IMG/VR virus record: IMGVR_UViG_3300033553_000116
Coordinates: 1 to 64,000 of that record
Source: a virus
Length of the DNA stretch: 64,000 bases
Reading direction: 5' to 3' (one strand)
Shown here: positions 1-64,000 of the stretch, in pieces
Position numbering within the stretch: the stretch's first letter is position 1
Layout of the letters: the number at the start of each line of letters is the position of its first letter
Position numbers and translations under genes: made by a program
The notes under the pieces: model-generated
Seen by the model: only the letters and a program-made list of their open reading frames with translations
Database searches by the model: none
What the model was told of the DNA's origin: nothing

Positions 1-1
1 A

Positions 2-115
2 CCACACCTTTATGCATTGGATCTAAATACTGCAAGAAGGCTATCGGGGTATATGGCATTGCCAGCACCTGTTGTAGCTAACATTGCTAATTGGGTACAT
101 ACTGAAGGTTATTGA
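2..115 (+). CDS. 3' end of a gene entering from the left (…PHLYALDLNTARRLSGYMALPAPVVANIANWVHTEGY)
   Basis: Frame 2 open from the window edge to TGA TAA, followed by a terminator hairpin. Confidence 0.7.
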   Translation, partial: PHLYALDLNTARRLSGYMALPAPVVANIANWVHTEGY

Positions 116-122
116 TAAAAAG

Positions 123-150
123 GAGAGTGGGTCGCCCCACTCTCTATTTA
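123..150 (+). terminator. Intrinsic terminator
   Basis: gagagtggg/ccactctc stem followed by T-rich tail. Confidence 0.7.
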
Positions 151-169
151 TGTTTTAAAAGGAGGGCCG

Positions 170-517
170 GTGGATATATCTATTGCAGAATCACCTTTAC
201 CCACAGTACATCTCAATGAAAGAGATTTACTTAATATGCCGATTAACTTATTATTCGTCCGATACGTGATGGCTAGCTATTTGTACTATCAAATGGATTC
301 CCAGACACCGTGGTCAGATAGTGACTATGATTATGCATGTAGCAAACTTAAAGATGAGTGGGATACAATTACCCACCAGCATAAAGTTTATACATCACTT
401 GACTCGCTACGAGCAGGCACTGGTTATGATTTTAGGTTATACCCTACTATCGCTAAGGTTTGTGCATTTACGTGGCTTGATGAGTGGTTAAAGTCTACTG
501 GAGGTTGGGTTAAATAA
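170..517 (+). CDS. Small protein resembling the N-terminal domain Ia of NAD-dependent DNA ligase
   Basis: YLYY..D..PWSDSDYD motif; AGGAGG RBS before GTG. Confidence 0.55.
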   Translation: MDISIAESPLPTVHLNERDLLNMPINLLFVRYVMASYLYYQMDSQTPWSDSDYDYACSKLKDEWDTITHQHKVYTSLDSLRAGTGYDFRLYPTIAKVCAFTWLDEWLKSTGGWVK

Positions 518-557
518 AAAATACAACCTCCCTTTTAAAATAATAAAAGGATACATC

Positions 558-1109
558 ATGTTACATTCAAATACTCCAACAATGATAAAAGCTTTAAACA
601 ATACTGAAATGTCTGGTATGTTAAAGACTAGAACAGCAGCCCAATTAAGAATTTGGATAAAGTCATATCTTTCTACATCTGTAGGTAAGCATGTGATACT
701 CTTTCTATATGGTGCTGGTCCTAGACATTTAGCATATGCCAAGTTTACTAAGGATTTAGAATCTGTACTTAAACGCGGCGGTGATGTAACACTTGTGACA
801 GTTGAGGGATTGGAGATTACCATGCGACCTTATCTAACTCAGGATAAAATAGCTGAGTTACGTACACTGTATAACAAATATCCTAACTTTAAGATTAAGT
901 ATCGTCATCGGATGAAAACCCCCCACCCACTGCATAAATTTAATAAAGAATTGGTTCTAACTGCAGTTGGTAGTAATGTTAAAATTCTCTCTTCAAATAG
1001 GTTCGGCAAAGGTGATTCACTGGATAAAGTTATGGCACGTGCAGCCATTAGAGATGAAGCTCATGTAAATGCTCGAGAAAAGGCTAAGCTAAGTAAAGAA
1101 TTGGCTTAA
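558..1109 (+). CDS. Hypothetical basic protein
   Basis: 183-aa ORF, AAGGA RBS. Confidence 0.6.
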   Translation: MLHSNTPTMIKALNNTEMSGMLKTRTAAQLRIWIKSYLSTSVGKHVILFLYGAGPRHLAYAKFTKDLESVLKRGGDVTLVTVEGLEITMRPYLTQDKIAELRTLYNKYPNFKIKYRHRMKTPHPLHKFNKELVLTAVGSNVKILSSNRFGKGDSLDKVMARAAIRDEAHVNAREKAKLSKELA

Positions 1110-1132
1110 CCTACTCAAAATAATAATAAACC

Positions 1133-1150
1133 TATATTACTATAGTGAAT
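1133..1150 (+). promoter_or_regulatory. phiKZ-type early (virion RNAP) promoter
   Basis: TATATTAC-TATAGTGAAT, intergenic; matches the phiKZ early consensus TATATTAC. Confidence 0.8.
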
Positions 1151-1169
1151 AACAAAAGGATATTTAAAA

Positions 1170-1532
1170 ATGACTAGTGCTATCTCACAACAGGACAGAG
1201 CAAAGCGTGTAAGTTTAATTAGTGATCTATTTGAAAAGCATTTCCCTAATCTCGAAGATGCGGTAATGGTTAGTTTAAACCAACTACCTAATCGCACAGA
1301 TTCCGTTAAGGATTCTAGGGGACATAGTTTTAAAATCTTCATACAACCTCAACTTGACATTACAGTCACCTTTGATAACTATGAGTTGCATATTGCAGGC
1401 ATATACAAACTTGATGATGTAGTTGAAAAGTATGAAACCCAATCTAACATTAATTGGGATGGGTTAGAAATACCTGTTACATTTGAGTGGATGGTTGGTG
1501 AGATGCAGAAGTGGGCAACAGCTAAACCTTAA
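1170..1532 (+). CDS. Early hypothetical protein (probable paralog of 2690..3028)
   Basis: ORF with RBS directly after an early promoter. Confidence 0.65.
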   Translation: MTSAISQQDRAKRVSLISDLFEKHFPNLEDAVMVSLNQLPNRTDSVKDSRGHSFKIFIQPQLDITVTFDNYELHIAGIYKLDDVVEKYETQSNINWDGLEIPVTFEWMVGEMQKWATAKP

Positions 1533-1602
1533 TATCCTCAAACAGTAAAAGCTTAGTTACGTGCCTAATCTTTTGCAATAACTTAACAATAAGGAACCAA
1601 GA

Positions 1603-2217
1603 ATGGCCCAAATAATCCAAGGAGACAATAGTACATTTAATGCACTAGCGTACGGTGAAACTCACCCTAGTACCCTAAACTTTATTGAAAGTCAGTTATA
1701 CAACACTACCAATATGTTAACTGACGCTGGGCAGAATTTCTTCCAAGGTGCATCGGATATCTATGAGAGGCTTAATGGTAGCGATGCTATTCTAGCGGCT
1801 AAGGCTGCAAGACGTGCAATCGGTAGCATTTGGCAAAACCAGGAAATCAAACATCTAACTTCCATCGACCAAATGCAGTGGGCATCATTGCCAATGCAGA
1901 GATGGATAATGGCTAACCCTACAGTTAGAGAAAAGTATCATAACCAAACAATTGAAGGTTATGAAGGAAGCTATAACGATTCTCAGCCAGATGCGGTTGG
2001 TGAAGATCATTATGACTATCGTAGAGTGATGAATGGTATACTAGTAGAGAAAGGTGACGATTGGTCATCTACTACTTATATCGAAGACTTGGAAACTGAA
2101 GAAGTTGAACTAACTTTAGTAGAGCAAGTTGATATCATGGACACATGGGAAAATGTATTAACAGCAATTCGTAAAGGTGGGGATGATCCAACAAGTCGTT
2201 GGAATATGTCACTATAA
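1603..2217 (+). CDS. Conserved Chimalliviridae protein
   Basis: MQRWIMANP, GEDHYDYRRVMNG and DPTS motifs recalled from phiKZ-like core genes upstream of SbcD. Confidence 0.7.
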   Translation: MAQIIQGDNSTFNALAYGETHPSTLNFIESQLYNTTNMLTDAGQNFFQGASDIYERLNGSDAILAAKAARRAIGSIWQNQEIKHLTSIDQMQWASLPMQRWIMANPTVREKYHNQTIEGYEGSYNDSQPDAVGEDHYDYRRVMNGILVEKGDDWSSTTYIEDLETEEVELTLVEQVDIMDTWENVLTAIRKGGDDPTSRWNMSL

Positions 2218-2224
2218 TACAAAG

Positions 2225-2250
2225 GAAGACTTCAGGGTCTTCTTTTTTTT
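2225..2250 (+). terminator. Intrinsic terminator
   Basis: gaagac/gtcttc stem plus T run. Confidence 0.65.
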
Positions 2251-2274
2251 ATCTTCGCTAATATAGGAATACAC

Positions 2275-2673
2275 ATGAGTAAACCAGTACCCAGTTTAAG
2301 TGCTGCAGGTTGGCTAGAATCAATAGCTGAAAAAGCAGACGCTATAATGGCTTATTATATTCTCAGTGAATATTCACAAAGCCATTTATATAAAAGCCAC
2401 GTTACATCGTTAACATGGCATATACAACAATACGGTAATGATCCAGGTAGATTAGAAACTAGAGTTGGTGAAGATCTAAATACATATTTCACCCGTTACT
2501 TTGAAAAGGTAGATGTTAATGTCAATACCGATACGCCAAATCCATTAGATCCAGATCGCATAAATCTAACAATTGATATTACTGTTTATGAAGGTAGTCA
2601 GCGATATAGTTTAGGTAAGGCAATCGAAAGCATAAATGGTAAAGTAGAAAAGATACAGACCATTATTAAATAA
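2275..2673 (+). CDS. Conserved Chimalliviridae protein, possibly T4 gp25-like baseplate/sheath initiator
   Basis: Size, YSQS motif and C-terminal beta pattern; synteny. Function inferred. Confidence 0.5.
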   Translation: MSKPVPSLSAAGWLESIAEKADAIMAYYILSEYSQSHLYKSHVTSLTWHIQQYGNDPGRLETRVGEDLNTYFTRYFEKVDVNVNTDTPNPLDPDRINLTIDITVYEGSQRYSLGKAIESINGKVEKIQTIIK

Positions 2674-2689
2674 ATTGGAGTAAGAAGAT

Positions 2690-3028
2690 ATGTTACAACC
2701 TAATTACCGTGACGTTACGATTCAAGCAATAACAGACATCTTTGGTATAATGCCAGTAATACCCCCACAAGAGTCTAATGTACCCCACCCAATGGAAACA
2801 GGTAAGCCATTGAAGATTGTTGTCACTAGAACATCGACAGTAGTTACCGAAGTCCACCAACTTGATAACCGCATTATAGTCCGTGGTATTTATGACTCTG
2901 GTGAGGACACAGATTCAATGCAGCGTATTCGTCATTATAACGATGAATGGATTGGAACAGATAAATGTATTGTAGCCGAGATACTTAATGAACTACATGA
3001 GTGGACTAAGGTAATGCAGGAGAAGTAA
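2690..3028 (+). CDS. Hypothetical protein (probable paralog of 1170..1532)
   Basis: GGAG RBS; shared motifs with 1170..1532. Confidence 0.6.
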   Translation: MLQPNYRDVTIQAITDIFGIMPVIPPQESNVPHPMETGKPLKIVVTRTSTVVTEVHQLDNRIIVRGIYDSGEDTDSMQRIRHYNDEWIGTDKCIVAEILNELHEWTKVMQEK

Positions 3029-3030
3029 TC

Positions 3031-3603
3031 ATGAAAGCAGAAAACACGCTTAAGGATTTTGATCCTTCATTAAGACATGCTCTAAAGAACACAATTGAAC
3101 AAATGGATTTCCTAGACATACTTACTAAGGACGATAATGCTAGAGTACCTGAACCAGCATTTATAAAGTTTCTTCTTCCTATACTTACTAATAGGAAAGG
3201 TAATCAAAGTCTAGTACCATGGCAAGAGATAGCTGGCAACGTAATGCGAGCAATTGATGTCATTGACCCATCTGGTAATGTATTGTTTACCGTCCCTCCA
3301 GTATTGAGAACGTATCAAGAAGATTCATTGGATTTAAAAGGGATGTCTCTCCAAGATATTCTTATTACCGCTGAAAGAAAGTCTAAGTTCATACCAGCTC
3401 AAGGTAAGAAACATTTTGATCTGTTTGTCCTTAATAACGTTAAACGTAATCATGCATTACTTGCCGATGTCAAAACATGGAATAGTATATTAGCACGATA
3501 TGGCTACGCTCCACTTATTGCCTTAGAAGGTGAAACATCTGAAAAAGAAACATCGGGAGATGGTCCTGATCAATTAGCGATTGATGGGTATGATGATCTA
3601 TGA
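3031..3603 (+). CDS. Conserved Chimalliviridae protein (gp64-like position)
   Basis: W..IAG...IDVID..G.VLFTVPP and WNSILARYGY motifs; ATGA overlap with SbcD. Confidence 0.65.
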   Translation: MKAENTLKDFDPSLRHALKNTIEQMDFLDILTKDDNARVPEPAFIKFLLPILTNRKGNQSLVPWQEIAGNVMRAIDVIDPSGNVLFTVPPVLRTYQEDSLDLKGMSLQDILITAERKSKFIPAQGKKHFDLFVLNNVKRNHALLADVKTWNSILARYGYAPLIALEGETSEKETSGDGPDQLAIDGYDDL

Positions 3604-4727
3604 AGGGTAAACAAATAAAGATATTAGAAATGGGGGATATTCATTTAGGCCACCCCAATACTAATACAATGCATATTTTAGATGGGTTACGTACTGCGCT
3701 ACCAGCTAACTCTAAGATGGCTGAATTTGATATTTGTTTTATAGCAGGAGATTTCTTCGATAGATTATTACACATGCCTGATCCAAACGTATATGAAATT
3801 AAACTTTGGGTTACAGGTTTCTTAAAGATGTGTAAGAAGTACGATATTGTATTACGTGTTTTAGAAGGTACTCCATCGCATGATTGGGCACAGTCTAAAT
3901 TGTTTATAGATCAGAATGAATTAGTAAGTATCAATGCAGATGTGAAATGGGTTAAAGCTCTCTCTATTGAGCATATAGAGCGTTTTGGTATTGATGTGCT
4001 CTATGTTCCAGATGAATGGAATCCGGAGTGTGACGATACATGGAAGGAAGTACAAGGCCTACTCAGTGACCGAGATTTGACACAAGTTGATTTCTCAGTT
4101 ATGCATGGTGCCTTTGACTATCAGTTACCATCCCATGTACCTGCACCTACACATGACCCAGCTAGATATAGGTCTATAACTAGATACCTTATATTCATAG
4201 GACATATTCACAAACATACCGTGGATGATAGAATTGTAGCTGCTGGCTCATTCGATAGACTAACTCATGGTGAGGAAGAAACTAAAGGACATATTGAAGT
4301 TATTGCTCGAAAGAACGGTAATCATGATATCACCTTTATACCAAATCCAAATGCCATGCTTTATAAAACACTTAATGTTAGTTCAATGGATTTACCTAAG
4401 GCTTTAACGGCCCTTGAGAAAAAGATCAGTAAGTTACCAGAACGGTGTTATGTAAGGATACAGGCTGCAAAGACTGACCCAATATTACAAAACCTTGATA
4501 CCTTACGAGCTAAGTTTCCTAGGGTCACATTCTCTAGTAAAGTTAATAAAGATCCAGATCTACATTTGGAAACTATTATTAATATCAAATGCGACTATGT
4601 ACCAATTCATATAACTAATAGCAATATTCAAAAGTTATTAATGGAAAGGTTAGAAGCACAGGAGAAGTTGAAGCTATCTAAAGCCGATAAAGATACTTTA
4701 GAGCAGGTGCTTGAACCACACCTTTAA
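3600..4727 (+). CDS. sbcD: SbcD/Mre11-like metallophosphoesterase nuclease (phiKZ gp65-like)
   Basis: DIHLG, AGDFFD, GTPSHD, MHG, GHIH and GSFDRL motifs. Confidence 0.9.
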   Translation: MKGKQIKILEMGDIHLGHPNTNTMHILDGLRTALPANSKMAEFDICFIAGDFFDRLLHMPDPNVYEIKLWVTGFLKMCKKYDIVLRVLEGTPSHDWAQSKLFIDQNELVSINADVKWVKALSIEHIERFGIDVLYVPDEWNPECDDTWKEVQGLLSDRDLTQVDFSVMHGAFDYQLPSHVPAPTHDPARYRSITRYLIFIGHIHKHTVDDRIVAAGSFDRLTHGEEETKGHIEVIARKNGNHDITFIPNPNAMLYKTLNVSSMDLPKALTALEKKISKLPERCYVRIQAAKTDPILQNLDTLRAKFPRVTFSSKVNKDPDLHLETIINIKCDYVPIHITNSNIQKLLMERLEAQEKLKLSKADKDTLEQVLEPHL

Positions 4728-4739
4728 AAGGATATATAA

Positions 4740-5585
4740 ATGGCTATCAAAAAAGAAATAGCAGAACGGGTAAAAGGCGCTGCTCCACTATCTATACCTA
4801 CATCTCTAGCTTTAGAATCATTGTGTGGTTTTGGGGAACATCCCAATGATAAACCATACATACATGAAATTGAAGAGCTGTGGGTTAATTTAAGAACAGT
4901 ATTCCGTAACTTGTATAATTCAGTAGATACCTACGTTAGAGAAACTTCTAATGCAGAACACTTCATAGATGCCATTGTGGAAGACATGCAAGTTTTAACT
5001 ACTGTAATTGAAAACAAAAGTCAGGGTAGAGTTAAGGTGATATTTTATCACTGTAGCTATAAGTCATTTAAGAAAACTTTCCCATATGCTAAATGGAAAG
5101 AGCTTAAAACCGATAAGCAGAAAATTGAACAAAAACTTGAAGATACCGTACTGGATTACTTTCTTAAACATAAAGAGCTTCAGGACAATTTTGATATTAA
5201 AAAGTTTGATGTTAAAATACTAGGACATAAAGTCGCAGCATGCATGCTAACACATTATCCTACTGATTTATTAAGCGGTGATAGCTTTCATAAGTTGAGA
5301 TTACTTGAATCACATACTGGAGCAATTAAACCTAAGGCACACTGGTATACAAAGCTTACTGGCGGACCAGAAAGAACTCGTTTACCATTCAATAGATTAA
5401 CAGTCCAAGTAATGGGGGATAAGAACGTATTATTTTCTATTTTATCAAGACAGTCTAAAGAAGCGTTAATTGAAATGTCTGAGAAAAATAAATGGACCTC
5501 AGTTACTACTGATGCAAAGATTAGGATGAATATCACTAAGCTAGAAGATTCTGATATGAAGCATACATTCATGAATCTACTGTAA
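4740..5585 (+). CDS. Conserved Chimalliviridae protein (gp66-like; possibly PIN/flap-nuclease-like fold)
   Basis: LWVNLRTVFRN, THYPTDLL and LLESHTG motifs; lies between SbcD and ChmC. Confidence 0.65.
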   Translation: MAIKKEIAERVKGAAPLSIPTSLALESLCGFGEHPNDKPYIHEIEELWVNLRTVFRNLYNSVDTYVRETSNAEHFIDAIVEDMQVLTTVIENKSQGRVKVIFYHCSYKSFKKTFPYAKWKELKTDKQKIEQKLEDTVLDYFLKHKELQDNFDIKKFDVKILGHKVAACMLTHYPTDLLSGDSFHKLRLLESHTGAIKPKAHWYTKLTGGPERTRLPFNRLTVQVMGDKNVLFSILSRQSKEALIEMSEKNKWTSVTTDAKIRMNITKLEDSDMKHTFMNLL

Positions 5586-5647
5586 AAACAAACGTATGAT
5601 ACCTATATACTGAATAGAAAAATCCAACAAATTCCGGAGAAAATACC

Positions 5648-6364
5648 ATGTCACAAGACCAAAGACCACCGTTACCAAAAACGGCTTTCAATGAATGGAA
5701 GCTATCGCTGGCTGGACCAGCAGATACACCTAATGCAACTAGACCACCAAATCTTAAAGTTGCAGTAATTGTAAATAGCCCACGTATCGATGTTTATACA
5801 AATGTACATGGTGATAAAGACAATGGTCGCATTAGTGCGCCTATGGATGCAGTTACTTTTATGGCTGTGATTGTAGAACTTGAAAAAATCATTGATGGCG
5901 TTCCTGACGTTCAAGTTAAGATTGGAAATAAAACTGGTGGTCCCGGGCAACAGCGTATGTTGTCTACAACCTTAGTTGGTAAAGATAAAGAAGGTCGAGT
6001 ATATATTTCTCTTATAGCCGAAGGTCGTCCACAGATCAAATTTCTATTCTTACCGTCAGATTGGCATTATCTAGCACACAAAGATGGAGCTAAGTTTACT
6101 GAAGCAGAAACCACATTAGTTTACGCTAAAGCTTGGTGTCGTTTAATGTCCGCATTAGTTCCAAATGTAATGGATACGTACTACACTGAACCATTCCGAC
6201 CTAATCAAGGTGGTGGTGGTGATAAGTCACAAGGTAAACAAAAGACCTTTAATACTTCTGGATATGATAAAGGCGGATATAGCGCCGATGGTTATAAGAA
6301 AGAGAATTTTAATAAACCTACCCCTGCGCCTGCGCCAGTTGGTAATGACGACTTTCCAATGTAA
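5648..6364 (+). CDS. chmC: ChmC/gp67-like phage-nucleus-associated nucleic-acid-binding protein
   Basis: Immediately upstream of the gp68-like gene; beta-rich core (VGKDKEGRVYISL) plus disordered G/N/K tail ending DDFPM. Confidence 0.75.
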   Translation: MSQDQRPPLPKTAFNEWKLSLAGPADTPNATRPPNLKVAVIVNSPRIDVYTNVHGDKDNGRISAPMDAVTFMAVIVELEKIIDGVPDVQVKIGNKTGGPGQQRMLSTTLVGKDKEGRVYISLIAEGRPQIKFLFLPSDWHYLAHKDGAKFTEAETTLVYAKAWCRLMSALVPNVMDTYYTEPFRPNQGGGGDKSQGKQKTFNTSGYDKGGYSADGYKKENFNKPTPAPAPVGNDDFPM

Positions 6365-6379
6365 TTAAATTGTATATTA

Positions 6380-6410
6380 GTAGGGTGGAAACACCCTACC
6401 ACTATATTTG
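6380..6410 (+). terminator. Terminator hairpin
   Basis: gtagggtg-gaaa-caccctac. Confidence 0.6.
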
Positions 6411-6430
6411 CTTCGAAATAATAATAACAC

Positions 6431-6447
6431 TATATTACTATAATGAT
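6431..6447 (+). promoter_or_regulatory. Early promoter
   Basis: TATATTACTATAATGAT. Confidence 0.8.
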
Positions 6448-6468
6448 AGTAAATAACAGGAGCTTGAA

Positions 6469-8025
6469 ATGCAGTTTAATGTGGATAACCTACAACCTAC
6501 GAGAATTAACCAAATCGATGTTGTTAGGGACGGTGTAGTATTAGAATTCTCAATGAAGACATATAACAGAACAACGTTCTTTAATGTAGCTTCCTTTTTC
6601 GATAATCTAAATCTTTTCTTAAAGTCACTACCTGAGGAAAAGCAGGAACTACTATTTAGTAAGTATGTTGAAGTAAAAAGAATATTAGAAGAAGTACATG
6701 AGAGTAGTAGACTACATTCAATGATTCAGGGTTCCATCACTGAAATTTATAACATCATTACTTTTGATGAATTGAAGAACTGGTTCTTAAAGTACGGTCA
6801 GATTAATATTCCAGCAGATCTTAAAGAAAGATTTGATGGTGAAGATAATGATCTTACTGAAAAGCTTACGTATCTTAGATCTGATTACTACGACCTAACT
6901 ATTCTCTCTTCATTATTAAAGTTAGTATCCCCAATCTTTGGTGAGTATATTGACTGTATGTCTAAAGATATTGGTACTAAGTTTAAAGAACATATGGCCT
7001 TCTCACTATTAGTGAAGAGTCCTTTATTTGAGCTAGTGCCGTTTAAACGATTGGAAGTATATATTGATGCATCTCTAGAAAAAGAGAAGCGTAAGAACTC
7101 TTCTAATGGTAAATCTTCCTCTGCAGTATTTGGTGGGTTAGGTACATCTGAATTACCAACATGGCTTTTATCTAAAGCGGTTGTTAGAAAGTTAGCAATC
7201 TATGAAGAGAAGTCAGGGAACAGTATCATTGCTAATGTATATCACTCAATAGATCAGCAAATTAGATCATTGGACAAAACATTCGGTGGAACTGTTAAAG
7301 ATAAGCAATTATTTAATAACCAGAAAGGCGAAGAAGATAAAGCTAGTATTGTTGAGAACTATAAAGTCAAGCAGGAAATTAGTGATGGTGATCTAAGCGT
7401 ATTAAGTATTTACGTTGATCAGTTGCACAGCATGATTAATATAGTAGATCCAACAATAGACATGAACTTAGTTGATATATGTGATAAGAACTTAAAGGAT
7501 AAGACCAACTTTAAGATTTCAAAGCATCAGATCACTTTAGCTCAATGGGTATTGTCCAAGGCTATTAGTCCTAGAGGAGTTCCATCACTTAAGAAGTCTT
7601 CTATCTTAAAAGCAATTGCTGGCGCTCAAGCAGTTCTTTGGTCTTGGGGATTTCATGAGTTAGCATTGCTAATGACATGTGAACCATATTACGGCGGTGA
7701 TACTAGTGCAGGTAATACACCTACTAGATTGGGTAAACGCTATGTAGCTATATTCACTGAGCTATATCCGCACAGACAGATCCTTTCTAAGAATGCTCAT
7801 GTCAGGGGAACTAATCCTGCGACTAAAGCAATTGATTCATTAGCCGGTGAGTTAGTTAAATCTGATTGGACATCAATGGCACCACGTCTTTTAGAGGTAA
7901 AGAATAACATTTCTATTAAAGGTAGCTTGTACTATATCTCCGCAGACATTAAAACGGAGCTAGCTGAACTACTTATTAAGCTAGCAAGTACTCGTCCTAG
8001 CGCATTAACCAAGACGTCGATTTAA
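6469..8025 (+). CDS. Non-virion RNA polymerase specificity subunit (phiKZ gp68-like)
   Basis: 518 aa; IPADL..TYLRSDY..L..PIFGEY and S.VENYKVKQ.ISDGD motifs; synteny. Confidence 0.8.
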   Translation: MQFNVDNLQPTRINQIDVVRDGVVLEFSMKTYNRTTFFNVASFFDNLNLFLKSLPEEKQELLFSKYVEVKRILEEVHESSRLHSMIQGSITEIYNIITFDELKNWFLKYGQINIPADLKERFDGEDNDLTEKLTYLRSDYYDLTILSSLLKLVSPIFGEYIDCMSKDIGTKFKEHMAFSLLVKSPLFELVPFKRLEVYIDASLEKEKRKNSSNGKSSSAVFGGLGTSELPTWLLSKAVVRKLAIYEEKSGNSIIANVYHSIDQQIRSLDKTFGGTVKDKQLFNNQKGEEDKASIVENYKVKQEISDGDLSVLSIYVDQLHSMINIVDPTIDMNLVDICDKNLKDKTNFKISKHQITLAQWVLSKAISPRGVPSLKKSSILKAIAGAQAVLWSWGFHELALLMTCEPYYGGDTSAGNTPTRLGKRYVAIFTELYPHRQILSKNAHVRGTNPATKAIDSLAGELVKSDWTSMAPRLLEVKNNISIKGSLYYISADIKTELAELLIKLASTRPSALTKTSI

Positions 8026-8039
8026 AAAAGTAATAGAAC

Positions 8040-8055
8040 TATATTACTATAATGC
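8040..8055 (+). promoter_or_regulatory. Early promoter
   Basis: TATATTACTATAATGC. Confidence 0.8.
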
Positions 8056-8076
8056 ATAAGTTATAAGGAGCTATCA

Positions 8077-9597
8077 ATGCAAAGTCAATGGGAACACCCA
8101 CAATCCAACAATCACCAAGCAACTCCCAAAATTACAATAAACAAAGCATTGTTCATAGAAACTGGGACATATAACGATATGAGTTTACGACCATATCAAA
8201 CAAACTTAACTGATAGAACATTGGGGATGTTCCAGGAAGCTACTCATAATGGTGAATCAATATCTGCTGCTGCTATTAGTGGTATTTCAAATTCTATCAT
8301 TACACCGTCAGCTAATGCAGGTGAAAGGATACAAGTTCCAGGTGGGTGGAGTGAACCACGTCTTAGATTTATTCTAGATATTACTGAACGTAGTAGTATT
8401 GGTGGACATGGTACAAGAAAGATTCTTCAGGGGTATACAGACTATGTTGGGGTTAATTTCAATACAGCTTCTGTAGATCCTAACATGTCAATGTTTTTCA
8501 ATAGTGTTGTAACGCTACGTGAAACTTATCAAGATACTCCATTTGGTAATAATGTTAGAAGTGCCATTTCTGAATCTAATCATCTTTTACGTGGTGATTA
8601 TAATCCGGCAGCTAATTGGGGTAATGAGGGTGCAGGACGTAATACAAACTCAATGAGACCTGAAGACGTATTTGCCACAATGGGACGTATGGATTTAGGA
8701 TTAGATGATGTCACTGATACACGTTCAACATTCGCAGAGTTCCCTGTTAAGAAATCTAAACGATCTAACGCATCTACAGCTAATTACGTCGCAGACATCC
8801 TAAAGGGATATCGTGGCGCATATGACTCATTCTCACCTAATGAATCAGATGGCATGGGATCTTTAATGCAAGCTGCTAGAGGCACTGTTGCTGAAAATCT
8901 AATGGCAACTGATCCGTTCTTCGAGTTACTTCAGCGTATGACTAGTAATTTCGTTAATGGTGGGTTTGTTTCATATGGTGAATTGGCATCTGTTATCCCT
9001 GAGTTCGATAGTCAGGTAAACATCATGCCATCATCACAAGTAGCTAAGCAATCTGCACACGGGTTTGAGAATCATCGAGCAGGTGATACTGAGCACTGGA
9101 ATGGTTCTACACTAGAAACAACATGGGCTACAGGTTTATCAGCATCTGTACCTTCATTAATGATGGACTTAATGCTTACGGGTATATATTTCCAAGCTAC
9201 TAATGCTACATTAAACGGTAGAGTTGAAACTAAGATCCTAAATGTAATGTCTTTCGCGGAAGGGATAGATTTAACACCATATCTGAACAATTTCCAAATG
9301 CGTTTAGAAACTGAAGTATTGCAAGGTCTTTCTTTAGGTAACACTATTGATTATCAAATTACAATGCGTGTAGATATTGCCGGTGAGACTAGAGTTACTG
9401 TGGCACTTCATGGTGACCCACATGGTGTTGAGTACTCGACTCCGAGTTTCGCTGATGGTTTATTTGTACCGGTAATAACTAACGAATCACAAAACTTAGA
9501 TACTGTTGCACATGACCTACATACTCTAAGCGATAATCTTGGCACCCAACGTACTGAGAACTACTCACATACTTCGTCTTGGGGCGATGGTATCTAA
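8077..9597 (+). CDS. picA: PicA/Imp1 (phiKZ gp69-like) phage-nucleus protein import factor
   Basis: Follows the gp68-like gene; ETGTY...RPY, GW.E.R.RF, GYTD, MRPEDVF and P.FAD motifs. Confidence 0.78.
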   Translation: MQSQWEHPQSNNHQATPKITINKALFIETGTYNDMSLRPYQTNLTDRTLGMFQEATHNGESISAAAISGISNSIITPSANAGERIQVPGGWSEPRLRFILDITERSSIGGHGTRKILQGYTDYVGVNFNTASVDPNMSMFFNSVVTLRETYQDTPFGNNVRSAISESNHLLRGDYNPAANWGNEGAGRNTNSMRPEDVFATMGRMDLGLDDVTDTRSTFAEFPVKKSKRSNASTANYVADILKGYRGAYDSFSPNESDGMGSLMQAARGTVAENLMATDPFFELLQRMTSNFVNGGFVSYGELASVIPEFDSQVNIMPSSQVAKQSAHGFENHRAGDTEHWNGSTLETTWATGLSASVPSLMMDLMLTGIYFQATNATLNGRVETKILNVMSFAEGIDLTPYLNNFQMRLETEVLQGLSLGNTIDYQITMRVDIAGETRVTVALHGDPHGVEYSTPSFADGLFVPVITNESQNLDTVAHDLHTLSDNLGTQRTENYSHTSSWGDGI

Positions 9598-9621
9598 ATT
9601 AAAAAGAATTAGGAGCAAAGA

Positions 9622-11007
9622 ATGGCTAAAGTAAAATTAGATGATGTATTGGACTTTTATAGTAGTTTGATCGGATCAATCGGATTAAAAGCAGATGACG
9701 ATGGATTAATTTCAGCTAACATCGAAGGGGTATCAATCCCAAGTACAATTAATGATAAGCGTCTAGTATTACCTACACGCACAATCTTACGTGCAGGTAA
9801 TTGGGAAGATTACGTTGCATTTCATCCATTGAGTGAGAAAGTCCACCGTGGTGAATCTGATGTACTAAAGAAGTTACGTACAGTAATTAACTTTCGTCTA
9901 ATGTCAATTCTCTCATTGCAGATTATTGAATTAACGGAACTAGCAGTTGATAAAGATAAGCATGCTACTCTTACTCCTCGTCAGCAAGAACTATTAGCTA
10001 AGATTCCAAATGCTGATGCAAAGACATTAAAAGACTTCAATCGCATTATCAATGCTACTGAACTTGTTGGTGAACATCGTCTTGCATCTATCTATCTTAA
10101 GAAAGGTGGACAGTTGCGTGGTGAAGGTTATAGTTGCGTGGGTGTTGTTACATTCCCAATCACTGAGTTCTTTGATGAGCCAGATGAGAAAACAATCTTT
10201 GGTATTAAGTTACGTGTGAAGGATTACGCGGCATTCCAAGAACTGTTTGATTATCTAGTCCCTAACGCATGGTCAATGGAACAGTATAGTCGTGGATCTC
10301 GTTCACCCGATGCTCCATATTTAGATGCATTGTTGTCGTCGTTTTATAGTGTTGGTAATCAGCTAAATAAAACAACTAAGTTATTTAAGACACATTTTGA
10401 TAATCCTAAAGCTATGATGATGGATATGGCTTGGGAAGATTACATGGGTGAGTTAAGTGAACTTAAAGCATTGATTCCACCGCTAGAAGGTAATGATGGT
10501 CCAATCTCAATGGAAGAGCGTGAAACCGTAGATTCTATTCAGGAACAGTCTGATAAGTTTGCTAAGCCGGTATCTAATAGACTAGCAGCAATGGCAGCGG
10601 ATACTAATATTACAACCAGAGCTCCAACAGCACCTCATCAAGCTACTACAGATGAAGACGATGATGATGGACATGATGGGATTAGTTGGAACCAGCTACA
10701 AGCTAAGAAGCAAGCTGCCCAAACTAACATGGGTTATCAACAACCGATGCCTGGGTTTCAACCACCGCAGCAACAAGGGTTTCAACAGCAACCTCCACAG
10801 CAACAATGGGGACAGCAACCTCAACCGCAGAATGCTCCTCCAGGTTTTGGGGGTGCGCAATATAACCCCAACCAACAACAACCGGGACACTTTCAACAGC
10901 CACAGAGGACACGTGGTGGGTTTGCAGTACAGCAACAACCACAAAATCAAAACCAAGGATTTAATCAGCAACCCAATAATTCATCTTGGGGTAATTCTGG
11001 TATCTAG
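9622..11007 (+). CDS. phiKZ gp70-like conserved protein with Q/P/G/N-rich low-complexity tail
   Basis: KRLVLPT, FHPLSE..RGES and IPPLEGN.G motifs; synteny. Confidence 0.72.
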   Translation: MAKVKLDDVLDFYSSLIGSIGLKADDDGLISANIEGVSIPSTINDKRLVLPTRTILRAGNWEDYVAFHPLSEKVHRGESDVLKKLRTVINFRLMSILSLQIIELTELAVDKDKHATLTPRQQELLAKIPNADAKTLKDFNRIINATELVGEHRLASIYLKKGGQLRGEGYSCVGVVTFPITEFFDEPDEKTIFGIKLRVKDYAAFQELFDYLVPNAWSMEQYSRGSRSPDAPYLDALLSSFYSVGNQLNKTTKLFKTHFDNPKAMMMDMAWEDYMGELSELKALIPPLEGNDGPISMEERETVDSIQEQSDKFAKPVSNRLAAMAADTNITTRAPTAPHQATTDEDDDDGHDGISWNQLQAKKQAAQTNMGYQQPMPGFQPPQQQGFQQQPPQQQWGQQPQPQNAPPGFGGAQYNPNQQQPGHFQQPQRTRGGFAVQQQPQNQNQGFNQQPNNSSWGNSGI

Positions 11008-11027
11008 AAACTAGAATATCGGCATAT

Positions 11028-11070
11028 TAGAATCCCCTTATCGGGGATTCTATTTCTTTTATTTTTTATT
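11028..11070. terminator. Bidirectional terminator between convergent genes
   Basis: tagaatcccc/ggggattcta 10-bp stem with T-rich tail. Confidence 0.8.
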
Positions 11071-11405
11071 TATTTTAATGTGGTAAATTTTTGTAAAATA
11101 TTACTTATTAACTGTGTACTAGGAACAATAATAACCTGTAGTGAATCACCAAACTCTGTAGGATTAGTTAAGTTATTAACTCTTAGAGTAATCCAGTGAA
11201 GTTTGCGAGAGACGTCCATGGCATCTAGTAGTCCATAGAAGTCACCTTCGTATTTATATAGGTCATGTGGGTCTATAGGTAATATTTTATTGTCAGCGTT
11301 ATTTCTGATGTATGGTAAGTACCCTTCTATAATTCTACAAAATTTAGGATTATAGTAAGCTGCACTATCTTCATTCGTACTTAGGTTATTTATACTTAAA
11401 GTCAT
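11070..11405 (-). CDS. Small conserved protein, LysM/T4 gp53-like baseplate wedge candidate
   Basis: YEGDFYGLL...HWITLRVNNL.NP..IIVP pattern. Confidence 0.55.
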   Translation of the reverse strand: MTLSINNLSTNEDSAAYYNPKFCRIIEGYLPYIRNNADNKILPIDPHDLYKYEGDFYGLLDAMDVSRKLHWITLRVNNLTNPTEFGDSLQVIIVPSTQLISNILQKFTTLK

Positions 11406-11434
11406 CTTTACCTCATTTAAAAAAGTTTTAAATC

Positions 11435-11452
11435 TATATTATTATTGTGAAT
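11435..11452 (+). promoter_or_regulatory. Variant early promoter
   Basis: TATATTATTATTGTGAAT (one mismatch in the core) upstream of nvRNAP beta. Confidence 0.55.
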
Positions 11453-11478
11453 GTAATTACAAATAAACTCACCGGAGC

Positions 11479-13626
11479 TTGAAACAAATGAATAATAATA
11501 GCCAATTAGCCCCCGAGTTATTATCGGCAGGGTCAATGAATCCACTAATGGCACATGATAGTTCCTCACGACAAGTAATGTTTACATCCTCTCACTTAGG
11601 ACAGACATTAGTTGTGGAGGGTTGTGATATTAGGCGTTGTCAAAGTGGTACTGAGCGTGAATTTGGTAAATTCACGTTTAATATAAAAGTACCATGCGAT
11701 GCAGCTGTCATTAAAGTGGTTCCTAAGTTTAGACAGTCTATCGGGAAAGGATCAATTAGTGAGAACCCCTCTACACTAATTATCTATGAGAATGTTGATA
11801 CAAAAGAAGTTGGGATGATTGAAATTATCAATTACTCAACAGCTGTTGATAATAAACATCAGCACTTCGGTTTTAAATATAAACATAAGGAAATCATAAA
11901 TCAACTTCATACAGGTATGCATTTACCTAAGGATACTGTTTTATCAGATAGTCCTACTATAGATGATAATGGAAATTACAGATATGGTTGTGAAGCTAAC
12001 GTAGCTCTAATGTCTATCCCAGGCATCATTGAGGACGGTATCGTAATCTCTGAATCATACGCTTTAAGGAATAAAACTAAAGGGTTTGAAAAGAGATCAG
12101 TTACATGGGGTAGTAAATACTATCCATTGAATCTTTATGGTGATAGCGAAAACTATAAACCATTTCCTGAGATTGGTGATAGGGTTCGTGAAGATGGATT
12201 ATTATTTTGTCTTCGTTCGTATGATGACTTGTTAGCTCCAGTTGAGATGACAGGTAATGCATTAGAAGAACCTGACTATATCTTTGACAAGCGTACATAC
12301 GGTATCCCTGGTGCTAAGATTGTTGATATTAATGTTCAGCATAATTCATCAATCCAAAATCCGCCAACACCAACAGGTATGGAAGCACAGGTATCTAAAT
12401 ATCACGAGTCTATTATCAATTATCATAAATCAGTTATCCAGGTTTATGACGATCTATATTCACAACGTGGTAAGGCACTAAATATTACTCCTGAATTCCA
12501 ACGTCAACTTGTAGAAGCTATGGCTTATATAGGTATGGAGAATATCGTAGCACTTAAGAATTTCCCAGGCCGTGCTAATTTACTTAAACTAAAGATTGAT
12601 AAGAAGTATCGCCGTAGTGATGTTGATGATTGGTCTGTAGATGTAGCTATGGAATATGATGTTGTTCCTGACATCGGTTTTAAGTTTACTGATTGTCATG
12701 GAGGTAAGGGGGTTGTTTGCGGTCTATGGCCAGATCATTTGATGCCTGTAGATACTGAAGGTAATCGTGCTGAGATTATAATGGATGGTGACTCTACTAT
12801 TAAGCGAATGAATATTGGTCGTGTATACGAGCAATATCTAAATGCTTGTTCAAGAGATGTCTCTAAACATATTCGTATTATGGTTGCCAATGATCCTAAG
12901 GACGGATATGCTAAAGCTTGGGATTATGCAATTAAATATTATTCTATTGTATCTCCAAGAATGGTAGATCTTCTAACATCAAAGAAATATACACCTGGAC
13001 CTAAGTCACACATTGATGCAATCATTAAAGATGGTATTTATTTATGGATGCCTACAGATAATCCAGTAGATTCTGTGGAAATGATTAATCAACTTGTAGC
13101 TGAGTTTGATATCTGTTTTGGTCCGGTTACTTATGCTGATGGATTTGTAACTGACCGCAATGTTTTAATAGGGAGTATGTATGTACTGCTTTTGGAAAAG
13201 ACCGGGTCTGATTGGGCTGGTGTTGGTTCTGCTAAGCTACAGCACTTTGGCGTTCCCGCTAAAGTAACCAATGCTGATAAGTATTCATCTCCAGGTAGAA
13301 ATCAGCCTGTACGTATCCTAGGTGAAGCTGAGATACGTTTACTAAATGCCATTGTTGGCAGTGATGTTTGTATGGAGTTATTAGACCAATCAAACTCACC
13401 AGCTACTCATAAGGAAATTGTTAAAAATATCCTAGAAGCTGAATCACCGACTACAATGGAATTAATGGTAGATAGAAAACAAATACCTTTAGGTAATAGT
13501 CGTAGTCTGTTATTTGTTAAACATGTCTTAGAGTGTGGTGGCATTAAGTTCGCAAGAACTATTGATGATCCACTACGAGCTAAGGATATGGAAGAAGTAG
13601 CAAGATTGCAAAAAGCCAAACGATAA
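11479..13626 (+). CDS. Non-virion RNA polymerase beta-like subunit (phiKZ gp71-73-like), uninterrupted; probable start ATG 11488
   Basis: SSSRQVM, EDG.VIS, KFTDCHGGKGVV, RMNIG and RILGEAE motifs. Confidence 0.92.
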   Translation: MKQMNNNSQLAPELLSAGSMNPLMAHDSSSRQVMFTSSHLGQTLVVEGCDIRRCQSGTEREFGKFTFNIKVPCDAAVIKVVPKFRQSIGKGSISENPSTLIIYENVDTKEVGMIEIINYSTAVDNKHQHFGFKYKHKEIINQLHTGMHLPKDTVLSDSPTIDDNGNYRYGCEANVALMSIPGIIEDGIVISESYALRNKTKGFEKRSVTWGSKYYPLNLYGDSENYKPFPEIGDRVREDGLLFCLRSYDDLLAPVEMTGNALEEPDYIFDKRTYGIPGAKIVDINVQHNSSIQNPPTPTGMEAQVSKYHESIINYHKSVIQVYDDLYSQRGKALNITPEFQRQLVEAMAYIGMENIVALKNFPGRANLLKLKIDKKYRRSDVDDWSVDVAMEYDVVPDIGFKFTDCHGGKGVVCGLWPDHLMPVDTEGNRAEIIMDGDSTIKRMNIGRVYEQYLNACSRDVSKHIRIMVANDPKDGYAKAWDYAIKYYSIVSPRMVDLLTSKKYTPGPKSHIDAIIKDGIYLWMPTDNPVDSVEMINQLVAEFDICFGPVTYADGFVTDRNVLIGSMYVLLLEKTGSDWAGVGSAKLQHFGVPAKVTNADKYSSPGRNQPVRILGEAEIRLLNAIVGSDVCMELLDQSNSPATHKEIVKNILEAESPTTMELMVDRKQIPLGNSRSLLFVKHVLECGGIKFARTIDDPLRAKDMEEVARLQKAKR

Positions 13627-13639
13627 AAAAGGAACTCAA

Positions 13640-15625
13640 ATGGAACCACCAATCCATAATGCTAGGGATATTTATAATCTATCCAAGGAAGATGTCTGGA
13701 ACTTACCAGATGGTAAAATGATCCTAGACTTTGAGGATGGTGTATTAGAAACTACTATGAGAGCTACAGTATTCTCATGGTACATGGGTGTCTTTCACAG
13801 ACTACATCCTAATACACCGTTATTGAAACGCCATCACTTAGGGGATAACATTATAGGTAAGAATACCCACCTAGATATTTTAGGTTATGGGTTATTTGAT
13901 ACCATTGATGTTTATGGAGATAATGTCGATGTAGAAGAGTTATCGAAGATTGCTTTTCAGACAGGTAATTTAATGTATAATGATTTTACAACAAGGCTCA
14001 AGGCTTTTGTAAGTACAATCAGTATTTTAGATTTCGTAGATGTAATGAATCATCCAGACATCCATGCAGTCAATAGTAATGTTAAATCTACACAGCTTTC
14101 TATTGACCAGACATATAGTGTTATCTCAAGTACATTAAATGACAGAAAGGATCCACATCTAGTTGGTAATACATTGGGTAGAATGGCTAAGTCCAGATTA
14201 GTGCCTATGGGTCAGATACAACAATGTATTGGTCCAAGGGGTTATCTTACTGACATTGACTCTAACATATTCCGTGAACCAATTCTTACAGGGTTTGTTT
14301 CTGGTATTAAAATCCTAGCAGATTCCATGAAAGAATCTAGATCCGCTGCTAAGGCTTTGACATTCGCTGCTGATAAGGTATCTGATACAGAGTACTTTAA
14401 CCGAGAAATGCAGTTACTAGCATCTATCGTTACTAGGGTACATGTTGGGGATTGTGGCAGTACTGAGTATTTAGCATTCCGAGTTGATGCAAGTGACCTA
14501 TCACGTATAGCAGGTAAACTGTATATTGATGAGAAAACTAATAAACTAACTGAGGTTCGCGAAACTGATAGACAACTAATAGGGTCAATCATTAAATTAC
14601 GAAGTTCATTAAAGTGTAGGCATCCTGATTCTTACGGTATATGTTCTACATGTTTCGGTACTTTAGCAAACTCAATTCCTAAGTTTACAAACATGGGCCA
14701 TATCTCAGCAACAGTAATGTGTGAAAAGATCTCACAGAACGTATTGTCAACAAAGCATTTGGATGGTTCATCTAAGGTTGATGACTTTATAATCAGTGAT
14801 TTTGACTCTAAATACATCCGTGTATCTAGTGAGGTAACTTCTAATAAGGACGGCGAACCAGAAAGCAATACTATAATTAAGTTTGCAGCAGGGTTACGCG
14901 GTAAAAAGTTTAAGTTAATTCTTCCTGAAGAAGAAGCTAAGAACTTATCTGATATTGATTACCATGCATTAGACAAGATTGTACCTTCGGTTATCACTAA
15001 GTTAAAAGAAGTTATGATCCAGGTTGAAGATAAAGAAGGTTACTCTGAAACCGTTACTGTACCTGTATCAATGCGTTCAAGACTATCATGGTTAACAATA
15101 GATGCACTAGAATTCATTAAGCATACTGGATGGATTGTATCTGATAAAGGTAACTATGTAATCGATATGACTGACTGGGACATTGACCAATCCCTTTTCC
15201 AATTGCCGTTAAAGCATACGGACATGGCACAATATATGAGTGTTATTAAATCTTTCGTATTCAAGACAGGTAAGAAAGATAGAGGACTCGGTAAAGTGCC
15301 GTCAGTTGATAAAACTATGATTGACTTCTATAATCTTATAAATAGTAAGTTATCAGTTAACTTAGCTCATCTTGAGATTATTATGTTAGCTTCAATGGTT
15401 AATGACATTCCTGCAAAGGATCATCGTCTACCAGAATCGAAGGAACATGCTAGGATGGCACCATTTAAAGAAAACATGAAGCTTAGAAGTATGGGTCCTA
15501 GTATGGCCTATCAGGGACAAGCTAAATTGTTGACTAGTGTGTCATCATTTATACATGTGGATAGACCAGATAGTTTATTTGATAATCTGCTTTGTCCATA
15601 TCCTGTGATTAATCCACGGGAGTAA
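13640..15625 (+). CDS. Non-virion RNA polymerase beta'-like subunit (phiKZ gp74-like)
   Basis: QCIGPRG, ESRSAAKAL, DCGS, C..CFG zinc site and E..SQ..LSTKH motifs. Confidence 0.9.
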   Translation: MEPPIHNARDIYNLSKEDVWNLPDGKMILDFEDGVLETTMRATVFSWYMGVFHRLHPNTPLLKRHHLGDNIIGKNTHLDILGYGLFDTIDVYGDNVDVEELSKIAFQTGNLMYNDFTTRLKAFVSTISILDFVDVMNHPDIHAVNSNVKSTQLSIDQTYSVISSTLNDRKDPHLVGNTLGRMAKSRLVPMGQIQQCIGPRGYLTDIDSNIFREPILTGFVSGIKILADSMKESRSAAKALTFAADKVSDTEYFNREMQLLASIVTRVHVGDCGSTEYLAFRVDASDLSRIAGKLYIDEKTNKLTEVRETDRQLIGSIIKLRSSLKCRHPDSYGICSTCFGTLANSIPKFTNMGHISATVMCEKISQNVLSTKHLDGSSKVDDFIISDFDSKYIRVSSEVTSNKDGEPESNTIIKFAAGLRGKKFKLILPEEEAKNLSDIDYHALDKIVPSVITKLKEVMIQVEDKEGYSETVTVPVSMRSRLSWLTIDALEFIKHTGWIVSDKGNYVIDMTDWDIDQSLFQLPLKHTDMAQYMSVIKSFVFKTGKKDRGLGKVPSVDKTMIDFYNLINSKLSVNLAHLEIIMLASMVNDIPAKDHRLPESKEHARMAPFKENMKLRSMGPSMAYQGQAKLLTSVSSFIHVDRPDSLFDNLLCPYPVINPRE

Positions 15626-15648
15626 CTTAAATAAAAAAGGAGAGAATA

Positions 15649-17220
15649 GTGTCTGAGTCAGAAATTGTACTTAGAGGTCGGTCACTTATGACTGTAGACA
15701 TTTATTCTCACCATTTCTCTGTAAGGGGTTTTGGTAGGATAGAGAAAACCGTTCTCCTAGAGTACTGTAGGACCTTAGCACAATATGGTTTGAAGCGTGT
15801 AGGACGTGGTAGAAATGCCAAGTTTGTAAAAGCAATGCTAAAAGTATTTGTTGGAGTTACTGCAGATCGAGAAGAGTTTAGATTCCATGTTAATTTATTA
15901 GATGATCTGTTTAGACATTTGGCCTCATCAGGCGTCAATAGGTCACAAATATTTGTTAACAAAATTCCAATGTATACGGCCTCCCCTGTAGAGTTCACGT
16001 ACATTGACCACAGAACGCCAAGAAAGTACCAGTACCCTATCATTGATTATATCCTATCTAATGGTAAGATAAAGGTAGTAACACTTGATCCTGGTAGAGG
16101 TAAGACGTTTATCGCCTTAGCTGCTATTAGGGATTTGGAGGTCAGGACATTTTTTTGTATTAAAGCTTCTTACATTGAGAAGTGGATTAAAGATGCAGAA
16201 GAGTCCTTCTCCTTTCAACCAGGTGAGCTAATGGTTGTTCGTGGTTCTAAACATCTAAAGAGACTTCTGGAAATTGGTGTAGCAGGTGAGTTGGAAGCAA
16301 AGATTATACTTTGTTCTAATACAACCTACTACCAATATCTTAAAGATTATGAAATGTATCAAAAGGATATGTTAAGGTACGGTTATGCTTGTCTACCATA
16401 TCAAATGTGGGAGAAGTTAGATATCGGATTAAGAGTAGTAGATGAAACTCATGAGCAGATTCATTTTAACTTTAGACTTGATCTCTATACGCATGTACCG
16501 AAGACATTAGCATTATCTGGAACATTGTTCTCTGATGATAAACTCGTCACTAGAATGATGGAAGTTATGTTTCCACCTACACTTCGTTATCATGACGATG
16601 AAAAGAATATCTATATAGCTGCAGAGGCTCTTCTATACACTATGGAAAAGCCCGACACTAAAGTTAGGTATATGAATCAACAGATGCAAATGTACGCACA
16701 TGTCAAATTTGAACAATCGATTATTAAGAATAAAAAGCTTCTTAACGAGTATACAAATATGCTGTGCGACTTTGTATTTGATAGGTATGTAGCCAAACGA
16801 TTAAAAGGGCAGAAGATTGCCATATATTGCTCCACAAAAGAAATGTGTACTATCCTATCGGACAAGCTTAAGCGTATACACACAACTCTAAATGTAGAAA
16901 GATATATCGGTGAGGATGATTATGAAACAATGCTTGAAGCAGATATAATCGTCACCACGCTTAAATCGTTAGGTACTGCTATAGATATCCCAGGATTGCG
17001 AGTTGTATTACTGACAGACTCTCTAGGATCACTACAGCTAAACATACAGGTTATGGGTAGGCTTCGTCCACTTAAGGACTGGCCTGGAACAACCCCAGAG
17101 TTCTTATTCTTAGTATGTCAGGACATCGGTAAACAGATGGACTATTATGTTAAGAAAAAAGAAATTCTAAAAGGTCGAGTAATTAGTTTCCACACTAATT
17201 ATACCGGCTATAAGTTATAA
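15649..17220 (+). CDS. Superfamily 2 (DExH) helicase, phiKZ gp75/UvsW-like
   Basis: PGRGKT Walker A, DETH, SGT and QVMGRLR motifs. Confidence 0.9.
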   Translation: MSESEIVLRGRSLMTVDIYSHHFSVRGFGRIEKTVLLEYCRTLAQYGLKRVGRGRNAKFVKAMLKVFVGVTADREEFRFHVNLLDDLFRHLASSGVNRSQIFVNKIPMYTASPVEFTYIDHRTPRKYQYPIIDYILSNGKIKVVTLDPGRGKTFIALAAIRDLEVRTFFCIKASYIEKWIKDAEESFSFQPGELMVVRGSKHLKRLLEIGVAGELEAKIILCSNTTYYQYLKDYEMYQKDMLRYGYACLPYQMWEKLDIGLRVVDETHEQIHFNFRLDLYTHVPKTLALSGTLFSDDKLVTRMMEVMFPPTLRYHDDEKNIYIAAEALLYTMEKPDTKVRYMNQQMQMYAHVKFEQSIIKNKKLLNEYTNMLCDFVFDRYVAKRLKGQKIAIYCSTKEMCTILSDKLKRIHTTLNVERYIGEDDYETMLEADIIVTTLKSLGTAIDIPGLRVVLLTDSLGSLQLNIQVMGRLRPLKDWPGTTPEFLFLVCQDIGKQMDYYVKKKEILKGRVISFHTNYTGYKL

Positions 17221-17225
17221 ACCAT

Positions 17226-17260
17226 AAGAGCCCACTAACTATAAAGTTAGTGGGCTCTTA
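17226..17260. terminator. Long hairpin terminator
   Basis: taagagcccactaact/agttagtgggctctta inverted repeat. Confidence 0.8.
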
Positions 17261-17292
17261 TTATGTAGATTGATTTAACTGTAGGTTAGGTC

Positions 17293-17310
17293 TATATTAC
17301 TACAATGAAG
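17293..17310 (+). promoter_or_regulatory. Early promoter
   Basis: TATATTACTACAATGAAG. Confidence 0.8.
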
Positions 17311-17351
17311 TACAGATGTAAACAAAAAACATTTCTTAAGAGGAGAAATTA

Positions 17352-17708
17352 ATGCAAGAAGTAGCTCAAATAAATTACGGTAAGGATGAGGTTGTTGTTC
17401 AGTCAGGTCTAATCGTAGATGTAGGAAACACAGGCGAATATATTTCCCTTGTCCGAGGGGATTTAAGTTTGACAGTGAATGCTGGAAACGTAGTAGAAAC
17501 AAATGAGCTAAAGCGATCATATAACATGATGGCAGATATTGCAGCTGCAGAAGCAGATGGACAGCCACATTCGTGGTACCTGTATATGGCGTTTGATGGA
17601 AGATGTTGGGTTGTGGATGGTACGGAGTCTAAGAGAGAGTTGAATCTTTCTTTTCTAGCCTTCCCTACCAGATCTGACTGGGGAGTTACAGGGATCATAC
17701 CATCGTAA
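17352..17708 (+). CDS. Early hypothetical protein
   Basis: GAGGAG RBS after early promoter. Confidence 0.65.
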   Translation: MQEVAQINYGKDEVVVQSGLIVDVGNTGEYISLVRGDLSLTVNAGNVVETNELKRSYNMMADIAAAEADGQPHSWYLYMAFDGRCWVVDGTESKRELNLSFLAFPTRSDWGVTGIIPS

Positions 17709-17745
17709 ATTGAATAGATTTTATTATACTAATTAGGAGAAAGAA

Positions 17746-18051
17746 ATGATGCTTAAAAGAAAATTGAATCTTTATCTACTTGATTCTAATGACGATAATA
17801 AATTATCCAAAGCAAGAGATTTGTTTAGGACGTGCAAGATAAGAAATTGGGAAGAGGATACAATAACCTTATGTGGAGTACCTCACCTTAAGTCTGTCGG
17901 CATTATGTCTGCTAGAAAAACAATCATGGATTATCTAAACGATGGGGAGTCAGTAGCAGTGCTAACTGACTTTAATGATAACACGGTCATGGATGCATAT
18001 ACCAAACTAGGTAATGCCCTCAAGGCTAATGTACAGAGGATATATGGATGA
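17746..18051 (+). CDS. Early hypothetical protein
   Basis: AGGAG RBS; ATGA overlap with the next gene. Confidence 0.6.
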   Translation: MMLKRKLNLYLLDSNDDNKLSKARDLFRTCKIRNWEEDTITLCGVPHLKSVGIMSARKTIMDYLNDGESVAVLTDFNDNTVMDAYTKLGNALKANVQRIYG

Positions 18052-18518
18052 GTGACTTAAAGTTAATCATTATCCGTGGTCTACCAGGATCAGGAAGAGG
18101 TGTCTTAGCCAATGAACTCATTGCCGAGGATGAGTCATTAACTTTGATTGAACCGGAACATTGGTTTGAACTTGCTGAAACTAAAAAGATGATCGCTAAT
18201 AAATCAATTACTAAAGACGTCGGAGATAACTCCTTTTACACAATCTGTAAAGCGGCTAGCGATAGATGGTGCAGATGACAAGCAACTAATACACTATTAA
18301 GTGGCAAGAGTGTTGTTATAACAGGCATCTATCATCTACTGGTTGATATGAAAGCATTAATAATTGTGGCTGAGCAACAAGGAGCTACGATTGAAGTAAT
18401 GACTGCACTAAGTGACGGAGATAACAAAGGCCGTTATCCTAGTGAATTAGTAGATCAGTACGATACCAACTGGGAACATCTTAGATCATTAAACGATATC
18501 CTAGAATCAAAAAAATAA
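18048..18518 (+). pseudogene. AAA_33-like P-loop kinase with an in-frame TGA at 18276-18278 (pseudogene or read-through gene)
   Basis: LIIIRGLPGSGRG; the frame stays open after TGA with family-like sequence (WCR*QATNTLLSGKSVVI...YPSELVDQYDTNWE) to TAA 18518. Confidence 0.75.
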
Positions 18519-18537
18519 TTAGAGAGAGTGATGATAC

Positions 18538-18762
18538 ATGGTTTTACTTAAAGGTACTAGAAAGCAATACGTAGTTGGATTTACACAAACACCCAATAGG
18601 GCACTAGGTGTATCTGCAGCGGCGGCAGCAATTGCTAGAATCGCCAAAGATTCAAGAGATGCATTTATTAAATTAAAAGATTCTCATACGCATGTTGATT
18701 TCTTTGAAGATGTTAAAAAAGAAGTACCTGAAGGTGTTAAGTTCGTATACTTAGCTCTATAA
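18538..18762 (+). CDS. Hypothetical protein
   Basis: 74-aa ORF ending at a terminator. Confidence 0.55.
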   Translation: MVLLKGTRKQYVVGFTQTPNRALGVSAAAAAIARIAKDSRDAFIKLKDSHTHVDFFEDVKKEVPEGVKFVYLAL

Positions 18763-18764
18763 CT

Positions 18765-18824
18765 GCATAAGCGGACAGTAGCCATTTAGGCTACTGTCCT
18801 ATGCTTGTTTTTTTTTTGTTTTAA
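18765..18824. terminator. Bidirectional terminator; first copy of a direct repeat
   Basis: ggacagtagcc/ggctactgtcc stem plus T run. Confidence 0.8.
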
Positions 18825-18825
18825 G

Positions 18826-19383
18826 TTAGCTAAAATCTATAGGTTTAACATTTAGATTACCTACCTCAGTCCAAGTTGATGGATCAAAATATAGTTTAAA
18901 AAGATCGCCGACATTATTCCAATTATCAAATTTAAACCAATTGTCAACTTTTGCATTATGGCTAGTGGTATGCCACCGCCCATCAATTGGGGTAGTTTTA
19001 ACACCATTTCTATAATGTGTTATTATGACATTAACATTATCACTATAATCTATTAACATACCGGTTCTAGTCCAAGGTGTAGTAGCTGGAACCTCATTAT
19101 AACTAATCCATGATCCGTTCAATTGAATTGAATAGGACGTATTGCCTGGACACTCCATCTCAAAGTAATATTTTTCACCAGGCATTAAGTTAAAGTATTC
19201 ACTATATGGACCATAGCCCCTCGATGCTGTGATGGAGTAAACCTTAAAATAATTACCCATTTCATTAAAAGTAACTATCCACTCAGCAGTAGAGGTAATT
19301 AATAAAGCTCCAATTGATTTTATTATACGTTTACCCAATGCGGCTAGCTTAAATAAACCTAATCCACCATTTAACATTGCCAC
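18826..19383 (-). CDS. Accessory beta-rich, aromatic-rich protein (possible virion surface or carbohydrate-binding protein)
   Basis: GGAGAGG RBS before GTG; many W/Y/N residues; function inferred. Confidence 0.55.
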   Translation of the reverse strand: MAMLNGGLGLFKLAALGKRIIKSIGALLITSTAEWIVTFNEMGNYFKVYSITASRGYGPYSEYFNLMPGEKYYFEMECPGNTSYSIQLNGSWISYNEVPATTPWTRTGMLIDYSDNVNVIITHYRNGVKTTPIDGRWHTTSHNAKVDNWFKFDNWNNVGDLFKLYFDPSTWTEVGNLNVKPIDFS

Positions 19384-19434
19384 CTTACCTCTCCTTTTTT
19401 TTTTGTTTATGTTGATACATATAATAATTCATAG

Positions 19435-19494
19435 GCATAAAGGACCAGCAGCCTAACTGACTACTGTCCTATGCTTGTTTTTTTTTTGTTTTAA
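19435..19494. repeat. Second, decayed copy of the 18765-18824 terminator
   Basis: 19461-19494 identical to 18791-18824; left arm mutated. Confidence 0.85.
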
Positions 19495-19528
19495 ATTGTT
19501 AGGTATTTAGAGGTAGTAGTACCTCTAG

Positions 19529-20302
19529 TTATAAACCTGCTCCAGCTGACCCATAACGTGCGGTACCTACTGACGTTTCAGTACCTACTAACGTACCATC
19601 ACCAGAGATCCTAGTTACTGTATTAGAGTATCCACCATTAACCCCACCATAGAAAACACCATTATCACCTACTGCCGCTCCAGCATGATAGATACGTACG
19701 ATACCTACTGTAGTCTGTGCCCCTACTAGCGTACCGTCACCAGAGATCCTAGTTACTGTATTAGAGTATCCACCGGTGTCTACCCCACCATAGAAAACAC
19801 CATTATCACCTACGGACGCACCAGCTAGTGCATAACGTGCGGTACCCAATGTAGTCTCTGAGCCTACTAGCGTACCGGCACCAGAGATCCTAGTTACTGT
19901 ATTGAGGTAAGTACCACTACGCCCACCATAGAAAACACCATTATCACCCACTGCCGCACCAGCTAGTGCATAACGTGCGGTACCTACTGACGTTTCAGTA
20001 CCTACTAACGTACCGGCACCAGAGATCCTAGTTAGTTTATTGAGGTAAGTACCATCATACCCACCATAGAAAACACCATTATCACCCACTGCCGCACCGG
20101 CCAAGTAAGATCTACCACTACCTACTGACGTTTCAGAGCCTACTAGTGTACCATCACCAGAGATCCTAGTTAGTTTATTAGAGTATCCACCAACATACCC
20201 ACCATAGAAAACCCCTACTATATTAGTGCCTCCGTTAACCACCTTACGTCTAGACATCATAGCACTAAACGTTATACTGTTAATTAAATTACTTCTCATC
20301 AC
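19529..20302 (-). CDS. Kelch-like beta-propeller repeat protein (five 46-47-aa repeats)
   Basis: GVFYGG...YxNxxTRISGxGTLVGxETxxG..R...AGAAVGDN unit repeated five times, also at DNA level. Confidence 0.8.
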   Translation of the reverse strand: MMRSNLINSITFSAMMSRRKVVNGGTNIVGVFYGGYVGGYSNKLTRISGDGTLVGSETSVGSGRSYLAGAAVGDNGVFYGGYDGTYLNKLTRISGAGTLVGTETSVGTARYALAGAAVGDNGVFYGGRSGTYLNTVTRISGAGTLVGSETTLGTARYALAGASVGDNGVFYGGVDTGGYSNTVTRISGDGTLVGAQTTVGIVRIYHAGAAVGDNGVFYGGVNGGYSNTVTRISGDGTLVGTETSVGTARYGSAGAGL

Positions 20303-20355
20303 TATATCCTTTAGTATTAGTTCATAAAATAGATCTGTAATTTACATATAAACAT

Positions 20356-20577
20356 CTAATACTTTCCTGTATATACCCACCAATCAAGTGGACGGTACCA
20401 ATTCTGGGCACCTTTGATAAAGGTATACCCGCCAAGTATAATTGCAAGAACTATATTCTCCATATCAACTATACAAACGTATACAACCCATAAGGCTATC
20501 CACATTATAATTAACGGTGGAACTACACCCAGTATCATAATAATAAAATATTCTTTAACATCTAAGATACTAGGCAT
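20356..20577 (-). CDS. Small membrane protein (two hydrophobic segments)
   Basis: Hydrophobic ORF overlapping the end of the upstream gene. Confidence 0.5.
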   Translation of the reverse strand: MPSILDVKEYFIIMILGVVPPLIIMWIALWVVYVCIVDMENIVLAIILGGYTFIKGAQNWYRPLDWWVYTGKY

Positions 20578-22256
20578 TCTTCTTCCTCAAAGGCATGTAG
20601 CAGTTCATCGAATGATGGTGCTTTAAATATATTTCTACAAATCTCTGTTGCGTTTACATGAGACGCAGAAAGATTAATAGTAGCCATCCTTACTGTGAGT
20701 TCATCTACATTTTTAATTCTAGAAAGTTCCCTATAGGTTGTCTCTTTAGAAATGTTTAAGAAGTACTCAGTAGATGGATATGCTGCACTTAAATCCAAAT
20801 CGGCTACATGGAGACGCATCATTGATCTAACGTTTGGTAATTCCTTTATTAAAGGTATGCCATTTTCTACTGTTAAATGTGTTGGTAAGGTGATGACCCA
20901 ACCTACCATATTAGTTACGTGCTTGTCAATATCTGCAGTCATCTGATCTGATGCACAAGCTATGACCTTACCTTTTTCCTGACAGAAGAAGTATAAGTTG
21001 TCTATAAGACGTTTAGGCTGTGAATCAAAGATCTTGTATTCGGAGATACCGGATAGTACAGTAATGGAAGTAGATAAGTCTTTTACCTCTTCATCAAATA
21101 ACTCAACACCAATACAATCGAAGATGTTGTATACACCATACTCAATCTTCTTTTCGCTCTGCATAAACTGATGCCACTCTAAACCACTTAGATGGTCAGC
21201 TTCTGTAAACTTAAGCTTACGCATGCCTAAATGTTTATTTAGAAGGGCGTCAAGACTATAACTAGGCTCATTCATAGCTGCAACACGGATACGCTTGTAC
21301 ATACACATTGAATCAATTAAATAGAACGATGCAGGACATTCTGCAATGTGCCATCTATCAGCAAAGTGAATAGAAGATATTGCACCACTAGCAGTTACCT
21401 TCTGTGTTCTACCTTGCTTATATTTAAAGAACTTAAATCTATTAGGTACAGAAGGATCACTAAATACCTGAGCAGGGTCATAACCAAAGAACTCTAAACA
21501 AGTTATAATGCGGGGTATATCGAAGTCAATGTTCCAGACAGTTAAGAAGTCAGGCTGCCAGATATGTGCTTGAGCAATGGCATATGCACAAGCTTCACCA
21601 GCGTTGTCACAAATCTTAATGTCTAGAGTAATATTTCTAGCTTTAATAATGTCACCCAATAACTCATGTGCTTTATCTCTAAGCTTCTGGATTGGATTTT
21701 GGATAGTGCCGATATATTCTTTAGTTGCTGTTAGAACTACCTTATCCTTAAAACTAATACAAACTAGAATAGGTCGTTCATGTCCATTAACAACATCTGT
21801 TTCAATATCTAGTACCGCCACTCCGTTTGGACTTGCTGCATCGGGATATCTATCTCTATAACGCTTCTTAATAAGGGTAGGGGTAGAGATATCTGCACCG
21901 TAGATATATGGTGAACGTGCAAGCTTTCTAAGTCCACCTTTCATACCTGGTTTACCTAATGCCTTTGCAACGCTTTCAGTTAACTTGGCTTCAGTAGTTG
22001 TAAACTTCTGTAGTTTAGAAAGGTCTTCCCATTCTTTCTTTTCATTGTCTTTACTACGGTAACCCTCTTTGGTTATATAGAAGTCTTTCTTAAAGTTCTT
22101 GATGAAATACATATTGGGAATTACTTCACCGGAAGTGGTAGTTATAACTTCTTTAACGGTGATTAAATCATCACCACTATAGTCATTTGCTCTACCATAT
22201 ACCGCATGCTTACACTCGATTGATGCTATTTGATCTAGGGGTACTGGACGTTGCAT
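20562..22256 (-). CDS. Split family-B DNA polymerase, 3'-5' exonuclease subunit with motif A (phiKZ gp82-like)
   Basis: LDIETD (ExoI), WNIDFD (ExoII), YNIFD (ExoIII), SYSLD and DLDLSAAYPS. Confidence 0.85.
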   Translation of the reverse strand: MQRPVPLDQIASIECKHAVYGRANDYSGDDLITVKEVITTTSGEVIPNMYFIKNFKKDFYITKEGYRSKDNEKKEWEDLSKLQKFTTTEAKLTESVAKALGKPGMKGGLRKLARSPYIYGADISTPTLIKKRYRDRYPDAASPNGVAVLDIETDVVNGHERPILVCISFKDKVVLTATKEYIGTIQNPIQKLRDKAHELLGDIIKARNITLDIKICDNAGEACAYAIAQAHIWQPDFLTVWNIDFDIPRIITCLEFFGYDPAQVFSDPSVPNRFKFFKYKQGRTQKVTASGAISSIHFADRWHIAECPASFYLIDSMCMYKRIRVAAMNEPSYSLDALLNKHLGMRKLKFTEADHLSGLEWHQFMQSEKKIEYGVYNIFDCIGVELFDEEVKDLSTSITVLSGISEYKIFDSQPKRLIDNLYFFCQEKGKVIACASDQMTADIDKHVTNMVGWVITLPTHLTVENGIPLIKELPNVRSMMRLHVADLDLSAAYPSTEYFLNISKETTYRELSRIKNVDELTVRMATINLSASHVNATEICRNIFKAPSFDELLHAFEEEECLVS

Positions 22257-22356
22257 TTACCGCTCCTTAAAAAGTTTAGGCTATTCTTATGAATAAAAGT
22301 TATTGAGACTAAAAGATTAGTCTAATAAATACGAAATTACGTTTAGGAGGAAACCC

Positions 22357-23628
22357 GTGCTTAAGAAATACATTTCACCGTCTTTAGAGGCCATTGATTC
22401 ACAGGGGAAATCAATGCTATTTAAAGAACTTACATTAGAATTTGATACTATTCTTCAAAACAAAGACTTCTCCAAGAAGGGCGTCCAAAAGAATTTGAAA
22501 AGAATGGAAGAGATCATCAAAAAGAGTGTAGGGATAGAAGTTTACCTAGTAATGGATGAGGACACTCTTCCTAATGCATATGTGATTCCACCAGACATTG
22601 ATTCTAGTAATCCTATCCTTACTGACTTCCATAAAGCAATTACTAAGAGCGACGCTGGATTAAAGTTAATTAAAAGTACTGGTGGTGTATTGCACGCTAG
22701 CGTTAATCGTCAAACCAGTAAAGTTTCTGGAGCATTCACTAAGTTCCCAGTTAACATTCATTTTAGTAAAGGTTTGTTAACATACCCTAGTCTAGATATG
22801 TCAGCAGGAGAGCTTGCAGCTATCATCATCCATGAGATTGGACATGTGTTTACATACATGGAATACTTGGGTACTGGCATTACTACTAACTATGTGTTAC
22901 AACACACTAGCCGTACTCTCTTGGAAACTAGAGAAATCAAACGCCGTTATGAAATTGTTAAAGAAACTGAAAAGCTTTTGGATATCGAAGTCCAAGATAT
23001 TGATGCCCTAACAAAGACAGACAACGAAACTGTAATACAGACCGTACTATTGCGTGAAGTTGCAGTTAAAAGAATGTCTGAGTTAGATTCTAATACATAC
23101 GACTTAACTGCATGGGAAATGTTATCTGACCAATTCGCTGCAAGACATGGCGCTGGTAAAGATATCACTATGGCATTAGCTAAGATGCATAAGCTTTTCG
23201 GAGATAGTGCATTTCAGAATCAGGGTGAATTTATGTTTACTCAGGTTATAACAGGTGTTCTAGCATTGCTTACTACCATAATGACTGCCGGTGTATTTGC
23301 TATCTTATTATTCTTTGTCCTTGATCCAACTATAGGACTTTATGATAAGTTAGAAGCTAGACTGACTCGTGTTAAACGTGACTTGATTTCTCAGTTGAAG
23401 GAAGGTACTGCTAACAAAGAATATAAAGATGTTCTAGTTAAAGACATCGCAGATATTGATGACCTTCTTTCTACTATGAAAGATAGACAGAATTTTATAG
23501 AGCTTTGGTGGGTTACGGTAATGCCTAAGTCACGAAGAAATTATAAACAGTTGGTTTTCCAACAAGAGCTAGAAGCAATGGTAAATAATGATTTATTTAC
23601 AGCTAGCCACAAATTAAAAAACGTTTAA
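22357..23628 (+). CDS. Virion protein with zincin metallopeptidase motif (phiKZ gp83/84 region)
   Basis: NAY, ELAAIIIHEIGH and E.LSDQFAARHG motifs; N-terminal SLE protease site. Confidence 0.75.
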   Translation: MLKKYISPSLEAIDSQGKSMLFKELTLEFDTILQNKDFSKKGVQKNLKRMEEIIKKSVGIEVYLVMDEDTLPNAYVIPPDIDSSNPILTDFHKAITKSDAGLKLIKSTGGVLHASVNRQTSKVSGAFTKFPVNIHFSKGLLTYPSLDMSAGELAAIIIHEIGHVFTYMEYLGTGITTNYVLQHTSRTLLETREIKRRYEIVKETEKLLDIEVQDIDALTKTDNETVIQTVLLREVAVKRMSELDSNTYDLTAWEMLSDQFAARHGAGKDITMALAKMHKLFGDSAFQNQGEFMFTQVITGVLALLTTIMTAGVFAILLFFVLDPTIGLYDKLEARLTRVKRDLISQLKEGTANKEYKDVLVKDIADIDDLLSTMKDRQNFIELWWVTVMPKSRRNYKQLVFQQELEAMVNNDLFTASHKLKNV

Positions 23629-23644
23629 AGGTAAGGATATAAAA

Positions 23645-24079
23645 ATGAAAACAATATTAGAGGCAGTAAGATTAGTTGTTAACAGTAACTCAGTTGATTT
23701 TAAAGATAAAGCTAAGTTAGCAGCTACCTTAGCCGCAGAAGCACTTGCAGCACAGGTACCGATTCCGACAGAAGCAATTGGTGAAACTGCAGGGTTCTTT
23801 AGAACGAATCATAAAGTAGCAGTAATGGTAGCACTATCAAAAGTCAATGAGTTCATTGTACTTGACCTAGATCAAACGTGTGACCTTGTATATCACATGT
23901 GGAATATCCGTTACAGCATTGTACATACACCTAATGACCCAGCAATCGCTAGACTGACATCACTAATGTTTGCTGGCAATGGTTCACATATCCCAAATAT
24001 CTATAGAGAAGTTGCTGCTAAGTATCCGAAACTATATTTTTCTAGATGGGACTTAGAAGAAATCAATAAGGAACTATAA
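23645..24079 (+). CDS. Putative virion protein
   Basis: In a structural operon; RBS. Confidence 0.55.
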   Translation: MKTILEAVRLVVNSNSVDFKDKAKLAATLAAEALAAQVPIPTEAIGETAGFFRTNHKVAVMVALSKVNEFIVLDLDQTCDLVYHMWNIRYSIVHTPNDPAIARLTSLMFAGNGSHIPNIYREVAAKYPKLYFSRWDLEEINKEL

Positions 24080-25221
24080 TGACTGAACAACTAAAACTAA
24101 CAGAAGCTGAGTCAATTGCACTTGAACACTGTGATAATAAGTTGGAGTTCATTGCATTAACAGACACCCTTACTGATTTAAGATTTGCATTAGAACAAAT
24201 GAGTTCTATGGGTGGCGTTACTCAAGCCATGGCAAAGCCGTATGAAAACGCTTTACCTGAGAATGTGTTATTAGCTAGCTTTACTAAGTTACCTTCACAG
24301 ACTAACATAGCTGAGTTCACTGCAACTATGGAAGAGTTGACTACATCTACTTTGGATAGTCTTATCGTTAACATTAATAAGTCATTAAAATTCTTTATTG
24401 ATTTTAATACCATGCGAGACATTACCTTTGACTTTAGTTTCCTTAAGGAAGCATACGTCGTAGGTAGTGATGCAGTACCGGCATTGGTTGAGAAGTATAA
24501 TAAAGATTACAAATATGACTACAGTCGTTTTAGTGAGATGACACTACTATCCCCAGGCTCTGAATTAAAAGAGATTATGGATAATGGTGAGTTTATCTAC
24601 GGTGAAGTTTTAAATAGGATCATCGGATTCTTAGAGGCCTTCAATGCTATTGCTAACGATACCACTGCAGACTTCGATGTAGCAAAATTGAACTTGTTGT
24701 TAAATGAGATTAATGCCCTTTATGGTTCTGTAATTGATAAGTTTTCTATTGTACCTAACCGTGGTGAATTTTTAACTAGTACTCCTAACGATATTCTAAC
24801 TTTGGGTGATTTAATTAATTCATTTATAGATGAAGCTAAATCAGCTGACCCTATAGAAGAGTTTGAGATTACTCGAGTAGATCATGCAATAGAAGATGCT
24901 AGTTTTGAAACAGGTATTTATAAGAGCACCACTACACCCTTAATTCATTTAGATATGTCTATACAACGTAGAACCAGATCTATTGAAAAGGAATTAAGTA
25001 AGTTAGGTGTTGCTAGCACTACCTTATTCAATATAGGCGAACTGCATAAAGTAGAAGCCCTAGGCGGTGTAGAGAAATTCCTTATAGCTATTACTAATGG
25101 CATTGAGTTCATCTACGGATATACAAAAAGCAGAGATGTGATTCTTAAAGAAGAGCTATTGTTTGGTAATGTCCTTCAGGCTTACAAAGATGAAACAAAG
25201 AAAGCAAATCAAGTAGTATAA
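24079..25221 (+). CDS. Putative internal head protein
   Basis: ALE sites and the SFTKLPSQTN motif seen in phiKZ-like head proteins. Confidence 0.6.
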   Translation: MTEQLKLTEAESIALEHCDNKLEFIALTDTLTDLRFALEQMSSMGGVTQAMAKPYENALPENVLLASFTKLPSQTNIAEFTATMEELTTSTLDSLIVNINKSLKFFIDFNTMRDITFDFSFLKEAYVVGSDAVPALVEKYNKDYKYDYSRFSEMTLLSPGSELKEIMDNGEFIYGEVLNRIIGFLEAFNAIANDTTADFDVAKLNLLLNEINALYGSVIDKFSIVPNRGEFLTSTPNDILTLGDLINSFIDEAKSADPIEEFEITRVDHAIEDASFETGIYKSTTTPLIHLDMSIQRRTRSIEKELSKLGVASTTLFNIGELHKVEALGGVEKFLIAITNGIEFIYGYTKSRDVILKEELLFGNVLQAYKDETKKANQVV

Positions 25222-25229
25222 CGGCATAA

Positions 25230-25263
25230 ATAGATAGAGGGTCCGAAGACCCTCTATCTATGC
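25230..25263. terminator. Bidirectional terminator
   Basis: tagatagagggtc/gaccctctatcta. Confidence 0.8.
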
Positions 25264-25749
25264 TATTTCTCTATGAAGAATTTGTACAGGAATATCCATA
25301 GGCTCTAAGTATTTAAACATTAGTTCCTTAACATCCTTAGTATAATCCAACCTACCTAAACCACACCCTACTGGTGTAATAGCTAATTCGGTTATACCTA
25401 ATTCTTTATAATTTTTAGAAATGAATTCTAAACCTAAAACAATGTCCCCTATATCACTATCATCTTTCCAATGTAACTTAGATGGAAATAATAGAACATT
25501 TTGATTAGACTTAGGGATTGGGTATATCTTACATAAACCTGGTGACAATAGACCTTCAGCACAAAGGTTTTTATAAAAGTGATGAAGTCCTTGAATACGA
25601 TTTCTCATCGCTAAGGCAAGTCCTGCACCCATGACACCTACGGTATTAACTGGACAAACAATGGTCTGTGCTTTATTAGTTAAGATATTACCAAATCCTT
25701 CATAAACGATCGGCATAGTTATTTTTCCTTTTCTTTTTTCATTGCACAA
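25258..25749 (-). CDS. DarG-like macrodomain ADP-ribosylglycohydrolase (probable start MPIVYEG near 25716)
   Basis: GNIL, VNTVGVMGAGLA, FPSK..W and GCGLG.L motifs. Confidence 0.85.
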   Translation of the reverse strand: MCNEKRKGKITMPIVYEGFGNILTNKAQTIVCPVNTVGVMGAGLALAMRNRIQGLHHFYKNLCAEGLLSPGLCKIYPIPKSNQNVLLFPSKLHWKDDSDIGDIVLGLEFISKNYKELGITELAITPVGCGLGRLDYTKDVKELMFKYLEPMDIPVQILHREIA

Positions 25750-25773
25750 AAGCCCTCCCTGAAGGGAGGGCTA
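25750..25773 (-). terminator. Terminator hairpin
   Basis: agccctccc/gggagggct. Confidence 0.7.
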
Positions 25774-25787
25774 ATGTTATTTAAATA

Positions 25788-26768
25788 TTATACGCCTTGA
25801 TAGAAGCCTTCTACACGCTGTTCCATTTCATGGTCCTTGAACCCTTCCATAGTACCTTGTAGATCAACTTGTTTAAGAGCATGTGCTCTAGTTGAAGGTT
25901 CGCAAGTAGTGATAAGTAGATTAAGCATGCGCTCAAAGTTCTTACGGTCATTGATAGGCAAAGTAATCTGCTCAAAGTAACGGAATAAATAACGCTCACT
26001 AAATGCACCTTTACGGTTTTCTTTTACTGCAGTAAGTAACTCACCGAATAACTTGTAGAAAAGACTACCTTCTTGACGTAAGACCAATTGAATCAAACGG
26101 AAGAATTTAGTTTGTGCAACAACACCTTCATTACCAGAGTGTGAACGACCAGGCTTCATCATTGCAAGATATTCATCAATACCATCTGAGACCATTGATT
26201 CAACAGGTGACTTCTTATTAACCTCAGTCACTGGAGCATCTAGAGGAACAGCTACGGCAGGACGTGTAACATCTGCGCCCGTACCATCGGGACCTTCCAA
26301 TCCTTCAGATCCTTCCGCACCAACATCGTAACCAATACTAGGTGAATCATCACCAGCTATAACAACATCTAGCTCATTTTCACCAATGGTAACATCATCA
26401 AGATTAACATCGTCAAGAGGAGCTGACTCTTCTTCAGTTATTGGTGTATCTTCAATAGGCGCGTCTTCAGGTGGTGCATCAGCTTCTGATGTATCCTGGG
26501 CATCCATCCAAGGTTGAACGTATTCTAGCATCTCAGCAGATTCTGGAGTAGTCGCTAACATAACAGCCTCTCTGACTGTAGATCTAACAGCTTCCATACC
26601 ATCTTCAACTAATTCAAAACGAAGAATAGTCTCTGAAGTCACTTCTTCATCTGTAGCGTTATCGCCTGCAGCAAGACCGCCAAAAGCCCATAGTGCCAAT
26701 TCGTTGTTAGTCCAATTCTTCGCTTTCTTATTATTTACTTCTGACATAATAAACTTCCTTTGTTTCAT
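25788..26768 (-). CDS. Conserved Chimalliviridae protein (gp79-like) with acidic linker; probable start 26747
   Basis: Y...M.PG and AFSERYLFRYF motifs; next to the vRNAP subunit. Confidence 0.6.
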   Translation of the reverse strand: MKQRKFIMSEVNNKKAKNWTNNELALWAFGGLAAGDNATDEEVTSETILRFELVEDGMEAVRSTVREAVMLATTPESAEMLEYVQPWMDAQDTSEADAPPEDAPIEDTPITEEESAPLDDVNLDDVTIGENELDVVIAGDDSPSIGYDVGAEGSEGLEGPDGTGADVTRPAVAVPLDAPVTEVNKKSPVESMVSDGIDEYLAMMKPGRSHSGNEGVVAQTKFFRLIQLVLRQEGSLFYKLFGELLTAVKENRKGAFSERYLFRYFEQITLPINDRKNFERMLNLLITTCEPSTRAHALKQVDLQGTMEGFKDHEMEQRVEGFYQGV

Positions 26769-26843
26769 TTACATTTTATTAATATTGATTATAGAGAACA
26801 TACAATTACCTGTTCCCTAAAGAAAAACTTAAATACCCATTCG

Positions 26844-28139
26844 TTACGAGATACTAGAGGTAATGTCATAAAGAGTAGTGCTCAGAGTATTACTGTGCAT
26901 CTTCTTCATCTCCAAATTCATCAAGGTACTTGTGATAGCCGATGTATAAGCCGCTAATGCATGTGGGCTCTCAGTATTAGGTGTACCCATACATACTCTA
27001 CAGAACTTACCATCAGGACCTTTACAGAATTGAGGACTTCTTTTAATAATAGACTTACCTATAAAGGAGGGTCCATTTTTCTCATCAATCAATTCAGGGT
27101 CGCCATTAGACTTAATACGATAGAAGCCAATGTACTTAACCAGATTAGCTTGAGTGATATCAACATCCCAACCTAGCTTACTACCACAATCATCTCCATC
27201 AATATCTACGTTCTGGAACATACGGTTTACTATCTTAGTAGCGTAGCCACCAAGACCCGTACCTTTACCACGAGCATATGAGGCCTCACGTAAAGAGTTA
27301 ACCATTGCAGGTAACTTCTCAGTATCCCAACCCTCTGACAGACTACCATCAACCAGTTCAGGCTCTTGTCCAAATCCACGTTCCAGACCATGCATCACAT
27401 GCATTTTCTTTCTTGCAGTTTTATAATGTTTTTCTAGATGATAGAACCCCTCACTGATATCGCCCTTAATCCAGGCTCTATCCATGGCTACTAATTCTTC
27501 TTCTATCTTAGCAATGACTGTAGGATCATCTAGCTGATCCTTATACTGCGTTAGAAGCTCCTTACGACGTTTTGGTATGTTTGGGTCAGTAGTTAACGCC
27601 TTAGGTGATGCGGATGGCACACAGAGCTGCGAGAAGCCCTCTAAGGCTAATGTAGAGTCAATGAATAGTAAATACTCATCTACAAAGATAGGATTATCAA
27701 CTACTCTACTATTTTTATCCTGATATTTAACATTAGTAGTTAATCTACTGGCAACTATTCGTTCAATCACCTTAATGTCAAACTCACCTGTAACAAAGTC
27801 AATCTTATCACCTAGAGGAAATACTAATGAAATCATATTTACTAATAACTGACCTACCGTTACAGTAGCTGCTACTTTTAAATTCTGAACATCTCCAGGT
27901 TTTAAATTAATAACATCCTTAAATCCAAACAATGGTGCTTTGGTGTCACTGTCTTCAATGATTTCCATAACCTCAGTTTCAGGATTATAGAACGTATATT
28001 GTCCAAGGCCATTATCTATTTCGAATGGTTTATTTTCAAGTGTGGAATTCCTGACTACACTGAATGCAGTGAATACCCAGGCACGGTCTTTATAGCACCC
28101 TGCGTTCAGGGCGCGTAATAGATACTCTCTACTATTCAT
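26844..28139 (-). CDS. Virion RNA polymerase beta'-like subunit (phiKZ gp80-like)
   Basis: SLSEGW, SY.RG..T.LGGY, DDCGS, RSPQFC, C.VCMG and MKKMH motifs. Confidence 0.85.
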   Translation of the reverse strand: MNSREYLLRALNAGCYKDRAWVFTAFSVVRNSTLENKPFEIDNGLGQYTFYNPETEVMEIIEDSDTKAPLFGFKDVINLKPGDVQNLKVAATVTVGQLLVNMISLVFPLGDKIDFVTGEFDIKVIERIVASRLTTNVKYQDKNSRVVDNPIFVDEYLLFIDSTLALEGFSQLCVPSASPKALTTDPNIPKRRKELLTQYKDQLDDPTVIAKIEEELVAMDRAWIKGDISEGFYHLEKHYKTARKKMHVMHGLERGFGQEPELVDGSLSEGWDTEKLPAMVNSLREASYARGKGTGLGGYATKIVNRMFQNVDIDGDDCGSKLGWDVDITQANLVKYIGFYRIKSNGDPELIDEKNGPSFIGKSIIKRSPQFCKGPDGKFCRVCMGTPNTESPHALAAYTSAITSTLMNLEMKKMHSNTLSTTLYDITSSIS

Positions 28140-28978
28140 TATACTTCCTGACTTAATTTGGTGACGTATGCGGTAGCTTTAGATACTACGTTAATGTCCA
28201 CAGCAAAGTCTTCACATAGTGAGACAGCCATAGGTACTAGTTCTTTATCTTCAAGGTCACTCATTAAAACTAAGCCCCATAATTCTAAGCCTAAACCTTC
28301 TGGTAAACTCTCGAAGTCAAACATAGCTTCTTCGAACTGTTCTAAGACTGCTTTAAAAGGTGTACCTAATCTAACACCATCTCGCAAGGCTTCATTGAAT
28401 AGTCGTGGATCATGTCTATCCCTAAACTTCCTTACACGTTTAAGTATAAAGTCAATATCTCGAGGTTCATCAACTTCTTCAAGACTCTGAATAGTTACAC
28501 GGATGGTATCGAGGAGAGAATCACTGACATCAGTGATATACACTGCAGCATCTTCCCACTGTATGTCTTCAATTAAAGATATGAGATCACATAGTGAATT
28601 ATGAGATGACTGCTCTTCCTGTAGGATGGAGGATATTGCATCTATATCACCATAGTTTGGCAATATGTTTAGTGCACTTATAATCTTAGTTACGATTTCT
28701 AAAGGCGCAGTACCATCAATAATAATTGAGAAGCGCTTTGATAGATCTAATAATTCGTCACGTAAAATATTGTAAATTTTTAATAGGTTATCACCGACAT
28801 CAACTTCGTCTAGATCACTTAGGATCAAAGCAACTTTCGTTTCGTGTTCGTTAATACCTAATTCTGTTAATAGTTCAAAACTCTCTAATATATTCTTACC
28901 GTTTTCTTCGGTTGTAGATAGTTCTAAAAAAGCATCTAACTGACTCATGTTAATACCTCTAAGGGAATAGTTATACAT
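28139..28978 (-). CDS. Conserved hypothetical acidic protein; probable start 28948
   Basis: Long ORF coupled to the vRNAP subunit; GAGG RBS before MSQL. Confidence 0.6.
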   Translation of the reverse strand: MYNYSLRGINMSQLDAFLELSTTEENGKNILESFELLTELGINEHETKVALILSDLDEVDVGDNLLKIYNILRDELLDLSKRFSIIIDGTAPLEIVTKIISALNILPNYGDIDAISSILQEEQSSHNSLCDLISLIEDIQWEDAAVYITDVSDSLLDTIRVTIQSLEEVDEPRDIDFILKRVRKFRDRHDPRLFNEALRDGVRLGTPFKAVLEQFEEAMFDFESLPEGLGLELWGLVLMSDLEDKELVPMAVSLCEDFAVDINVVSKATAYVTKLSQEV

Positions 28979-29085
28979 TAGATAGGTTAGAAGTAGTTAG
29001 TATTTTTTAACACCATTAGCGTATACTTTAGATTAAGTATATTAACTTAACTTATTAAAGTTTATAAAATTAAAAGGATACTACC

Positions 29086-29607
29086 ATGAGTAATGATAAA
29101 ACATCTGAGCTAGCAGAACAAGCAGTCATTGAAGGATTCGATGTAGACCGCGACGTTACAATCACAGATGTACCTGAAGAAGTAGTTGTTGAAGTTACCG
29201 CCGCTTCCGTCTTTAGTGAAATTGAAGCTGGTGGTAACACTGGTTGGGATGACCTAATGCGCATCTATTATGAAACTCAGGCCATCTCAACTGTACCGGG
29301 TGCAGTCTTGCCATTACTAAAAGACCCTAAGGCGTTGGCGCAGGTTGAAGACGTTGCATTATTAGAAAGACTATCTACAGCGTTAGTGCGATCCGTAAAT
29401 TATTATAGAGACACACAACAAGCTATCTTTGCCAAACACTCAACACGCACTGGCCCAAACACTGACCCAGATGACTTGATGCGATGTCTTGCTATTGCTG
29501 AAGAGTATAACATTTGGATGGCAGGTTACCAGGGTGAAATGAATGTACTAGTCGCAAATGTCCTAGAGATGTTTAATCCGACTTCTACTACAGTTACCCC
29601 TAAGTAA
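29086..29607 (+). CDS. Hypothetical protein
   Basis: AAGGA RBS, 173 aa. Confidence 0.65.
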   Translation: MSNDKTSELAEQAVIEGFDVDRDVTITDVPEEVVVEVTAASVFSEIEAGGNTGWDDLMRIYYETQAISTVPGAVLPLLKDPKALAQVEDVALLERLSTALVRSVNYYRDTQQAIFAKHSTRTGPNTDPDDLMRCLAIAEEYNIWMAGYQGEMNVLVANVLEMFNPTSTTVTPK

Positions 29608-29633
29608 AACGAAATAACAAAAGGATCAGTATT

Positions 29634-31127
29634 ATGTCAGAAGAACAGACAATACCAGAAACTGAGAACAACCCAGATCTGAAGGATACATCAGATCAGC
29701 CCGAGCAAGGGTATGGTAAGGTTACAATGGATCAAGATCCAGTAACTGTAACTAAAGATGTTAAGCTTACTGCAGACGATATTAAAGAGCACATTTTATC
29801 TTTCCTTAACTTAGACGTTGCCGGACTTGATAAGATTGCAGAAGACTGGCCTGCTGTTGATGCCAATGCTACTGACAATGATGCTAGAGTTTGGATGGCT
29901 TCATACATTGAAGGTATTGGTAATCTACTCAAATCAAATTCATTAAGTTCATCAGTTGAGCGTGAGGGTGCTAACTGGCGACAAAAGGTTGAGCATGAAG
30001 GCGAGAAGCTTGGTGCATCACGCCCTAGATTCGGTGAAAGCACTAGCGGTAAGATTAGTGGTGAACGTGCCCTAATGAAAGCATCTGATGTTTTAGGTCT
30101 AGGTTCAACTGTTGTAATTCCATTATGGCATAGTGGTATCTGGGTAACTATTAAAGCACCTAGTGAATCAGCACTACTTGAACTTGAGCGTAGAATTGCT
30201 AGTGAGAAGATTGACTTAGGTAGACATACAAGCGGGATGATCTTTTCTAACAGCACAATCTATACAACTAGTTATGCGGTGAACTTTGTACTGAATCACA
30301 TTTATGATGCCAGTGTTAAGAACCTTAGTCAGAGCTATTTAAAGTCTGTTATTAAAGTTGACGACATTCCACTGCTTCTATGGGGTATGGCTAGTGCAAT
30401 CTATCCTTCAGGGTATGATTATGCTAGACCGTGTACTACTAACCCTGGTGAATGTACTCACACTGTTACCGGTAAGCTATCTCTTCCAAAACTATTCTGG
30501 ACAGATAACGAAGCATTGAGTCATTGGCAACGTAAGCATATGTCTGACCGTAGTGCTAAGTGGGATGATGCAGCTCTTGAAAAATATCAGAACGAACATA
30601 TCCGTGGTGGTGACTTTACTTTAGAGTTACATTCTGAACTGAGTGTTACACTTGCGGTCCCTACTATTCAGCAATATGAAACAGCTGGGTTTGGTTGGGT
30701 TGATAATATTGTTAAACTACTTGAAGGTTCTTTAGGTGTATCTCTAACTGGTAGAGAGCGCGATGAATACATTATTGATCAAGGTAAACTAACTACCTTA
30801 CGTCAGTATGCTCATTGGGTTAAAAGCTTTACCTTAGGTGATTCAATCGTTGAAGACTTTGATACAATCGAAGGTCTTTTAGACAACCTATCAGCTAGCG
30901 AAGAAATTAGTGATAAATTCTTTAATGGTGTCGGTGCATACATTGATAAGAGTGTAATCTCTGTAATCGCAATTCCTAAGTATGACTGCCCAGCATGTGG
31001 TACACCTCAGGAAGGAGATGTTAATCAGGAGTTCCATCCTCATCTATTACCTTTGGATGTGGTGAGAATTTTTTTTACCCTTCTCGACCATCGGATATTC
31101 AAGGCGTTAACAGCGCGCAAGATGTAG
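29634..31127 (+). CDS. phiKZ gp77-like protein; putative tail/baseplate-hub assembly chaperone (T4 gp26/gp51-like)
   Basis: IPLWHSGIW, IYP.G..Y..PC, LRQYAHW and CPACG motifs; ends ...RIFFTLL. Function inferred. Confidence 0.65.
   Translation: MSEEQTIPETENNPDLKDTSDQPEQGYGKVTMDQDPVTVTKDVKLTADDIKEHILSFLNLDVAGLDKIAEDWPAVDANATDNDARVWMASYIEGIGNLLKSNSLSSSVEREGANWRQKVEHEGEKLGASRPRFGESTSGKISGERALMKASDVLGLGSTVVIPLWHSGIWVTIKAPSESALLELERRIASEKIDLGRHTSGMIFSNSTIYTTSYAVNFVLNHIYDASVKNLSQSYLKSVIKVDDIPLLLWGMASAIYPSGYDYARPCTTNPGECTHTVTGKLSLPKLFWTDNEALSHWQRKHMSDRSAKWDDAALEKYQNEHIRGGDFTLELHSELSVTLAVPTIQQYETAGFGWVDNIVKLLEGSLGVSLTGRERDEYIIDQGKLTTLRQYAHWVKSFTLGDSIVEDFDTIEGLLDNLSASEEISDKFFNGVGAYIDKSVISVIAIPKYDCPACGTPQEGDVNQEFHPHLLPLDVVRIFFTLLDHRIFKALTARKM
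31070..31076 (+). other. Candidate -1 ribosomal frameshift heptamer T TTT TTT
   Basis: In register with the 29634 frame; -1 frame open 31025-31561. Confidence 0.65.
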
Positions 31128-31561
31128 AGCTAGATCAGGAAGATCCAAACGGACATGTCTTATATCGGCAGTTTGGTTTGGTTAAATCTGAAGGCCCTAC
31201 AGAAGTGGACAAGATCCTCACTGAAGTAAAGAACGTAGATAGCATCTCAGCTCAACTCCTTTTAAGAGAAGCATATGAGATGACCTACGGGCTTATAGAT
31301 GAAGCTGAGGAAAATCCACACCCATGGGAATTAGTCTCCACCACCCCCAAGGAGGAGATTAATAAATATGGTCCGCTGTATAGAACATTGAGAGCGTATA
31401 GACTCAACAATGTTAATGATAAGTTTGGATACTCCTTTACTGAATTCCTTGCATTGCCAAGGAATCTAGTGGATGAGATCTTTACTATCTGTGAAGAAGA
31501 AGCTGTGGTTGAGGCAAAGGCTGTGGCTAGTGTCAGTAAAGATCTGTCGTCTAGTAAATAG
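31076..31561 (+). CDS. Probable frameshift extension of 29634..31127 (ORF track gives TTG 31178)
   Basis: No ATG until 31280 and no clear RBS; FGYSFTEFLALP motif. Confidence 0.6.
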   Translation, partial: YPSRPSDIQGVNSAQDVELDQEDPNGHVLYRQFGLVKSEGPTEVDKILTEVKNVDSISAQLLLREAYEMTYGLIDEAEENPHPWELVSTTPKEEINKYGPLYRTLRAYRLNNVNDKFGYSFTEFLALPRNLVDEIFTICEEEAVVEAKAVASVSKDLSSSK

Positions 31562-31603
31562 CATAATCCGAGTACTCCGTAATGGGGTACTCTTTTATGC
31601 CGC
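31561..31603. terminator. Terminator with GCATAA/TTATGC flanks
   Basis: gagtactcc/ggggtactc stem. Confidence 0.7.
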
Positions 31604-31629
31604 AGTACGATCCCATAAATTTGAAGAAC

Positions 31630-31647
31630 TATATTACTATAATGAAT
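31630..31647 (+). promoter_or_regulatory. Early promoter driving the paralog array
   Basis: TATATTACTATAATGAAT. Confidence 0.8.
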
Positions 31648-31667
31648 AGATAGCAATATACTAAATA

Positions 31668-32135
31668 ATGAGAGAGATCAGAATGGAAAAGAATATAGCT
31701 ACCTCACGAATTAAAGAACTCAATGAGCTTAAAGCCATTGGTATGTCTGAAAGCATTACTTTAGAAGAAAGACAAAGCGAACTAGTCGAATTGTTTGCTC
31801 AATACCTTGCTGATGGTGTATCGGGTATATTAGTAGCCAACATGAACACTCAGGCAAGACTTGGCCTTGAACTACGGTTAGAGTATCCTGGTGAACTTTT
31901 TGCACGATACGTAGAGCGCATTGGCAAAACTGAACGAGGCATTGCTACGGTAGATGAACTAACAATACTTAGTATGGCTAGTCCAGATAGGGATGAGTTT
32001 AATAAACGTATGTCCGATGACATAGTGACTATCAGAATGATGGAGTTACTATTCACCAATAGCCCATATTTGGTGGCTGACTGGGTAAGTGATGAAGAGG
32101 CTGTCGTAGTAACTGTAAAGTCAGAGGAGGAATAA
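31668..32135 (+). CDS. Early paralog-array member 1
   Basis: C-terminal ELLFTNSPYLVADW. Confidence 0.65.
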   Translation: MREIRMEKNIATSRIKELNELKAIGMSESITLEERQSELVELFAQYLADGVSGILVANMNTQARLGLELRLEYPGELFARYVERIGKTERGIATVDELTILSMASPDRDEFNKRMSDDIVTIRMMELLFTNSPYLVADWVSDEEAVVVTVKSEEE

Positions 32136-32137
32136 AA

Positions 32138-32656
32138 GTGCCAAAGAACACACTGCCGGTAATGAGACTATCTGATGCATGGACAGTTTTAGCGATTACT
32201 GATGAATGGGGCGACATGGATATTACTAAGGTAACTGATCCAGCTAGTACAATAGCTGAGGTCGATAAGGAAAAGAATGATATCCACCAAAGTGAAGAAG
32301 TTGTAGAAGGTAGTGAGGGTAGACGTATATTTGTATTTCTTAGTTTACAACTCGCTGAAATTATTACAAACCACATCATTGAAAGTTTATGGATGCAGGC
32401 ACGTACGGCCAATGAGCCAAAACGTAGTTATAGTAATTCAGAAGTCCTTAACATGATTGACGAAGCAGTAACAACTATACCTTCGTGGTCAGACTTCTGT
32501 GTATTGATAGGTCAGCCAACTAGCACAAGGCTACGTGCATCTCAGCGGAAATTTCTACATGCTGGCATAAAAGAAGACCTCTTCTCTGATAGAAAAGGCT
32601 TCTCAGTTAAATGGTCAGATTTTAGCTCTAAGGCACTGACTGTTAGTTTAGAATAA
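32138..32656 (+). CDS. Early paralog-array member 2
   Basis: C-terminal DLFSDRKGFSVKW; GAGGAGG RBS. Confidence 0.65.
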   Translation: MPKNTLPVMRLSDAWTVLAITDEWGDMDITKVTDPASTIAEVDKEKNDIHQSEEVVEGSEGRRIFVFLSLQLAEIITNHIIESLWMQARTANEPKRSYSNSEVLNMIDEAVTTIPSWSDFCVLIGQPTSTRLRASQRKFLHAGIKEDLFSDRKGFSVKWSDFSSKALTVSLE

Positions 32657-32680
32657 TTAATTAAAAAATGGAATAATAAA

Positions 32681-33172
32681 ATGAACAGATCATTACTTGA
32701 AAAATATACAGAGCAGGTAGATCCCAAAAATCTACTGAATGCCCTCTCAGCTAAGTATCCTAAGTATACTGCTGGAGAGAACTTTAAAAAGGAAGAGTTA
32801 GATGTCATGGACATTGAGGAACTAGAGGAACTAATAATAGAAGGAATTATTAAAACTCTAGAACACACTGCAATACTTACACTAATATTAAAAAATGAAG
32901 AACATCGTGATCCAGTAACACTTATGGATATTCCTAACCTAATGAGGGTATTGGTAATACTCCACCCTAGTGAGTTCGGATTGTTAGAAAGTACATATGC
33001 AAAGGCTACTGAGAATTGTGTCCCACCGCATATCGACGATATAGTACCAACCATAGGCCGTAATATAGATTCACTAATCTTTGTTAATGAGCCACACATC
33101 AAGGTAAGTTGGGTTAGATCAAACCCACCTACTAAACTAAGTCCCGATTTACAAATTGAATTAATCCAATAG
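32681..33172 (+). CDS. Early paralog-array member 3
   Basis: C-terminal SLIFVNEPHIKVSW. Confidence 0.65.
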   Translation: MNRSLLEKYTEQVDPKNLLNALSAKYPKYTAGENFKKEELDVMDIEELEELIIEGIIKTLEHTAILTLILKNEEHRDPVTLMDIPNLMRVLVILHPSEFGLLESTYAKATENCVPPHIDDIVPTIGRNIDSLIFVNEPHIKVSWVRSNPPTKLSPDLQIELIQ

Positions 33173-33643
33173 GTGACCGCCATGACTCTAGATGTACATA
33201 GAAACCCAGCAATCGATATTAATACCTTGAACAATAAAGCAGAGGCCATCAGACGAATTCCACCAACTGAACTATATGTCCACTCTATGGGTTTTAGTAC
33301 ATTGGAGACACATTTAAAGCAGCTTATCTCTAGACAATTCGAGATAGCTGCACTAATGGATTTGCAGGATGTAATTCAAGATGGCGAATCTGCTTCATTG
33401 AGATTACCTATTACAAGTCTACTTACCATAGTGCACCGCATTATAGATAACATACATAGTGGGCTATTAAACCATTATGAGAAAGTATCTCCTTTCTCAA
33501 ACGCTAAAATGTCATTAGCACTTAAAACAATCTCTGACTTCGAGAAATCTATTTTTAGATCCGATGTATCACTTACTGTTATCTGGATCTTAGAGTCAGG
33601 TCTACCAATGGAACTTGGCATTATTTATAATAGTAGGAAATAG
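33173..33643 (+). CDS. Early paralog-array member 4 (probable start ATG 33182)
   Basis: C-terminal SIFRSDVSLTVIW; in frame with member 3 across a single TAG. Confidence 0.6.
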   Translation: MTAMTLDVHRNPAIDINTLNNKAEAIRRIPPTELYVHSMGFSTLETHLKQLISRQFEIAALMDLQDVIQDGESASLRLPITSLLTIVHRIIDNIHSGLLNHYEKVSPFSNAKMSLALKTISDFEKSIFRSDVSLTVIWILESGLPMELGIIYNSRK

Positions 33644-33646
33644 AAA

Positions 33647-34134
33647 ATGAAACCAGCCTACAATTCAAATGCAGCTATTGTTGAGTATGAAGAAATTATA
33701 GCTAGTAAAAATATTACACATACTAACTTCGATACTAAATCTAAAACAGTAGAAGAGTTTGAAGAAGGTATGGTTAGACATATTAACCAAGTACTTGAAG
33801 TTTCTCTTTTAAAAATAGCTATTAAAACTATAGCTAACCGCAAAAAGGATACTCAAAAACAATTGCAGTATACACACGTTCAGGTTTGACAAAGATAGTA
33901 TCTAGTATACTTCCTAGTCTTTTACCTGAACGTCAGGCTAAGTATATGGAACTTAAAACAGGTACCTTTTCACCTGATAAAATAATGGATCTATACTTCG
34001 AAAGATCTCCGGAACTATTGTTTAAAGATAATCCTACACTTTCAACTGTATGTTCAACAGCATATCAACCTTTACCTGACTCTATGTTAGATGTAAAAGT
34101 AAAGGCCATTTATCTGATGCATCACCCTATATAA
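33647..34134 (+). pseudogene. Early paralog-array member 5, split by a -1 frameshift near 33842-33860
   Basis: ORFs 33647..33889 and 33886..34134 together align end to end with member 3; second frame open from 33838. Confidence 0.65.
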
Positions 34135-34160
34135 GGGTCATCAAACGAGGACTCAGTAAA

Positions 34161-34607
34161 ATGACAGTTTTAAACGATACAGCAGAGAAGCTTTTCGATA
34201 AATTCACAAATTACCGTAATTCAGTAATGACCAACCCTGTCACACATCAGCCTCCCACAACCCAGTTAGAGATGGTTGAGGAGTTACTAGAGCATGTTCA
34301 TAACAACCTATCCTGTTTAATACTCCATCGATTGGGCGGTATCATAGAGGAAGTACCACGTAAGTACTACATATTAACTACCGAACGTGCTGAGCGTGAA
34401 TTAAATGGTAGTTTGTGGCAGATAGCAGATGGTTGGATTGATGAGTTTAATTCACTTGGTTCAGTAGTCTATTCACACTCTGCTTTAACAAAGATGATTG
34501 AAGCCATGTCATCAAAGGGTTTCCATGAGGATGACCCAAGCATTGTTTTTGAATTACTAACTAACGGTGATATGTATTTCACTTACGATCTTGAAAAGGA
34601 CGTATAA
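34161..34607 (+). CDS. Early paralog-array member 6 (most divergent)
   Basis: GAGGA RBS; GFHEDDPSIVF. Confidence 0.6.
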   Translation: MTVLNDTAEKLFDKFTNYRNSVMTNPVTHQPPTTQLEMVEELLEHVHNNLSCLILHRLGGIIEEVPRKYYILTTERAERELNGSLWQIADGWIDEFNSLGSVVYSHSALTKMIEAMSSKGFHEDDPSIVFELLTNGDMYFTYDLEKDV

Positions 34608-34616
34608 CCAAAAGCA

Positions 34617-34669
34617 CATAAAGAGCACCCCCTTTCGGGAGTGCTCTTATGCTTATCTTTTTTTTTTTT
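34617..34669. terminator. Bidirectional terminator
   Basis: aagagcac.cc/gg.gtgctctt stem plus long T run. Confidence 0.8.
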
Positions 34670-37575
34670 TAGTTTTCGTGTCTAATAAACAACACTTCAA
34701 CATCATCAACTACTTTATAAGTACCGTCCAAATCAATACTCAACTTCTTACGAATTGAACATCTATCTGTTTTATCAATGATACTGATAGTAGCGAAGTC
34801 ATGTACACCACCAAGACCTTTTAAATCTATTGCTATTACATCGTCTCCAGCGGATGCTGTTAACTTAGATATAATCTCATTAGTTTTAATCCTAGTCTTA
34901 GAAAGTTCACTTGACAATACATCAATAGCCAAATGCTTTAAGCTATCACGTAAGAACACATCATCAAACTTCTCTCTATTCAAATAAAACGAAACAGTAA
35001 ATGCTTGCTCTAAGTTAAGAGTTGTTTCTTCACCGTCCAATACCAAGAACTTAGAGTTACCGAATGTTCTCTGAGGATACAGTAACATTTCAGTTTGCTC
35101 GATTAGCCATTCTCTAAATTCAGCAACATCGTTCTCTAACCAACTTACAATAGACTTAGGTAACTCTTTCAAGTAATCCAAATCCTTAGGGAACGTACTG
35201 AATAGATATCTACCATCAATTAAGAACATGTCCAACTCACGCAAGACACTTCTCACATTATCAATAATTGGCTTACCGTTAATATCTAATACCGGATCTC
35301 CAATTTTGTGTTTGATTGCATGATATCCATTCTCATCCAAAATAGGATCACCCTTTGTAAATAAGAGTGTAGTAGTTAAATCGCCTGTTACCGGATCTCT
35401 AGTTAATACCACAGCCCCAGTATTAGCATCACGTACATAGATGTTCTTATCGTAATAACTATAGACAGTCGTCTCATACACTTGATATATATTAGATTCA
35501 AGAACTGACCTAGATCTATTCCAGAATCCATCTAGGTGTGTACCAAATTTAATACCTATACGTTCATGCACTACACCTCTATCATAATCAGAAACCAAAT
35601 ATGACAAAGGTCTATAATTAAGTGATGGTAGTTCATTACCAATTTCTCTAATATAGTAGACTAAGTCAAAGACCATATTTAAAGGAACATTATAGTTAAG
35701 TATATCGTTAGAGTACATTTTGAAACCATTAAGTATCAAATTATGATCCTTGTCAATATCAAAGTTTGTACTTAAGTCAAACTCATAGATTCTCTCACCG
35801 TCACCCTTAGTGGCTAAAAGAGTACCTTCTAAAAATGCCTCAGACCTTTGGTCAGTTGGAGTAAAGCTTAATAAAGGCATTACACGATAATCAGGTAACT
35901 CTTTAATAACAGTATCTGACTTAGTAGTTATCTGTAACACATACCCAGTTTCCTTTTTACGGATACTGAATGTATCTGTACTAATATAAATACCTAAATC
36001 AATATTCTCTTCAACAAACTCTTTATGACGTTCACTAGGATCATCCAAGTAATATGCGCGAGTCTCAAAGAACTTATCACCGGCATCCAATACATAGTGA
36101 AATGGAGTAAACAGATAATTGGAGTCATTGATAATATCAACATACTCTATACCTGTTAAGCTTTCGAGGGCAAGACGTTCACCATTAGGAACTAGCTTTA
36201 AAATACCATTCTCTAATTTAAATAACGTATTAGGGGAAATCGTTATTCCTGCACCGTTATCGTAAACCCCTAGCCTATCTACTAATTCACCGTAACTTGT
36301 CTGTAGTGTCCCTATGACGGAGCTTGCAGCGCTAGATGTATTAGTGTTTGCTGGCACTGGTAACTTTCTACTAGCTAAGTAGACACGATTGGTTACATTA
36401 TCAATATCTTTAATAGATTCATATCCACGATTAGCTAATCTAGTTGAGAGTTGTACATCTGTAATAGGTATCTGAGAATCACCTAATGCATTATTTAAAA
36501 CACGTTCTCTAAGCTCACCAAAAGGAATAGCAACAACACCGCCATTAACAGCAGCATCTGAAAATACAGCCATATTACTAAACGAGTTAAGGGGTGTAGC
36601 AAATGCATCAGTCTCATCGCCCAAGTCTCTATCAATCCATCTAGCAGTGAACGCATTGATTTGATAACTGTCAAGAAGTAGGTCTAACTTACCTTTGGTG
36701 GTATAGATATCCATACGGACAGTCCCTGTAATAAGACCTGCATCTAAGTATACTTGAGGGATACTTATCTTAATACGATTATCATAAACCTTTAATACTG
36801 CAGTCACTACAGTTGGATCAAATACCTGATCAGTATGAGTAGTCTTAATCTCAGACCATTGATCAAGTCCCAAAGATCTATAAACACGGCAGTAATAAAA
36901 ATCATCTTCGAAGGGATATGTTTCTTCAAACGCTACCGCTTTAGATATCTGATTGTATTTAGACTTTATAATAAACTGACTAACTGGAACCTTGATTCGA
37001 ATATAGTCTTCACCTTCAATGTTTACAGTATCCCATTCAGCAATATTATCTTTTAGGACTTCCAATGGAGATGGGTCACTTCCATCATAAACAACTTGTA
37101 TTCCACCATAGTCCATAACACGCATCTCAACAGGATACTGCATTGTGAATACATAATCAGCAATCTTAAATTCTGTATGTTTTGGGATAACTAATTTATT
37201 TATACCTAGGGTACCTGATGGAATTGCCTTAGCGGTAACTTCAGCTTTATTAAATAGCATTGTGAAAGTAGTTCTACTAGGAGATGCAAATCTACCTATG
37301 TAATCTTTATCAGACATATGCATGTAAAGCTCATCTTCTGTGACGGCCATAGATGGATACTGCATTCTAGTCTGTGCTTCAAAGTGAACCATAGCAGCAG
37401 ATGTATTAACTGCACTTGATTCCATTAGGAAAACAAAAGGGTTAGATGGATCTACTACATCTATTGTTCCAGCTGATACAGACTCTAAAGTCTCTAATGC
37501 CAAACGCTGTATAGCAGCCGAGTTGTATCTAACGGTTTGGATTGATTCTTTTAATCTAGAAATTGGTGTATTCAT
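34669..37575 (-). CDS. Large virion structural protein, baseplate wedge-like (phiKZ gp87-like)
   Basis: 968 aa; DPSNPFVFLME, LYMHMSDKDY and THTDQVFDP motifs. Confidence 0.75.
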   Translation of the reverse strand: MNTPISRLKESIQTVRYNSAAIQRLALETLESVSAGTIDVVDPSNPFVFLMESSAVNTSAAMVHFEAQTRMQYPSMAVTEDELYMHMSDKDYIGRFASPSRTTFTMLFNKAEVTAKAIPSGTLGINKLVIPKHTEFKIADYVFTMQYPVEMRVMDYGGIQVVYDGSDPSPLEVLKDNIAEWDTVNIEGEDYIRIKVPVSQFIIKSKYNQISKAVAFEETYPFEDDFYYCRVYRSLGLDQWSEIKTTHTDQVFDPTVVTAVLKVYDNRIKISIPQVYLDAGLITGTVRMDIYTTKGKLDLLLDSYQINAFTARWIDRDLGDETDAFATPLNSFSNMAVFSDAAVNGGVVAIPFGELRERVLNNALGDSQIPITDVQLSTRLANRGYESIKDIDNVTNRVYLASRKLPVPANTNTSSAASSVIGTLQTSYGELVDRLGVYDNGAGITISPNTLFKLENGILKLVPNGERLALESLTGIEYVDIINDSNYLFTPFHYVLDAGDKFFETRAYYLDDPSERHKEFVEENIDLGIYISTDTFSIRKKETGYVLQITTKSDTVIKELPDYRVMPLLSFTPTDQRSEAFLEGTLLATKGDGERIYEFDLSTNFDIDKDHNLILNGFKMYSNDILNYNVPLNMVFDLVYYIREIGNELPSLNYRPLSYLVSDYDRGVVHERIGIKFGTHLDGFWNRSRSVLESNIYQVYETTVYSYYDKNIYVRDANTGAVVLTRDPVTGDLTTTLLFTKGDPILDENGYHAIKHKIGDPVLDINGKPIIDNVRSVLRELDMFLIDGRYLFSTFPKDLDYLKELPKSIVSWLENDVAEFREWLIEQTEMLLYPQRTFGNSKFLVLDGEETTLNLEQAFTVSFYLNREKFDDVFLRDSLKHLAIDVLSSELSKTRIKTNEIISKLTASAGDDVIAIDLKGLGGVHDFATISIIDKTDRCSIRKKLSIDLDGTYKVVDDVEVLFIRHEN

Positions 37576-38711
37576 TTAGAAATAATCCCTTTTAATAATA
37601 ATTCGTTTATTGCATTAGTGTAGTCATCATAACTAGCATACCACTCCAACTCCATTGTCTTAGGCTCTATCCTTGGATGAAGTTTATGTCCTAAGTACTT
37701 ACTTAGTGTGCTACCTATCATTCCATAAATAGGATATTCCTTTCTAGCACTAATCTTAAACATGAAGTCGCGGATTCCATCGCTCATTTCTGGGTTCTTA
37801 CCTTCAACAGTTAAGTTAAACTCTTTAACTAAAATTGGATCTAGGTAATTGACACCGATACATCTAAAAGGAATACTAATCTGATCATTATCTGAATTGA
37901 ATTCCGATTCAGCAGAATAGTTAAAGGACGCCCCTAATGGAGATGCCATAGGAAACGATGCACCACACGCTGCAATCTTCTGTACGTAAGTATTTGTTTC
38001 ATCCATTACTAGTCTATAAATACGAGACATGTAATCAATCTCATTATTTAAAATTAGATCTGGATAAGGTACCATTGTGCCGTCATAGACCATCGAAGAG
38101 TAGACTACCCATATAGTAAAAAGTAATGTTATAGGATCACCTTGTATGTTTTGGAAGTTGGCGGTGATATCAAACGTGTTATATAGGTGGCTTGTGCCGT
38201 CTACCATACTGTAAGATTCCTTATAAACACCCTCTTTTGAGGTGTAGGTATCTACTGCGATATCAGGCCAACCCGACATACTAATTAAGTTATTAGTTAA
38301 GACAGGTATGAAAGCCTGACTTTGTTCAAAGATAGCAGATTTGACAGGAGCTGGACCGTAGCGTTCACTTCTCGGATCTAGCATACATCTTAGAGCTCTA
38401 GCCATACTACTATCATCATCAGATAATAAAGGAGATAACATTCTAACAGCTGCTATATTTTCATCTGTTAAGTTCAGGTCAGGTCTAGTAAAAAAGGTAT
38501 AACCGTGTGCATCTTTATTCTTAGGTGCTGCAGTACCAGTTTTGTGTGTATTAATACCACGTAAGTTATCTGTCTGGGCAGTAGTTAATCCGCCATAGCC
38601 GCCAATCTTAGAAATGAAGTCCACTTCGAGTTTTGCATCGCCTCTACCTAGGGGTTTATCATCTCTACCTAGTAGGTTATCTTCTATACTTAGTAAGTCG
38701 TCGTTACTCAT
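37572..38711 (-). CDS. Virion structural protein, tube/baseplate-like (phiKZ gp88-like)
   Basis: GYTFFTRPDLNL, GWPD and IDY..RIYRLVMD motifs. Confidence 0.75.
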   Translation of the reverse strand: MSNDDLLSIEDNLLGRDDKPLGRGDAKLEVDFISKIGGYGGLTTAQTDNLRGINTHKTGTAAPKNKDAHGYTFFTRPDLNLTDENIAAVRMLSPLLSDDDSSMARALRCMLDPRSERYGPAPVKSAIFEQSQAFIPVLTNNLISMSGWPDIAVDTYTSKEGVYKESYSMVDGTSHLYNTFDITANFQNIQGDPITLLFTIWVVYSSMVYDGTMVPYPDLILNNEIDYMSRIYRLVMDETNTYVQKIAACGASFPMASPLGASFNYSAESEFNSDNDQISIPFRCIGVNYLDPILVKEFNLTVEGKNPEMSDGIRDFMFKISARKEYPIYGMIGSTLSKYLGHKLHPRIEPKTMELEWYASYDDYTNAINELLLKGIISK

Positions 38712-38733
38712 TTTATCCCCAAGGAATTTTTAA

Positions 38734-39837
38734 ATGTCAAAAAATAATATTGAAACAGCACTAGAGTTAGTGGGTAAACTACCAGAGCTAGCCCGTGCGG
38801 CTAAGGGTGGTTCTTTAATCGAGTACACTCAAGCCACTAGAGTAGAACCAATTGTCCTAATGGACGAAAAGGTTTCTAACCTATCAATGATGCCTGACGT
38901 CATGCAAACACTAACCTCTATCTTTGCGGGTTATTATTTACAAGCCGTGGCGTTGTCTGTTAATGTAGGGTCAGTTAATGTACTATCTTTATTAGATAGT
39001 TTAAACCCAGATAGAGACCCTTGGTTTAGTGGTGCTGAAGCAGCTAAAGGCTGGGCTATGGAACAGCTATCCTCATATGAATACGGATTACCTTTACCTG
39101 GTGAAGCAGTTGGCTTAGAACACTTCGGTATAGAATCTAAATCAGAGTCTAAGTATAGTAAGGATGCCGTTACAAACAAAGATAGCTTACAAGTAGTTAG
39201 AACACCTAGCAATCTAGCAGTAGGTAAACTCATTGAAGTTAACATTGAGAGCAATGGTCAGAAGGCTACATTCCCTATCTCTATCCGTATGATTCCAGTA
39301 ATGGCTAAGTCTGTTGACATGGTTCGTACAATGTCAATTGGTTCTACTGACATTAGTTTCATGGGCCGCATTCATGCATGGCGTTCAGGTCAGATTGAGT
39401 TTGTTAAAGATTTAATTCTTTGTCAAGATCTAATCACTGATCATAAGAAAGGTCTCATTAAAGATGATGGTGGTATTTATACACAGACTATGAAGCGTAA
39501 GAACAAAAATAGACTGTCTGCCTTATTTAGTAAAACTATTTCTGTTTCTACTGCATCTAACATTTTGATTATCTCCGAGTCCACTAAGAAAGAACTTGAA
39601 AGACAAATCAACGGTAAGCTTAAGCACTTTAAGACTCGTGAGAAAATGTTTAGCGATACGTACACAATGCTATTAGTAGTAATTGATCCAGATTGGGAAG
39701 GCATTACTATTTATCATAGAAGCATCGAGACAGAAACTGAAGTCACTGCGTCAGATATGAAGCAGATGGGTAAGAAAGATGTTGATGTTGGCGAAATCCT
39801 AAAAGCATATACTTTAGGTAATGCACCAAGCTTCTAA
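38734..39837 (+). CDS. Internal head/inner-body protein (phiKZ gp89-like)
   Basis: RVEP, F.GYYLQA, L..LNP.R and NLAVGK motifs; AME/GLE protease sites. Confidence 0.75.
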   Translation: MSKNNIETALELVGKLPELARAAKGGSLIEYTQATRVEPIVLMDEKVSNLSMMPDVMQTLTSIFAGYYLQAVALSVNVGSVNVLSLLDSLNPDRDPWFSGAEAAKGWAMEQLSSYEYGLPLPGEAVGLEHFGIESKSESKYSKDAVTNKDSLQVVRTPSNLAVGKLIEVNIESNGQKATFPISIRMIPVMAKSVDMVRTMSIGSTDISFMGRIHAWRSGQIEFVKDLILCQDLITDHKKGLIKDDGGIYTQTMKRKNKNRLSALFSKTISVSTASNILIISESTKKELERQINGKLKHFKTREKMFSDTYTMLLVVIDPDWEGITIYHRSIETETEVTASDMKQMGKKDVDVGEILKAYTLGNAPSF

Positions 39838-40753
39838 AACTCTATTAAAGGAAAAGTACATGAGTAAAATTACAGAATACATTGCATCGCTGGTACCAGG
39901 ATTCCAACGTAGCCAAGTAGAAGAAGATGTCCGCATCTTGATTGAAGCTATCACTGAATCAACATTGCCACCATATGCTAGTGCATTAGTAGTGATGCCT
40001 AATGATGATTTTAGATCTAGAGATGTTAAATCAGTCAATGATCTATTTACAAAGACATTAAGAAGAACCACAAAACTTAGAGGGAACTTCATCCAGGCTA
40101 CCTATGACCAATTGGAAAATACTTTAGAAGTATTGAATGATCTTTCCAACGGTTTAGATAAGTACTTCGAAAAGGATATTGTAAAGGGCTCTATGACCTA
40201 CGCACGAGCCAATGTCCTTCGTTATATAGAGTTAGCTAACTTTAATGCTAAGTACGCTAGAAAGCTCTTATTATGGACATTGCATGAAGAGCAGACTAAT
40301 GAAGGTCAGGATTTAGATAGTCCTTTCGCCAAGGCCGATATCGACTGGGTATTTGCTAACCGTGATTTGTTCTTTACATCAGTGCGCATTCTTAGCATTG
40401 AACCAAGAAAAGTAAAAGGGTTATTTAAAAACATCCCTGATATGATTATTGTTCCTGAAGAGAATGATGCAGTTGAAGTAACTGTTGGTGCTGATAAGTT
40501 AGATCCATTGGGAATGAACATCATTCCTGTACAACTTAATCCGATCTACCATATCGGTATGCTGGTCTCTGAATGGCAAGCTGCTCGATATCAGGTAACT
40601 AAAGAAGAGTTGCGTACTCTAGAGTACCGTCTACTGTCCCTTAAAGAAGGTCGTGAAGGTAAGCGAGATGCTAAGCTTGAAGAAAACATTGAATATACAG
40701 AAAACCGTATTAAAAAGCTTAACTATAAAATCGCTAAGCTTGAGGAGGACTAA
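39821..40753 (+). CDS. Internal head protein (phiKZ gp90-like); probable start 39860
   Basis: DP...NPIYH motif and C-terminal coiled coil. Confidence 0.72.
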   Translation: MHQASKTLLKEKYMSKITEYIASLVPGFQRSQVEEDVRILIEAITESTLPPYASALVVMPNDDFRSRDVKSVNDLFTKTLRRTTKLRGNFIQATYDQLENTLEVLNDLSNGLDKYFEKDIVKGSMTYARANVLRYIELANFNAKYARKLLLWTLHEEQTNEGQDLDSPFAKADIDWVFANRDLFFTSVRILSIEPRKVKGLFKNIPDMIIVPEENDAVEVTVGADKLDPLGMNIIPVQLNPIYHIGMLVSEWQAARYQVTKEELRTLEYRLLSLKEGREGKRDAKLEENIEYTENRIKKLNYKIAKLEED

Positions 40754-41316
40754 TGTCAGATACTGCCGTTGCAATGCCTAGAGAAAATCTACCAACATCT
40801 GAGGGGGTCTACGGTTTCCTTTTTAGAAGTGACTATCAGCCACTTGATTCCTTCTATAATCTCTATGAAGAAACTCAGGGTAAAGTTAAACAACTTCAGT
40901 CTTTAGATTTCCGTTTAGAGGTTATGAGTTTTATTAAAGTTATTATCCCATCTTTTGACCAGTGGATAAAACTACAATTAGAACAGGGTTATTTATATGA
41001 CAGACGTTTAGAGTTTTTATTAGATACTTTAAACTTCATTGAATTCGGAGATCGCAAGATGTCCGTAAGAAATTGGGAAGGACTCATGGATGAGTTCCCA
41101 AGACCAAATTTAGAAAAGTCACGTCAGCAATGTAAAGAAACATTAAAGTTGAACGTGTCGTTTCTATCTACTGTAGACATTATCATAAAGTGGTGTTCAC
41201 AAAAAAGAGGATTTGATGACATGTTATGTACTTTTGCTATTCTTGCTCGCATGAATGGCAGAACAGAACGTGAGCCAATGAATGACTCGAGTATGAAACA
41301 TAGGGTAACATACTAG
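40753..41316 (+). CDS. Conserved hypothetical protein of the head cluster
   Basis: EFLLDT..FI..G.R and KWCS..RG..D motifs. Confidence 0.6.
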   Translation: MSDTAVAMPRENLPTSEGVYGFLFRSDYQPLDSFYNLYEETQGKVKQLQSLDFRLEVMSFIKVIIPSFDQWIKLQLEQGYLYDRRLEFLLDTLNFIEFGDRKMSVRNWEGLMDEFPRPNLEKSRQQCKETLKLNVSFLSTVDIIIKWCSQKRGFDDMLCTFAILARMNGRTEREPMNDSSMKHRVTY

Positions 41317-41365
41317 TAGCCTTATTTAAATAGTTAAACTAACGTTAGAAAATGGAGATATACCC

Positions 41366-42646
41366 ATGGCCAAGAAAAGCCTACTTGCAAACTACAACGC
41401 GTCACTTGAAGCTGAAGAAGAATTAGTGCCGGTTGAAGAAGAAGAATTACAATCAGCACTTGCTGCAGTTGAAGAAGCTGGAGAAGAAGTTGAAGAAGTC
41501 GAAGACGACGTCGAAGAAATGGAAGAAGTTGAAGAAGGCTTAGAAGCTATCGCTGCATCTTTAGAAGCTGCTTTACAAAATGGTGGACTTGATCCACAGG
41601 CTGCACAGTTCTGTTCACACGCTATCGACGGTTACGCTGGTCGTTTAGGTCTTGAAGGTCTAGAAATCGTTCCTGCACTTGAAGCATTTGGTTCTGACAC
41701 TGGTCGTGAAGCTGCTACTCAAGTTTCTCTAGAAGGTATTGGTGATACTCTTAAAAAGATCTGGGCTGCTATTAAAGCTGCTATCGAAAAGTCAATCAAA
41801 GCAGTTGCTGACTTCTTTGCTAAGCTTTGGAAAGGTGCTGAAAAGATTAAGGCGCGTATTGCTGAGCTTGAGAAAGCTGTAGCTAAAGCTGATAAAGACG
41901 GTGACGAAGCTGAGAAGGACGCTACTGTAGCTGTTCCTAATCCTAACTCATTGATGTTAGGTGGCAAAGTTGAAATGTCTGCTATCTTATCTGGTATTGC
42001 TAATCTTAAAACAGCTTCAGATTCAATGCATGGCTCATATTTGAAAGAAGAGATTTCTTCTATCGAAAGCATGGGTAAAGAAATTGAAGGACTAATGTCT
42101 CCTGACCAAGATGCAATTGATGCATCTTACGCTAAGATGGCTAAGATGGCAGAAGCTAAAGTTAGCAGCATTAAGAGCATCCAAGAGAAAGCATTCTCTG
42201 GTGATAAAGCTGTACATGTTGTAACTAGTGAAAAGCCTGGCGATAAGTCTTCTAAGACTACAATCGAATCTGTTAAGGGTGCTTCAGCATTCTCTAGCAA
42301 AGGTGACATCGATGTACCTAAGTTAGCTGACCTTAAGAAGTTACTTGCTGACCTTAAAGCACTTGCTAGTACTATCGCTGGATCTGATAAAGATATCGAG
42401 AAGTTAAGCAAGGCTCGTGATAAAGCAAAAGTAGCAGCTGAGAAAGTTATTGCTAAGGCTTCTAAAGATGAGAAGATTGCTGGAATGCTTAAAGGCGTTA
42501 AAGCTAAGTCAATTCTTTACATTGCACAAAAGAACTCTGCTGGGCCAATTACATCTCTTGACTCACATACGTTCGGTACTATTCGTGCTGCGCTTGGTTT
42601 GGTTGAGAAGTCTCTCAAGCATTACAAAGCTAAGGATAAAAAGTAA
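41366..42646 (+). CDS. Abundant internal head (ejection) protein, phiKZ gp93 paralog family
   Basis: Acidic propeptide with many S/A/G-x-E sites, VSLE-GI..TLKKIW; strongly biased codons. Confidence 0.8.
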   Translation: MAKKSLLANYNASLEAEEELVPVEEEELQSALAAVEEAGEEVEEVEDDVEEMEEVEEGLEAIAASLEAALQNGGLDPQAAQFCSHAIDGYAGRLGLEGLEIVPALEAFGSDTGREAATQVSLEGIGDTLKKIWAAIKAAIEKSIKAVADFFAKLWKGAEKIKARIAELEKAVAKADKDGDEAEKDATVAVPNPNSLMLGGKVEMSAILSGIANLKTASDSMHGSYLKEEISSIESMGKEIEGLMSPDQDAIDASYAKMAKMAEAKVSSIKSIQEKAFSGDKAVHVVTSEKPGDKSSKTTIESVKGASAFSSKGDIDVPKLADLKKLLADLKALASTIAGSDKDIEKLSKARDKAKVAAEKVIAKASKDEKIAGMLKGVKAKSILYIAQKNSAGPITSLDSHTFGTIRAALGLVEKSLKHYKAKDKK

Positions 42647-42680
42647 TCTAGAAATAGACTATTAGTTATCTTAAAAACAA

Positions 42681-42710
42681 AAAGGCCCCGGGGAAACCTG
42701 GGGCCTTTTT
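42681..42710 (+). terminator. Intrinsic terminator
   Basis: aaaggccccgg/ctggggccttt plus T run. Confidence 0.8.
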
Positions 42711-42752
42711 ATACGCATTTTCATTATAATGGATTGAACCATAGGTTACACC

Positions 42753-42770
42753 TATATTACTAAGATGAAT
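42753..42770 (+). promoter_or_regulatory. Early promoter
   Basis: TATATTACTAAGATGAAT. Confidence 0.78.
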
Positions 42771-42830
42771 ACATAGCACTACTTACAATTATGTAAGTGT
42801 TCTATTAACTAAATATAAGGGGTAATCATC

Positions 42831-43172
42831 TTGTCTAAATCTAACTTGAAGAACTTAAAAGGTATAGGCTGTGGTCTCTTTGGATCGGAAACACATCCAC
42901 CTGCTAAGCATACAAAACTTAATGTAGATGACCTACAAGTAAAGTTTATAGAAATTAAACACGGGCTGAAATTATTTTACATTGACTATACTAGCATTGG
43001 TAAGACATTGCAACTAGAGCTCCTGTCAGCTAAAACGGCTATTGCCTTCAATGCAGTAATAATGAATAATGGAATTAAAAGTCACTGCCAAACACCTAAC
43101 TTAAAATCACCTAAGTATGTACTCTCCATTATAGTAGGACATAGCGGTGGTAGAGACTATACACATATTTAA
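42831..43172 (+). CDS. Early hypothetical protein
   Basis: AAGGGG RBS before TTG. Confidence 0.5.
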   Translation: MSKSNLKNLKGIGCGLFGSETHPPAKHTKLNVDDLQVKFIEIKHGLKLFYIDYTSIGKTLQLELLSAKTAIAFNAVIMNNGIKSHCQTPNLKSPKYVLSIIVGHSGGRDYTHI

Positions 43173-43241
43173 TAATAACAAACTTTAAGAGACACTACTT
43201 AGGTAGGGTCCTTATATGTCGATTTAAAAAAGTAATACCAC

Positions 43242-43258
43242 TATATTACTATAATGAT
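43242..43258 (+). promoter_or_regulatory. Early promoter
   Basis: TATATTACTATAATGAT. Confidence 0.8.
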
Positions 43259-43300
43259 ACTAACACAACCAACTCTTCTTAAAGAAGAAAGGAATACAAA

Positions 43301-44344
43301 ATGAATACTACGCCTACAGTACATCACGAAGATCCAACTCCATCTGCAAGTATTAGTTCTTTTATTGCTGATTCATGTGCAGCTGTTTTAGGTACTACAA
43401 CAAACCTTATGGATAGCATTAAGTTACCAATGCTACCTATGAGCCTTTCAACCGGGTATAATCATAGTGGGCCAGGCTTTGGTGCTAGTGCACCCAAAGA
43501 GACCAGTGCTCAAACTAGAGCTCGTTTAAACTCACCTGACTATGAATATGATCCAACTGTACATGCTGATGAAATGACTCCATTTAGCCCTGGTTTTATT
43601 TCGGCCATTGTTGATGCTGACTATTATAGTGAAGAGGAGTTTAAGAATGCATCTCAGGACACAATCGATCTACGTGACGTTATGGCTGAGGATGATGTCC
43701 CAGAGATGCCTGGTGCTGATTTAACTGTTGAAGCACGTGAATATATACCTGAGGAAGTTCCACAAGAACCTGGGACTTTGGCTTTCGAGGGATTAACTCC
43801 TGAGGGTGTTCAGATTGTTTCTGTTGAACCAGTTGAAACTACGCCTGAATTAGAAGCCTTATTTGATACTGAAGGTGTTACAATTAAACATGATGCTAGT
43901 AAGAGAACAATCCCCGAATGGGGTAGTAGAATTTATGTTGATAAACCTGAACCAGTTGAAGAACCGGAGCAGACTCAAGAAGAGGAGTTCATTGAATTAG
44001 TTGGTGGCTGGTGTGATAAGGGAATGTTCCCAAAAACACTAAGTGACGAAAACATGGAGGAGATTAATAGATTAGTTCCTAGTATATTAAGTGAGCCTGT
44101 TTATGAGAAGGTCTTTGCAGATATGAATCAGTTCATTAATCAGTATCCTCAGTTAGAAAACTTAAAAGCTGTGATTGAGAAAAATGCAAAAACACAACCA
44201 CAAAGAGTGGATACAACTGACAGACGCACGATGTTAGAGATGGCTAAAGATGGAAGCGCCCCTGTCAACGCAGCGTTTGCCAATGCTTATATTGCGGCAA
44301 TGGAAAATAAAGATAAACAACATCAACCTACTAAAGAAAAGTAA
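43301..44344 (+). CDS. Early acidic, Pro/Glu-rich and largely disordered protein
   Basis: Own promoter, RBS and terminator; composition. Confidence 0.7.
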   Translation: MNTTPTVHHEDPTPSASISSFIADSCAAVLGTTTNLMDSIKLPMLPMSLSTGYNHSGPGFGASAPKETSAQTRARLNSPDYEYDPTVHADEMTPFSPGFISAIVDADYYSEEEFKNASQDTIDLRDVMAEDDVPEMPGADLTVEAREYIPEEVPQEPGTLAFEGLTPEGVQIVSVEPVETTPELEALFDTEGVTIKHDASKRTIPEWGSRIYVDKPEPVEEPEQTQEEEFIELVGGWCDKGMFPKTLSDENMEEINRLVPSILSEPVYEKVFADMNQFINQYPQLENLKAVIEKNAKTQPQRVDTTDRRTMLEMAKDGSAPVNAAFANAYIAAMENKDKQHQPTKEK

Positions 44345-44348
44345 CAGG

Positions 44349-44398
44349 GCATAAAAGAGCACTCCATTACGGAGTGCTCTGAATTGCTTTTTTTTTTT
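44349..44398. terminator. Bidirectional terminator
   Basis: agagcactcc/ggagtgctct. Confidence 0.8.
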
Positions 44399-44624
44399 AC
44401 TTACGGACGCATTCGAAGAAGTTATCCCAAGTACCTTTACCAACACCAGAGTATGTTTCAGTATCAACGTATGCCATAACGACATCGCTAACTTCAACAA
44501 ACCCGTGTCTAGTTAATGCATCGTAGCTATAATCAGATAAACCTATATCTTTAAGCTTAGCACCCCCAGATGTAACAAGGTTTAGACGGTTTGATAATAA
44601 CCAATATCAAATTAATTCCAACAT
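44397..44624 (-). pseudogene. Unannotated 75-codon gene resembling RNAP alpha C-terminal domain (HhH), with in-frame TGA at codon 6
   Basis: GGAG RBS; MLELI*YWLL...LKDIGLSDYSYDALTRHGFVEVSDVV...YSGVGKGTWDNFFECVRK; ends at the terminator. Confidence 0.62.
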
Positions 44625-44725
44625 AACTGCTCCAATACATTTTTTAAAAAAGTTAAAATACTACATAGAATCTAACTGAACAATCCTATCATTTGAGTAA
44701 ATAAATTTATAAGGGAGGATATAAG

Positions 44726-46348
44726 ATGCCAAGCATTGCACTTGAGGTTCCTGAAACCTATAATAATATCACAAGACCCATTACTGTTGGGATGGTCCGT
44801 GACTTAATAAAACGATTCAAACTACCCAATGATACTAAGGTTGCCTTTGCAGGTGGAGCCGAGACAATTGCCCATGAAGGATCAACGTTAGCTAGTGTAA
44901 ACAATGATGCAATATTCCCCTTTCACGGTAAAGTAAATGTTGAAATGGAGGAGATGTATATAGAAGACAATATTCTAACTACCGCTATCAAACGTTTCGA
45001 CAACCCAGCTATTTTTGAAGACGCTGCATTGGGTGTGAAGATGCATCCAGTCTACACCAGCGCAGAGACAGCTATTACATTTACTTACAGCGGTAACTCA
45101 CAAGGTGAGGTTGAACGTTGGAGAGATAATGTACGTAGAAAAAGCACTGAAGGTATGGAGACATTATTGCATGAACTTATATACCACTTTAGTCCACCTA
45201 CAGTATTCCACCCTATCCTACGTGAGATTTATAATAAGCGCGAATCATTAGCTGGATACAATGAGACTTGGGAGAAGTGGCTAGAAGATTGCTACGATCC
45301 AAGAATGAGTGTTCTATCAAACCTTGACGGTGAACGTGGACTTCCTATTATATCTGAGAAACAAATTCAAGTACAAGGTTGGTTTGACTTCCGTACTGAA
45401 CCAGATAAAGGAACTAAGGAAGAAGATGGGGCTAAGTGGACATTTAGTTTCACATATACTTTCCAGTGGGATAAGGTTACTGGTATGGTATTAAGATATC
45501 CAATAACTGTACATAATCAATTATTGAATATGAAATATATTCCAGTAGAAAAGATTTATAATCCATATGACCAGCCAAGACGGACTAGTCATAGTGGTGC
45601 ATTGCGTGATGACTTTTCAAAGATTAACTATGAAAGAGATACAGCGTATACTGGTGTAGTGATACCTGAGTTTGATGATTGGCGTGGCAGTGAAGTAAGT
45701 AGTAAAACATTTCCTATCTTTACTGCACTGACTGGCATTGATGCCGTTAACCCACTTAATCTTTTAAACTTAAGAGAACTTGGTGAGGTATCTATAGCAG
45801 AACCAATCATGATGTACATTAGGGATAATCGAAAGTGGATTATGGATTACTTAAGTAGCGTATTCCTAATAACAGTTTATAAGGGTGATATACCTCAAAG
45901 CAGCGCTAACTTTTATTTAGATGAAAACCTAGACATTAATTCCAATAGTCCATTGGATCTACGTAAGGTGTATCATGTTAGACTTTCTTTTGTAACCGAC
46001 CTTCGTCTACTAAGGCCATTCGCTAGAGATGTACTATTAAACAATCCTGATATTTGTTATAAGGTAATTGATTTAGTAGAAAGCCTGCAGACTACTAGTT
46101 TAGGTATCAGTGATCGTGTTGGTGCAGCTACGCCTGCCACATACTACGGTAGATCTAGAAAGGGTACAGGTAGATTTGAAGGTAAGCTTACAGATACCTT
46201 ACGAGTAATAGGCGACCGCTTGGTAACTAATACAAGTTTCACGGATACTGTCTCTAAAATAAAGACTGGTATTGATTTAGCGGAAGTAGGTCAAGGACGC
46301 GGTATCAACAGCGTTATGGCTGCCGGTATCATAATACATAAAGGGTAA
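44726..46348 (+). CDS. Virion structural protein (phiKZ gp98-like)
   Basis: RP...F.D..LGV...PVY, YPI.VHNQ, IPEFDDW and DLRK.YHVR motifs. Confidence 0.7.
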   Translation: MPSIALEVPETYNNITRPITVGMVRDLIKRFKLPNDTKVAFAGGAETIAHEGSTLASVNNDAIFPFHGKVNVEMEEMYIEDNILTTAIKRFDNPAIFEDAALGVKMHPVYTSAETAITFTYSGNSQGEVERWRDNVRRKSTEGMETLLHELIYHFSPPTVFHPILREIYNKRESLAGYNETWEKWLEDCYDPRMSVLSNLDGERGLPIISEKQIQVQGWFDFRTEPDKGTKEEDGAKWTFSFTYTFQWDKVTGMVLRYPITVHNQLLNMKYIPVEKIYNPYDQPRRTSHSGALRDDFSKINYERDTAYTGVVIPEFDDWRGSEVSSKTFPIFTALTGIDAVNPLNLLNLRELGEVSIAEPIMMYIRDNRKWIMDYLSSVFLITVYKGDIPQSSANFYLDENLDINSNSPLDLRKVYHVRLSFVTDLRLLRPFARDVLLNNPDICYKVIDLVESLQTTSLGISDRVGAATPATYYGRSRKGTGRFEGKLTDTLRVIGDRLVTNTSFTDTVSKIKTGIDLAEVGQGRGINSVMAAGIIIHKG

Positions 46349-46353
46349 GACAA

Positions 46354-47721
46354 ATGGGAATACTAGTACCAAAAGCAACACCTGCTCCAGTAGTAAGTGT
46401 AGAGAAACAAGATCCAGTTATTCCAGTGGATTACGATTATAAGACAGTTATAGAAGATGGCCGTTATACGAGCCACAATCATCTTCTAACGTACATTGCA
46501 GGCTCGTCATGGGTAGTTACTTACTTCCAGCAACAATTAGGTAAAGATGACGAACCAACAGCACAGGACTTAAATAAGGACCCTGTCTATCAGCAGTACA
46601 TTAGGATTAGTGATTTCGAGTTAAAGGTATCTTCTTCTTTATCTGAATCTCAGGATGCAACAACTAAGGAATTTGAAGTTACAGGTGAGGCTACCATCTA
46701 TCCACCAGTCCTACCAAATAAAGGTGATATGTTTATTGCTGATATTGGTGACGGTAGAGATGCTGTATTTGCAATCGTTAGTACTGAACGTTTAACAATT
46801 CTAAAGAAGACATGTTACAACATCAGTTATATATTGGTTGACTTTGCAGTAGATGCTAGAATAGAGGATTTCAATAGGAAGACTGTTGAAGAAACTCATT
46901 TCCTTAAGTCGTTATTAAATCACGGTGTTGATCCAGTAGTAGTTGATGAGGATTATAATCGTCATCTATCGCTTAAGGATTTGCGTGGTAAGTTAATGGG
47001 TGCATACTTTGGAAGATTCTTTCAGAAGAATGTAGCATCACTTGCTGTTCCAGGTCAAGACTGGGTAACGTTTGATCCATTCTTAGTTAAATGCATCAAG
47101 AGCTTCATGGAAACTCGAGAGCACCCAATGTTAAGGAATATGAAGAACTACTCTGTAGAGCTACCTGGCAGAGCTCTCCCGCTAACTATATGGGATGTAC
47201 TGATGCGGTTCTCTATTGACATGCTTCCACTGGTCAATGAGAAGTTAGCTTTAGTGGATAGTCACTACTTTGGAACTGTCCCTCAGTTTGAAGGTGTCTA
47301 TTACTCTAATATTAATTCAGTAGTATATCCTGTAGATATGGGCAACTCTGATATAAACAGTATGTTTATTAAACCTGCTGGAACCCCGACTAGAGACATT
47401 GGTCATCAGTTTGAGACCACACGTTTAGCATCACTTGCTATGTTACCTGCTATATCTAATATAGGGTTTGATAACTTACCTTCTATTTGGCCTGTCACTA
47501 AAGATGAATTTTATATATTTAGTAAAGCCTTTTACCATGGCATTGCTGTAGATCAAAGTCAACTTGAAGCATTGGTATTAAAGGCACTGTCTGGTGAACC
47601 TATTAATCAGAAAGCTTTATATGAGTTATCTACAGAGGTTGATACTTGGGGTTACTTAGAACAGTTCTATTATGTGCCTGTACTAATGATCCTTATTAAG
47701 ATGGTACTACATGGTCTCTAG
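46354..47721 (+). CDS. Virion structural protein (phiKZ gp99-like)
   Basis: G..W.VTYF.Q, PN.GDMFIADIGDG and LEQFYY.P motifs. Confidence 0.72.
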   Translation: MGILVPKATPAPVVSVEKQDPVIPVDYDYKTVIEDGRYTSHNHLLTYIAGSSWVVTYFQQQLGKDDEPTAQDLNKDPVYQQYIRISDFELKVSSSLSESQDATTKEFEVTGEATIYPPVLPNKGDMFIADIGDGRDAVFAIVSTERLTILKKTCYNISYILVDFAVDARIEDFNRKTVEETHFLKSLLNHGVDPVVVDEDYNRHLSLKDLRGKLMGAYFGRFFQKNVASLAVPGQDWVTFDPFLVKCIKSFMETREHPMLRNMKNYSVELPGRALPLTIWDVLMRFSIDMLPLVNEKLALVDSHYFGTVPQFEGVYYSNINSVVYPVDMGNSDINSMFIKPAGTPTRDIGHQFETTRLASLAMLPAISNIGFDNLPSIWPVTKDEFYIFSKAFYHGIAVDQSQLEALVLKALSGEPINQKALYELSTEVDTWGYLEQFYYVPVLMILIKMVLHGL

Positions 47722-47748
47722 GCCTGAATAAATAAAAAAGGAAATTAA

Positions 47749-48324
47749 ATGGTAGCTCCTAAAAGGAAAACAGCAGCCTACATTATTTTTAACTATATCT
47801 ATCAAGTTTATATACCGCAGCATCATTTATATTCAGCTGAGTATATTAAGCTTGTTGGGATACCTACCACAGGTAACCCATCAATAGATAGAGAATTAGC
47901 AAATTCTAAGACCCTAAGTCAACAGACCATTGTAGGTATGTCTGAGATGTTAGATAATGGAGCATCTATGACCCTTGCTGACCCTGCTAAATCCGCTGAG
48001 ATTTATACAGCCATTAGAGAACATTTAACTGAATTCGATGCACGAGTTAGACAAGGTCAGATCTCTGGAGATGATATACCTCATGATGATTTGCGTAAGT
48101 TGGATAACCTAGCAGCCGAACTATTTACACAGGCTAAATATTACATGAAGGCAGATGCTACAGATAGTAGACTATTTAATAGTATTGCATCATTGTCTAG
48201 TAGACCAGGCTTACGTCGAAATGCAACACCGACTGAGAAGAAGCCTATAAAGCAAACTGACTACCAACCTATTAGTGATAGCATTTCAAAGAATGCATTC
48301 GCTACATCTAAATGGAGAAGATAA
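47749..48324 (+). CDS. Conserved protein (phiKZ gp100-like)
   Basis: G.P.TG and P.DDL..LD.LA motifs. Confidence 0.65.
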   Translation: MVAPKRKTAAYIIFNYIYQVYIPQHHLYSAEYIKLVGIPTTGNPSIDRELANSKTLSQQTIVGMSEMLDNGASMTLADPAKSAEIYTAIREHLTEFDARVRQGQISGDDIPHDDLRKLDNLAAELFTQAKYYMKADATDSRLFNSIASLSSRPGLRRNATPTEKKPIKQTDYQPISDSISKNAFATSKWRR

Positions 48325-49662
48325 ATGGCTATTGAAAACACTCCTCTAATTGAGGAGCTGGTTGATATTTTTACAAACACTCCTCTACCACCTAGCTTTG
48401 TATGGGAGTGTACTATAGTTTTACCTGATAAGGATGTAAAAGTCCAAAAGGTAATTAGCATTGATATTCTTAGAAACTATACTAGTAACTTTGCGGATGA
48501 GGTTATTATAAAACTTTCTCTTCCTGAAGGTTTCTTTAATAGTCAGGTAATGGCTAATAGTGAGAGTTTGATTTTTGAACTAACAAGAACTCCTTTAGGA
48601 GATAGTATCTCCGATAGTATTGAGCCGTATGTTAAACGATATAAGGCAATTATACAAGATGAATCTAATAGCGTCTTGGCTGCACGACATGCTGTATCAC
48701 AGGATCCAGATGCCAATGACTTGTCAAGTACTGTAGAAAAGAACTTTCAGTTAACTGAAGTAGCCTTAGAACAGATACGAGTTTATGAAACAGGTGGTAT
48801 TTTTAGAGATGTTGTTCCGGGGAAGGTAGCTAGATATGTACTTTCCCATATGAGTTCACAGTTGGATCTATCTGTCAAGGACACCATTAAGGGTGTAGAT
48901 ATGGTAGAGCCTGATAATACTTCTGTACAAACCCATGTAGTTATTCCACATGGTACTAGGGTACAAGACGTTCCTAATGTTATCCAAGAGGAATGGGGTG
49001 GTATTTATAATAGTGGTGTCGGCTGTTACTTGCAGGATAATCAATGGTTTCTATGGCCTCAGTATAGAGTAAATAGATTCTCAGAAGAGAAACGTAGCCT
49101 TAGGATTTATAACTTACCTCCTAAAAGGTATCCTAGCATAGAGAAGACCTATAGATTAAATGGCAGTGAATTAGTTATCTTATCTACCGGACAAGCTAAG
49201 CACAAAGATGTAAGTTACGCTGACAAACTTAACTATGGTAATGGTACTCGTTTTACTAGCGCTACTAGGATCTGGGAAGGGTTTGGTACTACTGAAGCTA
49301 ATAAGTTTACTATGATCCGTGCGGTTAATAATACAGAAATTAAAGGTATTGTTAGTAATGATATAGATTATGCCCCAGTTGCACCTAAGAGAATAACCGA
49401 TAACTCATTCTCAGAAGCCAGTAGACTCTCTAGAAGAATGGGGTCAGTAGTTGAGTTTGTATGGGAGAACTCTAGGATAGACCTTATATATCCAGGCATG
49501 CCTCTTAAATTTTATTATTTACATAAGGATGAAATAAAAGAATTGCAAGGTGTAGTGGTTCAAGCACACCACTTTATATACGACTCATCAACTAGTCCTC
49601 AACAGATGAAACATATAACTAATACAGCCCTCTCTATATTTGTAGAGCAGATGCCTGATTAA
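48325..49662 (+). CDS. Baseplate hub/tail-tip protein (phiKZ gp101-like)
   Basis: R.Y...F.D, GVD.V.PDN, GIY..G.G.Y.Q and W.NS...LIYPGMP motifs. Confidence 0.7.
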   Translation: MAIENTPLIEELVDIFTNTPLPPSFVWECTIVLPDKDVKVQKVISIDILRNYTSNFADEVIIKLSLPEGFFNSQVMANSESLIFELTRTPLGDSISDSIEPYVKRYKAIIQDESNSVLAARHAVSQDPDANDLSSTVEKNFQLTEVALEQIRVYETGGIFRDVVPGKVARYVLSHMSSQLDLSVKDTIKGVDMVEPDNTSVQTHVVIPHGTRVQDVPNVIQEEWGGIYNSGVGCYLQDNQWFLWPQYRVNRFSEEKRSLRIYNLPPKRYPSIEKTYRLNGSELVILSTGQAKHKDVSYADKLNYGNGTRFTSATRIWEGFGTTEANKFTMIRAVNNTEIKGIVSNDIDYAPVAPKRITDNSFSEASRLSRRMGSVVEFVWENSRIDLIYPGMPLKFYYLHKDEIKELQGVVVQAHHFIYDSSTSPQQMKHITNTALSIFVEQMPD

Positions 49663-49676
49663 AATATAAAAAAGGT

Positions 49677-50909
49677 TTGACAATGAAAAAGATAGATTTA
49701 AATAAATACCTAGAGCCAACTTTAGGGCACGAGTCACTAACTGATGAGGAGCTAGAGCATATATCAGTCGAGCACTTACAATCAGTAGTAGATAGTCACT
49801 ATCTTGCAATGGAGTCAATAATGGACACCTTAGAAGATTTGGCAACTATGAATGAAAATGCCACTTACACCATTGAATCACTACCTTTAAATATCCAAGG
49901 ATATATTCTCACTACCGACGGTGTTTACAGTGCTGAAGATGTAGGTGTGTCATTGGAGGAATCTGTTGGCGGTATTAGTAACATCCTACATCGTATCTGG
50001 GATAACATGTTTATTCAGTATAAACAACTCTGGGAAGGATTAAATAATATCTTCCGTAAAAATGAAACAGCAGCGTTGAGGACACTTGAACAGTTCTCTA
50101 AGTTCGAAGATAAACTATCAGGCAGTAGAAAGAAAGATGAGATTGTTACTAGTTATGCAGGTATTGATATGGCATTCTACATGCCAGGTACTAAAAACTA
50201 CCACGCTTCACCTACTGAACTAGTTAGTCGTGAATTAAAAATGAATGAATATGTTTTCAAAACATTTGTTCCACAACTAACTAAGGTTACTTCAACCATT
50301 GAGTCAGCCATTAAGAACTTTGACCCTACCGATGTCAAGGCTTATGATAAGGGGTTCTTAGAACCATTAAGTAAAATTGATCATCCTGTAGAATCATTTG
50401 ATAGGAAGTTTTATGGCGATGCTGAATATATATGGGGTTACTCATTTACAGATTCATTCTTCACAGCGTTATCTGGTAAGCCTAGTGATATGCCAAGATT
50501 AGATAAAATAGGATCTAAGGCTAAGTTAGTACATAATCACTCAGTTGCATCAATGGCCGCTATGAGAATTATTCCAGATGTTAAATTAACAGCAAGTGAA
50601 TCGTTGGGCATTATTAAAGATGTTAAAAGCATCCTTAATAATATTGTAGACTCTTCAAAAAATCATAGTTCAGAAAAGAGAGCTTTGGATACCTTAATAG
50701 ATAAGGTATCAACTTTAACAAATAAATATAGTAAAAATGAATTAGATATTTCTGCTAAATTACTGAAAGAAGATCTAAATAACCTTAAGAGATTTGTTAA
50801 TGCTTTAGTTTATCACTATGTTAAACTACCAGCAACCTTCGCTACCCACCAGGCATTTTCAATGTCACAGGTAGGTATATTAATTGGCCGCATTGCCAAG
50901 CGTTCATAA
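49677..50909 (+). CDS. Putative internal head protein; probable start 49683
   Basis: Acidic propeptide with GHE/SVE/AME/SLE sites. Confidence 0.6.
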   Translation: MTMKKIDLNKYLEPTLGHESLTDEELEHISVEHLQSVVDSHYLAMESIMDTLEDLATMNENATYTIESLPLNIQGYILTTDGVYSAEDVGVSLEESVGGISNILHRIWDNMFIQYKQLWEGLNNIFRKNETAALRTLEQFSKFEDKLSGSRKKDEIVTSYAGIDMAFYMPGTKNYHASPTELVSRELKMNEYVFKTFVPQLTKVTSTIESAIKNFDPTDVKAYDKGFLEPLSKIDHPVESFDRKFYGDAEYIWGYSFTDSFFTALSGKPSDMPRLDKIGSKAKLVHNHSVASMAAMRIIPDVKLTASESLGIIKDVKSILNNIVDSSKNHSSEKRALDTLIDKVSTLTNKYSKNELDISAKLLKEDLNNLKRFVNALVYHYVKLPATFATHQAFSMSQVGILIGRIAKRS

Positions 50910-50923
50910 CTATTAAACTAACC

Positions 50924-50955
50924 ATAAGAGAGTGCCGTAATGGCACTCTCTTTTA
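50924..50955 (+). terminator. Terminator
   Basis: agagagtgcc/ggcactctct plus T run. Confidence 0.8.
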
Positions 50956-50982
50956 TATGTCGATTCAATCTCAGGTTACATC

Positions 50983-51000
50983 TATATTACTTTAATGAAT
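50983..51000 (+). promoter_or_regulatory. Early promoter
   Basis: TATATTACTTTAATGAAT. Confidence 0.78.
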
Positions 51001-51045
51001 AGATAACAGATAGAACTTTAATTAGTTGTATTTGAATTAAAATAA

Positions 51046-51498
51046 TTGGAGAATAACATGTTAGAAGAAATCAATTCAGTAAAAACATTTAATACTAAAG
51101 ATAAAGTCATTGTAATGATGGGTAAACGAGAAAACCTAAAAGGTATACAAATTGTTGAGGGTATCATTTTAAGAGCACCTAAGAAGGCTTCTAAAGATAA
51201 TAAGTTTGTTATCCTGTTACCTAACGGGATAGCTGTAGCCACTGCCCCCCAGTTATTTGTTACTAATGAGGGAAAATACTTCCGTAAAGAGGAGCATTTC
51301 ACTGTGTCATATATTTGTCATATGCCTGAGTTAAAGATATTTGCAAATGCTTCATGGAATGCAGTTTGGGATATGTACGAACATTTAGTTGCTCAGTTAT
51401 CTAATATAGCTATGCATATACGTTGTTCTAAGAAAGCGGTTACTATAACCAATGACTATATAAGAAATACGGATACTACAAAAATGAGTACGTATTAA
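51046..51498 (+). CDS. Early hypothetical protein (probable start 51058)
   Basis: GGAG RBS after promoter. Confidence 0.6.
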   Translation: MENNMLEEINSVKTFNTKDKVIVMMGKRENLKGIQIVEGIILRAPKKASKDNKFVILLPNGIAVATAPQLFVTNEGKYFRKEEHFTVSYICHMPELKIFANASWNAVWDMYEHLVAQLSNIAMHIRCSKKAVTITNDYIRNTDTTKMSTY

Positions 51499-51513
51499 TG
51501 AGGTTAAATAAAG

Positions 51514-51548
51514 GTAGGAGGCATTTGCTTCCTATACTTTTTTTTTTG
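51514..51548 (+). terminator. Intrinsic terminator
   Basis: taggaggc/gcttccta plus T run. Confidence 0.7.
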
Positions 51549-51620
51549 TTTAATGTGGTAAATTTTAACATGCGAGTATAATCCTCTGTAAAATAATTTT
51601 TTTAAGTTAAGGACTAACAC

Positions 51621-52190
51621 ATGACTGAAGAACAACCCTATACTCCAACTATAGTAGATAATAGATTACACACTATCCAAGAGATGCTACAAGGTGTAAA
51701 TGAAAGACACGCAAGTATAACCAGACGTATCCAGGCATCTCCTATTAGTATCGGTGAGTCAAAGGTACCCATTGGATTACAGTATGTTTATCAAACTCAG
51801 GCTCTTCCAAGTACCCGCTTAGTTATTATATTTGATGAATCTGATCGTGAGATTATCGCCATTCCTAAAAATGTTTTATATAGCTACGAGCCATTGGACA
51901 TGGATGCAACTAAACGTTCACTAAACCTTTTTATCAACCATCCTGATAAGCGTGTTATAGAACAGTTAATTGGATTAGTAGAAACACTACAACGTGAAGG
52001 GTTTGATTTTAGAGCAATGCCGATGCGAGATGTAATGGCTATTACAAATCCAGACATCGATGTAGATATATCTGGTATGCAACTATTTCCATTACTATAT
52101 TTAAAAAGTAGATATACTGATGAAGTTGTATATGTCAATACAGAAGCTGTTGTAATCCGTTCTGCTGGTGCTGAAGACACTAGTCACTAA
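51621..52190 (+). CDS. Hypothetical protein
   Basis: AAGGA RBS, 189 aa. Confidence 0.65.
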   Translation: MTEEQPYTPTIVDNRLHTIQEMLQGVNERHASITRRIQASPISIGESKVPIGLQYVYQTQALPSTRLVIIFDESDREIIAIPKNVLYSYEPLDMDATKRSLNLFINHPDKRVIEQLIGLVETLQREGFDFRAMPMRDVMAITNPDIDVDISGMQLFPLLYLKSRYTDEVVYVNTEAVVIRSAGAEDTSH

Positions 52191-52215
52191 AATTGATCTA
52201 AAAAAGTCACAGCAC

Positions 52216-52233
52216 TATATTACTATAATGAAT
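52216..52233 (+). promoter_or_regulatory. Early promoter for the nucleotide-metabolism operon
   Basis: TATATTACTATAATGAAT. Confidence 0.8.
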
Positions 52234-52255
52234 ACCAACCTTAAAAGGATTTACT

Positions 52256-52867
52256 ATGAAATTAACAATTGCAGATTGGGCACGTACTGCCGGACTTACC
52301 GTCGATGATTTACCAACACAGCTTTCAGTTCTCTCATCTGAGGTTATTGAAACTATGCAGGGCCTTAATCTTAGACATCGTTACCTAGTAATAGATGGCT
52401 TAGTAGATGTCCACTGGATGGTACAGGTTGCAAAAGCATTAACTGATGGTGCGATGGATCTTACTTCACAGTTACAGGATCTATTTGATGAAGTGGATGA
52501 TATCTTCCCTTTTCTCATTAGTAAACATTTCCAAAATGGACAGCATGTAGTTATGGAAGCCAACTTCTCTAAGTTCTGTAAAACAGTTGAAGAAGCTGAA
52601 GCTACACTCAAAGCTTATCGTGAAATTAAAGTTGATGTACACTATAAAAGAGTCGGCGACCTTTACGTTATACGTTCTTCGTTTAATCAGATTGGTATAG
52701 ACGGTAAAACTTATTCTAAAGATAAGATTCTTAAGTCTATTAATTTTATTGAACCGCGTTTCATTGGTATTCCGGACTCTAGCTTTAGTCAGGCTGTCCA
52801 AGAAGGTTATGGCGGATCAGCTAGTATGTATGACAAAGCTGTAGCCAAGCATGGCTTTTGCGGTTAA
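52256..52867 (+). CDS. MazG-like/PRA-PH family NTP pyrophosphohydrolase
   Basis: E..E, DGLVD, V..ANFSKF and KILKS..F.EP motifs. Confidence 0.72.
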   Translation: MKLTIADWARTAGLTVDDLPTQLSVLSSEVIETMQGLNLRHRYLVIDGLVDVHWMVQVAKALTDGAMDLTSQLQDLFDEVDDIFPFLISKHFQNGQHVVMEANFSKFCKTVEEAEATLKAYREIKVDVHYKRVGDLYVIRSSFNQIGIDGKTYSKDKILKSINFIEPRFIGIPDSSFSQAVQEGYGGSASMYDKAVAKHGFCG

Positions 52868-52900
52868 TTAAATCTACCATTAATAAGAAAGGAATTTGAA

Positions 52901-53383
52901 ATGACAGATGAAAGCGATTGGGATAAGATTGGAGCCACAGCTAAGGCTTTAGCCGATGCGTCTAGTGAAGATACTATCCAGGTACGACCAGATCTTTTAA
53001 AGATAAGTGATACAGACATCCAATGGGCTGACGATATGGCTAGCCAATTCACGAGCCTAGCATTAGATGCTAATGAAGAGCATGCTGTATCCACTATATT
53101 CCCCGAAGAAATAATTAAGCTTGGTAGTAGATTCTTAAAACTACAACTAGGTGAAGCTATGGGTGAAAATGTAGTTATTGAATTAGAACTAGCTCATGGT
53201 GTTGCTGTGTTGAAAGGTAGCTTTAAGTCAACTGCATTTAATGAAAGCCGCACCTCTGGTTTACTTATCAGTAAAGATAGCGTTGAATCATTGGTACCAA
53301 TAATGGCCAAATGGATCAAGTGGTACGATGACCACGCTATGTCATTGGGTCTACTCTCAACAACTGAAGGGACTGATTACTAA
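52901..53383 (+). CDS. Hypothetical protein
   Basis: AAGGA RBS. Confidence 0.6.
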   Translation: MTDESDWDKIGATAKALADASSEDTIQVRPDLLKISDTDIQWADDMASQFTSLALDANEEHAVSTIFPEEIIKLGSRFLKLQLGEAMGENVVIELELAHGVAVLKGSFKSTAFNESRTSGLLISKDSVESLVPIMAKWIKWYDDHAMSLGLLSTTEGTDY

Positions 53384-53643
53384 TGGGTCGGTCTTTGATT
53401 GGCAAATACAGTAGTGAGTCTAAGGACACAAAGCAAGTTGCAATGAAGGTAGGGGATAGATTAGAAATTATGTCTGATGCCATTACTGACAAAGCACCTT
53501 GTAATGCAAGTATTGTGGCTGTAACTGAAAAAACTATCACTGTCTCTTATGGCGATGAGGAAGAGACTTTTGATATCACTAAACTTAAAGTAACAGACTC
53601 TTGGGAATCAGAAGACTCAGGGTCTGTGGTTTGGAAGGTTTAG
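53383..53643 (+). CDS. Small SH3-like barrel hypothetical protein
   Basis: MKVGDRLEI...IVAVTEKTITV pattern; TAATG coupling. Confidence 0.5.
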   Translation: MGRSLIGKYSSESKDTKQVAMKVGDRLEIMSDAITDKAPCNASIVAVTEKTITVSYGDEEETFDITKLKVTDSWESEDSGSVVWKV

Positions 53644-53663
53644 TTTTATAAACAAGGATTAAT

Positions 53664-54497
53664 ATGCGACAGTATTTAGAAGGACTACAACGTATCTTAG
53701 ATGAAGGTACGTTTCATGGAGATAGAACAGGCACAGGTACTATCTCTCGTTTCGGGGAGCAGTTACGTTTTGATTTGACAGATGGTCTCCCATTGGTCAC
53801 TACTAAGTTCACAAACTTCCGTGCCATTCAGCGTGAACTACTTTGGTTCCTTGAAGGCTCTACTAATAGCATCCGGTTAAATGAAATCGGTTCTAAGATC
53901 TGGGATGGCTGGGCTTTAGATGATGGTGACTTAGGGCCTATCTATGGTAAGCAATGGACTGACTGGGATGTCATCGACAAAGGTGAGGTAGTAACTGATC
54001 TGGAGGCTCTTTTAGAACTTTCTCAAGATGGTACTAGATTAGATGAACTTAGTCTTAATATCAGTTCTATTTTAGATAAGATTGCACTTAAGCCAAATAT
54101 CAATCAGATCCAACAGGTCATTGAAGACTTGCGTGTGAATCCACATTCAAGACGTCATTTAGTTACTGCATGGAACCCATCTGCATTGCCATCTGAATAT
54201 AAACTAACCATGACTAACGGTAAAGTTATTAAAGCTCCACTTACACCACAGGGTAACGTTGCAGAAGGTAAAGCTGCATTGCCTGCATGTCATACCTTCT
54301 TCCAGTTCTACTCTCGACTAATGTGTCTTGAAGAGCGTATGAATTATATCCCGGCTTCTAAAGTAGGGTTATATGCAAAGATCGTGGAATTCGATGAAGT
54401 ATCAGCTCAGCCATTCTTAGATGACACTGAGGCCATGGCTTTATTAGATGAGCATGATGTTCCTAAACATGCACTAAGTTGTCAGATGTATCAGCGT
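53664..54497 (+). CDS. thyA: Thymidylate synthase, exon 1
   Basis: DRTGTGT, ELLWFL, IWDGWA, LGPIYG.QW, SRRH..AWNP, ALPACH and YQR motifs. Confidence 0.95.
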
Positions 54498-54829
54498 TCA
54501 CATAACGAGCGCCTTTTAGCAGTAATGCTAATCGAAGAACATTCTCAAATTGCTGGGAAATCTTGCTAAGCATTTACACCACAACGTAATTTGAAAAAAA
54601 TAAGCGTGACGGTTTTAAAAAGTTAAATGATAGAGATAATCAGCAGCCAAGGGTCCATATAGGATCAAGGTTCAACGACTAGCCTTTGATAAGGTGTAGG
54701 ACCAAGTGGTCCGAAACGGGAAAGCTTCCTACTCATAGAGAGGAAGGTGATATAGTCTACTCTGCATGGTGACATGCAGCTGCACGTAATGGTGCGGGTA
54801 GTGTCTAACGAACACTATTGAATATAACG
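54498..54829 (+). ncRNA. Group I self-splicing intron (IA2-like), 332 nt, no homing endonuclease
   Basis: P1 with U.G at the exon end; P/Q/R/S elements (AAUUGCUGGGAAA, AAUCAGCAG, GUUCAACGACUA, GAUAUAGUC); P7.1/P7.2; terminal G; splicing restores YQR|SSD. Confidence 0.93.
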
Positions 54830-55126
54830 TCGAGTGATTCATTATTGGGCCAGCCCTTTAATATCGCTTCATATGCGCTACTAACTGAAATGGTTGCACA
54901 GTGTGTTAACATGGTTCCAGATGAACTTATCTGGGTAGGTGGCGATTGTCACATTTACAATAACCATCTTGATGCTGCTAAAGAGGTAATAGCCAGACAG
55001 CCTATGGCATTACCTACACTTAAGTTAACTCCAGGCATTACTGATATCTTTGCTTTTGGTGAAGATGACATTGTGTTGGAGTCATATGAACACCACGATG
55101 CTATTAAATTAAAAGTATCGATTTAA
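54830..55126 (+). CDS. thyA: Thymidylate synthase, exon 2
   Basis: SSDSLLGQPFNIASYALLT and GDCHIYNNH motifs. Confidence 0.95.
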   Translation, partial: SSDSLLGQPFNIASYALLTEMVAQCVNMVPDELIWVGGDCHIYNNHLDAAKEVIARQPMALPTLKLTPGITDIFAFGEDDIVLESYEHHDAIKLKVSI

Positions 55127-55148
55127 AGGTTCTGTCTAACATGTAATA

Positions 55149-55178
55149 ATGAGTAGAGGCTAATGCCTCTACTCATTT
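55149..55178 (+). terminator. Terminator hairpin
   Basis: atgagtagaggc/gcctctactcat. Confidence 0.75.
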
Positions 55179-55200
55179 ATATATAATATTTGGAGGATTT

Positions 55201-55623
55201 ATGACTAAGGTTATAAACATTAATAAAGCTAAGATTGATATGGCCAATGAATACTGGCAAGCCGAACGGGAGGAACGTATATCTGATAAGACCACAGCTT
55301 TTAGTAATGAAGATAACGGTACAATTAGATATTTTGTAGAAAATGCAGTAACGGCTATACAGTCTGGTAAAAAGTATGTTCGATTAGAAAAAGAAGTTTA
55401 TCCGATTCGAGATAGAGTTTGTGATAAAATAGAACACATGCTTGAAAAATATGAATATGAAGTTACCATATCTATGGCGATGGGTGATGTAGCTAACGAT
55501 ACTGCATTAGTAATCGTTGTTAGTATTGCGGACTACGATTGTTCTTGGAACCCCGAGGATGTCTTAGAGCTAAAAGTAAATCAGACATATAAAGAATATA
55601 TCAAAGAAATGTCAAGGGGGTGA
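55201..55623 (+). CDS. Hypothetical protein
   Basis: GGAGG RBS. Confidence 0.65.
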   Translation: MTKVININKAKIDMANEYWQAEREERISDKTTAFSNEDNGTIRYFVENAVTAIQSGKKYVRLEKEVYPIRDRVCDKIEHMLEKYEYEVTISMAMGDVANDTALVIVVSIADYDCSWNPEDVLELKVNQTYKEYIKEMSRG

Positions 55624-56021
55624 ATACCATGGTAATGAAAACAAGTAATACAAAGCGACTCAAGGCAATCAATTTATCATCGGGGCCATTTAGATCATTA
55701 ACTATTAATGTAGTTGATTTAGTAACCTTTTATGATATCCATCAACGCAATGATGCATTGGCCAACATAAAGATGAAAATATGGGAGATGATAAATCATT
55801 TATATAGTCATGATAAGAAACTGCAATTACCAGAGAATTCAAGTCTCATCTTACTAGATGTTAGTATGGAACTTTTTACTGGTGATGCTACAGGGCCAGT
55901 GTTAGATTTAAAGTTTGTCTTAACTAATAGACTATTTAAGACAGTAAAGTATGCTCAGAACTATACCTACGTTATTAAGGTATGTAACGATAATAGACCA
56001 GGTGCTCCAGCATTCATATAG
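55620..56021 (+). CDS. Hypothetical protein
   Basis: Coupled to the upstream gene. Confidence 0.55.
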   Translation: MNTMVMKTSNTKRLKAINLSSGPFRSLTINVVDLVTFYDIHQRNDALANIKMKIWEMINHLYSHDKKLQLPENSSLILLDVSMELFTGDATGPVLDLKFVLTNRLFKTVKYAQNYTYVIKVCNDNRPGAPAFI

Positions 56022-56185
56022 AGTAGGTTCTTAGGAATCTATCTATGTAGCTTAATCTCCAGTGACTTATTTTATAGATTAATAATTAAATATAGGGGAG
56101 TGGGTAATCGTCCCTTTATGCCGCATTAATGAGTAAGTTTATACATAGGAGTAATATTCTCTAGGTCACTAATGAGGAATTTAAA

Positions 56186-56506
56186 ATGCGATTATGGAAT
56201 AGAGGTATTGAATATGGGTATATAGAAACCTTGAATCAAGTACTTAAGGATTATGGCCCTAAGGTTAACCCACTGCGAATAGCAACCCATGGTCCTGAAA
56301 TACCAGACTGTACCTGGATAATGTTTATCGGCGACATCACTCCAATACTTAAAGACATCGATAATTATTACATTATCGAATATGTACCTGGAGGATTCGA
56401 TCTCTCTAAGACCGTGACCATTGATTGCTTAGGCATTCTATTTAGAAACGTAAAGAGCATTGAGCTTATGGACTCAATTAAAGACTCTCTTATTAATAAG
56501 GAATAA
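56186..56506 (+). CDS. Hypothetical protein
   Basis: GAGGA RBS. Confidence 0.55.
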   Translation: MRLWNRGIEYGYIETLNQVLKDYGPKVNPLRIATHGPEIPDCTWIMFIGDITPILKDIDNYYIIEYVPGGFDLSKTVTIDCLGILFRNVKSIELMDSIKDSLINKE

Positions 56507-56508
56507 AA

Positions 56509-56775
56509 ATGATACTTAAAAAGATTACACCGCAAGAAATAAACGATCTTATTTACTCAGTAAAGTATGAGGTGGTAGACGCTACCACTACTACTATCTG
56601 CATAATTATGACTAAGTGTGGATTTACAGCGATTGGAACTAATTCTTGTTTGAATATGTCTGACTGGATTGAGCAGAAGGGTAAAGAAGATTCATATGCT
56701 AAAGCTATAGATAAGATTTGGGAAATGGAAGGGTACCATAGAAAACGTATGGCTGAACATAACCGCAACTCGTAG
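56509..56775 (+). CDS. Phage gp49/Sf6 gp66 family protein (candidate Acb4-like nucleotide sponge)
   Basis: ITP..I, TTIC....GF...G...C and G...Y..A.DKIWEMEGY motifs. Confidence 0.8.
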   Translation: MILKKITPQEINDLIYSVKYEVVDATTTTICIIMTKCGFTAIGTNSCLNMSDWIEQKGKEDSYAKAIDKIWEMEGYHRKRMAEHNRNS

Positions 56776-56846
56776 TAAGTCATTGCTATCGGGTGAGGTA
56801 GTATATGTCATTGTGACGTTATTAAAGAATGGTTAGAGGGACAATA

Positions 56847-57455
56847 ATGAATTTAGTTAGTCAGTATTTGGTAATAGCCAGTGAAGAAAGTAGTGAAGTT
56901 ATCCAAGCGTCAAGTGATCTATTAATTAATATTAATCCGTTAGAGAATACAAGTGGTACATTAAGAGCCTACCATCTCGCAAAAGAATTCCAGGAACTTA
57001 CAGGGATGATGGAATTGTTGGAGAAACACCAAATCATCCCAAAACTCCCATCCGGCTGTAAAGATACCATTAAGACAAGGAAAAAAGAACGCGTTGATCA
57101 TTGGCTTGAACACTCTAAAGAACAAGGCACCCTTGAAGAAACTAGTATACTAGGAGCTAGTGACAATATACTGGAACAGATTAAACAGAGTTCAGCGGTA
57201 TTGATCCAAGCCTGTTCAAAGTCCCAACGCTTTGGCTTACATGACGGCATAGCTGAAAAGCCTACAACAAATGCACAAGACATTATTTCAGTCGTTAAAA
57301 GACTAGAAGGGTTATCAGACCTATTAAAAAATAGTGGACTTCTATCTAACTCCGATGAAACACCCAGCTACACTTTAAACGATGTCATAAGTGGTCATAC
57401 CAATCACCAAGAGTTAGCTAAGATAACCAAAGACTCCATTAAAGGAAATGAATAA
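56847..57455 (+). CDS. Tandem two-domain MazG-like protein
   Basis: EESSEVIQASS and a second degenerate copy AVLIQACSKSQRFGL; start at TAATG 56847. Confidence 0.55.
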   Translation: MNLVSQYLVIASEESSEVIQASSDLLININPLENTSGTLRAYHLAKEFQELTGMMELLEKHQIIPKLPSGCKDTIKTRKKERVDHWLEHSKEQGTLEETSILGASDNILEQIKQSSAVLIQACSKSQRFGLHDGIAEKPTTNAQDIISVVKRLEGLSDLLKNSGLLSNSDETPSYTLNDVISGHTNHQELAKITKDSIKGNE

Positions 57456-57988
57456 TGACGATGACATATTTAAGAGCTATAGGTAATAACTTTCTATCTG
57501 CGCTATCTGCAATACCATATATGTTTCAAATGGAACTACCATCCAATCCTAAACAGCCACTCAAACCAAGACATGATAATGGGAAGTATAGTTATCATGG
57601 AATTGCCCCAAAGCAAATCAAATATACAGACTTATATAAATACGCAGTTAGAATGCGTGAGCTAATTGGTCTTAAACGTAATTTTAATATCCTATCTAAG
57701 GTTACTGGTAGATCTGCTGAGTTAGTTTTTAATTTAAGGGCTTCAGGCATCACACCACTTAGATGGACTGGTGAGCAAGTTTTCTTAGCGTACGATACCG
57801 AAGGTATTAAATATATGTGTCAGTTAGTACACTGGCTTGAAAACAATTCTGAAGTTGACTGGGGTTACGGTAGTGCTGAAGATATAACCGATACAAACCA
57901 TTTCGTGTATGTTGTCTTTAAAACACCTAAAAGCCAGAAGAAGTTTCGTAAGGAATTATATAAAATTTTAACTGCATTGGCATACTAA
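57455..57988 (+). CDS. Hypothetical protein
   Basis: Coupled ORF, 177 aa. Confidence 0.55.
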   Translation: MTMTYLRAIGNNFLSALSAIPYMFQMELPSNPKQPLKPRHDNGKYSYHGIAPKQIKYTDLYKYAVRMRELIGLKRNFNILSKVTGRSAELVFNLRASGITPLRWTGEQVFLAYDTEGIKYMCQLVHWLENNSEVDWGYGSAEDITDTNHFVYVVFKTPKSQKKFRKELYKILTALAY

Positions 57989-58005
57989 ACAAAAGGTAAG
58001 TAATA

Positions 58006-58245
58006 ATGGATGAAGAACCAGTACTGTCTACCCCATTAAGAATTAGACCCAAGCGAGTAGTATTTCTATCAGTGGGGTCAATGTATGACCCTGAGACAAT
58101 TAAAAAAATGATAGCAGCGATGCCTAAAATTGGTACCAAAGAAGATCGGGCTAGGGGCGATAAACCCAATAACTATCTTTCTTTAGATAATAATCCTCCG
58201 TATAGAGAGTTCACTACGAAAAACAAACGCCGTAAACAATGGTAG
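58006..58245 (+). CDS. Small hypothetical protein
   Basis: AAGGT RBS. Confidence 0.5.
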   Translation: MDEEPVLSTPLRIRPKRVVFLSVGSMYDPETIKKMIAAMPKIGTKEDRARGDKPNNYLSLDNNPPYREFTTKNKRRKQW

Positions 58246-58754
58246 GTATATCGATGGAAGTAGAAATAATCTCAGCTATAGCGGCTAACGGTGTTATAGG
58301 TAAAGAAGATGAGTTAGCCATGAAGTCTAAGGAAGACATGGCATTCTTTAAAGCGGAGACTACAGGACATGCTGTCCTAATGGGTAGGAAGACCTTTGAT
58401 AGTTTACCTGGACCTTTAATAGAAAGACTTAATATAGTAATAACCCGTAATCCAATTCACCAACCCAATCCTGTTGATGGTGTGGTTTACTCAGATGATC
58501 TTTTTGGTGTCATTAAGGGATTAGCTGACAATGGTACATATGAGCGCCTATACATAGTCGGGGGTGCTGAAATATATAAACAAGCACTTGATGCAGACAT
58601 CGTTGATAGAATGATATTAACTAGGTTCTCTGAGGGTGCTGAAGGCGATACTCATTTCCCATACTTCAATCAAGATATGTGGGACGTTGAAGATATTGCT
58701 GAGTTTAAAGGAACACCTGCGTATAGGGTGTTAGGTTACACAAGAATTAGATGA
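58239..58754 (+). CDS. folA: Dihydrofolate reductase (probable start 58254)
   Basis: NGVIG, DMAFFK..T, MGRKTFDSL..PL..R.NIVITR, VGGAEIY and GDTHFP motifs. Confidence 0.95.
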   Translation: MVGISMEVEIISAIAANGVIGKEDELAMKSKEDMAFFKAETTGHAVLMGRKTFDSLPGPLIERLNIVITRNPIHQPNPVDGVVYSDDLFGVIKGLADNGTYERLYIVGGAEIYKQALDADIVDRMILTRFSEGAEGDTHFPYFNQDMWDVEDIAEFKGTPAYRVLGYTRIR

Positions 58755-58784
58755 TAATAAACATAGTAGGGTTAAGTCCCTATT

Positions 58785-59150
58785 ATGTCCCAAAAAGGAT
58801 TAATACTTATGAAAAGACAAATAGCAAGACTAACTCAGGCATCTAGGTTAAAACAACATCGTGCTGAAACTAGTAGACCAAAGACTGGTGTTAGTAGAAT
58901 GAAAAAATACAATGGAGGTAGTTTAAAAAACCTTTATGGTAAGCGTAGTCGTTATAGAGACATACAAAAAAGTCTAAAGGGATTTATGCACTTCTACTAT
59001 TACAGTTGGTCATACATTGGAATGGCGACCACACACTTCGCTAGGAGATCAAAGACTACGTCAGTCATCAATAGAACTAGATGTATGCCAACTTGGTATG
59101 CACCGAATACTATTAATGGTCTGTTGGGTAATAGGATTAGTGGTATTTAA
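58785..59150 (+). CDS. Highly basic hypothetical protein (probable start 58809)
   Basis: ORF ending at a terminator; AAGGA RBS before 58809. Confidence 0.45.
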   Translation: MSQKGLILMKRQIARLTQASRLKQHRAETSRPKTGVSRMKKYNGGSLKNLYGKRSRYRDIQKSLKGFMHFYYYSWSYIGMATTHFARRSKTTSVINRTRCMPTWYAPNTINGLLGNRISGI

Positions 59151-59157
59151 AAACCGG

Positions 59158-59212
59158 CATAAGGCAGAGTGGGACAACCCACTCTGCTATTCTTTTTTTT
59201 TTTTATTTATCT
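59158..59212. terminator. Bidirectional terminator
   Basis: gcagagtggg/cccactctgc plus T run. Confidence 0.8.
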
Positions 59213-59955
59213 TTAGTCGTACGTTATATTAATTAAAGTACGGTGACCTGAATAGTTAGCTAGGAGAGTTCTACTTCCTGTGAAGTGAATATCTTTATAA
59301 ATCACCGCATCTCCTGCAGTCCCACCGTTATGATAGTTAAGACTAAAGTAACCTGTTACATTAATCTCCCCATTCGTTACCATGACGTTTGGAGATACTC
59401 TAACTAATGATACTTGGTAGTTAGTATTCTTAGGTGACACATCGTATTCAAAATCAATATCCTGAAATAAGAAATTATATCCAGCGAATAAAGGACAGTC
59501 ACGTGCAGACCCTGTGTTCTTATATTTAATTAAAACTGTACCGGGTCCATCCGTGGCTGCAAATGTGGACCCTACTTGAATGCCATGTGCATTAATATAG
59601 TCGGGCTCATCTATAGTCCTGAGTAAATTACCATTGTTACTTTCTCTAACTGAATTATTTATACCACTGCCAACGGTGCTACCTGGAGTTGCAAATAAAC
59701 CATGATAGTTAACCCAGGTACTATTAAAAACCATCCCATAGTCTGCAGTATCATAAATGCCTGGTAACAAACCAACAAGAGCATTATTGGGTATATGCTT
59801 AAATGTATACCATGGTTTCTCGTATGTACCATCGCCCGTTTCATCTGAGCCCATTGGTGATATATACACATCAAAGTTTGAGTTACCTGAACTACGACGT
59901 TTGCCACCGGCCATAACGGCACTAAATGAAAACTATTTATTATACTAGTTTTCAT
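59213..59955 (-). pseudogene. DUF1565/right-handed beta-helix-like protein; true start 59955, frameshifted at 59929-59932
   Basis: VYISP.GSD.TGDGT..KPW.T...LLPG.Y motif; strong RBS at 59955; restored N-terminus matches that of 19529..20302. Confidence 0.68.
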
Positions 59956-60052
59956 TTATCCTTACCCCCTTTAATAATTTATATAACTATACATAAAATA
60001 CCACATGGCTATCTCCAATATAGACATGATACATTGAAGAAAATTTCACACC

Positions 60053-60070
60053 TATATTACTATAGTGTAT
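60053..60070 (+). promoter_or_regulatory. Early promoter
   Basis: TATATTACTATAGTGTAT. Confidence 0.78.
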
Positions 60071-60136
60071 AACAACCTAGTTATCTTCACCACGAAGAAT
60101 AGCTAATATAACAGAATTAATTAATGGAGAAATAAC

Positions 60137-61357
60137 ATGTCAGATTTTAATCTACTAGCTTCAGCAATAGCGGATCTGTGCAATGATGGTAATGTACCAC
60201 TTGGTGAAATAGTATCAACATCAGATATCTTAACGGCATTACCCACGGATGTGGCGCGTATGTTTGAGACACCAACGGCCCTACGTTTAGCAATGACTAA
60301 GTTTGATACGTTATTAAATGTACATGGCTTTACATTTAGTCGTCCATCTGCACACGTCTGGAAATTTAAAAAGATTGAACCATCCGAATCATCTACAGTA
60401 CCTAATCCAGTTATAGGTATCCAGCAGCAATTAGATCGCATAGAAGAAACATTAGATGCCACCAACCAAACGGCTCAGCATAATCGAGAGACTGCTGATA
60501 CAAACTATTCAGTTCTAGCAACTGGCATTGCCGATATACTTAAAATGGTAAAACATATTAATATTTCCACTGCAAAAAGAGATGACATGGGTAGTCTCGC
60601 AGACCTTGCTCTCGACTTGGATGCTAAAGCCGTAAAGACTAGTGAGTTAGTAATGGACCAACTTAGTAAGGCAGATGCTTGGAAAGCAGAATTGCGCGCT
60701 ATGACAAAACATGCTAATAATGCTGTGGCTGGTATGCAAATAGGGTTAGATAGCCATATAGCAGCAACTGCTAAACATCAAGACTGGTTATATAGCGCCA
60801 CTATACAACATCATGAGAACTATATGGGTGGACTTGGAGTGGTGGAAGGTAATATCAAGCAACACTTTTCTAACTTAGTGGAAGGCATTGGTCGACCACT
60901 ATCTAACCCACTAGCCAGTATGTCTCAGGCTAAATATAAAAGATCCTCACCACATTCAAAAGTAGATATAGTGAAAACTGGTAATATTACTACCTTTCGT
61001 GGTCTGGCACATAGTGGTCGTACAACAGAGATGCTACATTATTTGGTAAACCGACGTATTGGAATTGCCAATCAGATACTTTATATCTCTAATGGTGTAT
61101 CTCCCGATAAAATGTGGAAGGATGTTAATGACACATCTAGGCAGATGGGCTTAGATAACCTACCACATGGTAATGTGAAATGTATTTCTATAAACTATAA
61201 TGTACCCTACGGCAGTGAAGACCTAGCAGATATAATCCGTAGACACTCTAACTACATAGTGTTTTTCGATATCCCTATGTCACCCTACAGTAATCTTTTA
61301 TGGTGGGATGCCAATTTCCATGACCGTGAAGTATATATCACAGAGCCATTTATATAA
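60137..61357 (+). CDS. Early coiled-coil protein with a degenerate C-terminal P-loop domain
   Basis: Helical middle; ITTFRGLAHSGRTT, ILYIS and IVFFD motifs. Confidence 0.65.
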   Translation: MSDFNLLASAIADLCNDGNVPLGEIVSTSDILTALPTDVARMFETPTALRLAMTKFDTLLNVHGFTFSRPSAHVWKFKKIEPSESSTVPNPVIGIQQQLDRIEETLDATNQTAQHNRETADTNYSVLATGIADILKMVKHINISTAKRDDMGSLADLALDLDAKAVKTSELVMDQLSKADAWKAELRAMTKHANNAVAGMQIGLDSHIAATAKHQDWLYSATIQHHENYMGGLGVVEGNIKQHFSNLVEGIGRPLSNPLASMSQAKYKRSSPHSKVDIVKTGNITTFRGLAHSGRTTEMLHYLVNRRIGIANQILYISNGVSPDKMWKDVNDTSRQMGLDNLPHGNVKCISINYNVPYGSEDLADIIRRHSNYIVFFDIPMSPYSNLLWWDANFHDREVYITEPFI

Positions 61358-61435
61358 ACCATTATTAAGTATTTTTATACTTCTAAACCTATATTGTGTA
61401 GAAAGTTTATTTCTTCTCCTTAAAGTTAAAGTTAA

Positions 61436-61932
61436 AGCCGTTGGGTTGTCCAAGTCAACCCAACACCTAATTCCCTCCACCCCCTTGTGGAATGATGCAA
61501 TGACCTAAGCATTTAAATGTTGACTTATGTTAACTAAGAGGTAACTCTACATCTACGGATATAGTTTTAAACGCAAGATACCCCAGAACTTCCTTATGAG
61601 TTGTGGGTCACTATCTTGAGGGCTGACGCGGAGCGACCGTGTCCGGAAGATATGCCTTGACCAACTTCCACCCATTCAATGTATTAGTATCTAGCAATGA
61701 TTTACCTCGACGTCTAGGTGCTAGTACATTAATCGGGGGATTGCCCTCCTCGTTATTTCGTTTGCGGACGATTAAGTTGGGCAGTATGAGTTACATGTAC
61801 CCAAATAGGGATAATCACTATGTGTAAACAAATCGTTGGGCGCTTTATTAATGCGTCGGTCCGGGGACTAGATCGCCGGTGAAAGGCTGCACCCATAATG
61901 TTGGTGCTGGGGGAGTTAGCCTACCCCCACCT
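61436..61932 (+). ncRNA. Putative large structured non-coding RNA, family unknown
   Basis: Dense hairpins including a 17-bp stem with 3 G.U pairs and UACG/GUAA tetraloops; GC-richer; no credible ORF. Confidence 0.6.
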
Positions 61933-61940
61933 TATTTTAT

Positions 61941-62015
61941 TCCGAAGTAGCTCAGTGGTAGAGCAGAAGCCTGTTAAGCTTTTGGCCGTTGGTTCGACCC
62001 CAACCTTCGGAGCCA
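61941..62015 (+). tRNA. trnN: tRNA-Asn(GTT), CCA encoded
   Basis: Full cloverleaf: tccgaag/cttcgga, loop ctGTTaa, TTCGA T-loop, G73-CCA. Confidence 0.95.
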
Positions 62016-62022
62016 CACAACG

Positions 62023-62096
62023 TCGGACATAGCTCAGTTGGGAGAGCGGCACCTTTGCGGGTGTGATTGTCGCAGGTTCAATCCCTGCTGTCTGAC
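62023..62096 (+). tRNA. Atypical Ala-like tRNA or pseudo-tRNA (TGC in a non-canonical anticodon loop)
   Basis: Canonical D and T arms; tcggaca/tgtctga acceptor with G3.U70; anticodon loop not 7 nt; no CCA. Confidence 0.65.
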
Positions 62097-62099
62097 ACT

Positions 62100-62403
62100 T
62101 CATTTTCACTTATGGTAACAAGGGTTTACTGTCATTTACCTGCATCCGCCCTAAGTGAAAATTATTCTGTATGGACTTCTACGGAAGTTTGACTTACAGC
62201 TAGCTCCTGGAATGAGAATTAACTCATTGTACGTTTACCCCCGGTAGTTAGATAAATCCAAGTGGTTCTAGTTTGGTCTTGCAATCCATTAACACCCCCT
62301 AAGTAAGTGCTGTTCATAAGAGGCTGGTGTACCTTACGTACTCCGTGGAAGATGTGCCTTAACTTCCACCCATTCATTAGCCAGTCACATTGCGTGACTG
62401 GCT
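62100..62403 (+). ncRNA. Second putative structured RNA
   Basis: ttttcactta/taagtgaaaa, gacttc-TACG-gaagtt, aatgag/ctcatt and gtggaag/cttccac stems. Confidence 0.45.
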
Positions 62404-62420
62404 TATTTATATATTTTTTT
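62379..62420 (+). terminator. Terminator ending the RNA operon
   Basis: agccagtcac/gtgactggct 10-bp stem plus T-rich tail. Confidence 0.7.
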
Positions 62421-62442
62421 ATCTTATTGCTTGGAGTTGACA

Positions 62443-62631
62443 ATGAATAATGTGGTAAATATTACCAGAGCAGCAGATAGACTAGCTGTAAAAAATAGAG
62501 AAGCTTGGGAAAGATTGCAGCCCTTTATTAATATGATTCAAGATGTACGTAAGGGTAACCGAACGGCTAAAGAACAAGAAACAGTCCAGGCTCAAAGAAA
62601 GGGAAAGTTCCTATGGCTAAACAACACATAA
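62443..62631 (+). CDS. Small hypothetical protein
   Basis: GGAG RBS before ATG 62443. Confidence 0.5.
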   Translation: MNNVVNITRAADRLAVKNREAWERLQPFINMIQDVRKGNRTAKEQETVQAQRKGKFLWLNNT

Positions 62632-62867
62632 CAGGTAAAGAAAAGAAACTCATTAATCTGTTCATTTCTACTGCTAGAGACTATGAGGTAAATAATAAAA
62701 AGAGATATCTAGATATTCCTCTAAGTCCTACCGATGGTAATCTTAGTGATAATGCTAGACATAGACTATTTAAATTAGTTAAAGCTCATGGACTCAATTA
62801 TAGGTATATGGCAACCACGGCACGTAACGTTAGATATAGACGTATTATAGTAGGGCCGTACGTTTAA
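62613..62867 (+). CDS. Small basic hypothetical protein
   Basis: ORF overlapping the upstream gene. Confidence 0.5.
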   Translation: MAKQHITGKEKKLINLFISTARDYEVNNKKRYLDIPLSPTDGNLSDNARHRLFKLVKAHGLNYRYMATTARNVRYRRIIVGPYV

Positions 62868-62932
62868 CTATAGGGTATACGGCAAACATCTTATAGTCTA
62901 TGCAATTAACCAATTAAATTAATGGAAGTGAT

Positions 62933-63664
62933 ATGAGTTCTAAATTGACATTAAAGAAATATACTATCGACCCTATAGCCCAAGAAGAAGTTGCTTCTTT
63001 AGAGGATATGGAGAATGCTAGATGTACTACCCAGCATTCCTTGTTTGTTACAGAAGTGGAAGGTGTTCAACACTTCAAACTACATCTAGAGGACATCATG
63101 CCTGAGAAAGCGGCATTCCATGTGATACTTAATAGATTATCTCAAGCACAACAGGGTGATACGTTGGAATTACGTATACATAGCAATGGCGGCAGTACTG
63201 ATATTGGTCAGATTATTATTAACATGATTAATAATGTATTTCCTGGTCGAGCTACTGCAGTCTTGGATAACATGGGTAAATCAATGGGTGCTATTATTTT
63301 CTGTAATTGTCCTAAACGTATTGTGAATGTAAATTCAGACATCATGTTCCATTGGTATAGTGTAGGAGTTAGTGGTAAAGGAAATGAAGTCACTAGTAGC
63401 ATTGATCGAGCAAACGAAGCACTTAGGGATTTATACCAACGTTCAATGGTTGATACGGGTTTTCTAACACAGGAAGAAGTCGATAGATTGTACGATGGTA
63501 AGGATTACCCATTCGGCACAGTAGAGATGTGTCAACGTGGCATTGCTACACATGTACTAGTCAGAGGTATTGAAATCCCTGCAGTACAATACTTAGGATA
63601 CAAGTCTGAATCATTAACAGATGATGACATGGTTATATCCTATCACAGTGAAAGAAATATTTAA
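62933..63664 (+). CDS. ClpP-like serine protease
   Basis: LRIHSNGGS, KSMGAIIF (catalytic Ser), IMFH (His) and G.D motifs. Confidence 0.82.
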   Translation: MSSKLTLKKYTIDPIAQEEVASLEDMENARCTTQHSLFVTEVEGVQHFKLHLEDIMPEKAAFHVILNRLSQAQQGDTLELRIHSNGGSTDIGQIIINMINNVFPGRATAVLDNMGKSMGAIIFCNCPKRIVNVNSDIMFHWYSVGVSGKGNEVTSSIDRANEALRDLYQRSMVDTGFLTQEEVDRLYDGKDYPFGTVEMCQRGIATHVLVRGIEIPAVQYLGYKSESLTDDDMVISYHSERNI

Positions 63665-63751
63665 AACTCTTCTTTATTAGGCGTCCTAACGGTCGTCTAA
63701 TTATTGACATAAACTAAAAAAAAAGGAAGAGTGTATAGAAAAGGAAAATTT

Positions 63752-64000
63752 ATGACAAATTCAAGTCAAGCAGTAACACCTGTTACGTATAAAGGACTTG
63801 TCAGTGAGGGATACTTTATTACCTTAGCTGAGCTACGTGAGAAGTTAAACTTCTCCAATGGTACAGACTTTCAAGAAGCAGTAACATGGATTCATGTCGA
63901 ACAAGATATGAGACAGTTATTTATACCTGAACAAGTCCTCTGTACGAATGTTAGTTGGAAATCGCTTTCCCAGTTTGATAATACAATAATTGAAATAGGC
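63752..64000 (+). CDS. Partial gene; resembles a jumbo-phage virion/tail-associated domain family
   Basis: MTNSSQ...YKGLV....FIT..EL...G....W.....LFIP......VSW, open to the window end; AAGGA RBS. Confidence 0.55.
   Translation, partial: MTNSSQAVTPVTYKGLVSEGYFITLAELREKLNFSNGTDFQEAVTWIHVEQDMRQLFIPEQVLCTNVSWKSLSQFDNTIIEIG

Follow-up and report, generated by a model that had tools for sequence, protein, structure and literature searches.

That small RNAs of unknown role, such as RNAC and RNAD of T4, occur in the tRNA gene clusters of phages is a long-established observation, and large surveys keep finding uncatalogued structured RNAs in these clusters. GOLLD (RF01998) and ROOL (RF03087), for which no function is known either, are likewise associated with phages and located near tRNAs. 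RNAC and RNAD are the two small RNAs, of unknown role, that the T4 tRNA region yields (PMC3014915). They correspond to the species 1 and 2 stable RNAs of 139 and 119 nt. In the T4 genome (NC_000866 69500-74500, locus 1409-1672, - strand), rnaD ends in ...GGCGCACC, i.e. in ...CACC with A as the next base, and close to the 3' end of rnaC lies a canonical T arm (CCGGGTTCGAATCCCGG); thus, both T4 RNAs have tRNA-like 3' parts. Two further kinds of element bear on the locus described here. RNase P cuts H-type pseudoknots, including the tRNA-like end of TYMV, in loop 1 and needs a 3' RCCA (PMC12710915). Elements of the coremin/xrRNA-C kind begin with a hairpin of 3-5 bp whose loop is YGAD (or YGNNAD), after which come a conserved spacer of ~10 nt, which ends in CUAC and contacts the first loop, and then hairpin 2 (PMC6546385, PMC10321173).

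The locus analyzed here is a case of small structured RNAs in a phage tRNA cluster, and what is new about it is a covarying module that occurs in three copies and lies outside the catalogued families. By location and tRNA-like ends, RNAC and RNAD of T4 appear to be its closest analogue. As in T4, its RNA units are encoded on the tRNA strand within a tRNA gene cluster. Unlike the T4 RNAs, to which they show no homology (model R2 reached <=8.4 bits, E 0.5, on the T4 tRNA region), the units are about twice as long, and instead of a T arm and acceptor stem they carry a two-hairpin module with ACC, which is present three times.

The window analyzed comprises the first 64 kb of a 114,246-nt IMG/VR virus fragment with a completeness estimate of 41%. 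Judged by its sequence, the source phage is an uncultured phiKZ-like jumbo phage. Its virion protein (48325-49659, phrog_3245) gave ~290 matches among phiKZ-like phages and shares 35% identity with proteins from jumbo phages of Xanthomonas and Burkholderia. The nearest relatives of this protein were found on a 7.6-kb contig (55% identity) and then on a 209-kb MAG contig (47%), and the best identity in cultured phages and IMG/VR was <=35%. The phage thus appears to be nearly a singleton. The stretch was present only in two low-depth DNA runs of one cold-spring metagenome study, at a depth of 3-4 and with zero variants. The small RNA run of the same study gave nothing on the stretch, and no RNA run was listed with it.

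An ORF-free island of ~1.07 kb (61358..62430, + strand) lies between the gene for a 406-aa protein and the next small genes. No ORF of more than 74 aa was found in 61358-62430, and the small ORFs present there matched no Pfam or PHROG family. The G+C content is raised, amounting to 0.42-0.55 in the island as compared with ~0.37 for the genes around it. The island begins with units A and B, continues with tRNA-Asn, an aberrant Ala-like tRNA and unit C, and ends with an intrinsic terminator. All of these are on the + strand, on which the flanking genes of both sides are also encoded. The 406-aa protein encoded directly upstream (60137-61357) is a complete orphan, as searches of 5.8 billion proteins, of PHROGs and of phage records detected no relative.

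An earlier note had drawn attention to about 500 nt upstream of tRNA-Asn (61436-61932) as densely structured RNA read from the + strand. The + strand of this segment folded with -166.9 kcal/mol (z -3.87), and 0 of 100 dinucleotide shuffles folded as well, whereas the - strand reached only z -1.49. The predicted strand was thus borne out, and the comparison with shuffled controls, which the note had proposed, came out in favor of structure. The signal was uneven: z was -4.9 on the + strand and -0.7 on the - strand for 61436-61680, but -1.4 for 61676-61935 alone. Taken whole, units B and C folded no better than shuffles (z -1.4 and -0.8). The segment is structured as described, but its extent had been set too short, as the structured region runs past the tRNAs to 62410.

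All stems that the note had listed were found. Unit A (61436-61684) consists of a body and a first copy of the module. Its body (61436..61615) is a string of short hairpins and contains a 9-bp stem, gttgggttg/caacccaac (61440-61448/61456-61464), which forms a hairpin at 61440-61464 that is followed by ACC. Further stems of the body are tccac/gtgga (61476-61480/61487-61491), the hairpin AGAG-GUAA-CUCU with a GNRA loop (61537-61548), the hairpin AUC-UACG-GAU with a UNCG loop (61551-61560) and a nested structure (61574-61617) in which AAGAUA/UAUCUU (61574-61579/61612-61617) encloses CCCA/UGGG. Unit B (61678-61940, including its module copy) starts with a 17-bp hairpin (61678..61730; stem 61678-61694/61714-61730) that has exactly three G.U pairs and a 19-nt loop. 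A short G+C-rich hairpin with a U-rich run (61734..61763) comes next; it is terminator-like and possibly acts as a leaky stop after unit A. Several hairpins make up the remaining body of unit B (61764..61879), the folding energy of which is not exceptional. Unit C (62099-62382) is again composed of a body (62099..62316), beginning with a long interrupted stem (62102-62115/62149-62162), and a module copy. The intrinsic terminator (62379..62420), with a stem of 10 pairs, 6 of them G-C (62379-62403), a 5-nt loop and a T-rich run, marks the end of the RNA operon.

The earlier note had missed a module of ~55 nt that occurs three times on the + strand, at the end of each unit. It consists of a purine-rich lead-in (RGGCU), hairpin 1, a linker of 1-2 nt, hairpin 2 and an invariant ACC. 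Hairpin 1 has 7 bp and a 5-nt loop in all three copies, though its sequence is almost wholly different among them. Hairpin 2 has 5-7 bp and a loop of 10-15 nt that contains GCCU. In copy A (61616..61684), the lead-in AGGGC (61619-61623) precedes hairpin 1 (61625-61631/61637-61643, loop AGCGA) and hairpin 2 (61645-61649/61665-61669, with GCCUU at 61654-61658 in the loop), and ACC (61670-61672) is followed by the tail CAUUCA. Copy B (61880..61940) has AGGCU (61884-61888), a hairpin 1 with one C.U mismatch (61889-61895/61901-61907, loop UAAUG), a hairpin 2 with AGCCU (61918-61922) in its loop (61909-61913/61924-61928), ACC (61929-61931) and a U-rich tail of 9 nt that abuts tRNA-Asn. Copy C (62317..62382) has GAGGC (62320-62324), a hairpin 1 with one U.U mismatch (62326-62332/62338-62344, loop CUUAC), a hairpin 2 that can be extended to 7 bp (62347-62351/62363-62367, with GCCUU at 62356-62360), ACC (62368-62370) and again the tail CAUUCA; it stands directly before the terminator. 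A 32-nt repeat ties 61645-61676 of copy A to 62347-62378 of copy C beyond the tRNAs, and copy B shares almost no stem sequence identity with either. ACC directly follows hairpin 2 in each copy, though the rest of the tail differs in copy B; the next base is C in copies A and C and U in copy B, and not the A of CCA.

For an independent test of the module, copies A and C alone were used to build the covariance model R1. This model recovered copy B with 17.7 bits and an E value of 0.001 (0.0002 in another run). On 9 kb, both strands, copy B was the third-ranked match and was matched over its full length; the next match reached 9.2 bits. Our own strict descriptor gave exactly three matches on both strands of the whole 114-kb contig, all of them in the island, and 13 when ACC was not required, namely the three copies and 10 scattered sites; the descriptor is not an independent test because it was written after the copies had been seen. 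In an alignment of the three copies, which was fitted to the model and covers paralogs of one phage only, 94% of the stem cells were paired and 8 of 12 pairs changed on both sides, whereas pairing fell to 42-54% in slid controls with the partners shifted by 1-3 columns. The final alignment was taken from the model, towards whose structure it leans, because MAFFT misaligned copy B. Copies A and C have hairpin 2 in common by descent. In hairpin 1, the first G-C pair and the exact size are kept while 6 of 7 pairs are replaced. Minimum free energy folds of the single copies contained both hairpins in A and C, and in B hairpin 2 together with a 5-bp form of hairpin 1.

A protein-coding explanation of the module was rejected, as there was no Pfam or PHROG match and copies A and C are out of frame; they differ by a 4-nt indel, and no reading frame is common to the copies. 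The complement of the tail conserved in copies A and C, ACCCAUUCA, occurs nowhere else in the contig. Taken together, the locus probably encodes real structured RNA with a repeated functional module.

None of the catalogued RNA families includes this module, and only a single genome is known to carry it. With Rfam 15, at gathering thresholds as well as at E<=10 on 61300-62460, only the two tRNAs matched. The best other matches on 61300-62460 were Qrr with 20.9 bits (gathering score 50) and YrlA with 15 bits (gathering score 69), the latter running across the tRNAs. ARAGORN detected no tmRNA. The earlier note's failure to match the region to tmRNA, RNase P, SRP or a ribozyme therefore agrees with Rfam and ARAGORN, which gave only tRNAs, and the cmscan comparison suggested there had the same outcome. 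In a blastn search of the island against 50,697 phage records, nothing but the tRNAs matched. The 16-mer common to copies A and C had 38 matches in IMG/VR, all in unrelated contexts without the hairpin. Structured IUPAC patterns, two of them run on IMG/VR, one on metagenome contigs and one on genome contigs, returned only chance matches, which scored <=14.9 bits with model R2 and were high in G+C; diverged homologs may be missed because the patterns fix part of hairpin 2. Model R2 found nothing in 5 cultured and 32 IMG/VR jumbo-phage records. The search for homologs and covariation that the note had called for thus gave a divided result, with no homolog in the other genomes searched but compensatory changes among the three copies.

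The bases before hairpin 1 (AGGGC, GAGGC and AGGCU in copies A, C and B) are complementary to the loop of hairpin 2 (GCCUU, GCCUU and AGCCU). This candidate pseudoknot involves 4-5 complementary bases in all three copies, with duplex energies of -7.4, -7.7 and -7.0 kcal/mol and loop-shuffle p values of 0.077, 0.0085 and 0.011. Because the GGC:GCC core is invariant, the pairing is unprovable by covariation. The gap between the loop strand and the 3' strand of hairpin 2 is 1 nt in copy B and 2 nt in copy C, which would be tight for a classical H-type knot. The chances that the loop of hairpin 2 forms a pseudoknot with the upstream GGC appear to be about even.

Such a fold would resemble the tRNA-like structure of TYMV and the biotin-aptamer model substrate in that the last hairpin, the loop of which is a candidate partner for a strand upstream, is directly followed by single-stranded purine-C-C. 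Unlike in RNase P substrates of the TYMV type, loop 1 of the module holds a whole 7-bp hairpin, the fourth base of the tail is C or U rather than A, there is no T arm, and the module is internal to a predicted DNA-phage transcript. Since the module is pseudoknot-like and recurs next to viral tRNAs, it also brings to mind an exonuclease roadblock of the coremin/xrRNA kind. The module, too, is a repeated element that combines a hairpin with a candidate pseudoknot in a viral tRNA region, and exonuclease protection is a possible common role, an idea that overlaps with the protection step of the explanation which we prefer (see below). The features that define coremin are absent from the module, however. 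Its hairpin 1 has 7 bp, none of its loops (AGCGA, CUUAC, UAAUG) is YGAD, the spacer between the hairpins is 1-2 nt and lacks CUAC, the loop of the second hairpin would pair upstream instead of the loop of the first hairpin pairing downstream, and with ~55 nt as compared with 27-30 nt the motif is twice as long. Membership of the coremin/xrRNA-C group was thus rejected on loop, spacer, pairing direction and length, and we attach very little probability to a roadblock of this kind.

Both tRNA genes lie between units B and C. tRNA-Asn (GUU; 61941..62015) has an encoded CCA and scored 70.9 bits with Rfam; module copy B ends 9 nt before it. The second, aberrant tRNA (62022..62098; Rfam tRNA, 44.4 bits) has no CCA, and ARAGORN gave it no name. 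Its D and T arms are canonical, base 73 is C, and the loop closed by the anticodon stem, UUUGCG, has 6 nt and includes UGC. The molecule carries G3.U70, which is the alanine identity pair, and might represent a tRNA-Ala in decay, a decoy or a tRNA-like domain.

At the start of unit A, 61425-61467 (GUUAAAG..GCCGUUGG, the 9-bp hairpin and ACC) resembles the anticodon-to-T-arm half of tRNA-Asn (61973-62006). The two share an identical 5-bp T stem, GUUGG/CCAAC, and their local alignment had a p value of 0.012 against shuffles. A partial duplication of a tRNA seems to have left this segment behind, a hint that parts of the locus arose by tRNA duplication. One might go further and regard the entire locus as decaying tRNA gene duplications and other junk, in which any structure would be a legacy or an accident and would serve no function today. 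The likeness of 61425-61467 to the 3' half of tRNA-Asn and the aberrant second tRNA are consistent with this idea, and selection cannot be shown across genomes because the phage is a singleton. Decay is hard to reconcile with compensatory changes that keep both hairpins in three copies despite sequence divergence, with the exact dimensions kept by hairpin 1, with the strand-specific folding signal and with the lack of any tRNA model match inside the units even at E<=10. We therefore consider it improbable that the locus is devoid of function.

The bodies of the units showed no significant likeness to each other (A vs C, p 0.06), so that full-length paralogy of the three units gained no support from this comparison. 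The part they have in common is therefore the 3' module and not the whole RNA. The earlier note had proposed a new large ncRNA class or several small RNAs, and had pointed to GOLLD and ROOL. Several small RNAs fit better, because the units have only the 3' module in common while their bodies are not significantly alike; the word "class" cannot stand with three paralogous copies in one phage and no second genome found to carry the structure. The analogy to GOLLD and ROOL holds for location only, since neither covariance model matched even at E<=10, and the locus is modular instead of being one conserved large fold. A single GOLLD- or ROOL-like ncRNA of ~1 kb, with tRNA-like domains lying inside it, would agree with a long, ORF-free, structured phage region beside tRNAs and with long-range pairs in the minimum free energy fold, e.g. 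AGCC (61436-61439) with GGCU (61622-61625). Such pairs are few, however, and compete with the conserved module, and the repetition of the module at 3' ends together with the terminator-like site 61734-61763 argues for separate units. There is, in our view, only a small chance that the locus encodes one large RNA.

Three different bodies with one conserved 3' module point to a reusable signal for maturation or stability and not to a single RNA gene. The explanation that we prefer, with a chance that we put just short of even, is that the locus encodes three modular small RNA units which are matured together with the tRNAs and use the module as their 3' signal. The segment flagged by the earlier note would then be the first two of three non-coding units, each made up of its own body and the common 3' module, and probably co-transcribed with tRNA-Asn and the Ala-like tRNA up to the terminator at 62379-62420. 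Both this transcription and the processing sites are ones that we infer. RNase P would cut at the 5' end of tRNA-Asn, 9 nt after module B, and transcription would terminate after module C. Both events would leave 3' tails, which host 3' exonucleases might trim back until they stop at the module with its C-rich tail. The module would in this way serve as a signal for 3'-end maturation and protection, and the products would be stable RNAs of ~250 nt with tRNA-like ends, whatever role the released RNAs might have.

As to how the module could act, a compact helix stack followed by A-C-C may imitate positions 73-75 of the acceptor end of a tRNA. The P15 loop of RNase P pairs with tRNA bases 73-75, and RNase T cannot pass 3' C residues. 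Direct recognition of the module end, by RNase P or by the CCA-adding enzyme, is another possibility. The module stack has no T loop, which counts against mimicry of a tRNA end, and this mechanism of marking and protecting 3' ends is possible but doubtful. We think it decidedly unlikely that the module is, in addition, a new kind of acceptor-end mimic, made of a pseudoknotted helix stack and an ACC tail, that serves as a portable tag, to the effect of "process me like a tRNA", on several unrelated RNA bodies with separate functions, such that host RNase P, 3' trimming enzymes and the CCA-adding enzyme would excise, finish and stabilize the tagged RNAs. No gene for a CCA-adding enzyme, Ro/TROVE or RtcB was found in the 114-kb fragment (~41% of the genome). 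Should enzymes of tRNA processing indeed be put to use by the module, this would illustrate how phage ncRNAs mature without enzymes of the phage's own, and the module could offer a compact tag for RNA engineering.

The same arrangement could be read as a mere leader, spacer and trailer of a tRNA operon, acting in cis to guide the folding and processing of the two tRNAs or to insulate them, with the excised pieces being degraded. The region does lie on both sides of the tRNAs and on their strand, the distance from the end of module B to tRNA-Asn is 9 nt, and the unit bodies are not conserved between copies. A structure of ~900 nt for two tRNAs, however, far exceeds the needs of a leader, module A is 270 nt upstream of the tRNAs and module C 220 nt downstream of them, and a module kept beside the terminator is hard to explain by tRNA processing alone. 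A purely cis-acting function is thus unlikely.

The terminator also invites a regulatory interpretation, as small pseudoknot aptamers beside terminators are a common riboswitch layout. The modules would then be pseudoknot aptamers that sense a ligand or factor and, as attenuators, regulate how much transcription continues into unit B with the tRNAs and into the genes that follow. Module C is directly followed by the intrinsic terminator, module A by the terminator-like hairpin 61734-61763, and hairpin 2 of copy B is G+C-rich and succeeded by a U-rich run. No riboswitch family matched, no alternative antiterminator pairing was found, and three copies in one non-coding operon would be unusual for a riboswitch. 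Attenuation is accordingly very unlikely, and maturation of separate units with the module as their 3' signal remains the explanation that we favor.

Upstream of the island, no recurring promoter-like word was found, and a sigma-70 scan was empty on the + strand. The word GCCATTTATATA(AA) stands at the end of the 406-aa gene (61345-61358) and occurs again at 2381-2394 (+) and 4731-4744 (-); the flanks of the three sites have no clear promoter-like consensus in common.

Two further genes of the window deserve mention. Downstream of the island, 62933-63664 encodes a ClpP-family protease (PF00574; PHROG "head maturation protease", 5e-32), the nearest relatives of which are 43-45% identical. Its closest cultured relatives are proteins of Campylobacter phages (35% identity) and not of phiKZ-like phages, and it may therefore be an acquired accessory protease. 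Farther upstream, the thymidylate synthase ORF (53664-54569) contains, in its 3' end, the start of a group I intron (54488-54779; Rfam RF00028, 75.3 bits), and downstream of the intron lies a 102-aa ORF (54818-55126). The arrangement of thymidylate synthase gene and intron is of the td type, as in T4.
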